Origin: Podarcis cretensis
Taxonomy: Eukaryota
Assembly: GCA_951804945.1 (NCBI GenBank)
Contig: OX638153.1
Span: forward strand, 31,372,001-31,436,000
Direction of reading: 5' to 3'
DNA: 64,000 bases
Part shown: positions 1 to 64,000 of the stretch, one piece after another
Position numbering within the stretch: the first letter of the stretch is position 1
How the letters are laid out: each line of letters begins with the position of its first letter
Made by a program: the position numbers and the translations under genes
Notes under the pieces: model-generated
Database searches by the model: none
What the model was told of the DNA's origin: nothing
Seen by the model: the letters and a program-made list of their open reading frames with translations, nothing else

Positions 1-768
1 GATTCAGCAGTTGTCAGTTACTATTTCCACACTCTGGTGCACACCCAGTTTTGGGATAATACCTGTGCTGAAAGCATTTCCTAAGCAAAGCATGATATAT
101 AGCTAAAAATAAAATAAAACCATCCTTCCCATTACAACAAGAAGGCAGATGATAGGAAGCTACGAATGTGGAGCTGGGGGGGGGGGGGACGCTGCTGATT
201 GAGGCATGTCATATAAGCTTCTCCTGAACTTTTAATTGCACTGTAAAAAAAATGAATGCCTCCCTTCAACATGCTTGCAAGGCATGCTTGCCGCAAGAAG
301 CTTTTGGCATTGATCAAACAAACGCCACAGGCATGCCTGGTGACACATCCCCACACCTAGTGCATTACGCAGGCCCCCTCCAGCTTTACAAGGTGGAAAG
401 AAAATGACCAGTTAAGTTAAAGAGGCTTCAAAGTCTTTTCAAAAGGAAAGCTTACAATCAGACTTGCCTGTCACTGCCTGCCGGGGTACTCCAAGCCCCT
501 AACAGTTTATAGCGATGATCTTTCCCAAACTCTGCAGCCATCAAACTTTATGGTTTCCTGACTTCTGAGATGCGCAGCTAAAGACATCTCTTTATAACTG
601 CACTTAAAAGGGGGGGGGGAATGTCTCACCGGTATCTCCATGTCTCCCCTGCTGGAGCTTTACAATGGATATATGGGACAGTATCCTGGATAAGAAGAAG
701 GGAATTGGTCTGAAGCCATGAAAGGGTGCTTTATCTCCAGTGCTCTGCTTATTAATCCCAGACATGCA

Positions 769-1074
769 TAAAGGTAAAGGGACCCCTGACCATTAGGTCC
801 AGTCGTGGCCGACTCTGCGGTTTCGCCGGCTCATCTCGCTTTATTGGCCAGCATGACTAAGCTGCTTCTGACGAACCAGAGCAGCACACGGAAATGCCAT
901 TTACCTTCCCGCCAGAGTGGTACCTATTTATCTACTTGCACTTTTGATGTGCTTTCAAACTGCTAGGTTGGCAGGAGCAGGGACCGAGCAATGGGAGCTC
1001 ACCCTGTCACGGGGATTCGAACCGCCAACTTTCTGATTGGCAAGTCCTAGGCTCTGTGGTTTAACCCACAGTGC
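769..1074 (-). mobile_element. Sauria SINE
   Basis: Reverse complement of the 12470 copy, with (ACCTTT)n tail read as taaaggtaaagg. Confidence 0.9.
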
Positions 1075-1392
1075 AAGCAGAGAGAGAGAGAGGGGGGGGG
1101 CATTCTGCATGTGCTTCAGGAGCTCTGTTGGTAAAGTCACAGGGCTCAGCTGTGACACTGAAACAAGGTTCTCAGGTTATGTCTCGGCTGAAATAACACC
1201 TCTCCCCAACAGTGACAAAGCCGGTGATGTTAGAAAAAAAAGGTGTATGTGTCACCCCACCCCAATGCATGAATTTATGTGGGTGAGGCAAGCTCTTTGG
1301 TTGCAGCATGGAGTAACAATTGTATACCAGTTAGGAGTAGTGGAACCTCAAGCCCAGAGGTCAAATGCGGCCCCAAGTCCCTCTCTATAGAA

Positions 1393-1528
1393 CAGGCATC
1401 CCCAAACTTGGCCCTCCAGCTGTTTTGGGACTACAATTCCCATCACCCCTAACCACTGGTCCTCTTAGCTAGGGATGATGGGAGTTGTAGTCCCAAAACA
1501 GCTGGAGGGCTAAGTTTGGGGATGCCTC
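1393..1528. mobile_element. Palindromic hAT MITE
   Basis: Long terminal inverted repeats (CAGGCATCCCCAAACTT ... AAGTTTGGGGATGCCTC); 8-bp TSD CTATAGAA. Confidence 0.9.
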
Positions 1529-1547
1529 CTATAGAATCTTCCCGAGG

Positions 1548-1700
1548 TGGGATAGCTCAGTCTGTAGAACATGACACTCTTAATCTTAGGGCCACTGGTT
1601 CGAGCCCCAACATTGGGCAAAAGATTCCTGCAGTGCAGGGAATTGGGAATAGATGAGTCTCATGGTCCCTTTCCAACTCTTCAGCTCTATGCGTCTATAA
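1548..1700 (+). mobile_element. tRNA(Lys)-like-headed SINE with CR1-type 3' tail
   Basis: GGATAGCTCAGT A-box, GGTTCGAGCCC B-box, GGTCCCTTTCCAACTCT tail; homologous to 7481 and 7938 copies. Confidence 0.8.
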
Positions 1701-1881
1701 TTCTTTTCTCCCCATCACCAGTCCTTCCTTGTGCCCTGAGTGCCTTTGCCTGGCCGGAATGTATCCTTGAACTGTGATGATGCCTCCTGCCTGCCTGGAC
1801 AGAGGACAGACAGTGGTGTGTGCGTTTGTGTGTAGAAAATAATGCACCGCCCACTTTTGCTCCTGGTCCCACCCTCCACTG

Positions 1882-2095
1882 TTCATTTATAGACCACCTT
1901 TTTCTTCCAAGGAGCTAGAGGCCGTGTACATGGTTGTCCTCCTCCTTATTTCATCCCCACGACAACCCTGTGAGGTAGGTTAGGCTAAGAGATGGTGACT
2001 GGCCCAAGGTCACCAAGTGAGCTTCATGGCTGAGTGGGGATTCAAACCCTGGACTCGCAGGTCGTAGTCCAACACTCTAACCATTACGCCACCAC
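1882..2095 (-). mobile_element. MIR-like / CORE-type SINE
   Basis: ACAACCCTGTGAGGTAGG...CCCAAGGTCAC...ACTCTAACCA; homologous copies at ~10220, ~23245, ~61290. Confidence 0.75.
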
Positions 2096-5000
2096 TATGC
2101 ATGCAGCCTTCTGAAGTTTGCCCAGAAGGGAATACAGTATGGCTCTTGGATTGGAAAAGGCTGCCCCACCCTTGGTGCAAAGGGTTTAAGCTTCCAAATC
2201 ACATGCTCACCATTTCAGTTTCTCTTGGTTGCACAAGGAAAACTGCTGGAAAAGGCTAAGGAGACCTACAAGCCTGTCCCTACATATTAGCTCACAAACT
2301 TGGAGGGAGAGCAGCATGGGGCGGATATAATTCAAGTCTGTGTTTGACGCAATGGCAGGGAACCAAAAGGTCTGCAATTAAAAGGTAATTCTCCGAGTTG
2401 AGATGATTATTACCTTCACTCATCCCATCATTCCCACAGTACGGAGCCCCCGCGCCTGAACTTTTAAGCCGCACTTCCAGCTATCATGGTTATTAAATGA
2501 AAGAATGGAATCCTCAACAGGGTTATCATTTGCTCAGCTAGCAAAAGAGAACATCAATAAGATTCAAATGCAGCGCAAAGCTGGAAGTAACAGCGGGGCC
2601 AGCTAACAGCTTCACTCCTATCCTCAGCTGGCTACCAAACTACACACACACACACACACCACCCTCCCTCCCCGCTGCTGCCTATCTCTAAACCATCGCA
2701 TTCAATGCAATACAAATTTGCTATAAATATTATTATTTTTGCAAGATGACAGTTCCTACTTCAAACCAGGGTCTCAACATATTTTCATTGCACTCTCAAA
2801 CCTTCCTTTATTCCAGCAGATGTTCGGAATGCTTAAGGAATGCAAAACAGTGCCCCTGCTTTGGAAAATTCTGCTCCTTTGGTTGAGTCCTCTTTAATTT
2901 TGTAGCAAAGCATATCTATAAATGTACTCTCTGAGAAGCCCTTCAAGCAGTACTCCTATTTCACATTCCAGAATCCCTTTAAACAATGTCCTCTGTTCAC
3001 TATAGGCTCTTTCTCCCCTATCATTAACTGCAACTTCAAAATACATCTTTAAAGCACCAGACTCTGAGCAAATTATAATTTGATTCTGGTTAATTACAAG
3101 CAAGCTCTTTGGAACGAGAGCATACTGCACCCTAAAAACAATGCACTCAGTGTACTTATTAGTAGCTGCGCAACATACAGGGTTGCTATTAGCAATTATG
3201 AGCATTCTGATCCATCATCAGTTTTCATCCAAATCATCGGATACCAGGTTCTAAGGTTTTGGTTTTGCATTGAAAGGGCCACCCAAAATAAATCTTTGGT
3301 TGTTGTTTTTTTAAAAAAATCTTAGTTCAAATAGCACTGTCCTTTACAAATCTACACAGCCCCTGCTGAGTTTCAGGAGGACTTGCAGCAAGCAAGGATT
3401 ACAGGTCTCTGTCAAAACAGCCAGAGATAAACAGGAAAACATAAAGGTGCATGGATCAGTTCACCCTGTCAGGTCTGGAATGCAGCAGGGGTCTGCTATG
3501 ACAGACCCTAAAGCAAAGGGATATTAAAAGAGGATGGAGTACATGAAAACAAGTATCAGTCCAACAGAATATATTTAGGCCACAACTCTTCAGCCAAACC
3601 AACTGAACAGGAGACTCTTCCCAGGGAAGGCGGTGAGTGTGTTTTCCCAAGTAGAAATATCTCCCTAATAAACACATGATTACGGCTGCACAGACCACAG
3701 AAATACTTAACAATCCTGAAGAAAGACAGAAGCCCACATTACCCTCCTCAAACCAGCTCAGATGTCTTAAAACTTCAAGGGTTAGCCCCCCTTGCAGTTT
3801 CCTGTTAGAGCCTATTTTGACAATTAGAAAGATTCTTCTTCTTTGACCTTTCAGCTTTATCCGGGAGAGAGAAAACCAGCCTGATAATCATGCTACACTT
3901 GATTCTTTGCTCCTTTAATATGCATAAACTTCCCCCCCCCCTCCTAAATGCGCTGCATAGATGTCCTGTTGAACTCTGTGGAACTTGTCTCCAAATAAGC
4001 TGGTCAGGAAGATAACCAACACCTAGCTCTGGCTTCCTCCTGCTGCAACAGATTACTACAACATATCCTAAAGTGATATGTGGAAACAGACAATCAACAG
4101 GACTTACTCCCCAATATAACCTATTTCAGATAGCAGCTTAACAGCACAAACACTATGGTGTTAAATTGGAAGCAAGCCCCACTGAGTTCAAAAAGACTTC
4201 CTGCTCAAGTGAAAGGGTGCATTAGGGATGGAGTCTAAAACAGTAAGGCTGTGGAAGAGAGTTCATGCAGGAGTCGCCTCAAATTAGCAACCTGGTTTGA
4301 AGTAGGTGATTTACTTTGAATTGCAGTCTCTCAGGCCAGCAACTTACTCAGATGCCACTCAGGGAGGGGCGGTTACATCCCAGTCAGTTAGTTCCTGTCG
4401 CAGGAGAGAATCCAGATTGCTTTTGCACAGATTTTTTTTTTTAAAGCAATACTTTCCAAGGGGTAATTCATGCACAGTGACTATTTAATACAGATAAGTC
4501 TCTGAAAGAGTCAGGCACATTGCTTCAGGGCTCTGACAATTTACTTTTTTAAAACGTTCAGATTTCCACCATGGGCACTCATGACAAAGATTCAGAGTAG
4601 CATCACCCACTTCTGCTTGAATTACGGGTGGAGTCAGTCAACTCCCATCACCTGGCGAAAAGTATAAGAGTTATTGCTGTCAATTAACCAGGAACCTGGA
4701 TTTCAGGGGAATTGTGTGCAGTTACTTGCATATATATAACAGATAAGTGCATTTACTCAGGTGCAAGTGTAGGTTCCATGGGGTTTACTCCCAGGTAAGC
4801 GCGCACTGGCTGCCAACCTAACGCCACAAACTTATGCACACATGCATCGCAGCCCTGCAGAACTCACTCCTCCGAAGTGTGAACGCTGCCTTCCTCGGAG
4901 TAAGTGAATCGAGTAGGCTTTATTCCCGAGTTAATCGTACACAGAGGACGAGCTTCTTTCACATGCACCTGCCCCGAGATCGGGGATCCTGCGTCCCCCT

Positions 5001-5788
5001 TCCGAAGCAAACCCTTTTTTTGCAAGGTGAGCTGGGTTATATATTCACCTTTCTGGGAGGCAAGAAGAAGAAAGAAAAATCTTTCCTAAGGAAGGTTGGA
5101 AAACTCTCCTCCGAGCTGCACCACGGCAGCTACTTCCGAGCGTTGGGGGGCGGGGGGGGGGCTGTGTTTGGGAACTATTCCCGACGCACTTGTGGAAACC
5201 TCTCCTCTTTGGGTCCCCCTGACTCAGGCAGCACCACGACGACTTCTTTCCCCTGACCTTCCCCGTCCCTCTCCACCACCCTCTCTTCAAAACCGCGACG
5301 TCTGAGGAGAACAGCGGGGGGAACCGTCCCGTGGTCCCACCAGCGCGGGGCAAACTCGGCCCGCCGAGGCCCCCGCCCTCCCCCGCTACCGCTTAATAGC
5401 AACGTTGTTTGGGGTCTTCGATTACCAAAAGAGGGGTGGGGGAGAGCGAGAGAGGGCGATAGCGCAAAGCAACTGTTTTCGTTTCTTTACTCTCCCCCCC
5501 CCTCCTTAAGTAATCCAGCTCCCCTTCTCGACGCCGCCGGAATAAGCGCGGGCAGAAGAATCCATACGCACAAGCGGCAAAGTGGGAAACGGGCTCGAGG
5601 TAGGTGTGTGTGTGGGGGGGGGTGTTTGAAAGTCTGAGGTAACTTTTAGGAAGCGGGTGGGAAACCAGGAGAGATTACAGGTCTCTCTCCACCTCAGCAA
5701 AGTCCTGAAGAGACGAAGCAGCGCTACCCGCCTTTCCCCCCCCACCCTCAGCCCCGCTCGCGTTCCCCCGAGCCGCGCCGAGTCTTAC

Positions 5789-5885
5789 CTGCGTGGCAAA
5801 GCCTCAGGTTGCCGATGCCCCCCAGCAGCAGGAGCAGGACGATCCCGCCGGGGCCAGAAACTCCCCGGCTCCAGGCAGGAGCCAT
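5789..5885 (-). CDS. UNC5B: First coding exon (signal peptide) of a secreted or type-I membrane protein; best match netrin receptor UNC5B (tentative)
   Basis: ATG at 5885 in strong Kozak context (GCGATGG) encodes MAPAWSRGVSGPGGIVLLLLLGGIGNLRLCHA plus 1 nt, then a consensus donor CAG|GTAAGA (phase 1), inside a CpG island. Hydrophobic core is typical of a signal peptide. The end (RLCHA-G) resembles human UNC5B exon 1 as I recall it (LLLALLLCWDPRLSQA-G, also phase 1). The exon call is stronger than the gene name. Confidence 0.6.
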
Positions 5886-6248
5886 CGCTGGGCGCGGACG
5901 AGGCTGCCGCGTCTGCCGCTCTCCTGCGCCTCCTCCTGCGCCGCCGCCTCCTCGCCCTCTCCAGAGGCGCCCTCCTCTTCTGCTTCTTCCCTCGGCAGCC
6001 CTTCCAAAGCTCCAGCCTCCCCGCCCGGCGCCCCAAGACTGCCCTGCTCCCGCCGCCTCTCGCAGCCACGCTGTGGGGACGGGGGGCCGCGCAACACTTC
6101 CTCTGCCCACAGCGGGGAAAGGGGGGACCCGCCGCCGCCGCCGCCGCCGCCGCCGCGCGAGGAAGAGGGTCGCCGGTGCCGCCGAGCCGCTCCTGCGCTG
6201 CCAGGCTGGGCAGCTCCTCGCCGCTCTCCAAGTTGGTAGGAGCGGCGC

Positions 6249-6362
6249 TCAGAGGGGCAGCCACGGCTGCTGCTGCTGCTGCTGCTGCGGGGCTCTCATC
6301 GCCGGAGGCTCCTGTCGCTGCTGCTGCTGCTGCTGCTGCCGGCGCGGCGCTGCTCCTCGCAT
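6249..6362 (-). other. Candidate upstream ORF (37 aa, two Q7 tracts) in the presumed 5' UTR
   Basis: ATG at 6362 and in-frame ATG at 6299, stop TGA at 6251-6249; MRGAAPRRQQQQQQQRQEPPAMRAPQQQQQQQPWLPL. Confidence 0.4.
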
Positions 6363-7480
6363 CCTCCCCGCGCCCAGCCTCCTCCGACAGTGCCAAGGTG
6401 TCCCGCGCGCAGGGGAGCCCAGCCGCGAGAAGGGGACGGGCTGGCGGGAGGAGGAGGAGGGAGAGGAGGAGGGCTCCGCGGGAGGGGGCGGGCGACAGCC
6501 GCAGCGACAGCCGGAGCCGGGCGAAGGAAGGGGGGCGCCAGGGAGCGAGCGACGGCCCACAGGCCCACAGGCCGCGCGGAAAACACGGCGGCGGCGGCGG
6601 CGGCGGCGGGGATCGGCTCCTCAATCACGGAGCTGGAGCCTCTCCAGACGAGTTGGCGGGAGCCCCGAAGAGCAGCAGCCCGATCTCGGGCACGTGTGTA
6701 TTCAGAAGTTTCAGGCTGCTTTCCCCCCTCCCTTTTGTAAACCGCTGTGGGGTCTTTAAGGTGCATAAATGTTATGAAATGGACGGATACGCGCTGCCTT
6801 GGTTGAAGAGCATTTCCCTTAACGCACGACATTCTTGCAATCCCCACTTCCCCCCACTTTTCAGTTATTTCTGCTGCAAAGCTCCGGCGCCGTGGACCAT
6901 AAACGCGCGCTCTTAACCACCGTTTCAGAGTCACTCGGGACACGGGTAATGTTTGGATTTGGCGCGTCAGAAGAGGTTCTCCGAAGGGTGGCGATTGGCG
7001 AGCCTCTCCACTGCGCCTGGGAAGCAATAGGTCCCGTTGGTACCTAAGGAATGGCTCCGTGTGCCAGGCTCTTCCCCTTCACCCTGCGTGCCCGTGTTCC
7101 GTGCGTGATGCTCTGCTTCCTAACTTAATTGAATGTAAGAGATCCCACTGAAAGTCAATTTCACTTCCAAGCATAGGTTGAGGATTTGGGTACGGTTAGT
7201 TTGGCCACTATCCCTCTGCACCTTCACTTGACTAGCTTTTCCTATTATCAACTCTGGTGCTAAGGTAAAAGAGAACTTATTCCCAGGTAAATTTAAGATG
7301 TGGGCTGTGAAGGTGACAACATGGAGATGGAATTATGATTTTTACTTTTGCATTCCTCCTCCCTGACTGAAATCACCGATTTTTTTTAAAAAAAAAACAT
7401 TAAGGAAGCAGTGCCGATAATTCAGAGCTATGCCCGTCCTGTGTAATATGAGGCAATGGTTTCCAAAAAATGTGATCCCT

Positions 7481-7626
7481 GGGCCAAATAGCTCAGTTGG
7501 TAGAGCATGGGACTCTTAATCTAAAGATCATGGGTTGGAGCCCCATACTGGGCAAAAGATTGCTGCATTGCAGAGGGTTGGACTAGATGACCCTCATGAT
7601 CCCTTCCAACTCTACAATTCTATGAA
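7481..7626 (+). mobile_element. tRNA-derived SINE with CR1-type tail
   Basis: TAGCTCAGTTGGTAGAGCATGGGACTCTTAATC head; CCCTTCCAACTCTACAATTCTATGA tail. Confidence 0.8.
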
Positions 7627-7937
7627 TTCAGTGATATACAAGTGTCTGGTACAGTTTCAAGGGGACCTTGAAACTATGCTGCAAACAAATGTTTCTTTGA
7701 ATTTTCCACCACATGCTAAAGAGACAAGCCACTTTCCAGTTCCAACTTTATAGAGTGGTTTGTCTCTTCAGCTGTGCAAGTGACTGTGGAGCCTTAAACT
7801 TCATTGATGCAACTCAATAACCCTGTGATGGTAAACGCACTGAAAACTCTCCCTGATGTCAGCAATCCTTATTTCTAAGCAAACATAGGATTTCATTGCA
7901 CACGGGTGCTATTGTCATTTGTCGCACACTTTATGGG

Positions 7938-8089
7938 TCGTAGAATCATAGAATTGTAGGGTTAGAAGGGACCACAAGGGTCTTCTAGTCCAACCCTCTG
8001 CAATGCAGAAATATTTTGCCCAACGTGGGGCTCAAACCCACAACCCTGAGATTAAGAGTATTGTGCTCTTCCAGTTGAGCTATCCCAGC
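7938..8089 (-). mobile_element. tRNA-derived SINE with CR1-type tail
   Basis: Reverse-complement homolog of 7481-7626 (tagaatcatagaattgtag ... tgagctatccc). Confidence 0.8.
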
Positions 8090-8136
8090 TGCTGTCACTT
8101 CTGCTCTATGTACAGCACCTAACACAAGGATGGGGA

Positions 8137-8516
8137 CAGGGCCGTCTTAAGTATATTCGGCACCATGGTGCAAAGCTCCCTCCGGTGCCCAGCCCCCTGT
8201 TTCCCAGAGTTTTTATAGGGAGGACGGCGCTGCCAGCGGGGCTGGAGGAGGCAGGCAGCAGCTGGAGGGCGGCTCCTCCAGCGGGGAAGAGGCAGAGGCT
8301 GGAGGCGGCACCTCCCAGCTCAGCTGGCCGCTTCGTGCCATGGTGGCCACGGCAGACGGAGGCTCCGGGCGTGGCGCTGCTTTGATGCGGCATGGCGAGG
8401 GCAGTGAGCTGATGCTGGGAAGCACTGCGTCCAGCCTCCACCTCTTCCCTGGCGCCCTGCAGAACTTGGTGTCCTGGTGCCCCGCTCCACTAGCCTCTAT
8501 GGGTAAGATGCCCCTG
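8137..8516. mobile_element. GC-rich hAT non-autonomous element nested in another MITE
   Basis: TIRs CAGGGCCGTCTTA / TAAGATGCCCCTG; perfect 8-bp TSD GATGGGGA (8129-8136 and 8517-8524). Confidence 0.88.
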
Positions 8517-8681
8517 GATGGGGAACCTGCCCCCTGGCCATGCTGACTGGAGCAGATAGGAGTTGGACTGCAACAGCAACAGAGGACCACAGCCCTCCAC
8601 CCCTGATCTAGTATGTAGATGCTAAAATAAACATGAAATACTAGTCATTGTTCTTTGGCTTCACTGTACCAGTCTTCTTGA

Positions 8682-8940
8682 GGGCTGATCTATACATAAC
8701 CTGAGCAACTGCTTCCACATGTGGCAATTTTCGACTATCTCTATAACATGTAATAGGAACTACTACCTAACAAACAAACAGTGCAAGAAGTTTCTACGTC
8801 ACTGCTGGGTGTACCGAGAAGAGTATGTCACTGGTGTGGAAACTTCTCTGGGTCATCGGGAGTTGTTGCCATGTGAGGAATGCTGTTGAACCACAGGGAA
8901 AATAGCTACTGCACAGCTCAGGTACTATGTAGATCCGCCC
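8682..8940. mobile_element. Probable PIF/Harbinger-type MITE
   Basis: Imperfect TIRs GGGCTGATCTATACATAACCTGAGC / GCTCAGGTACTATGTAGATCCGCCC. Confidence 0.6.
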
Positions 8941-10219
8941 TGTGATAATGACACAATCCTTAAATCAGTGAGACTTGTTTTTAAATGAAGTTGTAATCTT
9001 AAGCAAGTTAAGAAGGAAGCCACACCAACAGACCTAGCTGTGCTTAGAAGGGCAGCTTTTTTGTGCCTTTTGCTGCTGGAAACTGATAGGGTCAGAACAG
9101 AACTCTGTGTAACATGGGAGCCTGCATGGTTTTCCTAGCGGCAGAAGTGGATGTACCATTCTACCTCTTCTGTATGAAAGGACTGGTTTTTATTAAAGAA
9201 GGGCAGGCCTACAAAATTAACTGCCTGCAGGGGACTGCTAACAGGGCTGCCTCACACAGGGCACATTTCCTTCAGTAATCTTAATGGCTGCATGCAGAAA
9301 AGCAACAGAAAATGTTCTTTGTTTGTCATATGTGGGAAAGGAGACAAGAAGACTATCTCAACCCATTAATGTTCAATATCCCTAAATAAACATTCCCCTC
9401 CTTCCCCTTTCTTTCTCAAAGATGAATTTTGAAGATAGGGCTGAAAGTGTACACTTCGCTGGCTGCCCCCCATTCCCTGCTCCTTTTCTGGATGCTGGGC
9501 ACCCCTCCCCCTCCATCCCAAGCAAGTGTGCGTGTTAAGGGGGGATGCAGAGACCACAGAGGTCTCAAATGTCCAGGAAGCATCGCTGGTCGTTCTGATT
9601 TTTGTTTTGTCTGTGACAGATGGAAGCAGGCAAGATTAGCCTTAGAGGGGTGAATAAAGAAATAACCCCCTTCCTACCTCTCCACAGCACTGTTAACCCC
9701 CCCCCCCAAAAAAAAAAAAAACAGCAGCACCTGATAATCTCAAAGAGATAAGGAGAAAAGATGGACTGTTTGCACTCTGCTGACGGTTTTTAATGTGTCT
9801 TTCCTCCTGTCTAGAAAAAGGGAATGATTGCATTTTTACAGAATGGGATTTGGACAGTGGAAGAAGCAACTCCACTCTCCACAGCTCTGCGCACACTTTT
9901 CCTACCTACTTCTGATGGTGGGTGGGTCAGAAAAGCATACAGCCTGCTCCATAATGTCCATTTGTTTCACCTATATATAACCCACTCTGCCTCCAGGAAG
10001 CTCAGGGCCAATCTATGTGGAAGATCCGCAAGAATGGCCTGTCTTGAAATGCAGCTATGTGAGGGAGAGAGTGCCAGCAATTTTGGCCATAGTCATGGCA
10101 GTGGTGTGTGTGATTTTATCCTTCCACTATGCAAGTGGTGTGTGTGATTTTATCCTTCCACTATGACACATTCTCAAACACCTCCTCCCCAGCCCTCAAG
10201 CTGCAGTTAGCTTGCTGTT

Positions 10220-10440
10220 TGTTTATTTATTTGTTTGTTTGTTGCTTTTCTAGTCCACCTTTTTCTCCAAGGAGCTCATGGTGGTATACATGGTTCTCCT
10301 CATTTAATGTCCACACGAACCTTGTGAAGTAAATTAGCCCGAGTAGCAGTGACTAGGCCAAGGCTTCATGGCCATGTGGAGATTGGAACCATGGTCTCCC
10401 AGGTCTTAGTCTGACACTTTAACCACTACACCACACTGAC
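10220..10440 (-). mobile_element. MIR-like SINE
   Basis: Homologous to 1882-2095. Confidence 0.7.
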
Positions 10441-10819
10441 TCTGTGGGCTGCATGGGTGGGCTGCAGGTTCCGCTCTTTTATTACCTCAGTCACACTGGC
10501 AGCCCTCCCAGCTGCATTTCAGTAAGATAGACTGAGAGGTCCAATCATGGATTTACTGCATGAAGCTTACTTTGGCTCACACAAGGCTCCCGTGGTCTCT
10601 CACTCGGGCAATGACCGTGGCCACCATTTGCTTAAGAACAGCATGCACCAGTGCATTCTGGGTTGGCATTTGGGGCAAGAGTCTGTGGCCCTGTGCAGTA
10701 GAATGAACAGGAGGACCCCCAAACACAGCTTACCATTGCAAAGAGTGAAACAATATATATTCCTATCTAAACAAGTGGAGTCCTTCAGACCATCAAGTCC
10801 AGAGGCTTAAATTACGTTT

Positions 10820-11035
10820 ATGCGCCTTTAATGGATTGGTTGGATGCAGAGGAATGGTGGGAGGAACTAACTGGGGAACCCCCAAGGGCAGAAGGCTCAG
10901 AGCCCAGGGATTGGGGGTGGGACAACAGTGAGAGGTCAGAGGGAGAAGACTGGAAGAAGGAGGTGTTGGAAGCTGAAGAGGTAACAGAGCTTAGTGATCT
11001 GGGAGAGTTTGTGGCAGAGAGAAATCCGGCTGCCA
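10820..11035 (+). mobile_element. Probable truncated LTR-type repeat fragment (purine-rich, Trp/Glu-rich short frame)
   Basis: Abrupt GA-rich block resembling a recurrent lizard repeat as I remember it; no splice context; not database-checked. Confidence 0.4.
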
Positions 11036-11541
11036 TTACCCCTGGCTATTGACCATGCTGGCTGAGGCTGATGGGAACTTGAGTCCAATAACATCTGGGG
11101 GGCACTGTGTTGCCTATCCCTGCTTGTCTATAGCTGTCAATGAAATGTTTAGCCTCATGTCAGAAATTCACTCCCAAGGAGGGAGGGAGGCAGGGGGGAG
11201 AGAAACACACAACTCTATCAGTATAAAGTATGCAAGCGACCAACTCTCTTTTACTGCCGTCCTGAGATTTAGTAGTGACCAACTGGACTAGAGGCTTGCA
11301 CTTCCTTGGGAGGCAAGGGGGTCTTCAGATATGAGTTCCACCATAAAGTTCTCAACTCCACCACAAGCACATTTCTCTCATGTGATCAGTGAGAAGTTAT
11401 TCAGTGGCTGAGTCCTTGATGTCCAATAAGTTTTGGGCTAGTATTCAGCCATGAACAGCAGCAGCTAGAAGTCTGCCATCCCCACCAAAAAGAGGGAGTC
11501 AATAATGAGCAACTTCACAGGGTTGTTTTCAGTTGACCAAT

Positions 11542-11876
11542 CAGGGGTGGGAATCTCAGCCCAAGGGACACTTCAAGGGCAAACTTCAGCCACATGACGG
11601 TGGTGGGCGGGGTCAGAAGCAAAAGTGAGTGGAGCCATGGATGAGCTGTGTTGGACATTCCAGCCATGCAAAAGGGCTGAAGTTGCTGCCCCCAGCCTCC
11701 ATCTCCCTACCCTCCTCCAAAGCAAACAGAGCACTATCACAGTTCAAGAATACGCAGTCTAAGAGCAGAGGAAAATGAGCAGGTGCAGTCTGGAAGCACA
11801 TGGGCTGGGAGAGCCCTGAGGGGCAGACAGAGAGCCCCGGAGGTCTGTATTCGATCTCCAGGTTTCTCACCCCTGC
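11542..11876. mobile_element. hAT-type MITE (old)
   Basis: TIRs CAGGGGTGGGAA / TTCTCACCCCTG. Confidence 0.6.
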
Positions 11877-12469
11877 AATAAGGCAACCGTAGCACTGTGC
11901 AGCATTGAAGGTCCATGCAACCATATGAGTGAAGATAACCATATAATAATCACCTGGCAGGTGCAGCAACCACACCTGCCAGACGTCTCTGTTTTAATAG
12001 CCCCGCGACGATTAAAGAGGCCCTGGAATGCTTCAGGCCAGGAGAGCAGAGTTATCAGATCTACACCGCCTAGGCCGCCTCCTCCGGGCACCAAAGATTG
12101 CACTGAGGAACCTTTCTTCCTGGGTGGCTGTATGACTTTAGTAACTGGCAAGGGGATCACAACCAGCCAGCTCTTTTGTTACGTGCAGTTCGATGCCTTT
12201 CCTTGATATCCTTTCAGGCTTGACTATGGCTGCTTTTGAGCTGGCGCCAATGGGGCAAGTGGAAAGGGAAGCAGGCAGGCAGTCACTTGGCGATGTTGCT
12301 TGTTGACAGTCCCATTCGTAGAGCGCTTCCACTGCCCACTCCTCTGTGCAGTCTTTGTGGATGGGGAACACCTGTCATTCTGTTGCTCAGGAAAACAACA
12401 CCCTGCACTGACCGTGTGAAATTGAATCACCATCACCAGCATTATTTGTATACCTTTATGCATGCAGAT

Positions 12470-12788
12470 GGGACGCGGGTGGCACTGTGGGTTAAACCAC
12501 AGAGCCTAGGACTTGCCGATCAGAAGGTCGGTGGTTCGAATCCCTGCAACAGGGGGAGCTCCCGTTGCTCGGTCCCTGCTCCTGCCAACCTAGCAGTTCG
12601 AAAGCACCTCAAAGTGCAAGTAGATAAATAGGTACCACTTCAACGGAAAGGTAAACGCTGTTTCCATGCACTGCTCTGGTTCGCCAGAAGCGGCTTAGTC
12701 ATGCTGTACGCCGGTTCCCTCGGCCAGTAAAGCGAGATGAGCACCGCAACCCCAGTCATGACTAGTCAGGGGTCCCTTTACCTTTACC
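12470..12788 (+). mobile_element. Sauria SINE
   Basis: GGGACGCGGGTGGCACTGTGGGTTAAACC head, B-box GGTTCGAATCC, CCTTTACCTTTA tail; near-TSD TGCATGCA(G/A)AT. Confidence 0.92.
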
Positions 12789-13004
12789 GTGCATGCAAAT
12801 GTCATAGCAAGTTACAGTCGGGATGGGGAACCTGTGGCCCTTCAGAGGTTGCTGCACTACAGTGTCCCTAGTCATCGTTCATGCTGGCTGGGGCTGATGG
12901 GAGTTGGAGTCCAGCAACATTTGAAGGATTCCTCAACCCAGCCTTACAACAAGCCTGCAAGGTATATTTTCACTTGGAAAACCATGTTAGTATGCTGCAG
13001 AAAA

Positions 13005-13095
13005 CATCTGACAAAAGAGTCTCATGGCACCTTAAACACTAACTAATTTTATTATGGCTTAAGCTTTAATGGACTAGACTCTGCTTCACAGATAC
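13005..13095 (-). mobile_element. Penelope-like terminal repeat remnant (reverse copy ~26290-26390)
   Basis: TGGCACCTTAAA...AAGCTTTAATGGACTAGA versus TCTAGTCCATGAAAGCTT...TTTAAGGTGCCA. Confidence 0.5.
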
Positions 13096-14412
13096 AAGAT
13101 GGTGTGGCTGCTGTTACATGCTGACAGCTTGTAGGAGCCACAGGTGAGAGCTGAGTGCAGGGCGGGGACCAAAGGTGGCCCAACTACCCCAGAAGGAGCA
13201 TGATGTGTTCCCCACCAGAGGTACTACCCCTCCCCTAACACCCCAAACATTTTAAATTTCCAGTTAAATCTTTCCACAACTTTCCACAACACCTGGAAAA
13301 GATGTAAACTGTCTTCATGTTTGCCCATACAAGGAAAAGAGCAACGTTAGCATCTAAGGCTCAGATTGCTTTTTTCTCAGGTGCTGTTTCTCGAACTTCT
13401 GAGCTATACCCTAGGGAAGAGAAAAGAAGGCACCTTCCACTCCCCCAAGGCTTTCCCTTGACTCCAGCACTGATCCTTCACATACTGTATATGAAGAATG
13501 GCAGCAGAGCACATTCTGAAGCTTGAGGGAGACTGGTATAGTTCAGGCTCTGAAGTAACAACTATACGTTATGGTAGGTACATACCTAATCTGACCACCT
13601 TTCTTCTTTTATGTGTGGGGAAATGCAGCCATGGGCTCCATAGCAGGAATATACTCCTGATACAGCACTAATTTCCTGCAGAAAGTCCTCTGCGTGTCCC
13701 CAAATGTGCTGGTTATTGCAAACAGAACATTGAGGTGCAAGTAGCAGCCAGGCAGGGGGCAATTTGCACCAGGAAACTGGTGTGAGTTTCTCCATTCTAG
13801 ATCAGGAGCACATTCTGGAGCAGGGGCCCACAGCTTTTTTCCCCCATGAAATGAAAAATGCCATTTTTAAAAAATGATTGTGATGTCTAAACCTAAATTG
13901 CTTCTATAAAAAAGCACACCCACCATCATCCTGAAATGGAGGATCCTCTTAATCAAATTTATTCAAAATCTCCTTCGTACGCCAGATTTGTTTCTTTGCT
14001 TAATGTCTGAGATCAAGGCTGTTGTGAGCAACAGACCAGGCTTTAAAACTAAATGTACACATTATTTCAGCCCTCTTTTTTCAATCATGTCAATGGTTGC
14101 CAATGTGGAGTTCACCTAAAATACTTTAATAATGCAAATAGAATTCCAAGCAGAAAGAAAACATGGGGCCAACATGATGAGCCTGGCACCAAAGATGACC
14201 AAGCATTAGCCACCAAAAGCCTGTCCAAATGGAATGGCAAGGCGGATGGACTTGTTTCTGGTTTTGTCACACAGCTAAGAAGCAAATAGAGAAGTTCAGG
14301 GGCCAGCACCAAAAAGGTCAGTTCAGTTGTAGCCACTACTTAATAGAAGGCCTTCATAATTAGAGGCCTCTCATCCCTATATCTTGGTCTTCCTGAAAGT
14401 TCATCTGGAGGA

Positions 14413-14544
14413 AGGTTTCCCAACCTTGGGTTTCTAGCTGTTGTCAGACTACAACTCCCATCATCCCTAGCTAGCAAGATCAGTGGTCAGGGATGATGGG
14501 AATTGTAGTCCCAAAACAGCTGGAGACCCAAGTTTGGGAAACCT
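14413..14544. mobile_element. Palindromic hAT MITE, same family as 1393
   Basis: AGGTTTCCCAACCTTGGGT ... ACCCAAGTTTGGGAAACCT; shared core CCCATCATCCCT...AGGGATGATGGG. Confidence 0.8.
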
Positions 14545-14804
14545 TGATGACTTAAAAAGCAGGAACTTCACTGCTGGACTACATTCCTGACTGCTGGGCC
14601 ATGCTGACTGGGGCTGAGGAGTGTTGGAAACCAACAACTTCTGTTTCTTGCCCCTGCTCTACAGGAAAACGTAACTGATCGCTGTGACAATGACTCTGAA
14701 ATGCTGAAAGCTATTATAATGCTAGAAACAAATGCTGAAGGTTCTACGATCCCCATTTTTAAACAAAATCCTCTGCTACTTTACAGATTGAAAGATACTA
14801 CTGC

Positions 14805-15030
14805 CATGGGCACCCACAGGAGTTTCTCTAGGGGGTGGGGGAAGTGAAACACTGAAAATGGGGAGCAGGCTAATCTGTCAGGGGGGGATGAGAATAGTGC
14901 CTGTACGTTTTTGTCTCATATCTCAGGTTCTACAAATGATAGAAATAAACTCTTTTTTAAAAAGCTGGAAATTATGGTTCATCTGAGTGGTGAGCAACAG
15001 CCCCCTTCCTGCCCCCCATGGGTGCCCATG
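14805..15030. mobile_element. TIR-bounded MITE (hAT-like)
   Basis: Perfect 12-bp TIRs CATGGGCACCCA / TGGGTGCCCATG; TSD not preserved. Confidence 0.55.
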
Positions 15031-15204
15031 ATTCTCCCTAAATCTTGCTCAGATTCGTTTTTTTGAATCCTATATACTATTAACAATCTCATTCTGCAAG
15101 TGTGGATCTTTATGTAGCCCAAACAGCACCACTTATGTATAAGAAGTAGGGATCAGGAGGTGCAATGCCAAGGTCTGCAGAAGTAAAAATAAAATAAAAT
15201 AAAC

Positions 15205-15310
15205 CAGCTCAGTTGGTTAGAGTGTGGTGCTGATAATGGCAAGGTTGCAGGTTTGATCCCTGTATGGGACACCTGCATATTCCTGCATTGCAGGGGATTG
15301 GACGATCCTC
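15205..15310 (+). mobile_element. tRNA-derived SINE fragment
   Basis: AGCTCAGTTGGTTAGAG head followed by ATTCCTGCATTGCAGGGG shared with the 1548/7481 family. Confidence 0.65.
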
Positions 15311-15922
15311 AGAAAACCTGTGGGGAGGGAAAGTCCTCAAAACATGCCAGCGAGGACTGAGCATCCTCATTGGCCATAGAATGTTGCGTGATGAGGCCAA
15401 GGAAGAACACTGGGAGGGATGGAATGGAATGGAGTATTGGAGTGGGGGGAGAGACATGGCAGACTAACTGGAACTACAGAGCAACATGTTGTTGCAGATT
15501 CTGCTTTCTTGTTAAAATCCCTTTTCTGCATTCTTAACAGCAAAACCCTCTTTCTATCCTCTGCCCGGTATGCTGCTGCAACGTTATGCAATGTACAGAT
15601 TTTTCAGCGCTTTAGAAATAAGCATCTTCCCTCCTGTTTAAATTCTAGCTCCATAACATTTTGTTCTGATTGCATATGGGGTGGAAGTCGTTAGATTAGT
15701 TAACTGCCTAGAAACTCCTGGCGTCGATGGCTAGTTTGGCATCGCCATTTCTCATTCATTGCTGTGTTGCAACGGGGGTGGGTGGGGCGGAATTCCAGCT
15801 CCCTTTTAAGCTTCTTGCTTTCCTCCGGGTTCTTTCCTGACACAGTTATTAACGAAACACAGAAAACAATGATGGACCTGAATGATCAATGGAGCGTGCA
15901 GGGCCAGCAGCCCCCCCCCCCG

Positions 15923-15924
<2 letters not shown>

Positions 15925-15966
<42 letters not shown>
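15925..15966. repeat. (AC)n microsatellite
   Basis: About 20 uninterrupted units. Confidence 0.95.
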
Positions 15967-15968
<2 letters not shown>

Positions 15969-16146
15969 CGACCGTGCTTTCTGTACTGTGCTACTTCAGT
16001 TTAGGCCGGCCTCAACTGCAGGAACAACGGAATTTACTGCTCAGTTAAAAATAAAGGGGATGGGGTGGGGGATTTGACAGAGGAAATAAACACCGCTTTA
16101 AAGCTCCAGTTTCTCCCAAACTGTCCTGCGGCAGTAAAACAAGTGA

Positions 16147-16162
16147 GCACAAGGGGGCGCTG
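16147..16162 (+). promoter_or_regulatory. Candidate CTCF site
   Basis: GCACAAGGGGGCGCTG matches the CTCF core, within a CpG-retaining unique block. Confidence 0.5.
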
Positions 16163-17051
16163 TGCAACCTTAGCCTCAGCCAGGCTAGGGACACAGCAGC
16201 AGCAGCTGCAGCAGCACCCACGACCACCGTCTAATTAAGATCTCTTGTTACACACTTGCTTCCTGGTGACCTCGGAGGAAAGTCAGGGGGTGGCTTGGCC
16301 GCGTAACCCTCAGATGCCCAGCAACGAAAGTCTTAATCAGCAGTAAGGCCAAGGCTTGGGATGAGGCTGCGGTCAAGCAGCGGCTCACGCTGTCAGGCTC
16401 CTAGGACGTGCGAGGAGCACCAGCAGCCCGGAAGCAAAGGGTGTGAATGAGAGCCTGGGACTTGGACAACGGGGAATCGGCCCATCAGCAGGAGACATGG
16501 AAAAGCACTCCTAACACCCTACAGGTTTGCCTCAAGTTCCTCTTTTAAGAGCCTCGGTTTGGCTAGGACATGCCCTGGGGAGATGGCAGAATGATTGTGC
16601 TCCCCCCACTACAGAACATTAATTTATTGCTTCATCCTCATGTATGCCTAGCAAAGTGCTTATGAAGGGGAAACACGACTGGTGGTGTGCTTTTGTTTTG
16701 TTGTTTTTTTAACACATTAGACCACGTCAGTCTCTCTCTCTCTCCCTCCTCCTTTCCTATCATTAGTTGATGTTAGCACCAATGGATTAGGGAACGGGCC
16801 ATTAATTCTCCCAAGTTTTGAATATCCTGGCAGTTAAGCAAACAGAGGAGCCAAATCAGATGCACGAGGATGTAAGCAAGGCCAGTCTGTTTGTCTGTTT
16901 GCTCAGAAGGAAGGCCTTCCAAGTTCACTGGGACTCAACTCTCCAGTTGGTTTGCTAGGACTACACTTTGTATTTTTGGGTGCAATCACAGCACCCAACT
17001 GCAACCCTTCCACAGTTACCCCAAGGCCTTTTCTAAGACAGATCTCTCATG

Positions 17052-17941
17052 CATAGCTGTCAAGCGTCCCTTATTTGAAGGGACAGTCCCTTATTCCAGT
17101 GCCATGTCCCGCTGCTGTCCCTTATTGATGGATGTCCCTTAAATGATGTCCCTTAAATTTCAAAGGAAGCAGCTCCTCTCCCTCCCTCCCTGCCGGCCAG
17201 GGAGGAGGGAGGCTCCAACTGTGTTGCTTGGCTGTGTTGCTCACCCAATAAGAAGTCTAAGAACGACTGGGGGGTAGAGCTTGCATGCCTTGTGCTGATC
17301 AAATTGGCTGCGTTCCCTGGGGACTCGCCTTTGCTCAGCGCTTCCCAGCGGAGAGGTGACGGTGGTTTTCCTTGAGGCTTCGTTTGGCTGCTGGCTGGGC
17401 TTTCTGCCTTTGGGTCAGAGGGGCTCAGAAGTTGAACATAACTGTGCTGAGTGCTCAGATCGGAATCGGATGGATACGTCATCGACGGCCCACTCACCCT
17501 TGCCGGCGAAAAGGTCTGTCTGGAGCGGGGGCACATGGTGGGGGAACAGGAAAGGAGATCTCGTGGGAGGGGGCGAGGCTGTGTGTGTGTGTGGCTAATT
17601 AATGCAAGCTGAGGGGTTTTTTGAATGCTGGATGCCATTTTGTTGCACGTGCTGCTGCAAACTTTGCAGTGCAAAGCCAGGCCGGGGAGCCATCTTAAGT
17701 TGAGGCTGCATAGGCCTTGTGGTGCATGTGATTCAGATTCTATTCAGTTGAACCTCTGGTTACAAAGTTGGTTGGACAGTGTTCTCGAAGCTACCAGCAT
17801 GAGTTTGACCAGACTGCAGGAGGACAGGAAGACTGGAGTGCCTGGAACAGGTGAGGCTGCAGGTCCCTTATTTTGGCTGCTGATCCCTTATTTTCAAGGC
17901 TGCTGGTCCCTTATTTTCAAATCTGTAAGTTGACAGCTATG
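17052..17941. mobile_element. Non-autonomous DNA transposon, 890 bp, 6-bp TSD
   Basis: Perfect 12-bp TIR CATAGCTGTCAA / TTGACAGCTATG; TSD CTCATG (17046-17051 and 17942-17947); eight subterminal TCCCTTA repeats. Confidence 0.88.
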
Positions 17942-19129
17942 CTCATGCCAAGAGACCAGGTAGCACAGACTGTAGGGCAAGGCTGCCAAATTACTGCTCC
18001 CTTTTTTCCTGCACCAGAGGATAAGTCCCTTCAGACCTGGCTGGCTCCCTTTTATAATGCAATAAATACAGAGAATATTTCTTTCAAGGTTTCCTTTTAG
18101 GCCGCCCGGAATAAATGTCTCTGGTTGCTTCCATTCTCACAACCACATGCGACGGATAATAAACACAATCTGTAGTCTGCTTTCAAGCCCACTCTCTAGA
18201 AGTTAGTGACCCTCAACACACTTGAACCATGCACTTGTCCTTTGGTAAAGACAAGAGTTTTGCACTCTCCCGATGAATATATAAATGGGGAGAGGCTTCA
18301 CAATCCAGTTATGCTCTGTGTCATTTATTCTGAGCATATTAATTATTCACATTCATAAAAGCCCAACAGAGAATTAGACTCTTTTTAATGGCTCTCTGAA
18401 AGACTGAAGAAAAAAAAAGCCAGTTCTTTAATTGCTCTCTAGCAACACCAGCCCTGTTATTAGACAGAGGAAGGCAGCTGCCTCACGCAGCAGGTGTTGA
18501 GGGTGGGAAGTGTCAACAGGTGTTGAAGGTCAGAGCTGTGTGTGCCATTGGGTCTGCTCTGCATTGCCCAGGTTAGGCTGTCAGCCTCAGGTGAGCCTTG
18601 AAATGCTGCCCTGTCACCAGTTTCTATATGTGAACTGGATGGGGGAATGCGATCTTGTCCTTCATCTTAGGCAGCAAAAGGACTTGGACTGGCTTTGTTC
18701 TTTAGCCATCATGAATGGAGGGGGAGTATATTTTTGTTTATTGATTTAGCAAGGATATTTACCACACACACAACTTGTTATAGAATAATATATGCTATTA
18801 GATAATAGAGATGATAATGATCTATTATTATTCTGTTATAAATTATAGGTAATTTATGCATCACTTTTTACACGTGTGCCAAGGCAACTTACAAGCATAT
18901 CAGAAACACAGCTAAAGTAGTTCTAAAAACAGTACAGTAGTTCTAAAAACAGTCTTGTTTTTTTAAAAGCCAAGGCAGAGATATTTTCTTCCAGCTGCTC
19001 TTATTTCTGGAAAGTAGAGATAGCAGGAACCTGCTGTTCCATAGAACCCCACTGAAAGCCCTGTTCCGAGTGACTGTGGAATGGGCTTCTGATATTTTGG
19101 GCGCTTGCTGGATAAACCACTTGCAGAAT

Positions 19130-19425
19130 GCAGTGGTTCATGTGGAATGTGAAGGATAAGGTGGTCCCCCAAGCAGCCTGTCCTTGAGCTGTATAGGGCC
19201 ATAAATGTTAGTGAGAAAAACCTTGAACTTGGCCTAGTAGCGGATTGGCAGCCTCGGCGAATGCTGCAAACAAGGTGTTATATGCAACCTAGCAGTTGCG
19301 TTCTGCAGCCTCTGAACCACCTTCAAGAGTAGCCCGAGATAGAGCGCATTGCAATGATCCAAGCTTGACATTACCAGTGCATGGACAACTGTGGCGAAGC
19401 TAACCCAATCCAGGAACAACCATGT
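19130..19425 (-). mobile_element. L2 LINE fragment
   Basis: Translates to ATVVHALVMSSLDHCNALYLGL...LQNATARL, typical of L2 ORF2 C-terminus. Confidence 0.75.
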
Positions 19426-19639
19426 GTTAAAAAAGAAGGGAGAAATAGTTTTCCAAGTGCTTCTTCAAGGCTAATTCTCATACACAGACACACACACACG
19501 CTTCCTTTCTTGTTTTTTGTAATGGCTGTGCTAATGCCCCTCTATCTTTTTGTATGTGTTCGATGCAGATTGGATCCCCCAACTTGTCTATTAGAGGATA
19601 CATAAAGCAGATTAGCACAGCCATTCCCTTGTTACTGTA

Positions 19640-19712
19640 TATTATATTAATTATTATATTATATTATATTATATTATATTATATTATATTATATTGTATT
19701 GTATTATTATAT
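19640..19712. repeat. (ATATT)n microsatellite
   Basis: Direct inspection. Confidence 0.9.
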
Positions 19713-21169
19713 TGCATTCCCATACTGAATATTTGGTCTGTATGTGCAGTGGGGGTTGGTCAGCAGTTACCTGTTTAAAGAAACCTGAGGCACCTTGAGA
19801 GGATTCATATTATCATTGGGAATGATGGGAGTTGTAGTCCAACAACTTACGAAGAGCCGAAGGCTCTAAAGCCCTGGTATAAAATATTGCAAGTAGTGAA
19901 GTAGTTTCATGCAGAAGTAGCGAAGTAGCTTCATTCACTACAATAATGAATAGCAAAGATGAAGTACAATGCAATTAATAAAATGATACCCAAATTACCC
20001 AGTTATAATGTCCTTAGCTATAATAAATTTGTTGTCAATAAAGTGGCCTTTAAGGCTGTAGTTGCCTTGAAATTAGATGGGCTTTGCTAAACTAAATGCA
20101 ATAAACTGTAATGGCGATTCTCTGATATCATCAACTGTAATGGTTATTCTTCCATATAACATGCAATAAGTAAAAAAGATCCATTCGCTTTGATACCGGC
20201 CAGGGTATTTATCTAGATATATTTTAGCTTTGTTCCTTTCCGTGTTCCTGTTGTGATGACCTTCAGTCTGAACAATTTATGACTGACAATAATACTCAGC
20301 TTAAAAATCTGCTGTGAGACTGAAGTCCAACTGTGATGAAATCCACCTCAACAGGAAGTCTCGGCAATTGCCTGTTTCAGCTGATATTATAAGCATTCAA
20401 GTGGAGGGGAGGGGAGAGAAATAATGGACACTCCAGACAAAAATATCCATAGTGCAATCACAGATTGCCTTTATATAACATTGGTAAATCTCAATACATT
20501 GGCATGTGTAGCAACCTTCAACCAGTTTCTTAAAAAAAACAAAAACCACCAACCAACAATTTTGTCACGTTTCATTGCTTTCCTTTTAAGTGGAATGGTA
20601 TGTTCCACTCGTCATTTTTTTTAAAAGTGAATCTGAATAGGAAGGCAGATTAGGAGAAATCTCTATTGCTGGCATGTTTCAGATCTTGAAAAGTTCAGTT
20701 TTAAAAAGGAACTAGTTAAAGTTCAACACGTCTCAACAGCAAATAATTCCAATTCACATTCATCCCTTTACAAAATGAATGAGTTCAATTCATGTTCAGT
20801 TCACAGTTCTATTCAGTTCATCCAAACGATCCTTGGCCATTCCCCCCCCCCCCGCAAAGTTTTCAGGGATTTTATGTGCTTCAAAATCTTAGTTCAGAGA
20901 TGAAAGTTGGACCAATGAAATGAGTGCACAGACTCTTAAGAAACAATAATACCTACTCTCTGGAAAACAACAACAATCTATTGTCTATTTCAAGACTGGG
21001 TATGCACAGCACCTTGTGGTCCTTCTGTAACATGCTTTGGTTCACCCAAGCTTCTCATTATGAAGCTTTTAAATCAATGGGTTATCTTTTAAAAAATGGC
21101 TGTTTCCTCATTTTCTGTGATAAACTCAATTTAGTGCACCTGCTTCGTCTGCTTTCTGATGCTCTAAGA

Positions 21170-21305
21170 TAGTGATTCTCAAACTTGGGTCTCTAGCAGT
21201 TGTTGGACCAAAACTCTCATCATCCCTAGCTAGCAGGACCAGTAGTCAGGGATGACCAGAACTGCAGTCCAGCAACAGCTGGAGAACCAAGTTTGAGAAA
21301 CACTG
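21170..21305. mobile_element. Palindromic hAT MITE, same family as 14413
   Basis: AGTGATTCTCAAACTTGG ... CCAAGTTTGAGAAACACTG. Confidence 0.8.
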
Positions 21306-23244
21306 TTATCTAACAGCATTAGAAAAAAGGAAAATGGCACTATGCCTATTTATCTTTCTGCAAGAGATGCATCTTGCTTTCTGTGCAAGCCATTGCTGTA
21401 CTAGACATCTCTTAGCCTGCTCATTCTCTGCATGAGTCTTTTTATGTCTCTCCCCACACTTTATGCAATGCTGCATAAACCAACAATGCTCTGAAATCCA
21501 CAACAGAATCAGACCGGAATAAATCCATATTTTTTTTTTTAAAAAAGAGAATAAAAAGCAGCTGCAAGGTTTCAAGGACACCCATTGTTTGATTCAAAGC
21601 TGGGGCAATGAGTTCTTCATCACTGTTGAATGGAATACTTGGCTTCTTTGGAATTAAGTAAAGTATACTTAGCCTGGAGACAGAAGATAGTTTCTGAGAG
21701 AATCGCTTCCCATGGAGCAAAAGCAGGATGAGTATGGACACCACTGGCAATGATTCCTCTTTCAACCAAGCTCTGTGAAGGAAGGGGAGGGGAAGCAATC
21801 GTCTTCAGCTATAGTTGTGTAGAATCATAGGCTGCTTGAGTGAGACATATCAAAACCAGCCCCCAGCAGAAAAGAGCGATCCTTCACATTTCAACTGCTG
21901 AATCATATTACCCATATCTTGTGTCACAAGCAACACCACACTGCACCACGCCAAAGGTGCCTGCAATGCACTGTTTCATGTTGAGGGTTAGAAAGCATAA
22001 ACAAGGCAAGGAGGGCTGTGAAACAACCGAATATATGACAAGAAGACTCTCAGACTTGATCCGGCTGCACAGAGCTCCCACCCAGCTTCTAACCATGAAA
22101 CCTTTTGCCCTTCAGATCCTTGAAAATAAGAATGGTGACCAAAGAGATTAACCGAAAGAGAATCATGAGGAAAACATCTTCCCAACGAAGCTATAACAAG
22201 TAGCTAAACGCAGCATTTGGGGGTCAGAGAGCTGCAATCCCATTGGCCATGAAGAATCGCCCATCCTATCTAATCCTCTCTCAATGGTGCAGCAGAAAAA
22301 GGGAGGGTTTTTTTGAAACCTGCATGCATGATAGCACCACAGCACATTTTAATCTGCCCATGACAAGTCTGTTTTCTTGTGCCGTGATACCACTGCTGCA
22401 GTACTGCTTTGCTGGTAGGCTAGGGTGAGCGTGGTGACTCGCAAGGCTATGACTGACAGTTTCATTAAGCAATTCCATTGAATTTAGGGCCATTCACGTA
22501 GCCACTTTCGGGTGCAGTGACCCATTTGTCAACTTGCAATGGCAAGTTCAGCCCTCCCTGTGTAACATTCCGAACTGAATGGTGTGGTTGGTCCAGCACG
22601 TTCCACCCAAACTGTGCTGAATGACAACCTTGTTGTCTCCGTGTTGGCCATTATTCCCTGCATTCCAGTAAGCACCAAGGTAGTTCCATCAGATCAGCAT
22701 TGCTCGAGGCTGAAACATGCTCCTTCTTCTAAGCAACAGAGGCTGGTCCATGGGTGCAAATGAGACAAATGGCCCTCACAGCCTCAACCAGCTCTTGGCT
22801 GCCTGTCTTCTTACTTATGATGAGCAAAGGGATGACTGTACCTGTCACTGACTTCACCTCTTGGTTTCTCTGTCTTCTCCACTTCCAGTCCCTACAGGCT
22901 GAGGTCTACTGTACCATACCTCAAATACATTGCTCTGCAATAGCTTTGTGCTACCATTTCAGGAGTATACAGAACTGTGCATGGATCTATTCTTTATGAA
23001 TTCACTTAAAGCTTTTAAAAAAGCAAAGTAGATGTTGGCTGTCTACCGTTTTCAGCAGCGATGCACCCGAATCCCCTTCTCGCCATGTAAGATCTTGCCA
23101 AAATTACCCATGTCTCAAAACCACATTCTGCATTTGTCTGCTCCATATCTTTGGCTGTGTGAATGGGGCAGAAATGTGGGGCGAAGGGGCACAGAGTCAT
23201 ATATTTCTGACTACCAGAAACTGAGGTCAAGTTATCTATCTATC

Positions 23245-23455
23245 TAATTTATATTTCCACCTCTCCTTCAGGGAGCTCAAGACGGTGTGTACACGTTCTC
23301 TTCCTCTACATTTTATCTTCACAACAACCCTGTGAAGTAGGTTAGGCTGAGAGACTGTGACTGTGAAACCCAGTGAGTTTCTTAGCCAAGCAGCGATTTG
23401 AACCCTGGTCTCTCAGGTCCTAGCCCAGAACTCTATAACCTCTAGGCCACACTCC
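23245..23455 (-). mobile_element. MIR-like SINE
   Basis: Homologous to 1882-2095 (ACAACCCTGTGAAGTAGGTTAGGCTGAGAGA). Confidence 0.7.
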
Positions 23456-24827
23456 TCTGTTTGTGGGCTTCCCAAGTGTATAAAGGTGGGGTATAAATAA
23501 ATATATATATATATAATAATAATGTATGTGGCCGGCTGCTGTTAGACTGAAAGAAGTGGACTCAGAAGACTAAGTTGGTTTGATTTGTCATCAACGGTTC
23601 TTACGGATCAGAGTTTTCCTTTGATTCAATGAGGTCATGGAATGCAATGATACAGTACTAATGGGCATCACCAGGACCAGTGGAGCAATAGTACAGCTGA
23701 AAACTGCAGTACAAGAGAGTTGGATTTAATAGTCAAACAGTGCACCAGCCTATTATATGCAAGGACAGTTAGAACGAATCCAGCCTCACCTGCCTAAATC
23801 TTGGCTGGGGAAAGGATCATGGTGTTGTTTCCTGCACATCATAGAGACCCTGTCTCGCAGGGCAAGCACAATGAAGATCGCAGAGCGCTTTGCAAATCAA
23901 AATACAGTATAGACTACAAGAATCAACAGCAGCTTAAATTGCACCAAGGCTAAACTAGTCTGGCCGGTAGGTTGCAAGAGAGAAGCTGAGCCCTGCTGCT
24001 TGAAAATGATGAAGGTTGCACTAGACTAAAGCATTTTAAAAGCCTGATACTGTGTTTTCTGCTTCTTCAAACAACCACTGCTTTTTTTTTTTCTGGCAGC
24101 CTCTGTCTTTATCCAGTTTATCACTTCAAGATGCGACTGATGGTTCTCAGGGAGATTAGCACACTTTGGATTGTTATTTTCAGCCCTGGTCAACATGGAA
24201 GGAGCCTTCGGTAGGGACACACTAGGTTAGCTAGAGGCCCTTGTCCATTCCATTCCAAGGCTGCTTTGGTCTTCAAGGCAATCTGCATAAATTACGCATA
24301 ACTACACTATTGTGTCTGACAGTCACTCCAACCTAATTAGGAATTTGCGAGGTGAAGGAAGAAAAGGAACATGCGCTGAGAGAGTAAAATGGAAAGGCTA
24401 AGTAAAGATATTGATACATTCTATGGCAGCTACATTTGGAATGGGTTGGATAAAGAAAAGGACTCCCCAAGAGCGTGTAAAAGTGGTACAACATAGGCAT
24501 AGGCAAACTGGCTTCAAAACCTCCCTTAGCTTTGAAGCCTAGGGCGAGTCACACTGCCTCCTTCAAGTTTGCTGTGTGAGGCTAGACCATCGCTTTGAGG
24601 TCCTTGGGTTGTGTGTGTGTGTTGGGGAAAGGTGTGATACAATCAAAAGAAGCCAATTCCATAGCTCTTGTAACCAGAGCAACTTCCTCCACAGACTCTG
24701 GTTACAAAGCAGTCGCTTGGTTCACTGTCCCTTCCCCACCAGATCAGTACTGAGGTATGGCATTGACTTATGGGCAGACCTACCAACCTAAAAAAGCCTT
24801 CTGCTCACATAAATGGAGACTGGAATA

Positions 24828-25000
24828 CCAATAGGTAGAGCATCTGCTTTGCATGCAGGGGGTCCTTGGTTCGATCCCCAGCATCTCTTGGTAGGACTCA
24901 GAATTTCTCTTGCCTGAAATCCTGGAGACATGCTGCTTAGACAATACTGATCTGGGTGGACCAATGGTCTGAGTCAGTATAAGGCAGCTTCCTGTGTTCC
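24828..25000 (+). mobile_element. tRNA(Ala)-like-headed SINE
   Basis: GGTAGAGCATCTGCTTTGCATGCAG...GGTTCGATCCCC head; GGACCAATGGTCTGAGTCAGTATAAGGCAGCTTCCT tail. Confidence 0.7.
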
Positions 25001-25782
25001 TGTTATACCGCTTAGTAGTGTTAACCTCAGAGATACCAATCCCAGACGTGACCCGTTCTTCAGCCTACCAAGTACTTATTTGAGTCACATTGAGTCCCGT
25101 TCAACCAGCTGGTCTGTCAGTCCCACCATCTCTGTTGCTGGGGCCTTCAAACAAGGGTTGAATCACACAGAACTGAGAGCAGTCTTGTGAAGGTTCTGAC
25201 ACCAGTCAAGATCATACCTCAGCCTTGGGAAATCTTTAAAACATGAATGGGGTGGACGGGGACCTGTGACTCTCCAGACAGACTTCAGCTCCCAACAGAC
25301 CCAGCCACAGACTTGTGGTCCAGCCGCATCTAGAGGACCATCGTTTCCTCATCTCTGCTTCAAAGCATAGTTTGGGCCAGAGGGTCACCAACAGTGCAAT
25401 CCTGCGCAGGTTGACTTGGAAGTGGAGTTCACTCCCAAGGAAAAGGGTAACAGATTGTAGCTAAAGCCATTGCTGAGGAACATTCTCACCAGTCATCCCA
25501 ATTCCACTCCTCCCCCATAACATCAGCTTGTGATGACTTCATGCAGTTGCCCTGCGAAAGATGATCATCCAAACTGTCTCTGTGTCATAAAACCCACATG
25601 GACAACCCACATCTTCCTGGGAGGAGGAGAAAGAGGTGGAGTCATATAAGGCCTTGGCACACACCATGATTGCTAGAATAGGTATGTGACCAGCAGGGTG
25701 AGTGTCAGAAGAAAGACTTTGCAAATGCAAATGTTTTGGAGTCATAGGAAACCCTAAGCTGACGCTGTACTCTTGCCAGAGG

Positions 25783-25796
25783 GTGCCACCTACTGG
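25783..25796 (-). promoter_or_regulatory. Candidate CTCF site
   Basis: Minus strand CCAGTAGGTGGCAC matches the CTCF core. Confidence 0.45.
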
Positions 25797-28700
25797 GATG
25801 AAAAGGGAGGGCATGCACATCTCCACCATAGATTTCCTGTAGTTCTGCATTCTGCACTTCATGTCTGCAGCATGGGACTGTCGTTCCAAGGAACATTTTG
25901 TATGGTTGAGACATTTCTATCCCATTCTTCATCAAGGATTTTCAAGGAGTTCATGACTCATTTTAAAATACAAATAATATGCATTAAAAATTGATATCAA
26001 TAAAACAAGCAGATTCTCTAAAATTAAACAGAATATTGTAATGACCTAGCTACGTTTAACTCAGCTTTTCATGGCTGGTTGTCCCCCCCCCCCATCCCTG
26101 TGGTTGTAAAGGGTCGCTGTGTTTATTTTGCAAGCATTCTGGCGCTAATTGAATTGTCGCTATCTGCATTTTGTTGCATTTCCTTTCCTTTGGACCCCCC
26201 CCCAAGGTGTGTGTGCGCGTCTATCTATCTACCATCTATCTATTTATCTACCTATTTATCTACCAAATCCCCTGTAACTGTGGATTACACTTCAGCCAAC
26301 TGATGGATTCTAGTCCATGAAAGCTTGTCACAATAAAGCCTTTAAGGTGCCAGAAGCCTCCTTATTGGTTTGCTGCAACAGAATAACAGAATGCCCATTG
26401 GGAAATGACCTAGGATAGTCAACCACTGTCCAGGGGAAATGTTCACCCAAGTAATAGTGGCTTGACCTGGTGCCTAAAAACAGGAAATGAGGGAGTCAGG
26501 TGTGTCTCATGGAGAAGCCAGTTCCAAAATTTTGTGCCGCTACCAAGAAAGACTCTTCATATGTACCCACCCAATGCACTTCAGATGGCGGTGTGACACT
26601 GAGCAAGGTCTTATCTGAGAATCACAACACACGGGTTGCTTATAGGCAAACGTAGTCCTTTAAACTTTTGTGATAAGGATACATGACCACTTAACAGAAG
26701 GCACTGCAGATCAATGCACAGTTACTAGTAATGAAGCCCTAGTGAACACAGTGGACTTTCATCCAACTAAACACGCACAGGTTCAGGCTGCAAGCCTAGC
26801 AGTTTTCACTTTATTGCATCCACAAATTTACAAGGAGATGGAGGGGAAAAAAAAACTTTTAACATCTGTAAATGATTACCGCCAGACACAAAGCAAGTCA
26901 TTAGATCTGCAAAGTTCCATCCTATTCTAACTCTAAGGCAAACCCTCTCCAAAGGAACAAAACATCAAGGAAATAATTTTCACTGTGTTTTATCTGTCGC
27001 TGGATGACATAAAAGCCAGTGGTTTAGCCAGCTGAATGCAGTAGAGACTGCATTTAACACACTTCTCCTTGGAAAAGGGCATGACAATAAATTCTGGGGC
27101 TCATAACTTGACCCAGAGGAAAATTCTCTGAGTCAAACTCTCCCTTAGTTCAACCACCGAGGCGCTCCAAAGTACTCTGGGAACCTTCAAATGCCTTGTG
27201 CCTAAAGGCATCTCTTCCAGCCCCCTGCTTTTTTTTGTAATGGCACAATATTTGATGAGAATCTACAGCTTATAAGTTTCAGCACAGCTGAAATTCAATG
27301 ACCAGATCCAGCAACAGATACTCTGCATGCATTTGAAAACACTCTCTTGAAACCAGACCCACAGTCCCAGTATCTGACATTATGACTTCCTCTTCTCTGC
27401 ATTACAAAATTTAATTTGACGCAATTACCCAAGTTTTAATTTGGAAGAAAATGTGATGCTTCCGAGATAAAACTCCTTATCTCATTCACCTGCGCAGTCA
27501 TTGTCTTTCACCACCCTATCCACTGTTTTTATTCACTCACTTTGGCTTCCTTTTCTTTGTTCGTTCCTACAAATGAATTATAGCATCTTCAGCTAAATGC
27601 AAACCTGGGTATTAATATTTTAGGTTCCCCCTGACTGGCAGATCGAGACCCCGGAATGTTAAACCCAAATGACTGGTTTATAAAAGCACAGTAAAGAATC
27701 ATGGGAATTAATGGAATTTCTAAGCTTTCTCCTTCCTTGAGACTATCATTGTGTAGACAGCAAGAGCACTAGAGTTAAAAAAAAAAAGTTTGAAAATCGA
27801 CACCCCACCCCTTTCTGTAATCCCTCCCCTTTCATCCAACCATTCGTCACATTCTGCAAACATGGCTGTATATTTATTAAGTCCCTCATTCTTCCTTTCC
27901 CCTTCCCACCATCTAATGTCATCTGTGTGCTTGCTTAAAGCACATTCAATGCACATTGAAAGCACACGGATTCCCCCAAAGAATCCTGGGAATTGTAGTT
28001 TGTTAAGGATGCTGAGAATTGCAGCTCCATGGTAGGGGCAGGTACCATTCTCAGGTTTCTTTGGGGCAATCCATGTGTTTTTGATGTTTCTTGAATGGTC
28101 CTGGCATTGGGACACATGATGGATTCTGCAGGTATATTGCCCACTTCACTACCCAGCAGTCTTCCTCCCTGAGCTGGTCTCAGAGGCAGGGTTGAGAACT
28201 TGCATGTACACAACATGCAAACTGAAACACAGTCATCCTTCAAAGTTTGCATTTCTACGAATTTTGCAATACAGTTCTTCAGCCGAGTTCTGTGGACAAG
28301 AATGCATATATTATGTTAGAGTGTGTACATACTTGCATATATCAGTCGGGTAAATATTTTAAAAACTCATTGTGCTGTGCAAGAATGCTTTGCAAAAATG
28401 TGTATTTTAGGCAAAACTGTGTAGACTAGAAAAAATTCGCACCAAAATGCTGGTGAATTTTCACAAGGACCTTTTAAAAAATAAACTGCAAACCAATGTG
28501 GAAATGCTGGTTCAGAACCATGGTTAGTGGCTGAGCAGCTGAAAGAAGAAGGACAAGTCAGGTTTATTATTTCAACTGGGTAGTAAAAATGGAAGCCCTG
28601 TGCCCAGACTGACTAGTGAAAAGTTTGGAGCCTTTTTCTGCAGCCACTGGGTTTTAAGTGGGGTTTTAAGCTGTGGAGATAAAGCTGCTCAAGGCTTTTC

Positions 28701-30087
28701 TGATCCTCCGAGGAACCCGTGGTCCAGTTTCAAGAGGGTTTCAGAAGCATCCCTCAGGGTTCAGGGGACAAGTCGCAAGCTCTGATGCCTGTGGATTCAC
28801 ATGGGTATGGCCAGGGAGTTGACCAGCTTCTCATTTGTAAGACTTTGCACTGGCAGATTCGTAGTCTGGGGCTATGACACCAACATATTGAAACTTGTGC
28901 AGAAAAATAAAATATCAAATATTTCCTTTACGCTCTTGTTTTCCTTCTTCCTTAGGTTGCTATGCTATCCTGGGTGTCAGTTCTGTGGCCCCAAACATTT
29001 TGAACAGAATAGACTCCTCGCCCCCACCGTCCTCCCAGGAGCAGCACCTATAATTGCCTCCTGGCTGTCAGCACACCAGATTCTCCCAGTGTGTTTGTCC
29101 TGGGGATTTGAGACCCCATTCCTTTGGCCAGTGTGGCATTTCCAGATTTCTATCTACCATGAGATTTGGCTGCCAAATTGCAGGAAGCTGAGCTGCAGAG
29201 ATCAAGGCGAGGGTAACGTAAGGCAGAGAATGAGCAGCAAATGTGTATGACTGGCTGCTTTTCCTTCTCTCAAAGCTTGTTCATGGTGGGAAACAAAATC
29301 AGAAAAGAAAGGGGAAAATTATATATATTTTTAAAGAACCCAGGAAAGGGTAGGAGGGAGTGGTTTGCGGTTCAGTAACTTCAGAGTTCTTTCTGCTTTG
29401 CAGAGCTTCACAAGTGACACTAGCGTGTGATTCGATTAGGGAAAGCACTTCACTTTCTACTGATTCCAAAAATCTATTTGGCTTTCATTTGAGATGATGA
29501 TATAAATCCAGTTCAACAGCCGGCGAGAAGCAGAGCCTCTTCCTCCCTAGATCATTCCTGTAAATCCAAGATCTGTGCACTTTGCTTTCCTAAGATAGCT
29601 GACCCCGTGGAAGGGTGACCGGTTGACAGGGAAACATACATCAGAGGGCACTGGGATCCCCCAGCATCACCAGAAGAGCCGTAACTCAGCATCCATAAGG
29701 GCAGGAGAGGCATCCTTCTGTTGTGATACTTTCAGTTCTACGCAGGTACGTGTGTCAGAGAGGACTGGAATGAGATAAAGTCACACAAAAAAGAAGAAGA
29801 GTTGCAGCTCTCCTATGTAGGCCAGGCCTGAAATATATTGGTACCTGAGATGGAAAATCCAAATAGTCCTCTCTACCAACTTCAGGAATTATACTGCTAC
29901 ACAGTGAAGGAGAATATATTTTCTTTGAATGGCTGCCCCTTTTCATAGTGCCTGCAGTGGCTGTTTCACTCTGCCTAATGGTAGTCATTGTAATGGCCTG
30001 ATTGTCTTCTTGACTCACCCCTGAGATCATTCAACACAATGCTCAAATTATTATGTCAGTTAGCACAAGGAGTGCTAAGTAGTGTGA

Positions 30088-30248
30088 AGGTTGCATCCAC
30101 ACCACACATTTAAGGCACATGGTTTCCTCCAAAGAATCGTGGGAACTGTAGGTTGTTAAGGGTGCTGGGAATTGTATCACTCTGAGGGCCAGAGTGCAGT
30201 TCCCAGGATGCTTTGGGAGGAAAGCCTTGCACGGTGTGGATGTGACCT
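30088..30248. mobile_element. Palindromic MITE (Harbinger-like ends)
   Basis: AGGTTGCATCCACACC / GGTGTGGATGTGACCT; related pieces near 27935-28020 and 42240-42310. Confidence 0.6.
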
Positions 30249-30886
30249 TAGCACTACTTTGGATCCAAGCCTTTGTGCCTCGTTCTGTGGTTGTGAGCAT
30301 TGGAGAAAATCTCAAGCTTCTCCACTTCCTGGCTGGTATTTTGCCCTTCATCTTCCACTAATAACACAAATAACCGGATCCCTGAACTGGAATTCTGTTG
30401 GACGCTGTCTAGACTCAAAGCTGGTTGCCTGGGACAATGGCATAAACCAAGGCACTGTGATCAAAAGTGATGTTTTAGGCACTATCAACACAGCCCTATA
30501 GGTGCCAGCTCTGAACCAAGCTCAGTGGGGCTTACTCACACAGGTAAGTGCACTTATCATTGCAGCCTATCTACATCTACATTTGACCTGGGAATGGAGT
30601 CTCATGTCCTGGGGAGGTGGGGAGGAGAAAACAACAACCCGGATCTGCAAGCTGTAAACAGAGGCCACAAATCCCTGTCAGTATGTTACCTAAATTATTT
30701 ATTGTCCAGAGGGTACAATAACTATCAAAAATTCATCGGCAATAATGTTCTACAACCTCAAACTGACAGTTCTGCTATTTTGAGTGTGTGCAGCCTTCCT
30801 GGGGTGTCAGATCTCAAAAGTTTGCTTCACAAAAAACACACACAGGGCATAAGCAGGATGACATGGAGACTTGAGGCCCTGCTTTC

Positions 30887-31199
30887 TGTTGATTTGTAGC
30901 ATCCAAGTGCACAGCGGAATGATGAGGAATACGTGCCAACATGCTCTGTATTGCTTTATTTACATTTCATAGCTGGTAGATTACAGAAAACCATCTTGTC
31001 TCTGCCGAAGCAGAAAAATGCATCCTCTCTCCTCTGAAGCACAGAGAGAATCACACTGAACAGTGAAAAACAGGAAACCAGTGTACGTCACATCCAGCCT
31101 CCCTTTCCCATGGGAAAACTCCAACAGTAACTCTGTGGAATGTAAACATTGTCTTGTGACAAGCCTTTCGCTGCACAGTGAAGAGAGCAGAAACCAACA
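30887..31199 (-). repeat. 3' LTR of the copia element
   Basis: 313 bp, preceded on the minus strand by the PPT; carries AATAAA (plus-strand tttatt, 30955-30960). Confidence 0.97.
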
Positions 31200-31213
31200 T
31201 CCTCCCCCTTTCT
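31200..31213 (-). promoter_or_regulatory. Polypurine tract
   Basis: Minus strand AGAAAGGGGGAGGA directly abuts the TG of the 3' LTR. Confidence 0.92.
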
Positions 31214-31246
31214 GTGAACACCACTGGGCAGCGTGTTCGTACAATA

Positions 31247-34200
31247 TCAGTACAAACCCAACTTCTGCACATAGGTACAGTGTTGATCCCTTGATACAAT
31301 CTTGGACAATACATCAGCAGGAATTTCATTACCTGGCATATAGGACACCGTTACGAGTCCCTTCTGAATACGTTCCCTAGCATGTTGCAACTTCAATTGC
31401 AAGTGCTTCGTGCTTTGCTTACAACCTTCAGAATTCAGCAAAGCCAAACATGCTTTGTTGTCCTGGTAAACCTGGATTGGACATTTGACAGGAATTTTCA
31501 TGTCTTTGCACAATTGTAACAACCATTCACAATCCTTAAGTGAATAAGACAATGCATTCAGTTCAGCTTCACAAGTACTTAAGCTAACTGTTGTTTGCTT
31601 CTTGCATGACCAATCAAATAGAGCCTGATTGTACATATAGCAAACTCCAGACGTGCTTTTCCTGTCTGTAGTGTCACTTCCAAAACTTGCATCTGCAAAT
31701 ATCTCAAGACCACCAGACTTCTGATTGTTAAATCTCAGTCTGTAATGCATAGTGCCTTTCAAATACCGCGCTACGCGTTTCAGAGCTTTCCAATCCTTAA
31801 CAGTAGGATTGTTGACTTGTCTGCTTAGCAAATTACAGCTAACAGCAATGTCTGGTCTTGAACATCTGGCAATGAAGTTTAGCTTGCCTAGCACACTTCT
31901 GTACAGTGTAGTGTCAGAAAATGCTTCTTCAGTGTCATCTACCTGATAACCTGTTGTCATCGGTGTGTCTACAGGGTTAGCATCCATCAGGTTTAGTTTG
32001 CTTAACACATCAGCAATTTTCTGTGACTGGTGTACTAGAATGTTACCATCTTGATCTCTTTCTATTTCCAGAGATAGGTAGTTGTTTACCTCACCAAGAT
32101 CTTTCATGTCAAAGTGTTCCTTCAGTTGAGCTAGGGCGTTATTGTACATTGTGACATCATCCCAAAAGAATAATAAATCATCAACATAAAACAAACAATA
32201 CAGTTTCTTTTGCCCCTCCTCTTTGACAAATACACATGGATCAGCTTTCCCTTGCTTAAAACCTAGAGAAAACAATACTTCAGTGAGTTTTGTGTGCCAA
32301 CACCGTGCACTTTGTTTGAGACCATAAAGGGATTTTTTCAGAGCACAAACAAATCCCTGTTTTACCTGTACGCCATCAGGTGGAAGCATATAAAGTGATT
32401 CATCTAGAGATCCGTACAGAAAAGCTGTATTCACATCGTGGTGACTAATGTGTAGATTCTCCTCTGCAGCTAGCTTAAGCATAAGTCTAATGCTCTCATA
32501 CCTCACTGTGGGTGAGTAGGTCTCGTGATAGTCTTCACCTGGTACCTGTGCAAAACCTCTGGCTACCAATCTGGCTTTGTGTCTGACTATCTTGCCATTT
32601 TGATCAGTCTTCGCTTTGAAGACCCATTTGCTTCCAAGCAGTTTCATTCCTGGAACTACTGGAACAAGTTCCCATGTTTTGTTCCTTTCCAAGGAATCAA
32701 GCTCAGCCTTCATGGCATTTAACCATGGCTCAGCTTCCTTTGAATCCAAATCCTGGATTTCTTGGAAACTTGAAGGTTCAAATACCTTCTTGGAGCTTTT
32801 AACAGCTGTTACTGCTATCTTGGCAAACTCATCAGCAAATCTCTTTGGAGGTCTGCCTTTTGTGGCTCTTTGTGACCTGCGAATTAGCCTTAGGTCTTCA
32901 ACACTTTCCTCTTCCTTCTTAGGAGAAAAGCGACCTATTGTGAACAATGGTTCCTCCAATTCTTGATCAGAGCTTTCAGAGGGTCGCATAGAGGCTTTCG
33001 CACTCTTGAAATCCTCTGAATCACCTGATTCAGTTTCAGACTCAGAATCAGAACTTTCATCAGTGGGTGTGGGTTGCTGCGGTTGCTTTTGACTATCCTC
33101 AGTCTCATCACTGTCATCAGGATAACATTGGAAAATTCCCACATTCTCCCCCCACTTGGCATTGTACTCAACACTTCTTGTGAGCTTAATTGTCTTAGAG
33201 TCAGTCATCCTTATTCTGTAAGAACCTTTCTCATAACCTAGAAAGATACCATGCAAACCACGCTTGTCTAACTTGGAGTTTTGTGGTGAGTGAACCCACA
33301 TGTCAGAACCAAAAATTCTCATGTGTTTGATGTATGGCTTCTTGCCAAACATCTTCTCATAGGGGGTACAACCAATCGCTGAAGATAACCTGCGATTATA
33401 ACTGTAAGTGAAACATGAGAGAGCTTCGGCCCAATAACTCTCTGGAAGATTGGCATCATGTAGCAAGGTTTTTAACCCTTGAAGTAATGTCTGATTTGCT
33501 CGTTCCGCAAGCCCATTCTGCCATGGCGAGCGAGGACTAGACAAATCGTGTTGAATTCCTTTCTCAGTCAGAAAAGCTTCAAACTGCTGAGAAGTGAATT
33601 CTCCCCCGCGATCTGTGAAAAGAATTTTTACCTTCTTACCTTGCACATTTTCCAACCAAGCACAGAATTCCTTGAACCTAGGAAAAGCCTCTGATTTCTG
33701 CTTGAGATTGTACACATGAATATACCTGGAAAACGCATCAATGAGAACCATGAAGTACCTATTTCCTCCCAAAGAGGGCGCTAGTGGTCCAACCAAATCA
33801 GCATGAACAATTTGGTATGGTTCTGTAGCTTGCCTACTAGACACCTTACCTTTCGCAGCCATTTTCACCTTGTTTGCTGCGCATGCCTTGCACTTCATGT
33901 GGTACCTGCAGGGTTTAATAGTCATACCTTCAACCAAGGCAGGCATTTTAGATACTGCCTCAAAACCCAAATGTCCAAATTTTCGATGAAAATCATGAAT
34001 ACATTCTGCATGCAAACATTTGTTAGAACCTGCAATGCAACAAGTGTCATCCTGCACAACATCATCATAATACAAAACATACAAACGATCAACATATTCA
34101 GCATACAATACATAATCATTTTTCTTTGTGATGATGCACCTTTTGTTCTTAAAGGAAACGTCAATGTTCCGCTCATTCATCTGTCCAACGCTGAGCAGAT

Positions 34201-35275
34201 TATGTTTGGCATCTGGAACATAAAGTACATTCTGTATCGATAAGTCCAAACTGTGAAGAACAACAGTTCCGTAGCCTTTACTGGGAATTGTGTGGTCATC
34301 CGCCTGGTGAATCGCACCTTCCTGCGGTGTAAAAGACACGAACAGTCGCTTATCGTTGCACATGTGATGGGTTGCCGCTGAATCAACAACGAAGAAAGAT
34401 CTAGACGTCTTCTGGACCTCTGCAACTTTCGGAGTGAAGCGTGAGACCATTGCTTTGGGCTGCGTTGTCCTGGACACCGGACCTTTGCCTCTGCTTTGGC
34501 CTTTTCCACGCGATGAGCTTTCGCTGCGCTGCTCTGTCTTGGCCCTGGGATATCTGCATTCCCTCTTCATATGGCCTAGACGTCCACAGGAGTAGCATTT
34601 CACTGCCTTCAAAGCTTTGGCGCCATCTGGTGGTTCCACTGCACTATGGGATGACGTCTGTGAAGACTCCCCCTTTCCCATGCAGCCAGCACCCCGGCGA
34701 TCTGCTTCATTTTGAATCACGGCAGTAACATAATCCACTGTCAGCTGAGCGGTAGGCTGTACAGCAATCTGAGTCGCAACAGACTCCCAACCTGAACCCA
34801 AAGATTGTAGTATCATGAAGGAATACACAGCCTCTGGAAAGTTGAGTCCTCTCTGTTGCAGCTCATGTCTCAGATTCTGCATCTCCATCAGATGTGTACG
34901 CACATCTCCACCTTCAGCAAGAGCCATATTATGCAGCTTGTTAAAATAAAACATAGTAGACCCAGCTTCTGTCCTCAAGTGTGCCTCCCTCAAAGCGTCC
35001 CAAATTTCTCTGGCTGAGGTCTTATCACGCAATAGACAGAGCTCTTCTGGGGATACTATCAATGTAAGAGTTCCCCTTGCTTTGGAATCTTTAGCTTTCC
35101 ATGCATCTGTAACTGGAGCTGGGGGGGTGTCTGTAATAACTTCAAACAGACCCTCTTTCCGCAGAATAGCCTCTGCATAGATAACCCAGTCCGTATAATT
35201 CTTCTTATTGAGCTTGGGAATCCCACAAGCATCCTGAAGGGCCACCATGACTCTGGCATTAGCCTTCTGCGTCAT
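31247..35275 (-). CDS. Copia gag-pol polyprotein (~1342 aa from first ATG)
   Basis: Gag LNKKNYTDW; CCHC knuckle CYSCGRLGHMKREC; protease DSAATHHM; HHCC (HRKFGH...CKAC); integrase D-D-E (HADLVGP, TDRGGEF, NGLAER); GIFLGY motif; RT KARLVARG, LYGLKQ, YVDD; RNase H ADASF, RKSTSG, EAE, QDN, ADVLSK. No stops or frameshifts. The ORF-track start at 35293 is a TTG; the first ATG is 35275. Confidence 0.97.
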   Translation of the reverse strand: MTQKANARVMVALQDACGIPKLNKKNYTDWVIYAEAILRKEGLFEVITDTPPAPVTDAWKAKDSKARGTLTLIVSPEELCLLRDKTSAREIWDALREAHLRTEAGSTMFYFNKLHNMALAEGGDVRTHLMEMQNLRHELQQRGLNFPEAVYSFMILQSLGSGWESVATQIAVQPTAQLTVDYVTAVIQNEADRRGAGCMGKGESSQTSSHSAVEPPDGAKALKAVKCYSCGRLGHMKRECRYPRAKTEQRSESSSRGKGQSRGKGPVSRTTQPKAMVSRFTPKVAEVQKTSRSFFVVDSAATHHMCNDKRLFVSFTPQEGAIHQADDHTIPSKGYGTVVLHSLDLSIQNVLYVPDAKHNLLSVGQMNERNIDVSFKNKRCIITKKNDYVLYAEYVDRLYVLYYDDVVQDDTCCIAGSNKCLHAECIHDFHRKFGHLGFEAVSKMPALVEGMTIKPCRYHMKCKACAANKVKMAAKGKVSSRQATEPYQIVHADLVGPLAPSLGGNRYFMVLIDAFSRYIHVYNLKQKSEAFPRFKEFCAWLENVQGKKVKILFTDRGGEFTSQQFEAFLTEKGIQHDLSSPRSPWQNGLAERANQTLLQGLKTLLHDANLPESYWAEALSCFTYSYNRRLSSAIGCTPYEKMFGKKPYIKHMRIFGSDMWVHSPQNSKLDKRGLHGIFLGYEKGSYRIRMTDSKTIKLTRSVEYNAKWGENVGIFQCYPDDSDETEDSQKQPQQPTPTDESSDSESETESGDSEDFKSAKASMRPSESSDQELEEPLFTIGRFSPKKEEESVEDLRLIRRSQRATKGRPPKRFADEFAKIAVTAVKSSKKVFEPSSFQEIQDLDSKEAEPWLNAMKAELDSLERNKTWELVPVVPGMKLLGSKWVFKAKTDQNGKIVRHKARLVARGFAQVPGEDYHETYSPTVRYESIRLMLKLAAEENLHISHHDVNTAFLYGSLDESLYMLPPDGVQVKQGFVCALKKSLYGLKQSARCWHTKLTEVLFSLGFKQGKADPCVFVKEEGQKKLYCLFYVDDLLFFWDDVTMYNNALAQLKEHFDMKDLGEVNNYLSLEIERDQDGNILVHQSQKIADVLSKLNLMDANPVDTPMTTGYQVDDTEEAFSDTTLYRSVLGKLNFIARCSRPDIAVSCNLLSRQVNNPTVKDWKALKRVARYLKGTMHYRLRFNNQKSGGLEIFADASFGSDTTDRKSTSGVCYMYNQALFDWSCKKQTTVSLSTCEAELNALSYSLKDCEWLLQLCKDMKIPVKCPIQVYQDNKACLALLNSEGCKQSTKHLQLKLQHARERIQKGLVTVSYMPGNEIPADVLSKIVSRDQHCTYVQKLGLY

Positions 35276-35654
35276 CTCTGCTGCTTTAAACAAGCTGCTT
35301 TATACAAGCTGCATCTCTGCTGCTTCAAGCCTTATTCCAAAGGCAAGTTCAAAACAGCTTTCTCTCTGCCCTAAATCATGCTGCGTCACTTCTGCAGCTG
35401 CTTCAGCCCTTTTAAAAGTTACTTTCGATTTCGCCAGCATAGCCATAGCCGCTGCCTGTTTCCGGCAAACGGACATAAAAGTTCAAAGTCCAGCCATAAA
35501 GCCATTAAATAGAAGCTGGCAGGCTGCCCGGAGCAGTAGCACATACCTCATCAATCATCTTGACGCGCAGATACCGTCCGATCCGTGCCTTTGCATTCCA
35601 TTGCATACCTTGCCGGCACTCCGAAGTCCATCCGTCACTTTGACTGCGTTGTTT

Positions 35655-35668
35655 CTGGGCCCATAACC
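35655..35668 (-). promoter_or_regulatory. Primer-binding site complementary to the anticodon arm of initiator tRNA-Met
   Basis: Minus strand GGTTATGGGCCCAG, 4 nt after the 5' LTR; plus strand CTGGGCCCATAACC is an internal segment of tRNAiMet including the CAU anticodon. Confidence 0.92.
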
Positions 35669-35672
35669 AAAA

Positions 35673-35985
35673 TGTTGATTTGTAGCATCCAAGTGCACAG
35701 CGGAATGATGAGGAATACGTGCCAACATGCTCTGTATTGCTTTATTTACATTTCATAGCTGGTAGATTACAGAAAACCATCTTGTCTCTGCCGAAGCAGA
35801 AAAATGCATCCTCTCTCCTCTGAAGCACAGAGAGAATCACACTGAACAGTGAAAAACAGGAAACCAGTGTACGTCACATCCAGCCTCCCTTTCCCATGGG
35901 AAAACTCCAACAGTAACTCTGTGGAATGTAAACATTGTCTTGTGACAAGCCTTTCGCTGCACAGTGAAGAGAGCAGAAACCAACA
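35673..35985 (-). repeat. 5' LTR of the copia element
   Basis: 313 bp, identical by eye to 30887-31199; TG...CA ends; adjacent to the PBS. Confidence 0.97.
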
Positions 35986-37139
35986 CTTTCATGTAGGAAA
36001 CGTGACACCAAACTACTGCTTGGAAGGGAGTGATTCGTTTATTTACAGCCCTCCTGACTTACGGCGTTTCCATGTGACCTCTTTATTTGGCATTCCTCCT
36101 CTGCAGGGAGACGAGAGGCTGTCTTTAATTCTGACCTGTTTGCAAGGATGTTAGATGACGTTATGTCAAAGCAGACATTACCAACACGATTTCCAGAACA
36201 TTTCCCCCCGTCACTTCCCTTAACACAAAAGTCCTGTCTTTTGGGGAGGTGGGTTTGTTGCTCAAGAGCTTCCCAATCAGCTATGATTGTAAACCTGAGT
36301 TTGGTAGTAGGAGATTGAAAGTGCCCTGAGGGTAAGGTTCTAACAATGACAGCTTATTGTATTTCACTGGGTCTGCCGAAATTTTAGAACTTCAGTAAAC
36401 ACTGCAAAGATGTCCAGCTTTGACCTGAAATGCAGTGTGCACATATGCAGGCAAACGGATGAGGCACACTCCAGTTGAAGGAGCACCCTAATGAGAAAAC
36501 ACTCCATGCCTCACCTTTGTTGCACGTTGGGTTTTCATCCCCACCCTTCAGTTAAAGGAAGATCACTCTGGGTCTTCTCTCTTCACATATGCAGTATAAT
36601 GCCTGAACAACAGCCATCTGCAGCTCCTCCAGAGCCATTAAGATTTAACACGTAATCTGACAATCAACGCCATTTTGCAAACACTTCATGGGCTGGCCTC
36701 ATGAATGGAGGACTGAGCGGCAAAATCGACTGCAGCACTTCAGAGTGTGGGTGAGAAGATGCTTAAAAAAATAAACACCTCCCTTCATTAAAAACGACAA
36801 CAACTGAACAACACAGCAGATAAAGGACCGAACTGGAGCTTTCCCCCATAATGTGGAAGTTTCCAATTTGTAGGCTTTCTTGTCAGTTTAATGCAGAAGG
36901 ACATTAAAAAGAAGATCCCCTCTACTTATGTTTATTTGTTTAACGAGATTGTCATGCCGATTAAATCAGCAGAACGTCTCTAAATGGTTTTACGTAAAGC
37001 AATAAGAAATATTCAATAAGATTACAAATAAAAATCAAACCTGGGAAACAAGTTGATCAAAATGTAAGCAGTTTTAAAACAAGCATATGTCCTAAAAGTA
37101 CATGTGGAAAAGTACATGTCTGGGTAGGCTTTGCCAAAC

Positions 37140-37142
<3 letters not shown>

Positions 37143-37186
<44 letters not shown>
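37143..37186. repeat. (TC)n microsatellite
   Basis: About 22 units. Confidence 0.95.
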
Positions 37187-37188
<2 letters not shown>

Positions 37189-37359
37189 GCATCAAAAACA
37201 ATGCAGTTTCTAGGGCCCTGTCTAATATTAGTGGGCAGGGATTTTCAAAGTGTAGGTGATACCAAACTGAAGGTTTGATTCCTTGCAAGCATAGAATGAA
37301 CATGACATGGCACTTGTAAAAGGAACACCTGTATACTCCACCCAGGCAGAGGGCAGAGG

Positions 37360-37580
37360 GCCTTTGTGGTAGTGGCGCCCACCCTGTGGTAGGCCCTCCC
37401 ACCAAATGTTAAGGAGATGAGTAATTATATAACATTTAGGAAACATCTGAAGGCAGACCTGTATAGGGAAACTTTTGAAGGTTTAATGTTTTGCTATGTT
37501 TTTATATATGCTGGAAGCTGCCCAGAGTGGCTGGAGCAACCAAGTCAGATGGGTGGGGTACAAAAAATAAATTATTATTG
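37360..37580 (+). mobile_element. L2-type LINE 3' end
   Basis: GCTGCCCAGAGTGGCTGG...CAGATGGGTGGGGTA tail followed by AATAAATTATTATT; reverse copy at ~62035-62140. Confidence 0.7.
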
Positions 37581-37959
37581 CTATTTCTGCTGCCTCAGTC
37601 TGCTTTAGGTATAGACCAATGCCTTCTTCAGATATTCATTGTGGACATGAGAAGGTAAAAATGTGCAGAAGGAAAGAGGTGCAGGCATTAGCCTCACCCT
37701 CAATATTGTGGGGCTCAGCTCTTCTACTTGCAAGTTTTGCATGTTTAGTACATAGGTCTGAAGGGGGCCTTGTAAACAAATGTGATTATAAGCATCTTTG
37801 TGATCATGTGCTAAGGATGCGTGGAACTGTCCATTTCAGTTCTCTCAAGTTCCCATTTCCCAGTGTTAAATAATAATAAATAATAATAAAAAATTTTATT
37901 TATATCCCGCCCTCCCCGGCCGAAGCCAGGCTCAGGGTGGCTAACAACACTAAAACAGT

Positions 37960-38305
37960 GCATTTTTGCAGTGATTTTTGGTGTGTGTGTGTAGCGCATC
38001 TTCATCAAAACTTCCCTGCCTTTTAGTGAGAATTTATCTTAATAAAGACATTTTGTATGGCAATATATGGATTTTTGTAAAGACACTTTCGTTAATGCAA
38101 TACACTTTTTGATTATTTTCCCCTATATATTTTATGCACAATTTCCTCTCCTAGACACACTTTTGCACATGTTATGCGGCTGGAAATATGCACTGCAAAA
38201 TTCAGAGAAGTGCGAATTTTGTGGGATGGCTGTGTATGGTTTCAGGCAGTGTGAGTTTGGCAGGTGCCTCTTTCAGTGTGAGCTGAATCAAATTTCTCCC
38301 CCACC
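37960..38305 (-). repeat. Old interspersed repeat; homologous copies ~28190-28510 and ~50140-50430 on plus
   Basis: Shared GAAACACAG(T/C)CATCC...GAATTTTGCA segments. Confidence 0.55.
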
Positions 38306-38624
38306 AGGAACCTTGCTTTACCAGGATTCTCAACCAAAAGGAGACTTGTAAATCCATTCAGGCTAACCTCAGAAACCCCTACCAAACCTTTGTGCTAAAT
38401 ATACAAAGGTTAGGGACTGAATAGATACACTGGGGTGTGTGCTTGATGCATGTGTCCCCATCCTTCTACACGTTTGCCCCCCATGTGCCCATGCCATGCC
38501 TGAAAAGGGTGCACACTTTGTGGAGTGGAAGGGAGATGCTACATGCGTTTGTGTGTGTGTGTGTGGAGATATGAAGATTGGGTGAGAAGAATGGCAAATC
38601 AGGATTAGGAGAAGCAATGCAGGC

Positions 38625-38757
38625 CAGCCTTTGCCAGCCTGGTGCCCTCTGGAGACTTTGGACTACAACTCTCATCAGCCAATGCCAGCTGCGGGCTGAG
38701 GCTGATGGGAGTTGTAGCCCAAAGCATCTAGAGGGCACGAGGTTGGCAAAGGCTGCT
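38625..38757. mobile_element. Palindromic hAT MITE
   Basis: CAGCCTTTGCCAGCCTGGTGCCCTCT ... AGAGGGCACGAGGTTGGCAAAGGCTG. Confidence 0.75.
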
Positions 38758-39589
38758 GTAGCCAAAGATGGAAAGGCAATAATCCGAGCCATGCACTCTG
38801 TGTGACTACAGTAAGGCAAATCTGCCTGTGCCTACAGTTTGTTGCAGGAAATGCCCTTTATGAATTCATTGCATTCTTTCTGTGTGGCTGTTGGCACAAC
38901 CAACACTTAAATCATTTTTGCCGTTTTCCACATTGGCACATCCCTTTATTCTAGAGCAGCGAAATAAATCAGCAGTTGATTAATCACCGAGAGCCAATGC
39001 TAATTGGGGAGGACAAATTTTAATTGGTGGATCTGTGAGTTAAGGGCACACTTGAATTTTGCTTCTGGGGCTTTATTATCAAGTGGGAATAAAAAAGCCT
39101 TTTCTTTTAGTAAGACACAAAACTGGTAGGTTTTGTTTATTTGTAAGTTAACAAACCTCTTTTAGTATCTGTAAAGCTATTTGTTTTAAGGTTTTGGTAA
39201 TATACGCAGATTTATTTTTTTCAGTTAACTGTTTGATTAATTAGTTAAGGCGACAATCCTATACACAACTAGGAATAAGTCCCATTGAATATAGTGGGAC
39301 TTACTTCTGAGCAGGCAGGCATAGGATGACACTGTATACATCTCCAGTTAGCCGACAGCCTCACTTTATTCTTAAATCAATGCTAACATCCAACTCAGAA
39401 ATGCCCTACCTTGAATTAAAGACATTGAATGACTTAAAACCTACCACTTCCCATCTAGAAACAGGGATGGAGAGTGTGCAGGCAGGAACAGCATAAACAG
39501 GGTTTTTCTACATGGTCTGGGGCACATGCACAGTCTCCAAGGGATTTTGAAGGAAGTGTGCAAATGGTCAATGGCAGTTGGGTACTCAA

Positions 39590-39930
39590 AAAGAGCCTGC
39601 TGGATCAGACCAATGGCCCATCTTGTCTACCAGCCTGTTCTCACAGTGGCCCACCAGATGCCTGCAGGAAACTTATGAGCAGGATCCAAGCACAAGGGCA
39701 ACCCCGCCTCTCTGTAGTTTCCAGCAACTGGTATTCAGAAGCATTTACTGTCTCCGACTTTGGAGGCAGAGCTTAGTTATGATGGCAGGTAGTCATTGGT
39801 AGCCTTATCCTCCATAACTTTGTCCAGTCCTCTTTTAAAGCCGTCCAAGTTGGTGGCCATCACTACCTCCTATGAAAGGAAGTTCCATAATTTAACTGCA
39901 CTGCATGAGAAGGTACATTCTTTTATCTGT
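39590..39930 (-). mobile_element. CR1 LINE 3' end
   Basis: AAGAGCCTGCTGGATCAGACC tail and TTAAAGCCGTCCAAGTTGGTGGCCATCAC; homologous to the 53590 and 62920 copies. Confidence 0.75.
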
Positions 39931-41734
39931 GTAGTAGATTCTTCTCCTCCTTCTTCGCCTTCTCCCTTCACCCTAAGGTCCCTGGGTGAGTTACAATAAC
40001 AGTTTAAAATACAACATGAAAAGCAATGGGAAATCTTACAATTAACAAATACAATCGCAAAAAATAGGATGGTTCCTGAAAATATACATGTCAGGTATGA
40101 AAGGCCAGGGTAAAGAGATATACAGTTGCCAGTCAATATACATATCCTCCACTCGGGGCAAGGCAAATTGCCCAGGTAGCGTACAAAATTGACTTGGAAG
40201 CTACACATATTAACTGGTCTGTGTACAAAAGGTATCCTGCAATCACTTAGTTCGCTTTCTCTGTCATATTTTGGTGATTAACAATCGTGACTGGGCAACA
40301 TGTGCAACCCCCTACTGAGGCTATCTGTCTCTGTTCACATTCTCCATACTTTCATACCTCGTGAATCTTTGTGTGCTGAATCTTTGTTTGGATTCTGTTC
40401 TAAACTGATCAAGCTTAGACTTCTGTCCTCCAGATCTTGCCCTGCCTTGTTCAGCGGATCAAGCACTCTCAGCTCAGGTTTTGATTCAGCCTGTGCGCTT
40501 GGGCTCTGCGACAAGGCATCCCTTTGCTATTTCAGAAATTGCCCTCTCTCTTTCCGCTCCCCCCCCCCACCCAAGCAGCTTGAAGAATCGCTGAACTGCA
40601 GTTCAGGGCATCATCACTCAATCACGGCCGAACAGCTTTTGATCATTTCCAAAACAGACAGACTAGGGAGCGCATTTGACCACAGGTGTGACATCACTGA
40701 TAGGCAGCCAGGAGGTTCCGCGGGTGCAAAGCCCATCTGCCAACCGTGATGGCTAGTATGTCAGCACAGGATGTCTGCAGATATGAAATACATCACACAG
40801 CTGGGTGTAAATCAGCACTGATTGTGTGCAGCTGAGATAGGTCCTATGCATGGCGCACAGCAGGAGTTCTTCATCAGGAAGAGATATTATGTGGCCCATC
40901 TAATGGCAAACTTTACAGGAGTGCAGGATGCATGACAGATGGTTCAGGTGGGAGTTGGCAAGTTCTGGGAAATATATGAAGGAGCAAGGGAGGGCTCAAG
41001 CAGTTAGGAAAATGGAAACGACAACGAAAGGCACGTCCAGGTGGTATCGTGTTACGCTGCTGGTTTGTACCTTTAGCAGAGATGGGAAGCCAGACCAACA
41101 ACAACAAAAAGAGGGACAATACTGCACAATACTCTCTGAACTGTGCCACCTCCACTAACCCTATTAGCATCCAGTGTAGTAGGTATCAGATAGTAAGTAT
41201 CATCATAGGGATCTCCACATCCCTCTTACAGCTTGTGACAATGGAGCTGGAGAACATGCCACACTCCACCATTCCCATGTCCTCAAGCTAGATGCATCCA
41301 GTTCAGGGGTGGGGAACCTGGGGTCGTCCAAATGTTGTTGGACTTCAATTCCCTTAAGCCTGAACAAGCATGGTCAATGATCAAGGATGGTGGAAACCCA
41401 GTCCACCCATCCCTGATCTAAGTTATTTCTTCTTTACCAATCAAATTTTCTACCCCACTTAAATATAAAACAATCAGTTATCACATAAATTATTTTGTTG
41501 CACCCTCCCTGCAGAGTACCTACCACCTGTCCTCATATTACCGTAATTATTGCTCCCATATTGCACATAAGGGGCTGAGAGCATAGCAGCTTGCCGAAAG
41601 CTACCAAGTGAGTTGATGGCTTAGGCAATATTTGCACCAGGAACACTCAGGCTCACACTCTTAGCTGCTCTGCCACCAAAGCACAGAGCAAGAGAGCAGT
41701 CAGGAGTGAGGAGATAAATCGGTGGTAGTGGTAG

Positions 41735-42120
41735 TGGACGTGGGTGGTGCTGTGGTCTAAATCACTGAGCCTCTTGGGCTTGCTAATCGGAAAGTCGGTG
41801 GTTTGAGTCCCCACAATGGAGTGAGTTCTCGTTGCTCTGCCCCAGCTCCTGCCAACCTAGCATTTCGAAAGCATGGCAGTGCAAGTAGATAAATAGTTAC
41901 GGCTGTGGCGGGAAGGTAAATGGCATTTCTGTGTGCTCTGGCTTACATCATGGTGTTCTGCTGCACCAGAAGGGTTTAGTCATGCTGGCAACATGACTCA
42001 GAAAGCTGTCTGTGGACAAACGCCAGCTCCCTCAGCCTGAAAGCAAGATGAGTGCTGCAACCCCATAGTCACCTTTGACTGGACTTAACCGTCCAGGAGT
42101 CCTTTACCTTTACCTTTTTA
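41735..42120 (+). mobile_element. Sauria SINE, older and longer variant
   Basis: Homologous to the 12470 copy (CTCCTGCCAACCTAGCA, GTGCAAGTAGATAAATAG) with CCTTTACCTTTACCTTT tail. Confidence 0.85.
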
Positions 42121-43155
42121 TTCAGGATGTCCAGGACCAGCCAACCACACCCACACCATACAATTAAAATGCATGGCATCCCCACAGATTCCTCAGAAGG
42201 GTAGTTCACCCCTCACAGAGGATTCCCAGGTTTAAGGATTCCCAGCATCCTTAAACCATAGTTCCCAGGATTCTTTGGGAGAAGTTGTGTGCTTTAAAAC
42301 AGTGGTGTGGAAATGACCATAGAGTAGGATTCAATCTACACCACTTCTGTTCTGTTTTCTTGTTTAAAGACAGACGGGGAGGAGGTTTTCTGAGGAAATG
42401 CAAGGACAGCTGCTGCATCAGTTCCCCAGTACCCTTCCAGACTGATTTTCCTAAAGGGAGTTGGGATTAGTGACAGGATGATAATTGGCAACAATTCCAG
42501 AATGAGCAGGTATTTCTCTTTGTGCGCAGAGGAGAGAGTGTGTGTGGAGTTCATAGATGTTCTTTCCCCCTCTGGACTTTTTCTCTCCTGTCTCTCTAGA
42601 GCTCATCCTGTTTTTGCATTGACACAAACCTATTAATTAGATTTGAGGGGCTAAAAAAAGAAAGCATTTAAAGTTACTGGGCTCTAATGCCAAACCGGCA
42701 TTCTCATGTCATAATAAATCATGGCTACAAAGATGTCACTTGACGGAGCTGTGTGAAATTCCCCGGGCAGATAAAGCCTTTTTCCCTATGAGCGTTATTA
42801 TAAATAAGAATCGCTCTCTCTGTTCCAGAAGGAATCCATTTGAGGGAAGCGCTTTTCAAAAGTTGCATTCAAAATAAAGTTCAAGCAATGCAGATTTCTC
42901 AAATAAACAATCAAAACATGCAGAGCAGACAATGCAGAGGGCAACCTTGGGCTATCTCTAAATGTCACTGAAGAGCATTGGGCCCAGTGCCTGCACAGAT
43001 ACATCAGCCTGGCCTCTCTGCCACTTCCTCTCTGGTTCCTTGCTTCATTTTGGAAATGAATTACAGAGGTGGGTCGGACCAAAAAGGCCAGTTAGACCAA
43101 CACAGGATTATGAGGCAGAACTATTCACTAGTCATTCAACCTACACAATCTAGAT

Positions 43156-43576
43156 CAGGGATGTCCAAACGGTTGACCACTCAATCCCCAGGAGCTAGTG
43201 GTTGATCGTGGGCTCTTCTCCATTCGCAAGGGGAAAAGGAACTTCTGGCCCCGCGCCCTCACCTTGTCCTTCATTCGTACATAATCAGAAAAACAGAAGA
43301 CGGAGTTATCGCTGTGAGGTTTCTTGTTTCCTGAGCATGGATCGGTGAGCGACTTTTCCCTGGCCCCATATAAAAAGCTCCACAACTCTCAGCAGGCCCT
43401 CTAAAAAAAGCTTAAAAACTTCAATCTGGGCCCTCCCCAAAGCTCAACAACTTTGATTTGTCCCCCCCTTAAAAAAGCTCAACCACTTTGGGTCCCCCCC
43501 CCCAAAACCACGTAGATCACTGCCAGTTTTTTATTCTGGGAGTAGATCAAAGTCTCTTGGGAGTTGGATGTCGCTG
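43156..43576. mobile_element. hAT (Charlie/Buster-type) non-autonomous element
   Basis: TIRs CAGGGATGTCCAA / TTGGATGTCGCTG; perfect 8-bp TSD ATCTAGAT. Confidence 0.88.
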
Positions 43577-43693
43577 ATCTAGATCACAGAATTTCACCAG
43601 CTAAAAAAACAAGGCTATCAAATGAGGGGTACCTACTGAACAAAGAAGACTCAGGCAAGATAACTGAACCATGTGTTAAAACAGTGGAGGGTA

Positions 43694-45536
43694 GTCTTCC
43701 GGGTTAGCGCGATCTGGTTAATGGCGGATTCCCTCCGAGCTCCGGAGGGAATCGGCTCCGCTGGAGAAGGGTTCTACTGCGACGGCGACGCGGGGACCCT
43801 CAGAAACCGCAGGCGCTGAAGCCTGCGGACTTGGTGACTCGGCGGGCACCTTAAGCGCCCCCCGACCCACGAAGAGCCTTTTTAAAGGCTGCGGAGAGGG
43901 TACGGGGAGCGGCGTGGTGCTGTGAGTGGACCGCTACTGCAGTGGAGCGAAGCCGCGAGCCATGGCCGGAGACCGCTGACTTTCTTCCCTGAAATTCGGA
44001 CTTTAATTAATCCGTGAGTAGAATGGAATTTGGACTTTAAAATTTCTACCTTTGAATTCGGTACGATCGGGGGATGTGCTAAAGGGAAGTCCGCACCCCC
44101 CCTATTTACAGAAGATTTAAAGCAAGGACTGGAGAACTAAGGTGGAGAGTTTTTTCTTTTTGGTGTTTTTTAAAAGATAATATTTTCATGAGTTTGACAG
44201 AAGAAGATTTGTGCTGGAGAGTAAGAGTAGAATTTTAGAAGCTTTTGTCTAACCCCCCCCCCCCCAGACCCGGGAGTGTCCTGTATGCGAGCTGGAGAAA
44301 AAGGAACAAGGAGTTTGACAGCTGTCAAAGGAGCTGTCAAACGGGCAGTGAAAGTTAAAAATCTTATTATTTAACACCTCTCTGGACTAAATTTGTTATA
44401 TTTGAATTAAAGTGGTTGGGAACAGAGTAGTGAAATAACAAAGTAACGGACTGTTGGGAAAGGACTATTAAGTAACCAGAATCCCCCTAGGGGAAACATT
44501 GAAACACTACAATGGCTGCAGATGGAAAATTACAGGCAGAGATAGAAAGAATGTTTTTTCTCGTGGGAATGTTGCAGGAGCAGACTACGGCTATGAATAA
44601 ACAACTTATAACCTTGAACTCTAAAATAAGTGACTCTGCTGAATGCACAATGGACTTGACCGGAAAAAAATCTGCAGCTGAATTAGAAGAGATAACTTTG
44701 GAACAGGAGGAGAGGGAGTGGAGCCAGTACAGATGGAGAGTACCAACCAGAAGCCTACATTGTTAGAACATAAAGAAGAAGACCTTTGGATTACAAATCT
44801 GCGAAAGATGCGAAAGAGGAGGGAGGAAGCCCCTGGAACACTTGGAATATTTGAATTTAAAAGAAATAAGAAATATGATTGGGGCTTCCTCTTTGAGTAT
44901 GGAAGATCAGCTGACCTTTCGCAGCAGCTGTTACCAAGTACTTTGGATGGAAGAAAATCTGATGAGACTGAGCTAGAACTCCTTCGAGACCCGATGACCA
45001 ACAAAGAGGGCTACCAACAAAATCGGCAGAGAGAGACTGACAGAGACTTGAAGGCCTCAGATGTGAGGAATCCAGGCTAAAAACTGTTTTTGTGGACATT
45101 CATTTGGGAAGGGACAGAAACCGGGGCGGGGGGGGGGGGGAAAGAATTTTAAAAATGTTTATGACCTTTGTGTTTGATTATTATGACCTATTTTTAAGAT
45201 AAAAGGGAAATTCGTGGAAGGAATTTAGGTCGACCTTAGAAAAGGATTTAATATTTATAAGAAGATTGGATAAGTAAAATTTGGCCAAGTAATAAGAATC
45301 AAGTATTTTTTTTAAAATATATATATATATATAACAACAATATGTAAAGGATGAGAGATATGAGCTTGCTGAGCTAATTCAATTGAATTAGGATGTATGA
45401 AGGGGGGGGTGGGGGGAGGTCAAGAACTGGGGTTAGGAAAGTAAGGACATGAAACCTTATATGTGTTGTCTTTGTCTGTGTGTGTCTGTGTTTATAAAAT
45501 GTGAAAACCCAATAAAAAAAATTTATAAAAAAAAAT
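43694..45536 (+). mobile_element. Complete non-autonomous L1-dependent retroposon (HAL1/half-L1-like), ~1.84 kb
   Basis: 16-bp TSD AAAACAGTGGAGGGTA (43678-43693 and 45537-45552) at a TT|AAAA site; CpG-rich 5' end with CTTCCGG and AATGGCGG motifs; AATAAA plus A-rich tail; short ORF1-like frames, no RT. Confidence 0.85.
44512..45080 (+). pseudogene. Frameshifted ORF1-like (coiled-coil-like, charged) reading frame within the 1.84-kb retroposon
   Basis: ATG ORF 44512-44766 overlaps ORF 44718-45080; one frameshift near a GA-rich run (~44705-44720) would give ~190 aa; heptad-like LQEQTTAMNKQLITLNSKI. Confidence 0.5.
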
Positions 45537-47819
45537 AAAACAGTGGAGGGTAAACTCTTGCTAGTCTCAACAAGCCACTACAGGCAAATTATGTCTGACA
45601 CATCATAGTCTTTCCAAGGACTACAATGCATGGAGAGAATGATGGTTTGAAAGTACCTCCAAGTCGAAATCTCCTGGCAAATTGAAAGCTAACTCATCAG
45701 AGACATGGCTTCTTTCCCTGGGTGTATAATATTCTTCCATGTTTGTTCTGAGGTGATCCATCCCACACGAAAGAGTTGTGCCATGGATACAGCTTCCCAT
45801 TGGGACCAGCTCTCGGATCCTGAGTGTGAGCAAATTAGGGCAGTTTCTGGGAAATGGGGGGGGGGCTGATCCAAAATTAAAAGTGGAGGAGTGGGACTTG
45901 TTTTAAAAAAACAACAACTGGAAGTATCAGGAAAATCAAGTACCAAGTGAATTGGAATTGAGTGAGCGAATAAAGAATTAAAGAATGAATGCAAATTTAG
46001 CTTGTCCATATTCCTCTGGGGTGATCAAAGCCAAACTGGGATGTGAGCAAAGGTAGTGCCTTGTCAATTACATTTCTTCCATGATGATCACCATTATCAA
46101 CCAAAGGAACTGATAAATGTTGCAAGCTTGAAATACGTAAAGTAACTAAGTGATCCAATACCCAATATTATCCAAATTTCATATCTTATCTCTAGGGTCT
46201 GATATATTGATATCAAAAGGTATTGGCTCAGGGTAGCTATAGAGCCACAGTTCTCAGTTTTCATGTACCTCTGTTTACATTCAGTTATGACCAATAGAAA
46301 GAAACACATACACACACACACTGGCTTTTTTCCTGATTCCTCTCCAAAATCAAGAGTTTGTCATGACAAACATATAGTTCAGGGAAACATGCATTTTAGC
46401 AGCTCTGAGACAAAACCATTTGTGTGTGTGTGTGAACAAAACGTATCAGCAGAGACATCTGCAAATGGTTATTAAATATCACATGAGATTATAATTCAAT
46501 TCCACCTTCACCAGTAGGAATTTGTTTTTTGGTTTGTTTTTTGGTGAAGATAAATATAATGTAGAAACTAAACCACCCCTAAACTCTCTTTCGTACAACA
46601 CTTACTGCCTGCCTTACAAACAAATTAATAATTATGTGTAAACACACCTTTCAAGGTTATCCAACACCACTTAAAGATTTAACAGAGATGCCACAAAACA
46701 TGTATGGCCTCTCCTGAAATATTAATACACCACCATCAATGTTTCATCAGTTTGCTATCATATATCACCCTTGACAAACTTCAATCATTTTCAACCAGTT
46801 CATGAAAAATAGATATGTTTTCTCACACACCATACCAAGAATTTCTATACACTGCTACCTTAATTAATATCAATTATCCCACCCAAATAGAAAGTTCTTT
46901 ATGATTCCTAATCCAAAAGCATCCCTATGCTAGAAACATTTATAACAAATGTGGCTGGAATATGAATGTCAATTTGAAACATGTCAAATACTGAAAGATT
47001 AAATGGGCTCAGGATATTGGAGGAAACAGAAATCTCTGGGGAAAATATATCTGGGTCCCTAACATTCAGCGAGTTAACAACTCCATTTTGTTGTCTGAAT
47101 AAAAAGAAAAGTCTGGAAAGGCCTTTGGGCCCAGTTCCGTTTACAAAGACAACAGGGGAGAGAAAAGCTCTTTAATGAAAAAGTAGTTTTGAACTGTAAA
47201 GTTTCTGCAGCTCGTATGGCTAATTGGGGTTTAAGAGGCTCCCCTCCCTTTTAAAAAGAAGGATCCAAGGTATTTTAAACTCTCTCAGACTGCAGCCTTG
47301 GTGCAATTCCATGTTATGTACCACTGCCAGACAGAGAGAGAGATGGAGGGAGGGGAAAACAAAGTGCCTTTTTACTTTTAATTGAGTCCTATAAATGTCA
47401 ATCTTGTTTCTGAACTCTCTGAAATTCCTTCTTTTAGTGTGGAACTCCCTCTGGTTCAGGATGGGAATTGACTTCTTGTCACGAATAAGGTAATTAGTTC
47501 CTTCTTATCAGCGAATATGGCATTTTTATCTTATTTTTGGCTTGTTGAGAAACAAATACTCTAGGCCAAATTAAGCAGGATGGCAAATGCGACAGCTGCT
47601 ACTGGGGAGAAAGGAAAAATCCACAAAATAGCCAGGCAGCTAGCTCTCCCCACACAGTTTTGGAACGCCCAGTAGAGTTTACCTCTAGCATCTCATTTAC
47701 TGTCTTCATTTGCAAAATGTGTGCAGGTCACAGAATTCTGATCTCCTCCCTCTTCCCAGTCTGGGATTCCCCTCTGATTTGGTGATTCCAACCTTTGTTC
47801 TACTGGCAACATAGATAAG

Positions 47820-48080
47820 GGACTTGTTCGCACTTCCGCTTGCCCCTAGAAAGCATGGTTCGGACAGGTTTTCTGCTTGATCTGTGATTTCTAGGCATAC
47901 ATCTGAGCGGTTTTGACCTTGCCCTGCTCTTTTCCCAGGGAAAACCTGCTCTTTAGCTCTAAATCAGAGCAATTGTCAATCCAGAGAAAACCTGAATTGC
48001 CATTCCCTCCGACTGAGCACTAAAGAGTGTCTTTCCCAGCGGGAAAACAGTAAGAGAAGAGAAAATGTGGATAAGCTCCT
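47820..48080. mobile_element. Degenerate palindromic MITE
   Basis: Ends GGACTTGTTCGCAC / GTGGATAAGCTCC; internal inverted CTCTTTAG...CTAAAGAG. Confidence 0.45.
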
Positions 48081-48244
48081 GGTCTATTTATGTGGCAGAA
48101 TGAAGTGGTAGAATCCTGAGATAGTTGAATGGACTGTGCCACTTTGGAATGCATGGGGGGATAAAAAAAAATCTAGCTATTTATATTGTAAAGGATCACT
48201 GCAATAAAGGGCACTGGCTCCATAATGGGGCACATGATGTGCAC

Positions 48245-48830
48245 AGTTTCGGGGTGCTCCTGGATCCAGCTCTGAAGGTGCAGGTGCCTTTGGGGGCTAG
48301 GAATGCCCTTTCACCAACTTCAATTGGTAATGCAGTTATGGCTGTTACGAGATTAGCTTGACTGCAGTTATCCATGCCTTGGTAGGATTACTACAATGCA
48401 ATCTATATGGGGCTACACTTAGAGTTGGTCTGGTGCCAAATGCAGGACCTAGGTTGCTTGAGAGAGTGAGCTATGGCCAGCATATAACACACCGCTTGTC
48501 GGATTGGCACTGGCTGACAATCTGCTACTAGGTCAAGTTCAAGGTGTTGGCATGAATATACAAGGCCATATACAGCTTAGGACCAGGTTACTTGAGAGAC
48601 CACCTTATCCCTTACACACCCAGGAGATCGCTGTGGTCTCTGGGAGAACTTCTCCTGCAAGTTCCAAAGATCTCAAAAGCTTGCTGCACTGTAACTCAGA
48701 GAGCAGGGCTTTCGATACGGCTATCCCATTCTGTAGAATAGCATCTGTGTGGAGATACGACTGGTGCCCACTCTCTGCACTTTCCAGAAACAACCAAATA
48801 TATTTTTGTTCTGACGGGTTTTCCCCAGCT
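48245..48830 (+). mobile_element. Degenerate L2 LINE fragment
   Basis: GGGGTGCTCCTGGATCCAG, GATTACTACAATGCAATCTATATGGGGCT, TTGGCACTGGCTG, CAAGTTCAAGGTGTTGG motifs. Confidence 0.65.
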
Positions 48831-49199
48831 TGATGAATGGGCCTTTGGCATGAGTGTCTATCTTGTAGGGTTTCCATTTTGTTTTAAAATGTATTTGTCT
48901 ATGGTTTGTGTCCCATACACCTGGTGGCAAGTTAGTATGTCAGTATCCAGGGTCAATCTATGTTGTCCAAAGTACAGTCCCACAGAGATCCCGGCACACC
49001 CAAGCTGAGATTCATCAATGTGGGCAGTTGAGCAGACACAGCACCTCAGTTCTGCTTCCCTTTTGGACCTTGCCTGCTGATTGCAGCATCTGGGCTTGAA
49101 GAGGCAGGTGACCCTCACCTGTTCTGGCCAGGTGGGGCTCGCTAGCTCTGGGAGGAAGTGTGTGATTCCTCAGCTGGAGTAGGCTCAGAACAGTACATT

Positions 49200-50030
49200 A
49201 TACTGTATGTATACACCATAATATCTTCTCATAAGGTTGCAATTAATCCCCCCCTCTGCTTAATATTCCAAAGTTCTGTAAACATTGCTCAATCTTGTTC
49301 AGATTTATTTTTCTCCATGTTAGAACCAAAGGATCCAGGTGATCTTACTCAAAGTTGCTAGTACCCATAATTTAACGTACCATTCCCTTCAATGGTGAAG
49401 TCCCTATCTGTATACAACAACTGGACTAAACAATTAGAATTAAAACCATATAAAATCTGTTTAAAATGCTTCCCCAATGGTATTTCTAGATATTTATTGG
49501 AATGGATATCTCAATAATTTCCTCTCATTCTGGAACATAATTCTTTGGGTGATTGCCACCCAAATAAATAGCAATTTCTTATATTTTGAATATATATTTT
49601 TGTGTGGCAAAGCCACTTATCCCCTTAATCCTTCTCTATGGCTCCTGAGCCAGTAGTTTAAGAAATTTCTAATTTGAAAATATTGATCTAAATTGAGCTG
49701 TATATTCCTCAAACCTCCCCTCATTTGATCAAGGGTCTTTACTTGATTGTTAGTAATCCAATCAGTGAATTTCTCGATTCCTGCTTCCTGCCAGTTAGAA
49801 AATTGACTTATAGTGCCAATTAAAAAAAAGGAAACTGTGGATGAAACAAGACTGGGGCAATGAAATCAGTTGGTTCTCACAAATTTGTCCCATATTTTCT
49901 AGAAAATATACAGCTAGACCCTTTATCTAATATTCTGTTTCCATCCATAGCAATGCATTTGGTGGAATCCTCACAAAGCATTGGTCCAGTTCTCTTATAT
50001 AATCTTGACTCAATTCATGATACCAGTTGG
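49200..50030 (-). mobile_element. Degenerate L1-type ORF2 fragment
   Basis: Minus-strand peptides NWQEAGIEKFTD and QYFQIRNF resemble the post-RT region of non-mammalian L1 ORF2; 46490-46990 may be a further piece. Confidence 0.5.
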
Positions 50031-50499
50031 CAATGAGAAAGAAATTAATTTAGTTTGCATAGGAAGCTACCAAAGTCACACTTCCCAAACTAATACACAG
50101 CTTGCCTTCAAAATTCATAATGTTATGGTGTCGTTCTCTAACCAAGGAATGCACAAGGAAATGTGCATATTGGTGTAACCTGCACAGAAAATAGCATATA
50201 TTAGCAAAAAATTGTAAAATAAAATGCCTTCTTTTAGTGGAAGGTTGTTTGCAAAAATGTGTAAACCAGTGGAAACTGTATAGAAAAGTGTATGTGTTCC
50301 TGAAAATGTATATCACTTTCCATGAGTTCTTTTTAAAAAGTTTGCAGAAGTATGTGAAAATGTAGCAAACTGAATTTAAGATTGGGAGAATGAAAAACTG
50401 AGACAAACCAGAATTGGCAGATTTTCCATTGCTATTCATGACAGTTTTACCTGTCTCAGGAGGAACAGCCAATGCTGCTGACCCTTTAGGCCTTCCTTA

Positions 50500-51000
50500 A
50501 TCCAAAATAAGTGCTGGTTTTGACCTTTAAAGCCTTAAATGGCTCGGGACCACAATACCTCAAGGACAGCCTCTCCCCATATGGGCTGACCTGGACTCTG
50601 CAATCACCATCTGAGGCCCTTCTTTATGTTCCTACTTCATGAGAGGTTTGGAGGGTGGCAACGTTTTCTGTGGTGGCGCCCTGGTTGTGGAATGCTTTCC
50701 CCAGGGAGACTCACCTGGTGCCTTCATTACATCTCTTTAGTTGCCAGGGGAAAAACATTAAAGGTTACAAGGCTTTAACTTTGACTTTGGCTGATTCACA
50801 TTCTATATCTTTCTAAATGTTTTTTTTTTTTCTTTTGGGGGGGGGCGGTTATCGGTTTTGTTTTGTTCATGTTTTTGTTTGGTCCGTGCTTTTGTTGTGT
50901 TCACGTTTTTTGTTCATGTTTCTGTTCTCATTTTGTATTTTTGTCTTGTGAACCGCCCTGTTATCTCTGGAGGAAAGGCAGTATACACATTTGAAAAACA
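50500..51000 (+). mobile_element. L2 LINE 3' region
   Basis: GTGCTGGTTTTGACCTTTAAAGCCTTAAATGGCTCGGGACC...TTGTGGAATGC...GTGAACCGCCCTG. Confidence 0.75.
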
Positions 51001-52029
51001 AAACAAAATTTTTGTTCCTTAGCATGCTCCCTGACTTCCAGCAAAATAATAAGAACTTCTCAACCATGGTCATAGTGAAAACGGCTGTTGCAGCTAATCC
51101 ACTACGCCAGCAAGCATTGTCAGTGCAACGGTGCAAATTACATTTGGGTCCGTTGTCTTCCACCATCCCTGCCTGGGGCCTCTGCAGAAGCTAGCCAATT
51201 CTCCTCAGCCCTGATATGTTATATCCATGCTATTATATTCCAGCAGACCTCCTAGGAGGAAAGCAATATAACTGAGCTTATTTAGTTGTGGGTTTTTTAC
51301 ACTGGGAGCCTCACTAGCCTCTACAAGGAATTAAGTTGAGAAACTAAACTCATTTTCATTTGTAACCAGACAAAATTGGAAGCCCGTTCTCCAGGGTGAT
51401 GAAATAAGTACATTAACCCTCCCCGCCATTCACCCCCAAGTCGTACCATTTAATGTGAAATCTACGTTGGGCCTCTGTCCGCGGACTTTTTCCATCCTGC
51501 TCTCTCTGGTCCTTTAGCTAGCGTTGTTGATCACATACTCTACGCAATGCATATACGCCACTGAATTGCATCCAGCCTCTTGCACAGAAGAGGAAGCTGG
51601 TGCCCAGAGTAATGAAGTTATTGCCTTTTGTGTGGTTAATTTGCCTTCCATTGTAATGAATGCTGAATAGGGTAGTTCATCAGTAATTAAGCTTTCTATT
51701 ATTTTGTTAGCAAAAGTGTTTGGAGAAGAAATCGAGCAATTTAAATTAATATTGAGGCTTTAAAAGAAAAGAAAACCCTGGGATAAGGGAGAGAGAGAGA
51801 AAAACACACACATTTCTGGTTGCTGCATTCTTTGGTAAACAGTGAGCAAGAAAATGTTTCCTTATTCTTCAGCTAGGAGAAGAAATAAATTGGTTCCGTT
51901 TGCAGTTTGATGTACACCAACACAGGTGACCAACAAGAATAAACAGAGTATCACAGAGTCAAGCACAGAGTTATGGATTTAAAATTGGCCATAACTTTAT
52001 TGAATAAGGCTAAGCTATAACTCAGGGCT

Positions 52030-52370
52030 TGCCAACCAAGGTTGTGCCCACAGGTTCCAGTGTACCCATGGGTGCTCCTGGGCCATGCTTCCATGCTCTG
52101 AGCTTTGTGCTGTGCCACAATTCCCTTCCAGATCCACCTCTGGGAGGAGGTTGTCCTTAAATGCCATCTAAACCCTTTGAATTGTGTCCAGAAACAGACA
52201 AACAGACAGTGTAGCTGTTTAAAGAACTGGCGAGGTGTGTTCCTTTCAGCTGTGCCCACACAGCAACTTAAACTGAAGTTTCTGATAAACCTGCAAAGGG
52301 AGCCCCACATACAACATGTTGCAGTAGTCAAGTCTAGAGGTTACCAGACACTGCAGAGCAACCTTTGCCT
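52030..52370 (-). mobile_element. Degenerate L2 fragment
   Basis: GTTGCAGTAGTCAAGTCTAGAGGTTACC = VTSRLDYCN on minus. Confidence 0.6.
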
Positions 52371-52703
52371 ATGAAATGATGCCACTTGGGCCTCTAGTGA
52401 CATAGCTGAGTTAACCAGAACCTTCAGACTGGAAACACATTTCAAGAGGTGCACACTTATATCCATAGCAGGTTGAATGTCACTTCTTCAGTGAGACCAA
52501 CCACACTCCAACAGGAGATCTGTGTTGCTTGCATTGAGCTGACATTTGCTGGTGCTCCTCCATTACTGATCCCAGAAACTGAATAATCAGACACGATATA
52601 AAAGCCCTATTGGCAAGTCAGTCATTAGCTTTGCTTTGTTTATGAACTTGACTCTACTCCTCCTGAACCACTGGTGAGTTTGTGGTGCTCACAAGAGAAC
52701 ATA

Positions 52704-53323
52704 CCATATTTTCCGCTCTATAGGATGCACCCAACCATAGGACGCACCTTGTTTTAGAGGGGGAGAACAAGAAAAAAAAATTCTCCCCCTCTCTGCTCTG
52801 CGCCCCTTCAGCGAAGTGGCAGGAGAAACGGAGCCCCTTCCATTTCTCCTCCCACTTGGCTGAAGGGGTGCTGCACAGCTCTCCCTCTCTGCTGAAGCCA
52901 GTAGAGTCTTGCTCTCCCGGCTTCAGCAAAAGGAACGCGAGACTCTCCTGGCTTCAGCGAAAGAAACCTGAAGCCTCCAGAGCGCAGCGGGAGCTCACGC
53001 TGCGCTCTGAAGGCTTCAGGCGGCTATCCCTGAAGCCTTTGGAGTGCAGCACAAGTTCCCACTCAGTCTTGCTCTCCCGGTTTCAGCAAAAGGAACCTGA
53101 AGCCAGCGGGGCGCAGTGGGCACCGACCCCTCTCGCTCTCCAGGCTTCAGCGAAAGCAACACGTAGCCTCCAGAGTGCGGAGGGAGCTCTCCCTGTGCGC
53201 TTCGGAGGCTTCAGGTTTCTTTCGCTGAAGCCAAGGCGCCTGCATTCACTCCATAGGACGCACACACATTTACCCTTAATTTTTGGAGGGGGAAAAGTGT
53301 GTCCTATAGAGTGAAAAATATGG
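52704..53323. mobile_element. Tc1/mariner (pogo/Tigger-like) non-autonomous element
   Basis: TA TSD; TIRs CCATATTTTCCGCTCTATAGGA / TCCTATAGAGTGAAAAATATGG; internal GAAGCC/GGCTTC repeats. Confidence 0.85.
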
Positions 53324-53589
53324 TAGTTTTCTCCACGGTGCCAGCTTCAATAGAGATTTGAATAGGAGTGCTATCAAAACATGAGTGTGACCCAAGCACT
53401 CTCTGCAGCTAATACCAGTCTAACTGAAGCCTGAGTCATGCAGCGAGGATCTGGTATGGAAGCAGTTCCGGTAGAAAACATGGAGTAGTAAGCTTCAGAT
53501 AACCAAGAGATGGAGATGAGGTATGCAGAGATTGGAATAAGAGGGGGACGTGACAGAGGTGCATAAGATTTATGCATGGTGTAGATATG

Positions 53590-53950
53590 GAAAAGATCTC
53601 CCTTCCTCACAACTCTAGAACTCAGGGGAATCCAAAGAAGCTAAATGTCGGACGATTCAGAAAAACCAAAGGAAATTCTTTTTCCCACAGTGTGTAGTTC
53701 AGCTATGGAATTCACTCCAACCCAAAGTAGAGATGGCAGCCAACTTAGATGGCTTTGAAGGAGTATTAGACAGATTCATGAGTTGAAGACAGTCAATGAC
53801 TATTAGCCATGATGCCAAAAGCTGGGAATCACAAATGGGGAGAGCTCTGTGGTGCTCAGGTCCTGATTTAAGGCTTCCTGTAAGTTGGCCACTGGGAGAA
53901 CAGGATACTGCAGTAGATGGGCCTTTTATGTAGCCTGCTGCTTGCTCTTC
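53590..53950 (+). mobile_element. CR1 LINE 3' end
   Basis: CTATGGAATTCACT...CAACTTAGATGGCTTTGAAG...TTGGCCACTG...AGATGGGCC. Confidence 0.7.
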
Positions 53951-55422
53951 AATGGCCTGATCCTCCGGTTCTTGTTTGAGTTCTTTACCACAGTGTGGAA
54001 AATGCAAAACTCTTTCTTTCCCCTCTAGCTGGCTGGTAAAAAAAAAAAAGGGGGGGGGGAATCCACATGGCCTTTGTTCTCTTCCATCAGAAAACAAAAA
54101 TAAAGCATCCACTATTGATCTGAGTACTACTCAGGGAAATGGAAAAAGTATTCCATTCCCTTTTTGTGTTTATTATTTTGCTAAAGGGGTACACGAGTAT
54201 GCTCCTTTCCTTGATTAACTGTCAACGTATCTGCAGTAAACAGCCATCAATATTCCTCTTACCAGGAGATCTGAATTCTGCAAAGCAGTGTTATCACCAT
54301 CAAGTAAGCCCAAATTTCCAGATTAAATTACGGCATGCTTTTCCACAAATAGTTACATATGATAATATCCCGAATGAGGCCTGACTCCCTTTCTCTGTCT
54401 ACCATCTGAGGCCCAAGTAAGTTCATTACCTAAGAGCATTTCAAGTTCACAAGTGAAACTTGCCCACTTCTTAGAAATTTTAATGCTTCTCTCCATTTCT
54501 CTTGATTCAGGGCTCTCTCGGTTTATTGAATTTTCAGCATTTATGAACTGACCAGTAACAAAAATTCTCTAGGAGAATATTTATTTTTCTTAGAAAAATA
54601 TCAATAAAATACAAAAATACAACATGAGAGCAAAATCTAAAGCAGAATAAAACCAGCTGCAGATTAAAATAAGAATAGAAGAATGAGTACAACGGGTTTA
54701 AAAAGTGCTAAAACGTTATTTAAGAATGAAAAGCCTGGGAATTTAAAAAAAAAAGGTCTAGCTTTTATTTTTAAGAGTTTTCAAGAAACACTGGCTCTAC
54801 TTCTCATTCTAACTCCTCAGGTACTGCAAGGGTTAAGACAAGCCTATCCTGTTTCCTTGTTACTTTGTCACAGATCTAATGGCCATCGATAATAGTTGAA
54901 TAAGAATTGATGGAGAGATAGATTTAATTAACCCTGGTGTCAGCAGCCGGCATTGCCGCCTGTTTGTCTGTTAATGGAGAGATGCGGAAAAAAGTCCTCC
55001 TGAGCTTTGCAACGGCTCAGCCGGAGGCGAATCAAAAACAGTTCTCTTCATCAGCATCGCCTCCCTGGTACACCCGGGTACCACTGTGTACACACCGCCA
55101 ACCTCCCCCCCCCCCAAGGTACAAAGCAATCACCTAACTGCTTGCAATCACATGCCGCTCTTTGCGCCGTCTGCAAACTAGCTGGGGGGAAAGGAAAAGG
55201 AAAAGAAAACAGACCGCGGCGGCACCTTGGAGGCTGAGTGTTAGCAAAATGACAGGGAAAATGAAGGCAGCTGGCAGATGCAGAGAAGAAGCCTGGGGAA
55301 GGTGGCAGAATGGGTCAACGTGAAGAAACTGGATGTGGACGGGGGGGGGGGATTTCTTTTATTTTTATTTTTATTTTTTTGTTTGCTCATAATATCTATT
55401 CTAGTCATGGTGACTAAATGCC

Positions 55423-55454
<32 letters not shown>

Positions 55455-55455
<1 letters not shown>

Positions 55456-55696
55456 AGTGGTACCTCGGGTTAAGTACTTAATTCGTTCTGGAGGTCCGTT
55501 CTTAACCTGAAACTGTTCTTAAGTTGAAGCACCACTTTAGCTAATGGAGCCTCCAGCTGCTGCTGCGCCACTGGAGCACGATTTCTGTTCTCATCCTGAA
55601 GCTAAGTTCTTAACCCGAGGTACTATTTCTGGGTTAGCGGAGTCCATAACCTGAAGCGTATGTAACCTGAAGCGTATGTAACCTGAGGTACCACTG
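55455..55696. mobile_element. Tigger-like MITE
   Basis: TIRs CAGTGGTACCTC / GAGGTACCACTG; TA on the right, (CA)n on the left. Confidence 0.88.
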
Positions 55697-57516
55697 TATA
55701 TATATACATACTACATGGAAGTGATATTTGTGTAGAGAAATCAACTCACACAGAGCAACCCAGAGTATTCTGAAGAACCCGTCCATTTGGGACTCTCACT
55801 TTGACTTCATTCTGAACACATGGAGGCAGGCAGGGCGGCTTAACAATCTGCTTTATTGCATTTGGATAACGAGTTCGGTTTTATTTTTCATCTTAGCTGC
55901 TTGTGCCTGTTTCCCATCCCTTTAGAGAACTCAGAAGTAAGGCAAAACGATTCAGCAGGAAGGGGCAGAGGTCAGCGGAAGAGTCCCTGCATTGCGCTTC
56001 TCCTGCCAGCCCTTCTTAGGCTTAGCAAGCCAAAGTCAATGTAGAACAGAACCAAAATTACATCTTGGCCCTTTGTGGGCTGCATCTTAGCACAACTGCA
56101 GAGTAGATGCCATTTGTGGATGTGAAGGATTGTGGTTAGCCCAAGATATTTTGCTGCCTGAGGCAGAACAGTAAATGTCCCCACTCTAGCAAGGTGCATA
56201 ATACCCAAAGCTAGTCAGTATGTTTTGGCTCCTGAGCAGAAAATCCCGCAAGTGCCTCCCTATCAGTAAATGTACTTTCACGACACCCAAGGCACCCACC
56301 CCTCTCTGCCTAATGGTAGGGCTGGCCCTGTAAAGGATTGCCAGTCTCAGCTTGGCCAATAGCAGCTGCACAGCTACAGCTTTCTTCAGCTGGCTGGTTA
56401 GCTGAGGAAATACTAGGCTTTCCCGGGGAAACAAAAATAAACCAGAACATTTCTGCTATGGAAAGTTACAGGATTTCATCAGGACATGCACTGGTTGGAA
56501 ACGAAGTAGTATGAGCACCCCAAATCTTTTGCAGACACCAACAGTATCGGAAGCAAGATCGTGTGTGACTGCTCCAAAAGCATCATGAAAGCACAATAGA
56601 AAGGATGCCTGGAGGAGCTCTGTGCTCCAGGGCAACAGAACAGAGGAACTATGGAAGGGCCCTGAGGGACTGCAGAGGGAAGGGAGGTCCTCTGTATATA
56701 GCCTTTGAAATCCTGCTTATATTAGGCCTCCCCAAAACAGAGCACATTCAGAAGAGGCCTCCTTAAGCTCAAAAGAGTTTAGTAGAACACCATGTCCAAG
56801 CTGTGCTCTCTTGCCAAAGTGGAATATGGTTCTAATGAGTTAACACAAGATATCCTTAGTGCTGCTACAAGCCCTTATTTAAATTTAATAAGACAGGTGC
56901 GAACAGGCTTACACAGGAATGGAAATGTGCAATGCCTAATAGATTGTGAGCCCCCCTGCCTGCTCAGTTCTTATGGAGTAATAATAACCATTCCTCCTGA
57001 TCAAGAAAGAAGATCTGGTGATTCAGTGGCAGGAGAATAACCACAGAAGAACACAACGCAGGACTATCATGGTGGGGACAAACCGACACCATCCAGTCCT
57101 TCTTCACACCTCATCTTCTTTTCATTTGCAGCTGTGATTGGTTTTCTTGTTTAAACACATGCCCCATTCTTTTCTCCTTGACCAGAGTGATGGATTCCCT
57201 GCCACTCAAGGTAGTTCTGCCTGGCATGCAAGTTCAGATCTGTCCTCTGCATTGTTAGCTGCAGAGGGAAGAATGGATGTCCCTGTGTGCATTTTTGTCC
57301 CTTGTAAAGATGGGTAGATTTCCTTCACCTTCATTACAGAAAGGGCAGTGGGAAAGAGGATCGTGAAAGGCCTACAGGACTTGCACCAAAGCTTGTGATC
57401 TCTGAACACTGCACCGGCAGGCAAGTGCTTATGTGTGCATTGTGGAAGCCAAGTTCAGTTCCACAACAACTGGGGGCCATTTTCACTTACATTCAAAGGT
57501 CATATCAATACAAATA

Positions 57517-57843
57517 CCGTATTGGCCTGAATATAAGCCACACTCCCCCCCCCCCAAATTCCAACAGTGAAAAATTAAAGTGCGGCTTATATTCTCGACC
57601 TTATGCCGCCTGCAAAGCAGTGTGGCTCCCCCCCAGAGAGCAGCCCAGGAGCGTTTGGCAATGGCACTCAGCCTGCCCGCTGCTCCCAAGCCTCCTCCGA
57701 ACTGCCTCAGGAATGGGGGGAGGCTGCTGGTAAAGCGTTGCAGCTCCCCCCCCCCCCAGGAAGCAGCCTGGGTATTGTCTCCCCCCTTCAATTTTAGAGG
57801 TACAGCTTATTTGTGGATGCGACTTATATTCGGACCAATATGG
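57517..57843. mobile_element. Tc1/mariner (pogo-like) MITE
   Basis: TA TSD; TIRs CCGTATTGGCCTGAATATAAG / CTTATATTCGGACCAATATGG. Confidence 0.85.
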
Positions 57844-58734
57844 TAATATCTTACTTGAAACGGGCAAACACTTCCACATAATTTTAGAGCCCCCCCTCTT
57901 TTAGTTCATTAGATTGCTTCCATACAGTTACATGAAAAAATACCCTTTCAGCTCAGGGCACTTTCATGTTGTCACTATTTTGGGGTAAGATACAATCAAA
58001 CACCAGCAAATTAAGGTGGCGTCGCTATAGTTGATTAGTAAACAAAAGCAAAACCCCCACTTTCCTCCAAAATCAGACTTTTTGCAGTAAGGAAAGTGAG
58101 GGGAAAGTGCAATGGAAAGTGTGGGGTGATGCTTGCTGTGGCACAAAGTCATCTAACTGCCCTGCAAGCAAACCCAGACGAATGCTCATTAAATAGCTAG
58201 TGTCATCTAAACTCCTTGCAAGCAGAGCAGGATGAATGCATAATAAAGAGGTCAACTGGAAGCAATTTAAGTCTTTAGTACAGGGGATAAAATGTATCCA
58301 CACCAAATGCTGTTAAAAATACACTGGTGATTTTTTTAAAAAATGTATTGATTTCCCCCTCTTCGTTCTGTTTTTTCTTTTTTTCTTAACAGCAGATGTA
58401 TAAAGTAAGCACTTGAACAACTTAACCTAAGAACCTAAGAAGAAAGACAGAAGAAGAAAGAATACACAGGGCAAAGGGAGTAAAGGGAAGAATTTCGGGC
58501 ATCCTACTTTTTAGTGTTAGATCAGCGTAAGAAGAGTGATAGCAGGGATGAGCATGCTGGCTCCACTGCCCCATCACCAGCCTGCCATCATTCACAAGCT
58601 GTAGAGTGGCTGACTGCAGAAGGGAGATTGATCTGCTTGTATAGGTGTAAAACCCTGGGAACTCAAGTTTCCACATTGCAAGAGCAAGTTGTCCTGCAGC
58701 TTGTAGATAGCAATGTGGAGAGTGACCAAAGGGG

Positions 58735-59305
58735 CACTAATAGTCTTATTTTCCATGAATCCTCTTTTGGAGCTTTCCAAGCTGCTTGCCATCTTTGTCT
58801 CTTGTGGGAACCATTTCCGGAGTTTAATTATGACCTGTGTGAATTTTCTTTTGTCTGTGCTGAATTCAGCTTCATTCAACATCCAGGAGTTCTAGTGTTG
58901 AGAGAGGGTGGAAAACTTTTTACTATCCAATGTCTCCACCCCACACATCATGTTATACACTTTTGCGTCTCTTCCTACTTGACTTTTCTCTAAACAAAAA
59001 AGCCCCCAAATTTTGTAACCTTTCACCCAGTGCTATTTTTCTAGAAAAAGAGGTGCCAGAACTCACTATGAACGCCTCCCTCTTTCACTTAGAATGGCAA
59101 TGGCACCCACCTGAGAGGTACCAGAACCAAAGTTCTGGTGAGTTCCCCTTGAAAAAAAGCCCTGCTTTCACCAAAGAGGTGTTGCTTCACCCCCATTATC
59201 ATTTTGGCTGCCCTTTCCTGAACCTTCTGAGGCAACCAGAACTATACACAGTGTTCCAAGTGTGACTATGCCAAATATTTGTATAATGTCATTATTATAT
59301 TGGAA
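58735..59305 (-). mobile_element. CR1 LINE fragment interrupted by a MITE
   Basis: CCAGAACTATACACAGTGTTCCAAGTGTG and TTTTGGCTGCCCTTT...GAACC typical of reverse CR1 ORF2 end. Confidence 0.7.
59028..59164. mobile_element. hAT MITE (137 bp)
   Basis: TIRs CAGTGCTATTTTTC / GAAAAAAAGCCCTG; perfect 8-bp TSD CTTTCACC. Confidence 0.88.
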
Positions 59306-60894
59306 CTAGAAGTAGATAAACCACCCAGAGTTGAAACGTTTAGTAGATAATATGTTCCAAATGGCTAAATTTAGCAGTGGGGGTTGGGGGGATGAGGAGA
59401 GATATGGCATATGTTCTGGGATCAGACATATTTTGACAATTCTGCTGAAAGGGCTGACAGAGTTATGAGCCAGGAGGAGGAATAACACAGACAGGGGAGT
59501 GTCATCTCCCCTTTGCCTCGATTCAGGCTGTTCTGCTAACAATGAGAGTCACTGTCCAGTTCTGGGAAACATCCGTTCGTTGGCGTCTCCAAGGTAATGC
59601 AGAGCTTCCTGAGGCAGCAATATACCTGCCAACAGCAATGACCAAAAGCAGATGAGGCCGATTAGTGGCATCCGCCAGAAATGCCAGCCCTGTGAAGCGC
59701 AGAAAGGGGAAGAGGGTAAATGTTCAGACCACTCACTCCTCACCCAAAGATATGTTGACCCCCCCCCCACATCCTCCACACCTTGTACCTTGTTTCTCTC
59801 ACTCAGCACAATAAGGAACCTGAGGTCATTCCGTACTGTTTCCAGTGAAAGCTGCAGCTAACATTTCCCACTGATTTCATTGGGACCCGTTCTCTCTGAA
59901 CCAAAGCAATTATATTCACTGAAAGCGTTGTGCTGTCTGGAAATTGTCTCCCGCCCAACCAGAAGACGGCCCTTTTGGACACATTATGAGGTGCCTTCTT
60001 TTAAATTATTGGTTCACGTGTTCTGGGGTTGGGTTGGGAAACTTCTGACTCATGGGCATAAGTTTGGTTTGGTCCCTCAGGCCATTTTCCCAAATCTATG
60101 CCCAATTGTCCCACACCTGATGTCATATGGGATATCATCACAGGTGGGGCAGGTAGAGATGCTGTGGATCCCTGCATAAAGCAAGGTTGAAATTACTACT
60201 CATCAGCTGATGGCAGGGACTTCAAGCCTGTTGCACTGGTTGGAACTGTAGGGATAACCCACTTTCCAAAAATTGTGACATCAGGTGATGGGTTGGTGGG
60301 TTGTCCTTCTCAGCATTCAAAACTGGCCAGCAGGGTTGGGTAAAAATAAGGATCTGACCTGCTGGGCTAAAAAGGTCCCCCACCCCTGTTCTAAGGTTTG
60401 AACCATGGCACTGAAAGCAGGTCCCATTGCTGAGGAAACCTGGACTAACTGAAGCCCAGACCATTTTGATCACTGTTAACTACCATTTAGTATTTTGTGC
60501 TAACAGTGCCAGGCACTGTATGGTATAAAGAAGCAATATTCAGCTAAGGTTTACTCAGGCTACATCCACTGGCATTAATTAGTTAGGCTCATTGATTTCA
60601 GCCAGTCTACTCTGAGTAGAACTTAGTTGAATACCATCCAAAGACAAGGGAGAAGAGATATGTTTTCAGGATGTGATGGAAGCTAGGCACTTCTGTGGGG
60701 AGGAAATTCTCCAACGTTAAGGACTGCCACAGATAAATCTACCTCCCAGGCTGCCATGACCTGTACTTCTGAGGGTGGTGGAGCTACCAAGAGACCTCTA
60801 CCAATCTTAACACCTACAAGCATCTGCAGGGATGCAGACAGTTTTTCAAATATTTGTTTTCCCTCTCCCATTTTAGGTACAAACCAACCATATG

Positions 60895-60950
60895 AGGTAG
60901 GTAGGTAGGTAGGTAGGTAGGTAGGTAGGTATGTATGTATGTATGTATGT
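60895..60950. repeat. (AGGT)n(ATGT)n compound microsatellite
   Basis: Direct inspection. Confidence 0.95.
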
Positions 60951-61289
60951 AGGCAGAAATTTCCATCCCATCCTGGGTTCATTACCATTAGCGCTGTTTC
61001 CCTTTCCCTACAGTTCGGCCTCTCCTGAAACAAACATTGTTCGTCTCACCATCAGCTATGGCTGAAACTTACACAATTAATCATGTGGTTAATTTCAGTG
61101 TTTCAGTGGAAAGGAAATGCTGAAAAGGATTGAAAACAGTATAATGAAATTATTTACGTTAACATTTGCGAACTGAAACACCAACAATAGTGAATACTGC
61201 TTGTGTTAGCTTGTGTCATTTCTGTTCCTGACCTTGGGCAAACATGTCGTTGGTCTGGATTTCTAGTCCTGTTTCCGCTTCTGTCTAGA

Positions 61290-61415
61290 GGTTGGTGAGG
61301 CTAAGAGACAGTGACTGGCCCAAGGTCACGCAGTGAGCTTGAGAGTTGAGTGGGGATTGGATCCTGGGTCTCTCCAGTCCTCACCTGACACTCTAACCAC
61401 TGCACCATACTGGCA
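61290..61415 (-). mobile_element. MIR-like SINE, partial
   Basis: GGCTAAGAGACAGTGACTGGCCCAAGGTCAC...ACTCTAACCAC. Confidence 0.65.
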
Positions 61416-62919
61416 CCCGGCCTTTTGAGTGAAGAACAGTGTGACAATATTTGTCGGTGAAGACAGCAAAGGGCATTGAGGCTGGCTGAGGGGACTGACA
61501 CAGGAAAAGGCAAGACAAGGAGTGGACGAACCAGAGGTTGCCATGGGAGCAGGGAGAGCAGACAATGGCTTCTTCAAGGAAAGCTTTTCCTCGCCAGCCA
61601 GAACATGAGGTGCCTACTGTGGCCATAGCAACACATTTGATATGTGTCATCGGAGTAACCTGGCTGTATTCACTGGACCATTTTTTTAAAAAAAATTAGC
61701 ATTGAAGTTCCCAGAAGTAATATCTGACATCGTTGTTGTTTATTTAAAAAAAAAATCATTTCTAAAAAAATCTACCAGATGGATGCAAACACATTTTCGA
61801 GGTAGAAAGTCATCTTAACCTCCACAGAATTTATTTTTTTAGAAAAGGTCACTTAATCTCACAGCTTCATGAAGCTGATAGAGAAGTTAAAGGGGCACCA
61901 CAACTCCTACCTGGACCAGAAGTGATGATTCCTTAGGAGTGCCTACATTTCCATCCAGCGCATCACCATTGCAATCCAATGACCCCATGACCTCCAACAT
62001 TTCTCTGATGAAAATAGGCACGTCCTATTCCATAACAACAACAACAATTTTATTTATACCCCATCCATCTGACTGGGTTGCCCCAGCCACTCTGTGTGGC
62101 TTCCAACATATATAAAAGCATAATAAAACATCAATCATTAAAAAAATACCTTCTCTTTTTTGTTGAATGTGTTTGGGTTTTCATGGAGTCAAAATGACTT
62201 TATGTTTGTGCTCAGTTTTTAGCACAATAAAAGTGCAAAGGTTACCAGATGAGTTTACAGCCAAGTAAGATGTAACTTTGATTGATTTCATTTGCAAGTC
62301 CCTGTATGTCACTATTGGCTCCCTCCCCTTTCCCATTTCCCAAATAAATTTCCTTTAAATAAATGCTCTGCAACTCCAGATTCATGTTGAAAATCCTGCA
62401 CTTCCAATGCATCCTGTTGCCATTTCCCATAAGCCAACATCCCTGCTGAAAACATGTCACTCAGCACAGCATGGCTCATAAAAAAGAAAATCCTAGTTGA
62501 AACAGGACGTGACTTCACTGATCTATACCTCGTGAGTAGCCAGGCCAGGACATCTGTGCAGACAGCTTGGGGAGGAAGCCGAAAGGATGAGACAAGCAGA
62601 ATCAGAGTCTGGACAGGGTTTCCCAAGAGTAATGATAGAGATGAAGTGTGGATTGAGGGAAAATTGGAGACTGAACTGTCCCAAATCAAAACTCTACACC
62701 CCATGTGAGGTAAACATGGGGTCCAGCTTTGGGTCTGGGCTAAATATTGTTTTGCATAGGGGCTTACCCATCACCTGCTACTCCTCCCTCCCTGCCTCAC
62801 CTTACCTTACCTGATGGCAAGATAGAGTGGTAGTGGGTTCAAGGCCCTTCTTCCAGCAACTGGATTGCTGCAACGACAGTGTACCTGTTGTAAGGAACTC
62901 TGGAAAGTGTAGCTTTCCA

Positions 62920-63360
62920 AGTCTCCTGATATTGCAATAGGGATTCAGAGGCCCTGGGAAGCCACACCTCCTCCCAGGTTATGAATGGCCTGGAGAGAGT
63001 GGATAGAGGAAACTCCCCCCCCCCCATTCATAACAGTAGAAATCGCAGACATTGAATGAAGCGGAATGTTGGAAGACGCAGGCTAGATGCAAGAAACGGT
63101 TTCTTCATTCAGTTCATAAAACTATGGAACTCACTCCTGCGGGATGGCTTTACAAAGAGAAATATGTGGAGAGCGAGGCTATCAGTGGCTACTAGCAACG
63201 GTGGTTCTGTTCTGTCTTGACTGCCAGAGGCATCAGGTCTCTGAAGACCAGTTAGTGGAAACCACAAGTGGGCAGAGTGCTATTGTCCTCATGTCCAGCT
63301 TGCAGGAATCTGGCCAGCCACTGTGAGAACAGGACGCTGGACTCAATGGGCCTTGACCCA
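62920..63360 (+). mobile_element. CR1 LINE 3' end
   Basis: ATGAATGGCCTGGAGAGAGTGG...AAACTATGGAACTCACT...CCACTGTGAGAACAGGACGCTGGAC. Confidence 0.7.
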
Positions 63361-64000
63361 GCAGACATGGCTTAGGCCATCATGTGCTTTTACCTGCATG
63401 TTTGCATTAGTGACTGTGCCAACAACAGCTGGCCTGTGAAAGCTGCCATGGCTTCAAAGATGAAGAAGATCGTTCAGTATGGGAACATGCGAAGGACTGC
63501 CTCTCGTGATTTCCAGCTTTGAGATGGAACTTGGGTTAGTCTAGGATTGCTGGCACAAGCCAAATTAATTGCACCCAAGGGAAGTGGGTGACTCAGACGC
63601 TTGGGACGAACTTTTCCATTCCCCTATACATGCGTAACCCCATACAAATAAGGTCTGACTCGGTCCTATCAAGTGTTAATTGGTCTAGAGGAAAACACAT
63701 ACACACACAGATGCGCGGAGCTTTGCCGTTTTTACAAAGCCCCCCAACACTTCTTTGCCGTCGTGGGGGATTGAAGGCAGCCTTGGTTCTATTCATGCTC
63801 CCCTCCTCATCAGCTGCTCTGCGGGAAGCAGACCCTGTTAGGATGCAAAATAATGTAAAGATGCAGAAGGGGTTCTGGCTGGTTAAACAGAAGACGCTTC
63901 AGTGAGAATTATCCAATTAAACCTCCCTACCCACCCCCCTCAACCCCCCTGCTCCCGCATCTCCCTATTTGCACCAGGAACTCTATCAGCAAAACCAATA

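Follow-up and report, generated by a model that had tools for sequence, protein, structure and literature searches.

Does the copia-like element in this stretch of lizard DNA represent an intact retrotransposon that has moved recently, and is its family a newcomer or an old resident of squamate genomes? The window, i.e., the whole analysed stretch of 64 kb, contains no N anywhere. The element extends from 30887 to 35985 on the minus strand (5099 bp), and its parts outside the coding region are as follows.

30882..30886, no strand: target-site duplication (TSD), left copy, CTTTC (present once at the empty site of runs X2 and X5)
30887..31199, minus strand: 3' LTR, 313 bp, TG...CA, identical to the 5' LTR
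31200..31213, minus strand: polypurine tract (PPT) abutting the 3' LTR; same tract in 19 of 19 paired copies compared
35655..35668, minus strand: primer-binding site (PBS), 14 nt, complement of nucleotides 26–39 (anticodon arm) of the host tRNA-iMet, from comparison with host tRNA genes
35669..35672, minus strand: 4-nt spacer from the 5' LTR to the PBS, variable among copies
35673..35985, minus strand: 5' LTR, 313 bp, identical to the 3' LTR
35986..35990, no strand: TSD, right copy, CTTTC, from inspection of the sequence

An earlier sequence-only reading had described identical LTRs, a perfect 5-bp TSD and an intact PBS and PPT. All of this stood up to closer comparison. The LTRs match at 313 of 313 bases, with the identity ending exactly at both LTR ends, and on the minus strand they start with TGTT and end with AACA. 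CTTTC is found on both sides, the PPT lies directly before the 3' LTR, and the PBS begins 4 nt after the 5' LTR. The TG...CA LTRs, 5-bp TSD, PBS and PPT by which a Ty1/copia element is recognized are therefore all present. The same reading had called the element an intact copia with an ORF of about 1342 aa carrying the catalytic residues of integrase, reverse transcriptase (RT) and RNase H. The coding features are listed below.

31247..35275, minus strand: single gag-pol ORF, 1342 aa (ORF list and Pfam)
31256..31708, minus strand: RNase H region, about aa 1190–1340 (motifs only)
31955..32683, minus strand: reverse transcriptase RVT_2, aa 865–1107, YVDD (Pfam, E 4e-70)
33164..34087, minus strand: integrase with HHCC region, DDE core and SH3-like domain, aa 397–704 (Pfam and motifs)
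34166..34393, minus strand: aspartic protease, aa 295–370, DSAA motif (Pfam and motif)
34556..34597, minus strand: nucleocapsid CCHC zinc knuckle, aa 227–240 (Pfam and motif)
34685..34972, minus strand: capsid C-terminal domain (CTD), about aa 102–197, mapped from the Drosophila Copia capsid CTD 91–186 with an offset of 11
34751..34921, minus strand: gag segment, about aa 119–175, intact here and altered in most copies (copy comparison)

The Pfam matches run in the order copia gag (E 1e-28), zinc knuckle, protease beta-barrel, pre-integrase, rve, SH3-like and RVT_2, which is the copia order, the pre-integrase and rve_3 matches falling below their curated cut-offs. Integrase precedes RT, and the overall arrangement is gag-PR-IN-RT-RH; no Pfam match to RNase H was found in the ORF, and this domain was assigned from motifs. 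The catalytic residues are in place: D298 of the protease, D493/D555/E591 of the integrase, the YVDD of RT and D1195/E1238/D1272/D1321 of RNase H. Ten catalytic positions were checked; all ten are present in the window element, and they are retained in 67 or 68 of 68 intact sister ORFs. The domain order and the RVT_2 and copia gag matches confirm the identification as an intact copia, and the ten positions confirm the description of its ORF.

The PBS was compared with five host tRNA-Met genes, which, judging from their sequence, we take to be initiator tRNAs. In all five, 14 of 14 nt were complementary to nucleotides 26–39, and no match was found to the 3' end of the same five genes. Priming from the anticodon loop is known for Ty5 and Drosophila copia (PMC10886601). 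On the basis of this complementarity, we infer that a cleaved tRNA-iMet is the primer of the window element. Anticodon-arm tRNA complementarity in an amniote copia was not met in the literature covered.

Whether the insertion is recent and still segregating was approached by comparing contigs from four sequencing runs. Run X2 comes from another sample (S2) of the best-matching organism and run X5 from a second organism. In each of them, one contig joins position 30881 to position 35986 with five ambiguous letters, which corresponds to an empty site that carries a single TSD. Exactly one copy being present there, this is a real insertion point, and the two bridging contigs, one from a further sample and one from a second organism, show that the insertion has not reached fixation. 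In run X1 there is likewise an empty allele, which has a small variant at the insertion site, together with flank contigs that match the window exactly. As X1 may be a carrier, or the individual from which the window derives, it was not counted as independent. The evidence for the filled allele is the assembly; filled junctions are not among the contig matches listed. This last point might be taken to indicate an assembly artefact, and, as 313 identical bases on their own provide only a loose bound on age, an old copy with LTRs homogenised by gene conversion might also be considered. However, the exact single TSD copy at the empty site speaks against an artefact, the element is at least 1.3% different from each of the other copies sampled and so is not a collapsed repeat, and its ORF is unbroken. 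Either explanation is scarcely credible.

The element belongs to a large family. Exact 27-mer counts, covering the intact and deleted gag alleles described below, give at least 461 copies in the genome, and an LTR search returned 1664 candidates; the 40 that were scored reached 94–100%. The exact pattern of LTR end plus PBS occurred 110 times; 100 of these matches were listed, one being due to chance. The 99 junctions examined include the window, and 93 had both LTRs inside the fetched stretch; removal of the duplicated locus L124 left a paired set of 92 distinct copies. As this set was picked by the LTR-end motif, it is biased to young copies. Within it, the LTRs are identical in 73 copies, a TSD is found in 78 and an ORF of 1285 aa or longer in 70. 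Among 20 copies outside the LTR-end subset, 15 have an LTR pair (one identical, 14 at 97–99.7%), and four have a full ORF. The comparison of 213 LTR ends with the 110 junction matches indicates a low share of solo LTRs, for the youngest LTR variant only.

The LTR pairs of the 78 TSD-bearing copies of the youngest subset carry 16 substitutions in 25,044 sites when pooled. At an assumed rate of 2e-9 per site per year, the mean age of these copies is ~0.16 million years. The identical LTRs, the empty site and the youth of the sister copies bear out the earlier claim of a very recent insertion. The suggestion that the locus is polymorphic was likewise correct, given the empty site in X2, X5 and also X1, and the 73 of 92 paired copies with identical LTRs agree with the proposal of a recently active family. 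Taken singly, such an insertion is nothing unusual in a squamate; it can serve as a dated, polymorphic marker.

Differences between copies provide information on how the family evolves. Among 68 intact ORFs, pol differs by 2.0% on average. As this is found despite identical LTRs, divergence accrues across replication rounds and not after insertion. The synonymous diversity of the family is ~5%. In the same 68 ORFs, pN/pS is 0.06–0.20 in the pol domains, and pol is under purifying selection; the value for gag is 0.66, a figure that pools both gag alleles. Breaks in the ORF rarely spread and are mostly private to single copies: among 22 broken copies, one identical frameshift is common to three copies of the deleted class, and one stop is common to two. 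APOBEC-type hypermutation was considered and rejected, as the private changes are mixed transitions (G>A 90, A>G 74, C>T 67, T>C 48), with at most five of one type per copy. With such a large young population, recombination and selection on a retrotransposon become measurable within one genome.

The main departure from a uniform family lies in gag. In 64 of 98 distinct copies, the window's gag segment of about aa 119–175 is absent, and a shorter divergent stretch is found instead (net −117 nt, in frame). New here is the genome-wide number of copies with this in-frame, capsid-CTD-less allele, which exact 27-mers put at no fewer than 307, against at least 154 with the intact allele. A literature search, with most subscription papers and Repbase outside its scope, found no paper on a capsid-deleted lizard copia. 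The loss of the segment is the derived state, because the relative P0001 (69% identical) retains it. The predicted fold of the window Gag is confident (pLDDT 88, against 38.6 for a single-sequence fold), and it matches the solved Drosophila Copia capsid in sequence (E 5.6e-10) and in fold (E 2.8e-8) at a capsid identity of only 21%. In the Drosophila protein, the CTD comprises residues 91–186 and makes inter-subunit contacts (PMC11835246). On the window Gag fold, the lost segment spans the predicted helices 125–141, 148–158 and 161–171, three of the five predicted CTD helices, and the residues after the deletion are 36% diverged at nonsynonymous sites. The deleted-class Gag retains its N-terminal domain (NTD) and zinc knuckle, and all pol enzymes are retained.

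The two classes resemble each other in ORF integrity and age. Long ORFs are found in 47 of 61 deleted and 23 of 31 intact copies, and identical LTRs in 49 of 61 and 24 of 31, respectively. When gag class was mapped on the IN-RT-RH tree of the 68 intact ORFs, 18 changes were counted, compared with a mean of 18.8 over 200 label shuffles. Pol thus appears to be unsorted by gag class, as co-packaging and template switching would predict. Because the family tree is star-like, a poor phylogenetic signal, or gene conversion among the copies in the genome, may account for part of this. Very little variation is seen in the intact segment: 32 of 33 further copies match the window exactly over 117 nt, whereas 17 other intervals of the same length show 0.5–3.3 mismatches on average. 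With its gag lesion, retained pol and recent mobility, the short allele appears to belong to the gag-defective class of elements. Its RNAs would be packaged with intact Gag, would recombine with intact-allele RNAs and would need an open ORF. A caveat to this reading is that a net in-frame deletion has a one in three chance by itself.

Two other explanations of the short allele have to be weighed. It could be a functional alternative capsid, with both classes autonomous. Its frame is kept, and the remaining gag (aa 1–118) has similar pN/pS in the two classes (0.51 and 0.59). The loss of three of five CTD helices, the strong divergence of the residues that follow and the contacts that the CTD makes between subunits in the Copia capsid (PMC11835246) make this explanation distinctly unlikely.

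Truncated Gag limits the copy number of Ty1. By analogy, the capsid-deleted allele might be a self-encoded brake, whose NTD-NC Gag would co-assemble with and poison particles, and thereby limit copy number. Structures of the Ty1 CA-CTD restriction factor were among the weak fold matches of the window Gag. The brake would be consistent with the NTD and zinc knuckle kept by the deleted Gag, and also with the finding of both alleles in older as well as younger copies, which suggests stable coexistence. On the other hand, the deleted copies outnumber the intact ones 2:1 and are equally young, which fits a replicative advantage, and the Ty1 factor keeps the CTD, the very part that is lost here. A brake is therefore unlikely, and hitch-hiking in particles of intact Gag is preferred.

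The PBS also varies within the family. Of the 99 junctions, 44 have the canonical PBS, 34 a PBS short of one G and 21 a PBS with other changes; its first seven bases are retained in 98. These changes are frequent in comparison with the last 40 columns of the LTR, which show two departures in 92 copies, 18 of the 40 columns being fixed by the search pattern itself. The PBS variants are associated with the leader haplotype next to them (p 0.0015) and unlinked to sites more than 50 nt away. One variant is confined to one leader haplotype (8 of 19), on which the loss of one G never occurs. Use of the variants as clade markers was rejected, as they are scattered on both the pol tree and the leader tree. 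The most economical explanation is simple inheritance with a short essential core. Alternatively, the variation could arise from repeated error or partial correction while the primer is copied.

The two kinds of variation can be joined in a single, more speculative proposal, which we consider possible but put forward tentatively. The family would be a stable two-allele system, in which an in-frame, CTD-less cheater (about two thirds of copies) travels in capsids of the near-invariant intact allele while pol is shuffled between them. In addition, about half of the young copies have a PBS with changes that go with the leader haplotype, and these changes might record error-prone copying of the half-tRNA primer, or partial correction by it, in each cycle. 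If this is true, a natural cheater-helper pair whose lesion is limited to the capsid CTD would make models of the coexistence of autonomous and defective elements testable in a vertebrate.

As to origin, the sequence-only reading started from the premise that copia is rare in vertebrates and suggested a possible horizontal transfer. The premise fails for squamates: in a survey of 263 metazoan genomes, copia was reported in 23 of 24 squamate genomes, which accounted for 66% of all copies (PMC11889832). The reading's statement on mammals and birds is correct, copia being reported as absent there (PMC4350176). According to the survey text, only the Mtanga clade was found in Lepidosauria, and an ancient horizontal origin in sarcopterygians was left open; supplement rows for Podarcis muralis (1004) and Zootoca vivipara (304) can be read as copy counts, although the rows come without their headings (PMC11889832). 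A probably active Copia of the corn snake is reported to have caused two colour mutants (PMC11948899, PMC4657000).

Two protein searches, each scoring only ~8000 candidates, gave an Elgaria lizard protein as the nearest named relative (59% over half of RT-RH), and P0121 and P0001 at 80% and 70.5% over RT-RH. Invertebrate, plant and fungal copia reached 32–43% identity, the invertebrates among them (Trichuris, Araneus, Cordylochernes) 36–43%. In a tree of 42 rows, a branch of 0.86 (SH-aLRT 100) unites the window, P0121, P0001 and Elgaria and sets them off from the copia of invertebrates and plants. The lizard group is placed beside a set with Trichuris and Araneus proteins, a position that is weakly supported (SH-aLRT 83). 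Runs labelled as six further organisms contain 36–46% of the sampled words.

That the family was recently gained horizontally, from an invertebrate or some other distant host, could be argued on two points: P0121 and P0001 are closer over RT-RH than the named lizard match, and the survey text leaves a horizontal entry of Mtanga into sarcopterygians open (PMC11889832). Nevertheless, the best named invertebrate matches are only 36–43% identical, and the window clusters with an anguid lizard copia, so that a recent transfer from arthropods is unsupported. The synonymous diversity, the older copies with 1–3% LTR divergence and the density of the family in the second organism (X5) also argue against it. 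A recent transfer is highly unlikely, and the sequence comparisons fit a long residence in squamates. The family is likely a member of Mtanga and may already be among the clusters of the survey (PMC11889832); the window element is an added member of a known, abundant kind of squamate copia.

Around the element, no Pfam match above cut-off was found for 48 flanking ORFs of at least 110 aa, a search that would miss short exons, so that the element may lie in an intron. A GC-rich island at ~5.5–6.7 kb, ~25 kb from the element, contains an apparent first coding exon; this is on the minus strand and is directed away from the element. Run X12 was considered as evidence of expression and dropped, as it covers the element and not the unique flanks. 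X12 is RNA only by guess, and no expression is claimed from it because low-depth DNA of a multicopy repeat looks alike. Among the listed runs that contain its sequence, none is on record as RNA.

Taken together, it is very likely that the window contains a complete, probably autonomous Ty1/copia element, most likely a squamate Mtanga, which inserted recently and is still segregating, and that it comes from a long-resident, recombining family in which about two thirds of the copies lack most of the capsid CTD and are likely hitch-hikers. From copia biology, the 5' LTR would drive a genomic RNA, the gag-pol polyprotein would be cut by its own protease, and plus-strand DNA would be primed from the PPT. 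RT would prime the minus strand from a 5' tRNA-iMet fragment ending in the anticodon arm, a use suggested by the complementarity. Integrase would then insert the DNA, the 5-bp duplication being observed. The copies with the short allele most likely travel in particles of intact Gag from copies of the full-gag class, and would still need their own ORF open in cis. The insertion is further evidence for live LTR retrotransposons in lizard genomes; within the family, the deleted gag allele of the majority and the variable PBS most deserve further study.

Several known systems resemble this family. The squamate Mtanga-clade Copia likewise reach hundreds of copies, and the survey lists lacertid clusters; a Trichuris muris cluster is one of its references for Mtanga, and in the RT-RH comparison made here the best named matches from outside lizards, among those listed, are proteins of Trichuris muris. 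In contrast to the present analysis, the survey text available to us describes no PBS type, polymorphism or gag alleles (PMC11889832). The corn snake Copia in OCA2 and CLCN2, likened here by description, is also reported as full-length, probably active and polymorphic, with 85 copies more than 95% identical (PMC4657000, PMC11948899). It is longer (5832 bp versus 5099 bp) and gives phenotypes, whereas the window element is without a demonstrated gene disruption. Drosophila copia and yeast Ty5 have the tRNA-iMet anticodon-arm complementarity in common with the window PBS (PMC10886601). These elements also have a single ORF, but the window family differs from both in its variable spacer of 4–5 nt before the PBS.

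For gag-defective hitch-hikers, BARE-2 of barley is said to be a precedent. The mouse IAP 1Δ1 (PMC7411935) and a form of rice Tos17 (PMC3977881) are described as gag-damaged, with a long ORF kept, and at least as successful as the intact form. IAP 1Δ1 is reported to require its fusion protein in cis as well as helper proteins acting in trans (PMC7411935). The lizard family differs from all three in two respects: the lesion is limited to the capsid CTD while all pol enzymes stay, and the short form is an allele recombining within one family rather than a separate subfamily.

A matching target-site duplication (TSD) is missing in 14 of the 93 family copies for which both long terminal repeats (LTRs) were found, including L073, L086 and L108. 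The LTRs of three of these 14 copies are 7–10 substitutions apart, which suggests that recombination took place between copies at different loci. Some of the other TSD-less copies may instead reflect boundary errors of the scripted delimitation of elements.

Two family copies, L123 and L124 (G000:C8:81445061-81461019), lie 10 kb apart and share their length, TSD and variant of the primer-binding site (PBS). Either the inserted element was later copied by a segmental or tandem duplication, or the assembly contains the locus twice. At L050 (G000:C1:275693-276016) there is a solo LTR with a perfect duplication of 5 bp on its two sides.

The family is also variable around the PBS. The leader that directly follows it (window 35600-35654) occurs in at least 14 haplotypes among 98 family copies, and one of these haplotypes carries, a few bases downstream, a degenerate PBS-like motif with likeness to two PBS variants. 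In several older copies among L144-L158, the LTR end differs and the spacer before the PBS is 5 nt rather than 4 nt long, features that mark an earlier wave of the family.

The window holds several other features:

1394-1527, 14404-14542 and 21175-21312: palindromic repeat of about 135 nt, three copies, MITE-like
5788-5888, minus strand: reading frame in a GC-rich island, ATG and about 32 codons followed by a GTAAG donor site, read by eye
7483-7625 and 7946-8083: 138-nt repeat, two copies in inverted orientation
52943-53233: four degenerate units of 62-67 nt each with nested inverted arms (repeats D3, I9 and I13)

A host gene that runs leftward beyond the window probably has its first coding exon in this minus-strand reading frame; by eye, the codons after the ATG resemble a signal peptide. 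The tRNA-Lys(CTT) called by ARAGORN is the head of the 138-nt inverted repeat, and a tRNA-derived SINE is the more likely identity of this site than a tRNA gene. The four-unit array is perhaps a fold-back element.

Among the relatives of the element, the protein search and the RT-RH tree placed P0025, named 'Atrato Retro-like virus' Gag-Pol, among ordinary copia polyproteins, and it is probably a retrotransposon that was catalogued as a virus.

Follow-up and report, generated by a model that had tools for sequence, protein, structure and literature searches.

The window (the whole 64-kb stretch of DNA that was analysed) carries on its minus strand an intact Ty1/copia element of 5.1 kb. Its 5' LTR ends with CAACA at 35673 and is followed by TTTT (35672..35669) and then by GGTTATGGGCCCAG (35668..35655), a 14-mer that has no other match in the window. 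This junction raises the question of which primer starts reverse transcription of the element, and whether the choice of primer bears on silencing by the host. Half-tRNA priming has been known since 1986, and the sequence-only reading had assigned the element to this type. The features of the element (positions in the window) are:

35986..35990, no strand: target-site duplication CTTTC on the 5' LTR side, identical to the 5-mer at 30882-30886
35673..35985, minus strand: 5' LTR, 313 nt, TG...CA, identical to the 3' LTR at 313/313 nt
35841..35853, minus strand: indel hotspot in the LTR and peak of its local variation, seen also in the alignment rows; putative U3/R border
35741..35746, minus strand: AATAAA, candidate poly(A) signal, present in 23/23 LTR rows displayed
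35695..35708, minus strand: U5 motif found by duplex scan, with a potential pairing to tRNAiMet nt 10-20; possibly a second primer-binding site, possibly an integrase signal
35669..35672, minus strand: TTTT spacer between LTR and primer-binding site (PBS); hypervariable among family copies, with a length of 4-5 nt
35655..35668, minus strand: PBS, perfect complement of host tRNAiMet nt 26-39; likewise perfect in 51/99 sampled family copies
31247..35275, minus strand: gag-pol, a single stop-free frame of 1342 aa from ATG, with Gag, zinc knuckle, protease, integrase and RT in this order
31200..31213, minus strand: polypurine tract adjoining the 3' LTR, as in 84/89 LTR pairs of the family
30887..31199, minus strand: 3' LTR, 313 nt, 313/313 match to the 5' LTR
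30882..30886, no strand: target-site duplication CTTTC, directly at the terminal CA of the 3' LTR, without spacer

The LTR length is 313 nt, of which the repeat finder gave only 300. Pfam domains in gag-pol are Retrotran_gag_2 (34-193), zf-CCHC, Pol_BBD, rve (483-583) and RVT_2 (864-1106); the order is that of copia, with integrase ahead of RT and with copia Gag and RT. About 235 aa follow the RT, copia polyproteins span the full 860-1341 region, and the Pfam search gave no RNase H match. The TG...CA LTRs, the 5-bp duplication, the copia-type Gag and RT with integrase ahead of RT, and the polypurine tract place the element in Ty1/copia (Pseudoviridae). In the RT region the top match overall was 71% identical and the closest named relative came from an alligator lizard, with 59% identity across 51% of the query; no named reference element was among the 120 RT matches listed. 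Elsewhere in the window, at 7483-7554, ARAGORN reported a tRNA-Lys(CTT)-like sequence that appears degenerate, a pseudogene or SINE head.

Further copies of the family were analysed in two samples. Genome-wide, a pattern allowing altered sites detected 404 family junctions, and a slightly wider pattern detected 197 junctions with a perfect site. For the perfect-site sample 100 loci were fetched (98 of the first 100 listed and 2 from another listing), one wrong-side fetch and two other-family loci were dropped, and the window copy was added (n = 98). The unselected sample consists of all of the first 100 listed among the 404 junctions, less one other-family locus (n = 99). The two LTRs were identical in 32 of 89 pairs, and 40 of the 89 LTR-paired copies have a stop-free frame of at least 1300 aa; the family is therefore young, as had been said of the window element.

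Several observations were made along the way. Family sequences were found in contigs of public runs (X1, X4, X7, X8, X9; query 35400-36000) from at least five organisms. The 5' leader after the PBS (35560-35654, with equivalents in L042-L256) is a mosaic of short blocks shuffled among lineages, which suggests frequent recombination. Locus L102 has a polypurine tract ahead of its 5' LTR, the arrangement of a tandem array with one shared LTR, and L217 has two inverted family LTR ends about 3.8 kb apart. The hotspot at 35841-35853 (5' LTR nt ~133-145) is a second hypervariable spot: young LTRs that are nearly identical elsewhere differ there by insertions of up to 10 nt, flanked by two short inverted motifs. 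It may mark the transcription start and the first strand transfer.

The primer-binding site and the host initiator tRNA

The 14-mer occurs 653 times in the 1.51 Gb host genome, versus 15 occurrences of the reversed control. Of the first 30 places examined 16 belonged to the family of the window element, and the rest included other copia families; families sharing the site in this genome have RTs 36-80% identical to that of the window element. The 14-mer is the exact complement of nt 26-39, the anticodon arm, of 72-nt host tRNA-Met(CAT) genes, and all 11 loci in which the match extends into the anticodon stem are canonical genes of this kind. They have A1:U72, which we take to be a further hallmark of initiator tRNAs, as well as A54 and A60. 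The latter two are described as initiator hallmarks (PMC10275265). Among the 11 copies four have 1-4 base differences, all outside the anticodon arm, and the genes (L032-L034, L036-L040) are located on contigs C2 and C13 in clusters of mixed tRNA genes. The proposed pairing with the anticodon arm of tRNAiMet, of the copia/Ty5 type, is thus borne out, and it is very probable that the window element's family primes from a half-tRNA.

It had also been stated that the site has no TGG-initiated match to a tRNA 3' end. A TGG does exist at the junction, because the last base of the spacer is T and the site starts with GG, and the T is conserved (96/98 copies), as would fit conventional priming by a full-length host tRNA through its 3' CCA end. 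What stood was the second part of the statement: no lead from this TGG into any tRNA 3' end was found. When 16 distinct host tRNA genes were compared through their last 18 nt (3') with CCA added, the longest run pairing with the site was 5 bases, and runs in a different tRNA-Met gene and in other nearby tRNA genes did not exceed 7 nt. A T-loop-plus-site pattern had no exact match in the host genome and 43 one-mismatch matches (29 for the control), and ARAGORN detected no tRNA gene in the 10 loci fetched from these 43. The same site is preceded in other families by A, G or C before GG, and the captured sequence described below continues into tRNAiMet nt 25-10. Priming from the CCA end is, on these counts, highly improbable.

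Junctions of other families show a further variation. In L163, L175, L176, L177 and L178 a G, which could pair with tRNA nt 40 or be a 1-nt spacer, stands between the LTR end and the same 14-mer; the complements run 22-32 nt, and those tested with Pfam were copia. The primer end or the spacer thus varies among families within one host.

Spacer, captured tRNA sequence and the U5 motif

The 4-nt TTTT spacer noted at first is true of the window copy and is not a fixed property of the family, in which the spacer is variable and, in all but one of 98 copies, 4 or 5 nt long. Its first base is T in 98/98 and its last base T in 96/98 copies, with a variable middle. Between copies with identical 25-nt flanks the spacer differed in 69/98 pairs (the pairs being non-independent) versus 9-12% for other windows, and among 20 disjoint close pairs it differed in 11, with 1.25 expected. 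A tree was built from flanking sequence, with spacer and PBS excluded; it is poorly resolved, and the family looks recombinant. Spacer length tracks this tree (7 changes versus 34.5 in shuffles) and also age: LTR pairs without mismatches were found in 29/47 copies with a four-base spacer versus 3/41 with a five-base spacer.

In 65 of the 82 copies that could be resolved the target duplication lies directly at the terminal CA (3 others have one mismatch in the duplication and 14 have no duplication; 16 further copies were unresolved); the right end thus normally loses the spacer. In two of the 14, L116 and L120, the downstream LTR end keeps its own 5-nt spacer and ends before the PBS. The spacer is thus normally absent from integrated 3' ends and kept in two aberrant copies, in agreement with the prediction that extra terminal bases are trimmed. 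Addition of intervening bases at cDNA ends and their clipping by integrase are standard (PMC2829016). Genome-wide, 1 of 213 young LTR ends had a spacer-like 4-mer without PBS and is a candidate untrimmed end; a search for LTR-to-LTR (circle-type) junctions gave 7 matches, none flanked by LTR on both sides. The spacer would then form, as DNA, the right terminus of the linear copy and be clipped before integration, and it would be templated yet often mutated, likely through errors at the template end in the second transfer.

Alternatively, the spacer could be the copy of an A-rich tail on the tRNA fragment, for example an A completing CCA followed by mixed tailing. Read on the primer strand, spacers start with A in 96/98 copies and are A-rich with G next (165 A, 55 G, 22 T and 3 C at the inner positions), as such a tail might be. 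Against this, non-T spacers recur by lineage (TTCCT in 14/98), spacer length is tree-like, as templated inheritance predicts, and copies with a bulged site (see below), expected to carry the parent's strand, also vary in spacer. A tail-versus-template test comparing spacer variation in perfect and bulged copies gave little signal within length classes and did not decide between the two. We consider the tail an unlikely source of the spacer.

A search for extended tRNA complement gave only two matches in the family. In L161 the complement runs 30 nt, with nt 25-10 captured, and then continues in inverted U3; in L162 it runs 27 nt (nt 25-13 captured) and is followed by a back-jump to U5, with the junction repeated. 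Both jumps fall at microhomology. It thus appears that RT reads the tRNA from nt 39 toward its 5' end, as expected of a primer made of the 5' part, and the capture of nt 25 to 13 or 10 supports the claim that the 5' part of the tRNA is the primer. Footprints of this kind would be left by a cut 5' fragment and equally by an uncut tRNA that primes internally. The case for capture rests on two family copies, and that for spacer retention on two. Copies of a sister family (RT 80% identical) have runs of 31 nt (L180) and 33 nt (L165) beside 14 nt (L172), and in other families extended tRNA complements are a regular feature. A half-tRNA-generating activity in lizard germ cells, which had also been proposed, we infer only from inherited young copies, and the nuclease may belong to the host or to the element; the word 'lizard' goes back to one named relative, the alligator lizard match.

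The U5 motif, found in at least 86/98 copies, lies within the LTR at 22-35 nt from its end and can pair with tRNA nt 10-20. It makes the best tRNA duplex of 506 element windows, and 6 of 2000 shuffles reach its score. It could also be read as an integrase-binding or structural signal with an incidental fit to the D-arm: its position is in the region of the Sirevirus 'integrase signals' (~21 bp; PMC2829016), a partial mirror image of it occurs at U3 nt 24-35, and a similar site was found in only 2 of 10 other elements tested and was absent in 8. On the other side, the duplex is specific for tRNAiMet (-28.3 to -30.7 versus -13.7 to -19.3 kcal/mol among 16 host tRNA genes), the commonest variant of the motif retains pairing via G:U, and two families with RT 36% and 46% identical have a similar site (0/500 and 8/500 shuffles). 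That the motif serves as a signal unrelated to the primer is a serious possibility, to which we give somewhat less than even chances. In the family of L166 (RT 46% identical) the spacer is T-rich and 5 nt long, and U5 contains a site able to pair with the 5' part of the tRNA.

These features can be arranged into a replication scheme. A cut 5' fragment of tRNAiMet would anneal at the PBS, perhaps aided by pairing of nt 10-20 with the U5 site, and RT would then copy the spacer and U5. Plus-strand strong-stop synthesis would enter the tRNA and could continue toward its 5' end, as the captured sequences suggest. After the second strand transfer the tRNA copy would be on one strand and the PBS of the parent on the other, and replication would segregate the two, as is suggested by the ratio of perfect and bulged sites (51:48) given in the next section. 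In summary, the element is a young Ty1/copia that is likely primed by a 5' tRNA fragment ending at nt 39, which is likely copied into one strand of each new DNA.

Perfect and bulged sites

Among the 99 unselected junctions the PBS is perfect in 51 and bulged in 48, in keeping with one half (binomial p 0.84). The bulged sites comprise loss of one G (18), an additional G (10), a G-to-C change (10), an additional C (7) and other changes (3). All changes fall within PBS positions 7-11, opposite the anticodon loop's 5' side and the stem next to it, and the predicted duplexes range from -16.8 to -24.0 kcal/mol, versus -27.8 kcal/mol for the perfect site. Altered sites were also found in 22/22 young LTR pairs missed by the perfect-site search. 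Perfect and bulged copies are of similar age (p 0.14): the ratios per age class are 20:22, 15:16 and, in the oldest class, which is skewed to perfect, 13:6. One 5'-leader lineage comprises 9 perfect copies and 9 with the one-G deletion, another lineage 6 perfect and 1 bulged. Two candidate explanations of the bulges were ruled out. Matches to variant host tRNAiMet genes were rejected by the 11/11 canonical genes (the tRNAiMet body was searched), and homopolymer assembly errors because several of the types are non-homopolymer, the types follow lineages and two of them are also present in contigs of independent public runs.

The distribution of the two states was compared with that of the bulge types. 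The nearest neighbour was perfect for 24.8 of 51 perfect and for 24 of 48 bulged copies, and the bulge type was the same in the nearest bulged copy for 23.3 of 48 copies versus 11.2 at random. On the tree, perfect versus bulged required 29 changes (33.3 in shuffles, with 80/1000 as low), which is no significant signal although not far from significance, and the biggest all-perfect clade had 4 members. Bulge type required 19 changes versus 26.5 in shuffles, with 0/1000 as low. Since bulge types are lineage-bound and perfect sites form no such clades, most productive parents were likely bulged; as the tree is weak and the family looks recombinant, this reading of the parents is inferential, and the missing perfect-site signal is weak taken alone. 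By arithmetic, equally productive perfect parents would bring the perfect share to about 97% after five rounds of primer copying. Inheritance of the primer from mostly bulged parents accordingly appears probable to us as the simplest reading of these distributions; copies with a perfect site would then likely spread poorly, and the window copy would be a tRNA-corrected daughter. Some perfect parents may have been active, as in the oldest class (13:6) and in the 6:1 lineage, and the split could derive from a limited number of master copies that were imperfect by chance.

The sequence-only reading had expected such a site to escape the 3'-tRF-based PBS silencing known from mammalian ERVs. The PBS indeed has no complementarity to the tRNAiMet 3' end, so that 3' tRNA fragments cannot pair with it, yet half of the family is bulged and the pattern is like that of ERVs, with mismatched sites common (48/99) and perfect sites scattered on the tree; the expected escape is not supported. 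The priming mode is itself unlikely to be an adaptation to vertebrate silencing, because it occurs in copia families with RT 36-46% identical and in non-vertebrate elements. Perfect sites seem to be disfavoured in the family. A reptile host might silence the anticodon-arm site, using tRNAiMet fragments (5' or internal) or a repressor that binds DNA, with the family surviving via bulged lineages, half of whose offspring would revert to the silenced form in each round; we regard this scenario as tentative, and host silencing as the cause of the split as rather doubtful.

The split may instead be unrelated to host control, with half-tRNA priming true and either the bulged duplex working better (in cleavage, initiation or primer removal) or the masters being bulged by chance. 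This explanation, whose chances we put only a little short of even, fits the confinement of the changes to positions 7-11 and the stability predicted for the bulged duplexes. It is opposed by the persistence of at least five bulge types across older (5-nt spacer) and younger (4-nt) lineages, which would be hard to obtain from chance masters, and by sister copia families that retain perfect or longer complements and so indicate that a perfect duplex is workable.

Comparison with known elements

In Drosophila copia and Ty5 the primer site directly adjoins the LTR, and to our knowledge direct work on half-tRNA priming covers one fly and one yeast element. The priming type is the same here, in a vertebrate host and with a variable spacer of 4-5 nt, half of the copies bulged and a candidate second site in U5; the likeness drawn here is one of priming mode. 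For these two elements the mode is established (PMC10275265, PMC5371799, PMC10886601, bioRxiv 10.1101/2025.04.25.647736). Half-tRNA primers have been described, as a type limited to Ty1/copia, in algal, moss, gymnosperm, other plant and fungal elements, including Osser, Bryco, Gymco-II and Bianca and, in rust fungi, Copia and Helenus (PMC6317226, PMC10886601); in the parts of these sources that we consulted they are known by sequence complementarity, and neither primer capture nor a perfect/bulged split is described.

Yeast Ty1 is of the copia superfamily, uses tRNAiMet and makes extra contacts with it (bipartite PBS, PMC5371799), as the candidate U5 site of the window family might. It uses the whole tRNA and primes from its 3' end; strict inheritance of the element's own PBS is stated for Ty1 and Ty3 (PMC7472051), whereas the window family has footprints of tRNA-copy inheritance. 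In the mouse ERVs ETn, MusD and IAP perfect sites occur beside common mismatched ones, with 50:50 inheritance of the primer, a pattern interpreted as pressure against a perfect PBS (PMC7472051). Those elements are retroviruses whose sites, 18 nt long, match tRNA 3' ends and are targeted by 3' fragments; here the element is a copia and the site that of an anticodon arm. A recently active squamate Copia is likewise known from corn snakes, with insertions in OCA2 and CLCN2 and 85 near-identical copies of 5832 bp (PMC11948899); the main text of that report does not contain the term 'primer binding'. No literature report of a vertebrate half-tRNA copia or of a variable LTR-PBS spacer was found, a weak negative given that subscription journals and Repbase were mostly uncovered. 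The half-tRNA mode is thus already known; the literature examined gave no example of it combined with inheritance as in retroviruses and a split like that of ERVs.

The roughly 400 junctions in one vertebrate genome, many of them very young, record accidents of replication: captured primer, untrimmed ends and a split of about 1:1. If the proposed reading is true, half-tRNA-primed copia elements inherit their primer as retroviruses do, unlike Ty1, and a site beyond the reach of 3' tRNA fragments is nonetheless under pressure. Were the host the source of that pressure, the trade-off of priming against silencing known from mouse retroviruses would have been arrived at independently, the primer, the element class and the silencing guide all being different.

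Follow-up and report, generated by a model that had tools for sequence, protein, structure and literature searches.

The window, a 64,000-nucleotide stretch of Podarcis cretensis contig OX638153.1, contains a 1,842-bp element at 43694-45535, flanked by identical 17-mers at 43677-43693 and 45536-45552 that form its target-site duplication (TSD; these and all following features lie on the + strand). The first-pass annotation had reported a TSD of 16 bp and a TT|AAAA target. The duplication is present with identical copies and measures 17 bp, the shorter value arising from the omission of a shared T, and the target reads as described at this copy, whereas across the 25 of 30 retrieved family loci with a TSD of at least 12 bp it is more loosely T|purine/A-rich. 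The 17-mer is single copy at the empty site in two other samples labelled with the same organism code, X1 and X4, whose contigs join position 43676 to 45536 and so leave out 1,859 bp; the joined ends overlap by 17 letters, and depth is at the level of the flanks. Because this empty site exists in two other samples, the insertion is recent. Contigs on the element also occur in three sequencing runs presumed to be RNA but possibly DNA, which were left out of account. Summed read depth over the element lies far above that of the flanks and is not usable as a copy number.

The element begins with a CpG-rich, L1-derived 5'UTR (43694-44128), predicted to be a likely internal Pol II promoter. Its intact CpG-rich 5' end is borne out by the composition of the first 330 bp, with 62% GC and a CpG observed/expected ratio of 1.07, compared with 0.32 for the window. 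The family 5' end reads (G)GACTTCCGG, a start seen in nearly all of the 30 family loci retrieved, with AATGGCGG at 43720 in the window copy. A candidate splice-donor-like motif, CCGTGAGTAG (44012-44021), is shared by the full-length L1 copy L069 and by 12 of the 13 family copies inspected. The remainder of the leader (44129-44511) brings its total to 818 bp, with six upstream ATGs, matching the roughly 800 bp first estimated. The degenerate L1 ORF1 (44512-45080) runs from the ATG at 44512 to the stop codon at 45078-45080 and encodes 191 residues in intact copies; here a single 7-bp deletion at 44714/44715 breaks it, as in the original reading of a frame of about 190 residues with one frameshift. 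Within it lie an N-terminal helix (residues 1-40, 44512-44631), which corresponds by homology to the beginning of the coiled coil in L1 ORF1, and a C-terminal tail ending in ASDVRNPG-stop (44985-45080), which comprises the end of the L1 CTD and an RA(S/T)DRRSP tail as far as the deletion junction. The 3' part (45081-45510), made of the last L1 ORF2 codons and L1 3'UTR, carries the expected G-rich sequence as two tracts at 45121 and 45399, followed by AATAAA at 45511 and an A-rich tail (together 45511-45535). A Pfam scan of three frames finds no EN, no RT and nothing else above cut-off, in agreement with their proposed absence. Rfam and tRNA scans of the element return nothing meaningful, and with no tRNA, 7SL or 5S head the element is not a SINE.

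The element belongs to a family whose copies number in the hundreds, are dispersed and fall into at least nine subfamilies. A DNA search of the animal's own genome finds at least 38 near-full-length places at 93-100% identity among the best 40 of 3,246 candidates scored, with an individual TSD in each copy checked, and in a protein search all of the best 150 of 3,139 candidates scored match at 92% identity or more. TSDs of 12-20 bp, all different, are found in 25 of the 30 loci retrieved, the automatic call being short, false or absent in the remaining five. The frame is continuous in relatives, 24 of 30 close copies being open over 188-191 residues. Twenty further copies, chosen by their 3' end outside this first set, include eight that are 5'-truncated and two with 5' inversions, and the ORF is spanned by 14 of them but intact in only six, so that protein-ranked samples overstate intactness. 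Searches with divergent homologs yield the nine or more subfamilies, grouped by eye into two clades, with the frame open across the nine; the clades are joined by end-to-end DNA similarity (60%, E 3e-84). The 3' parts of this old lineage are monophyletic (bootstrap 100), whereas in a 5'UTR tree the lineage is not. Homologs of the protein are found in Logan contigs and, annotated as hypothetical, in Podarcis lilfordi, which points to a lacertid host. An HMM search of 1.84 billion representatives returns 11 matches, all of the same family and none a full-length ORF1, and an ESM Atlas search with the element protein reaches a best score of 0.77, which is uninformative.

All three parts of the element show L1 homology, consistent with the HAL1-like L1 derivative first suggested. 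The reference for comparison, L069, is a 6.24-kb L1 copy with a 17-bp TSD, ORF1, EN and RT; residues 165-335 of its ORF1 match Transposase_22/Tnp_22_dsRBD clusters (score 0.92), and the ORF1 core matches human L1 ORF1p structures weakly (E 0.03). Young L1 is abundant in the genome, with all of the best 150 of 50,634 candidate ORF2 ends scored at 96-100%, and no intact single-frame ORF2 is seen in 21 L1 loci. Both element ends match host full-length L1. The first 435 bp align with the L069 5'UTR at 66% over 449 columns (E 1e-39), and the 3' part aligns with the ORF2 end and 3'UTR; measured against 300 dinucleotide shuffles, the window copy scores z 6.9 and L094, a copy from the sister clade, z 19.3. 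No significant L1 match (z -0.1) is given by the opening 120 bp of the window copy's 3' part alone, and L094 aligns with L1 from the CCGGG junction itself. The junction, which joins the ORF1 tail to the C-terminal codons of ORF2, is clear in the sister clade. The lizard clade-1 L1 5'-end consensus, given as GACTTCCGGTGN8ATGGCG in the relevant part of PMC5381506, resembles the element's 5' end, which has a longer spacer.

The ORF was also placed by profile comparison, as first recommended. The family protein profile matches ten lizard L1-type ORF1s in hhalign at 97.2% (E 4.6e-11, score 80), with scores of at most 18 in 25 column-shuffled controls and 16 in the reversed control, and still at 91.6% after three sequences of the local L1 family are dropped. 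Sister-clade copies match L1 ORF1 DNA in five of five cases (z 12.5-22.7). The window's clade alone aligns weakly with L1 ORF1 (hhalign 35%, E 4e-4; DNA z 0.4 and 0.1), and the ORF1 link therefore runs through the sister clade. Pfam reports nothing above cut-off for the element proteins, a blank that is uninformative for Transposase_22 because the same model misses the parent ORF1 and the whole genome. Judged by these alignments, the family arose by internal deletion of a lizard L1, retaining the L1 5'UTR, a degenerate ORF1, the last codons of ORF2 and the 3'UTR.

The retained protein is a reduced ORF1. In DNA alignment the sister-clade ORFs start at the position of L1 Met52, have no counterpart of L1 residues ~220-264 and 302-319, and terminate at the RA(S/T)DRRSP tail. 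The family has thus lost the N-terminal region, about 40 RRM residues (the second half of the domain) and 17 CTD residues (part of it), with domain limits taken from the L069 ORF1 matches to human structures and to Transposase_22/Tnp_22_dsRBD clusters. AlphaFold gives the family protein a mean pLDDT of 51, with a confident helix over residues 1-40 (pLDDT 85-95), low confidence elsewhere and 114 of 191 residues below 50; neither AlphaFold nor Foldseek against the PDB indicates a folded domain or a PDB match. The model of the parent ORF1, predicted without an alignment, is of poor quality. The protein of copy L003 carries a net charge of -8. Canonical L1 ORF1p has a complete coiled coil, RRM and CTD, preceded by a positively charged N-terminal region, whereas the element's protein lacks this completeness and its ORF lacks that region. 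In the sections of PMC5940361 on ORF1p, the human protein is described as binding RNA through RRM and CTD, as requiring its charged N-terminus for retrotransposition and as trimerising through a conserved coiled coil that suffices for this, the conserved trimerising heptads of mammalian ORF1p adjoining the RRM. The helix retained here corresponds to the start of the coiled coil, and the RRM-adjacent heptads fall in the weakly constrained middle of the frame.

The frame is clearly kept, with moderate sequence constraint at its ends. A codon model for 24 copies gives an omega of 0.62 (kappa 4.2, LRT 35 against omega 1), distributed as 0.41 for residues 1-40 (p 1.6e-6), 0.76 for 41-110 (p 0.03), 0.77 for 111-160 (p 0.15) and 0.41 for 161-191 (p 6.8e-5). 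By group, omega is 0.73 in the window's clade (p 0.037) and 0.60 in the sister clade, with the star-like subfamily E, at 1.08, serving as a neutral control. Nei-Gojobori omegas of 0.3-0.5 were rejected as biased low by transitions, and codon models were used instead. Indels between subfamilies preserve the frame in 7 of 7 cases within the ORF, compared with 33 of 170 in the UTRs (p 2e-5; one mis-anchored pair of 12 left out). Between clades, the tail shows a pN of 0.24 against a pS of 0.71. A whole-ORF MK-type test is null (fixed 118:72, private 221:134, p 1.0), and a post hoc version restricted to the ends is the sole significant one (34:34, p 0.03). Purifying selection on the ORF, for which a test had been suggested, is therefore found at both ends, while the middle is near neutral and the whole-ORF test gives no signal.

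Taken together, the element is a recent insertion from a high-copy HAL1-type family, with a frameshift in this copy; the family has kept a truncated ORF1 and probably depends on its L1 promoter for transcription and on L1 ORF2p for copying in trans. Pol II transcription followed by target-primed reverse transcription by L1 ORF2p would very probably account for its mobility, the assignment to ORF2p being made because of the TSDs, 5' truncations and 5' inversions. Inversions at the 5' end of L1 ORF2p copies are the product of twin priming. For the protein, we put forward with some reserve, as an idea about as apt to fail as to hold and slightly more so, that it no longer packages RNA alone and would instead co-assemble with helper ORF1p during translation, by way of its N-terminal coiled coil, drawing its own RNA into the L1 particle and bypassing the preference of L1 for its own RNA. 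For non-autonomous LINEs that carry ORF1, PMC5786205 puts forward co-assembly as the function of the protein.

The main rival to co-assembly holds that the frame persists chiefly because it licenses translation, through ribosome loading, RNA stability and nearness to new ORF2p, with the protein sequence of minor importance. Strong selection against frameshifts alongside omegas of 0.76-0.77 in the middle, the null whole-ORF MK-type test, the 114 residues below pLDDT 50 and the tolerance of a stop near codon 10 in a younger family described below all fit this account. The omega of 0.41 at both ends and the low pN relative to pS of the tail indicate protein-level constraint and argue against it, as does the R(N/S)PG end of 70 of 72 extracted ORFs, although the extraction pattern demanded the motif. 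This account seems somewhat unlikely.

A second ORF2-less family, about 85% identical to L1, appears among 20 loci chosen by the L1 5'UTR, and its junction is carried by at least 40 full-length matches (all of the best 40 candidates scored). Its ORF1 breakpoint lies within ~2 nt, and its ORF2 breakpoint 19 nt, from those of the old family, and it likewise terminates in SPG-stop. A 15-residue RRM deletion is common to all 12 young-family copies retrieved. Counted from the L1 start, a stop interrupts the first 18 codons in 12 of 13 distinct copies, the shared stop lying near codon 10, and in six of the 13 the frame is uninterrupted between Met52 and the junction stop; the shared early stop may mean that ORF1p is dispensable. 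The near-coincidence of breakpoints could reflect template switching that passed the old lineage's junction to the young family, or a deletion hotspot without selection, a view also favored by CAGAT microhomology at the junctions, by a third junction in L093 only 6 nt from the young one and by the commonness of internal deletions among the 20 loci. No clear GT-AG ends are seen in 10 junctions inspected by eye, which speaks against an origin of the L1 deletions by splicing. Against template switching or a hotspot, the young family is L1-like on either side of the junction and nests inside current L1 in both 5' and 3' trees, and the unrelated deletions L084 and L079 are each single among the best 40 candidates scored, compared with 40 of 40 for the young junction, in a small two-versus-two sample. 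Template switching or an unselected hotspot is rated improbable.

The young family instead suggests an independent shrinkage like that of the old family and convergence on one design, although simple decay of an unneeded ORF1 could possibly explain the same design with no convergence. A bolder reading, which we hold only speculatively and think doubtful, is that two convergences led to a minimal ORF1 with a restart at Met52, the RNA-binding domains cut, the coiled-coil start kept and a RASDxR(S/N)PG-stop end; such a protein would be an adaptor hijacking helper L1 particles, not an RNA chaperone, and a natural minimal solution to L1 cis-preference.

The C-terminus itself, RASDxR(S/N)PG-stop, invites a further explanation, in which NPG-stop would act as a 2A/StopGo-like or termination-pausing peptide holding the ribosome on the RNA. 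In 2A/StopGo peptides, translation continues past a D(V/I)ExNPGP core into the frame downstream. ASDVRNPG, which resembles this core, is unchanged in all 11 of 11 proteins that share 48-63% identity, and PG-stop ends both amplified families. The Glu and final Pro of 2A are missing, however, and the stop follows PG with no read-through into a downstream frame; the tail derives from the L1 ORF1 RA(S/T)DRRSP plus the junction, and NPG is replaced by SPG in the sister clade and subfamily E and by DPG in some homologs. A 2A-like role is highly unlikely because the tail is L1-derived and varies among N, S and D. Finally, the two cases against which the element was originally to be judged, a host-mRNA processed pseudogene and a one-off internal deletion of an L1, are practically negligible: although the TSD and A-tail are compatible with any L1-made copy, the hundreds of dispersed multicopy insertions, each with its own TSD where checked, the nine or more subfamilies and the tracing of every part to L1, not to a single host mRNA, leave of these only an internal deletion that is old and founded a long-lived family.

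The HAL1-type family favored here shares with mammalian HAL1 its status as a non-autonomous L1 derivative with L1 5' and 3' parts and ORF1 alone encoded. The pertinent parts of PMC5753468, PMC5786205, PMC13756887 and PMC4859970 describe HAL1 as derived from L1 and coding for ORF1p alone, and as having arisen several times in mammals. The defining features of HAL1 recur in the lizard family. L1-clade origin is indicated by the 5'UTR (66%), the 3' part (z 6.9-19.3) and a parent with EN, RT and an L1-type ORF1; an ORF1-derived protein is encoded without ORF2, with an ORF1 link that is strong when the profile of the family is used and weak when the window's clade is taken by itself; the bipartite L1 5' and 3' structure is joined by an internal deletion, with a junction clear in the sister clade; and the family is amplified with TSDs and poly(A). 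The differences lie in the lizard host and in an ORF1 without the N-terminal region, ~40 RRM residues and 17 CTD residues, which is missed by Pfam. ORF1p is said by Bao and Jurka to evolve faster in HAL1, making its erosion a known trend.

HeT-A (Jockey clade) and Ag-Sponge (CR1 clade) are likewise ORF1-only bipartite LINEs, and their protein is proposed to form multimers with its counterpart from the autonomous element, as outlined in the corresponding part of PMC5786205; they belong to other LINE clades, and the lizard element is without telomere or site specificity. The lizard clade-1 L1 of Boissinot and Sookdeo (2016), as portrayed in the sections of PMC5381506 on this clade, has a similarly long 5'UTR beginning GACTTCCGG...ATGGCG and an ORF1 with coiled coil, RRM and CTD, and is autonomous, unlike the element. 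The words 'nonautonomous' and 'non-autonomous' are absent from the main text of that paper. A full-text literature search found no squamate HAL1 and no RRM-deleted HAL1; a prior entry in Repbase or Dfam is quite possible.

For the reason why ORF1-only LINEs keep ORF1, and for their access to ORF2p despite L1 cis-preference, the literature covered offers proposals. The lizard genome holds a natural series bearing on both, which runs from full-length L1 through a deletion family that is young and about 85% identical to an old lineage that is still inserting and retains of ORF1 a helix and a tail. This series shows which parts of ORF1 evolution has retained and supplies ready constructs for tests. 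If the adaptor reading is true, the reduced protein would be a possible dominant-negative brake on L1. The family further accounts for a group of Podarcis proteins annotated as 'hypothetical' and suggests where recent insertion polymorphism comes from.

The leader of the element at window 43694-45535 carries a splice-donor-like motif, CCGTGAGTAG (window 44012-44021), which is retained in L1 and in 12 of 13 family copies. Since four of the element's six upstream ATGs lie 3' of this conserved motif, the leader may contain a 5'UTR intron. Immediately upstream of the element, a separate high-copy repeat (window 43407-43590) contains three direct repeats of ~30 bp and reaches very high depth in contigs of other samples.

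Elsewhere in the lizard's own genome (G000), old-lineage copies sit within or adjoining L1-derived copies, with nested insertions at L087:1977-3838, L086:4809-6759, and L080:2975-4613, the L080 locus harbouring a second L1 family within. Six copies of the sister clade, spaced ~4 kb apart at G000:C13:41550831-41573222, probably represent a tandem segmental duplication. In Podarcis muralis, gene models P0051 and P0052 link L1 ORF1 sequence to TRIM-type RING/B-box domains, reflecting either an annotation artefact or a real fusion.

Many L1 copies with intact 5' ends and differing internal deletions occur, at loci L076, L077, L079, L084, L085, L086, and L088, several with their own TSD; in L079, the ORF2 C-terminus is joined in frame onto ORF1. 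A second, younger HAL1-type family (G000 loci L087, L089, L091, L092, and L106-L117) shows ~85% identity to current L1, and combines an early stop common to its copies, a 15-aa RRM deletion, and the SPG-stop end created at the ORF1/ORF2 deletion junction. An ORF2-deleted L1 at L093:119-2427, whose junction lies 6 nt from that of the young family and likewise produces SPG-stop, may represent the ancestor of this family or a third origin.
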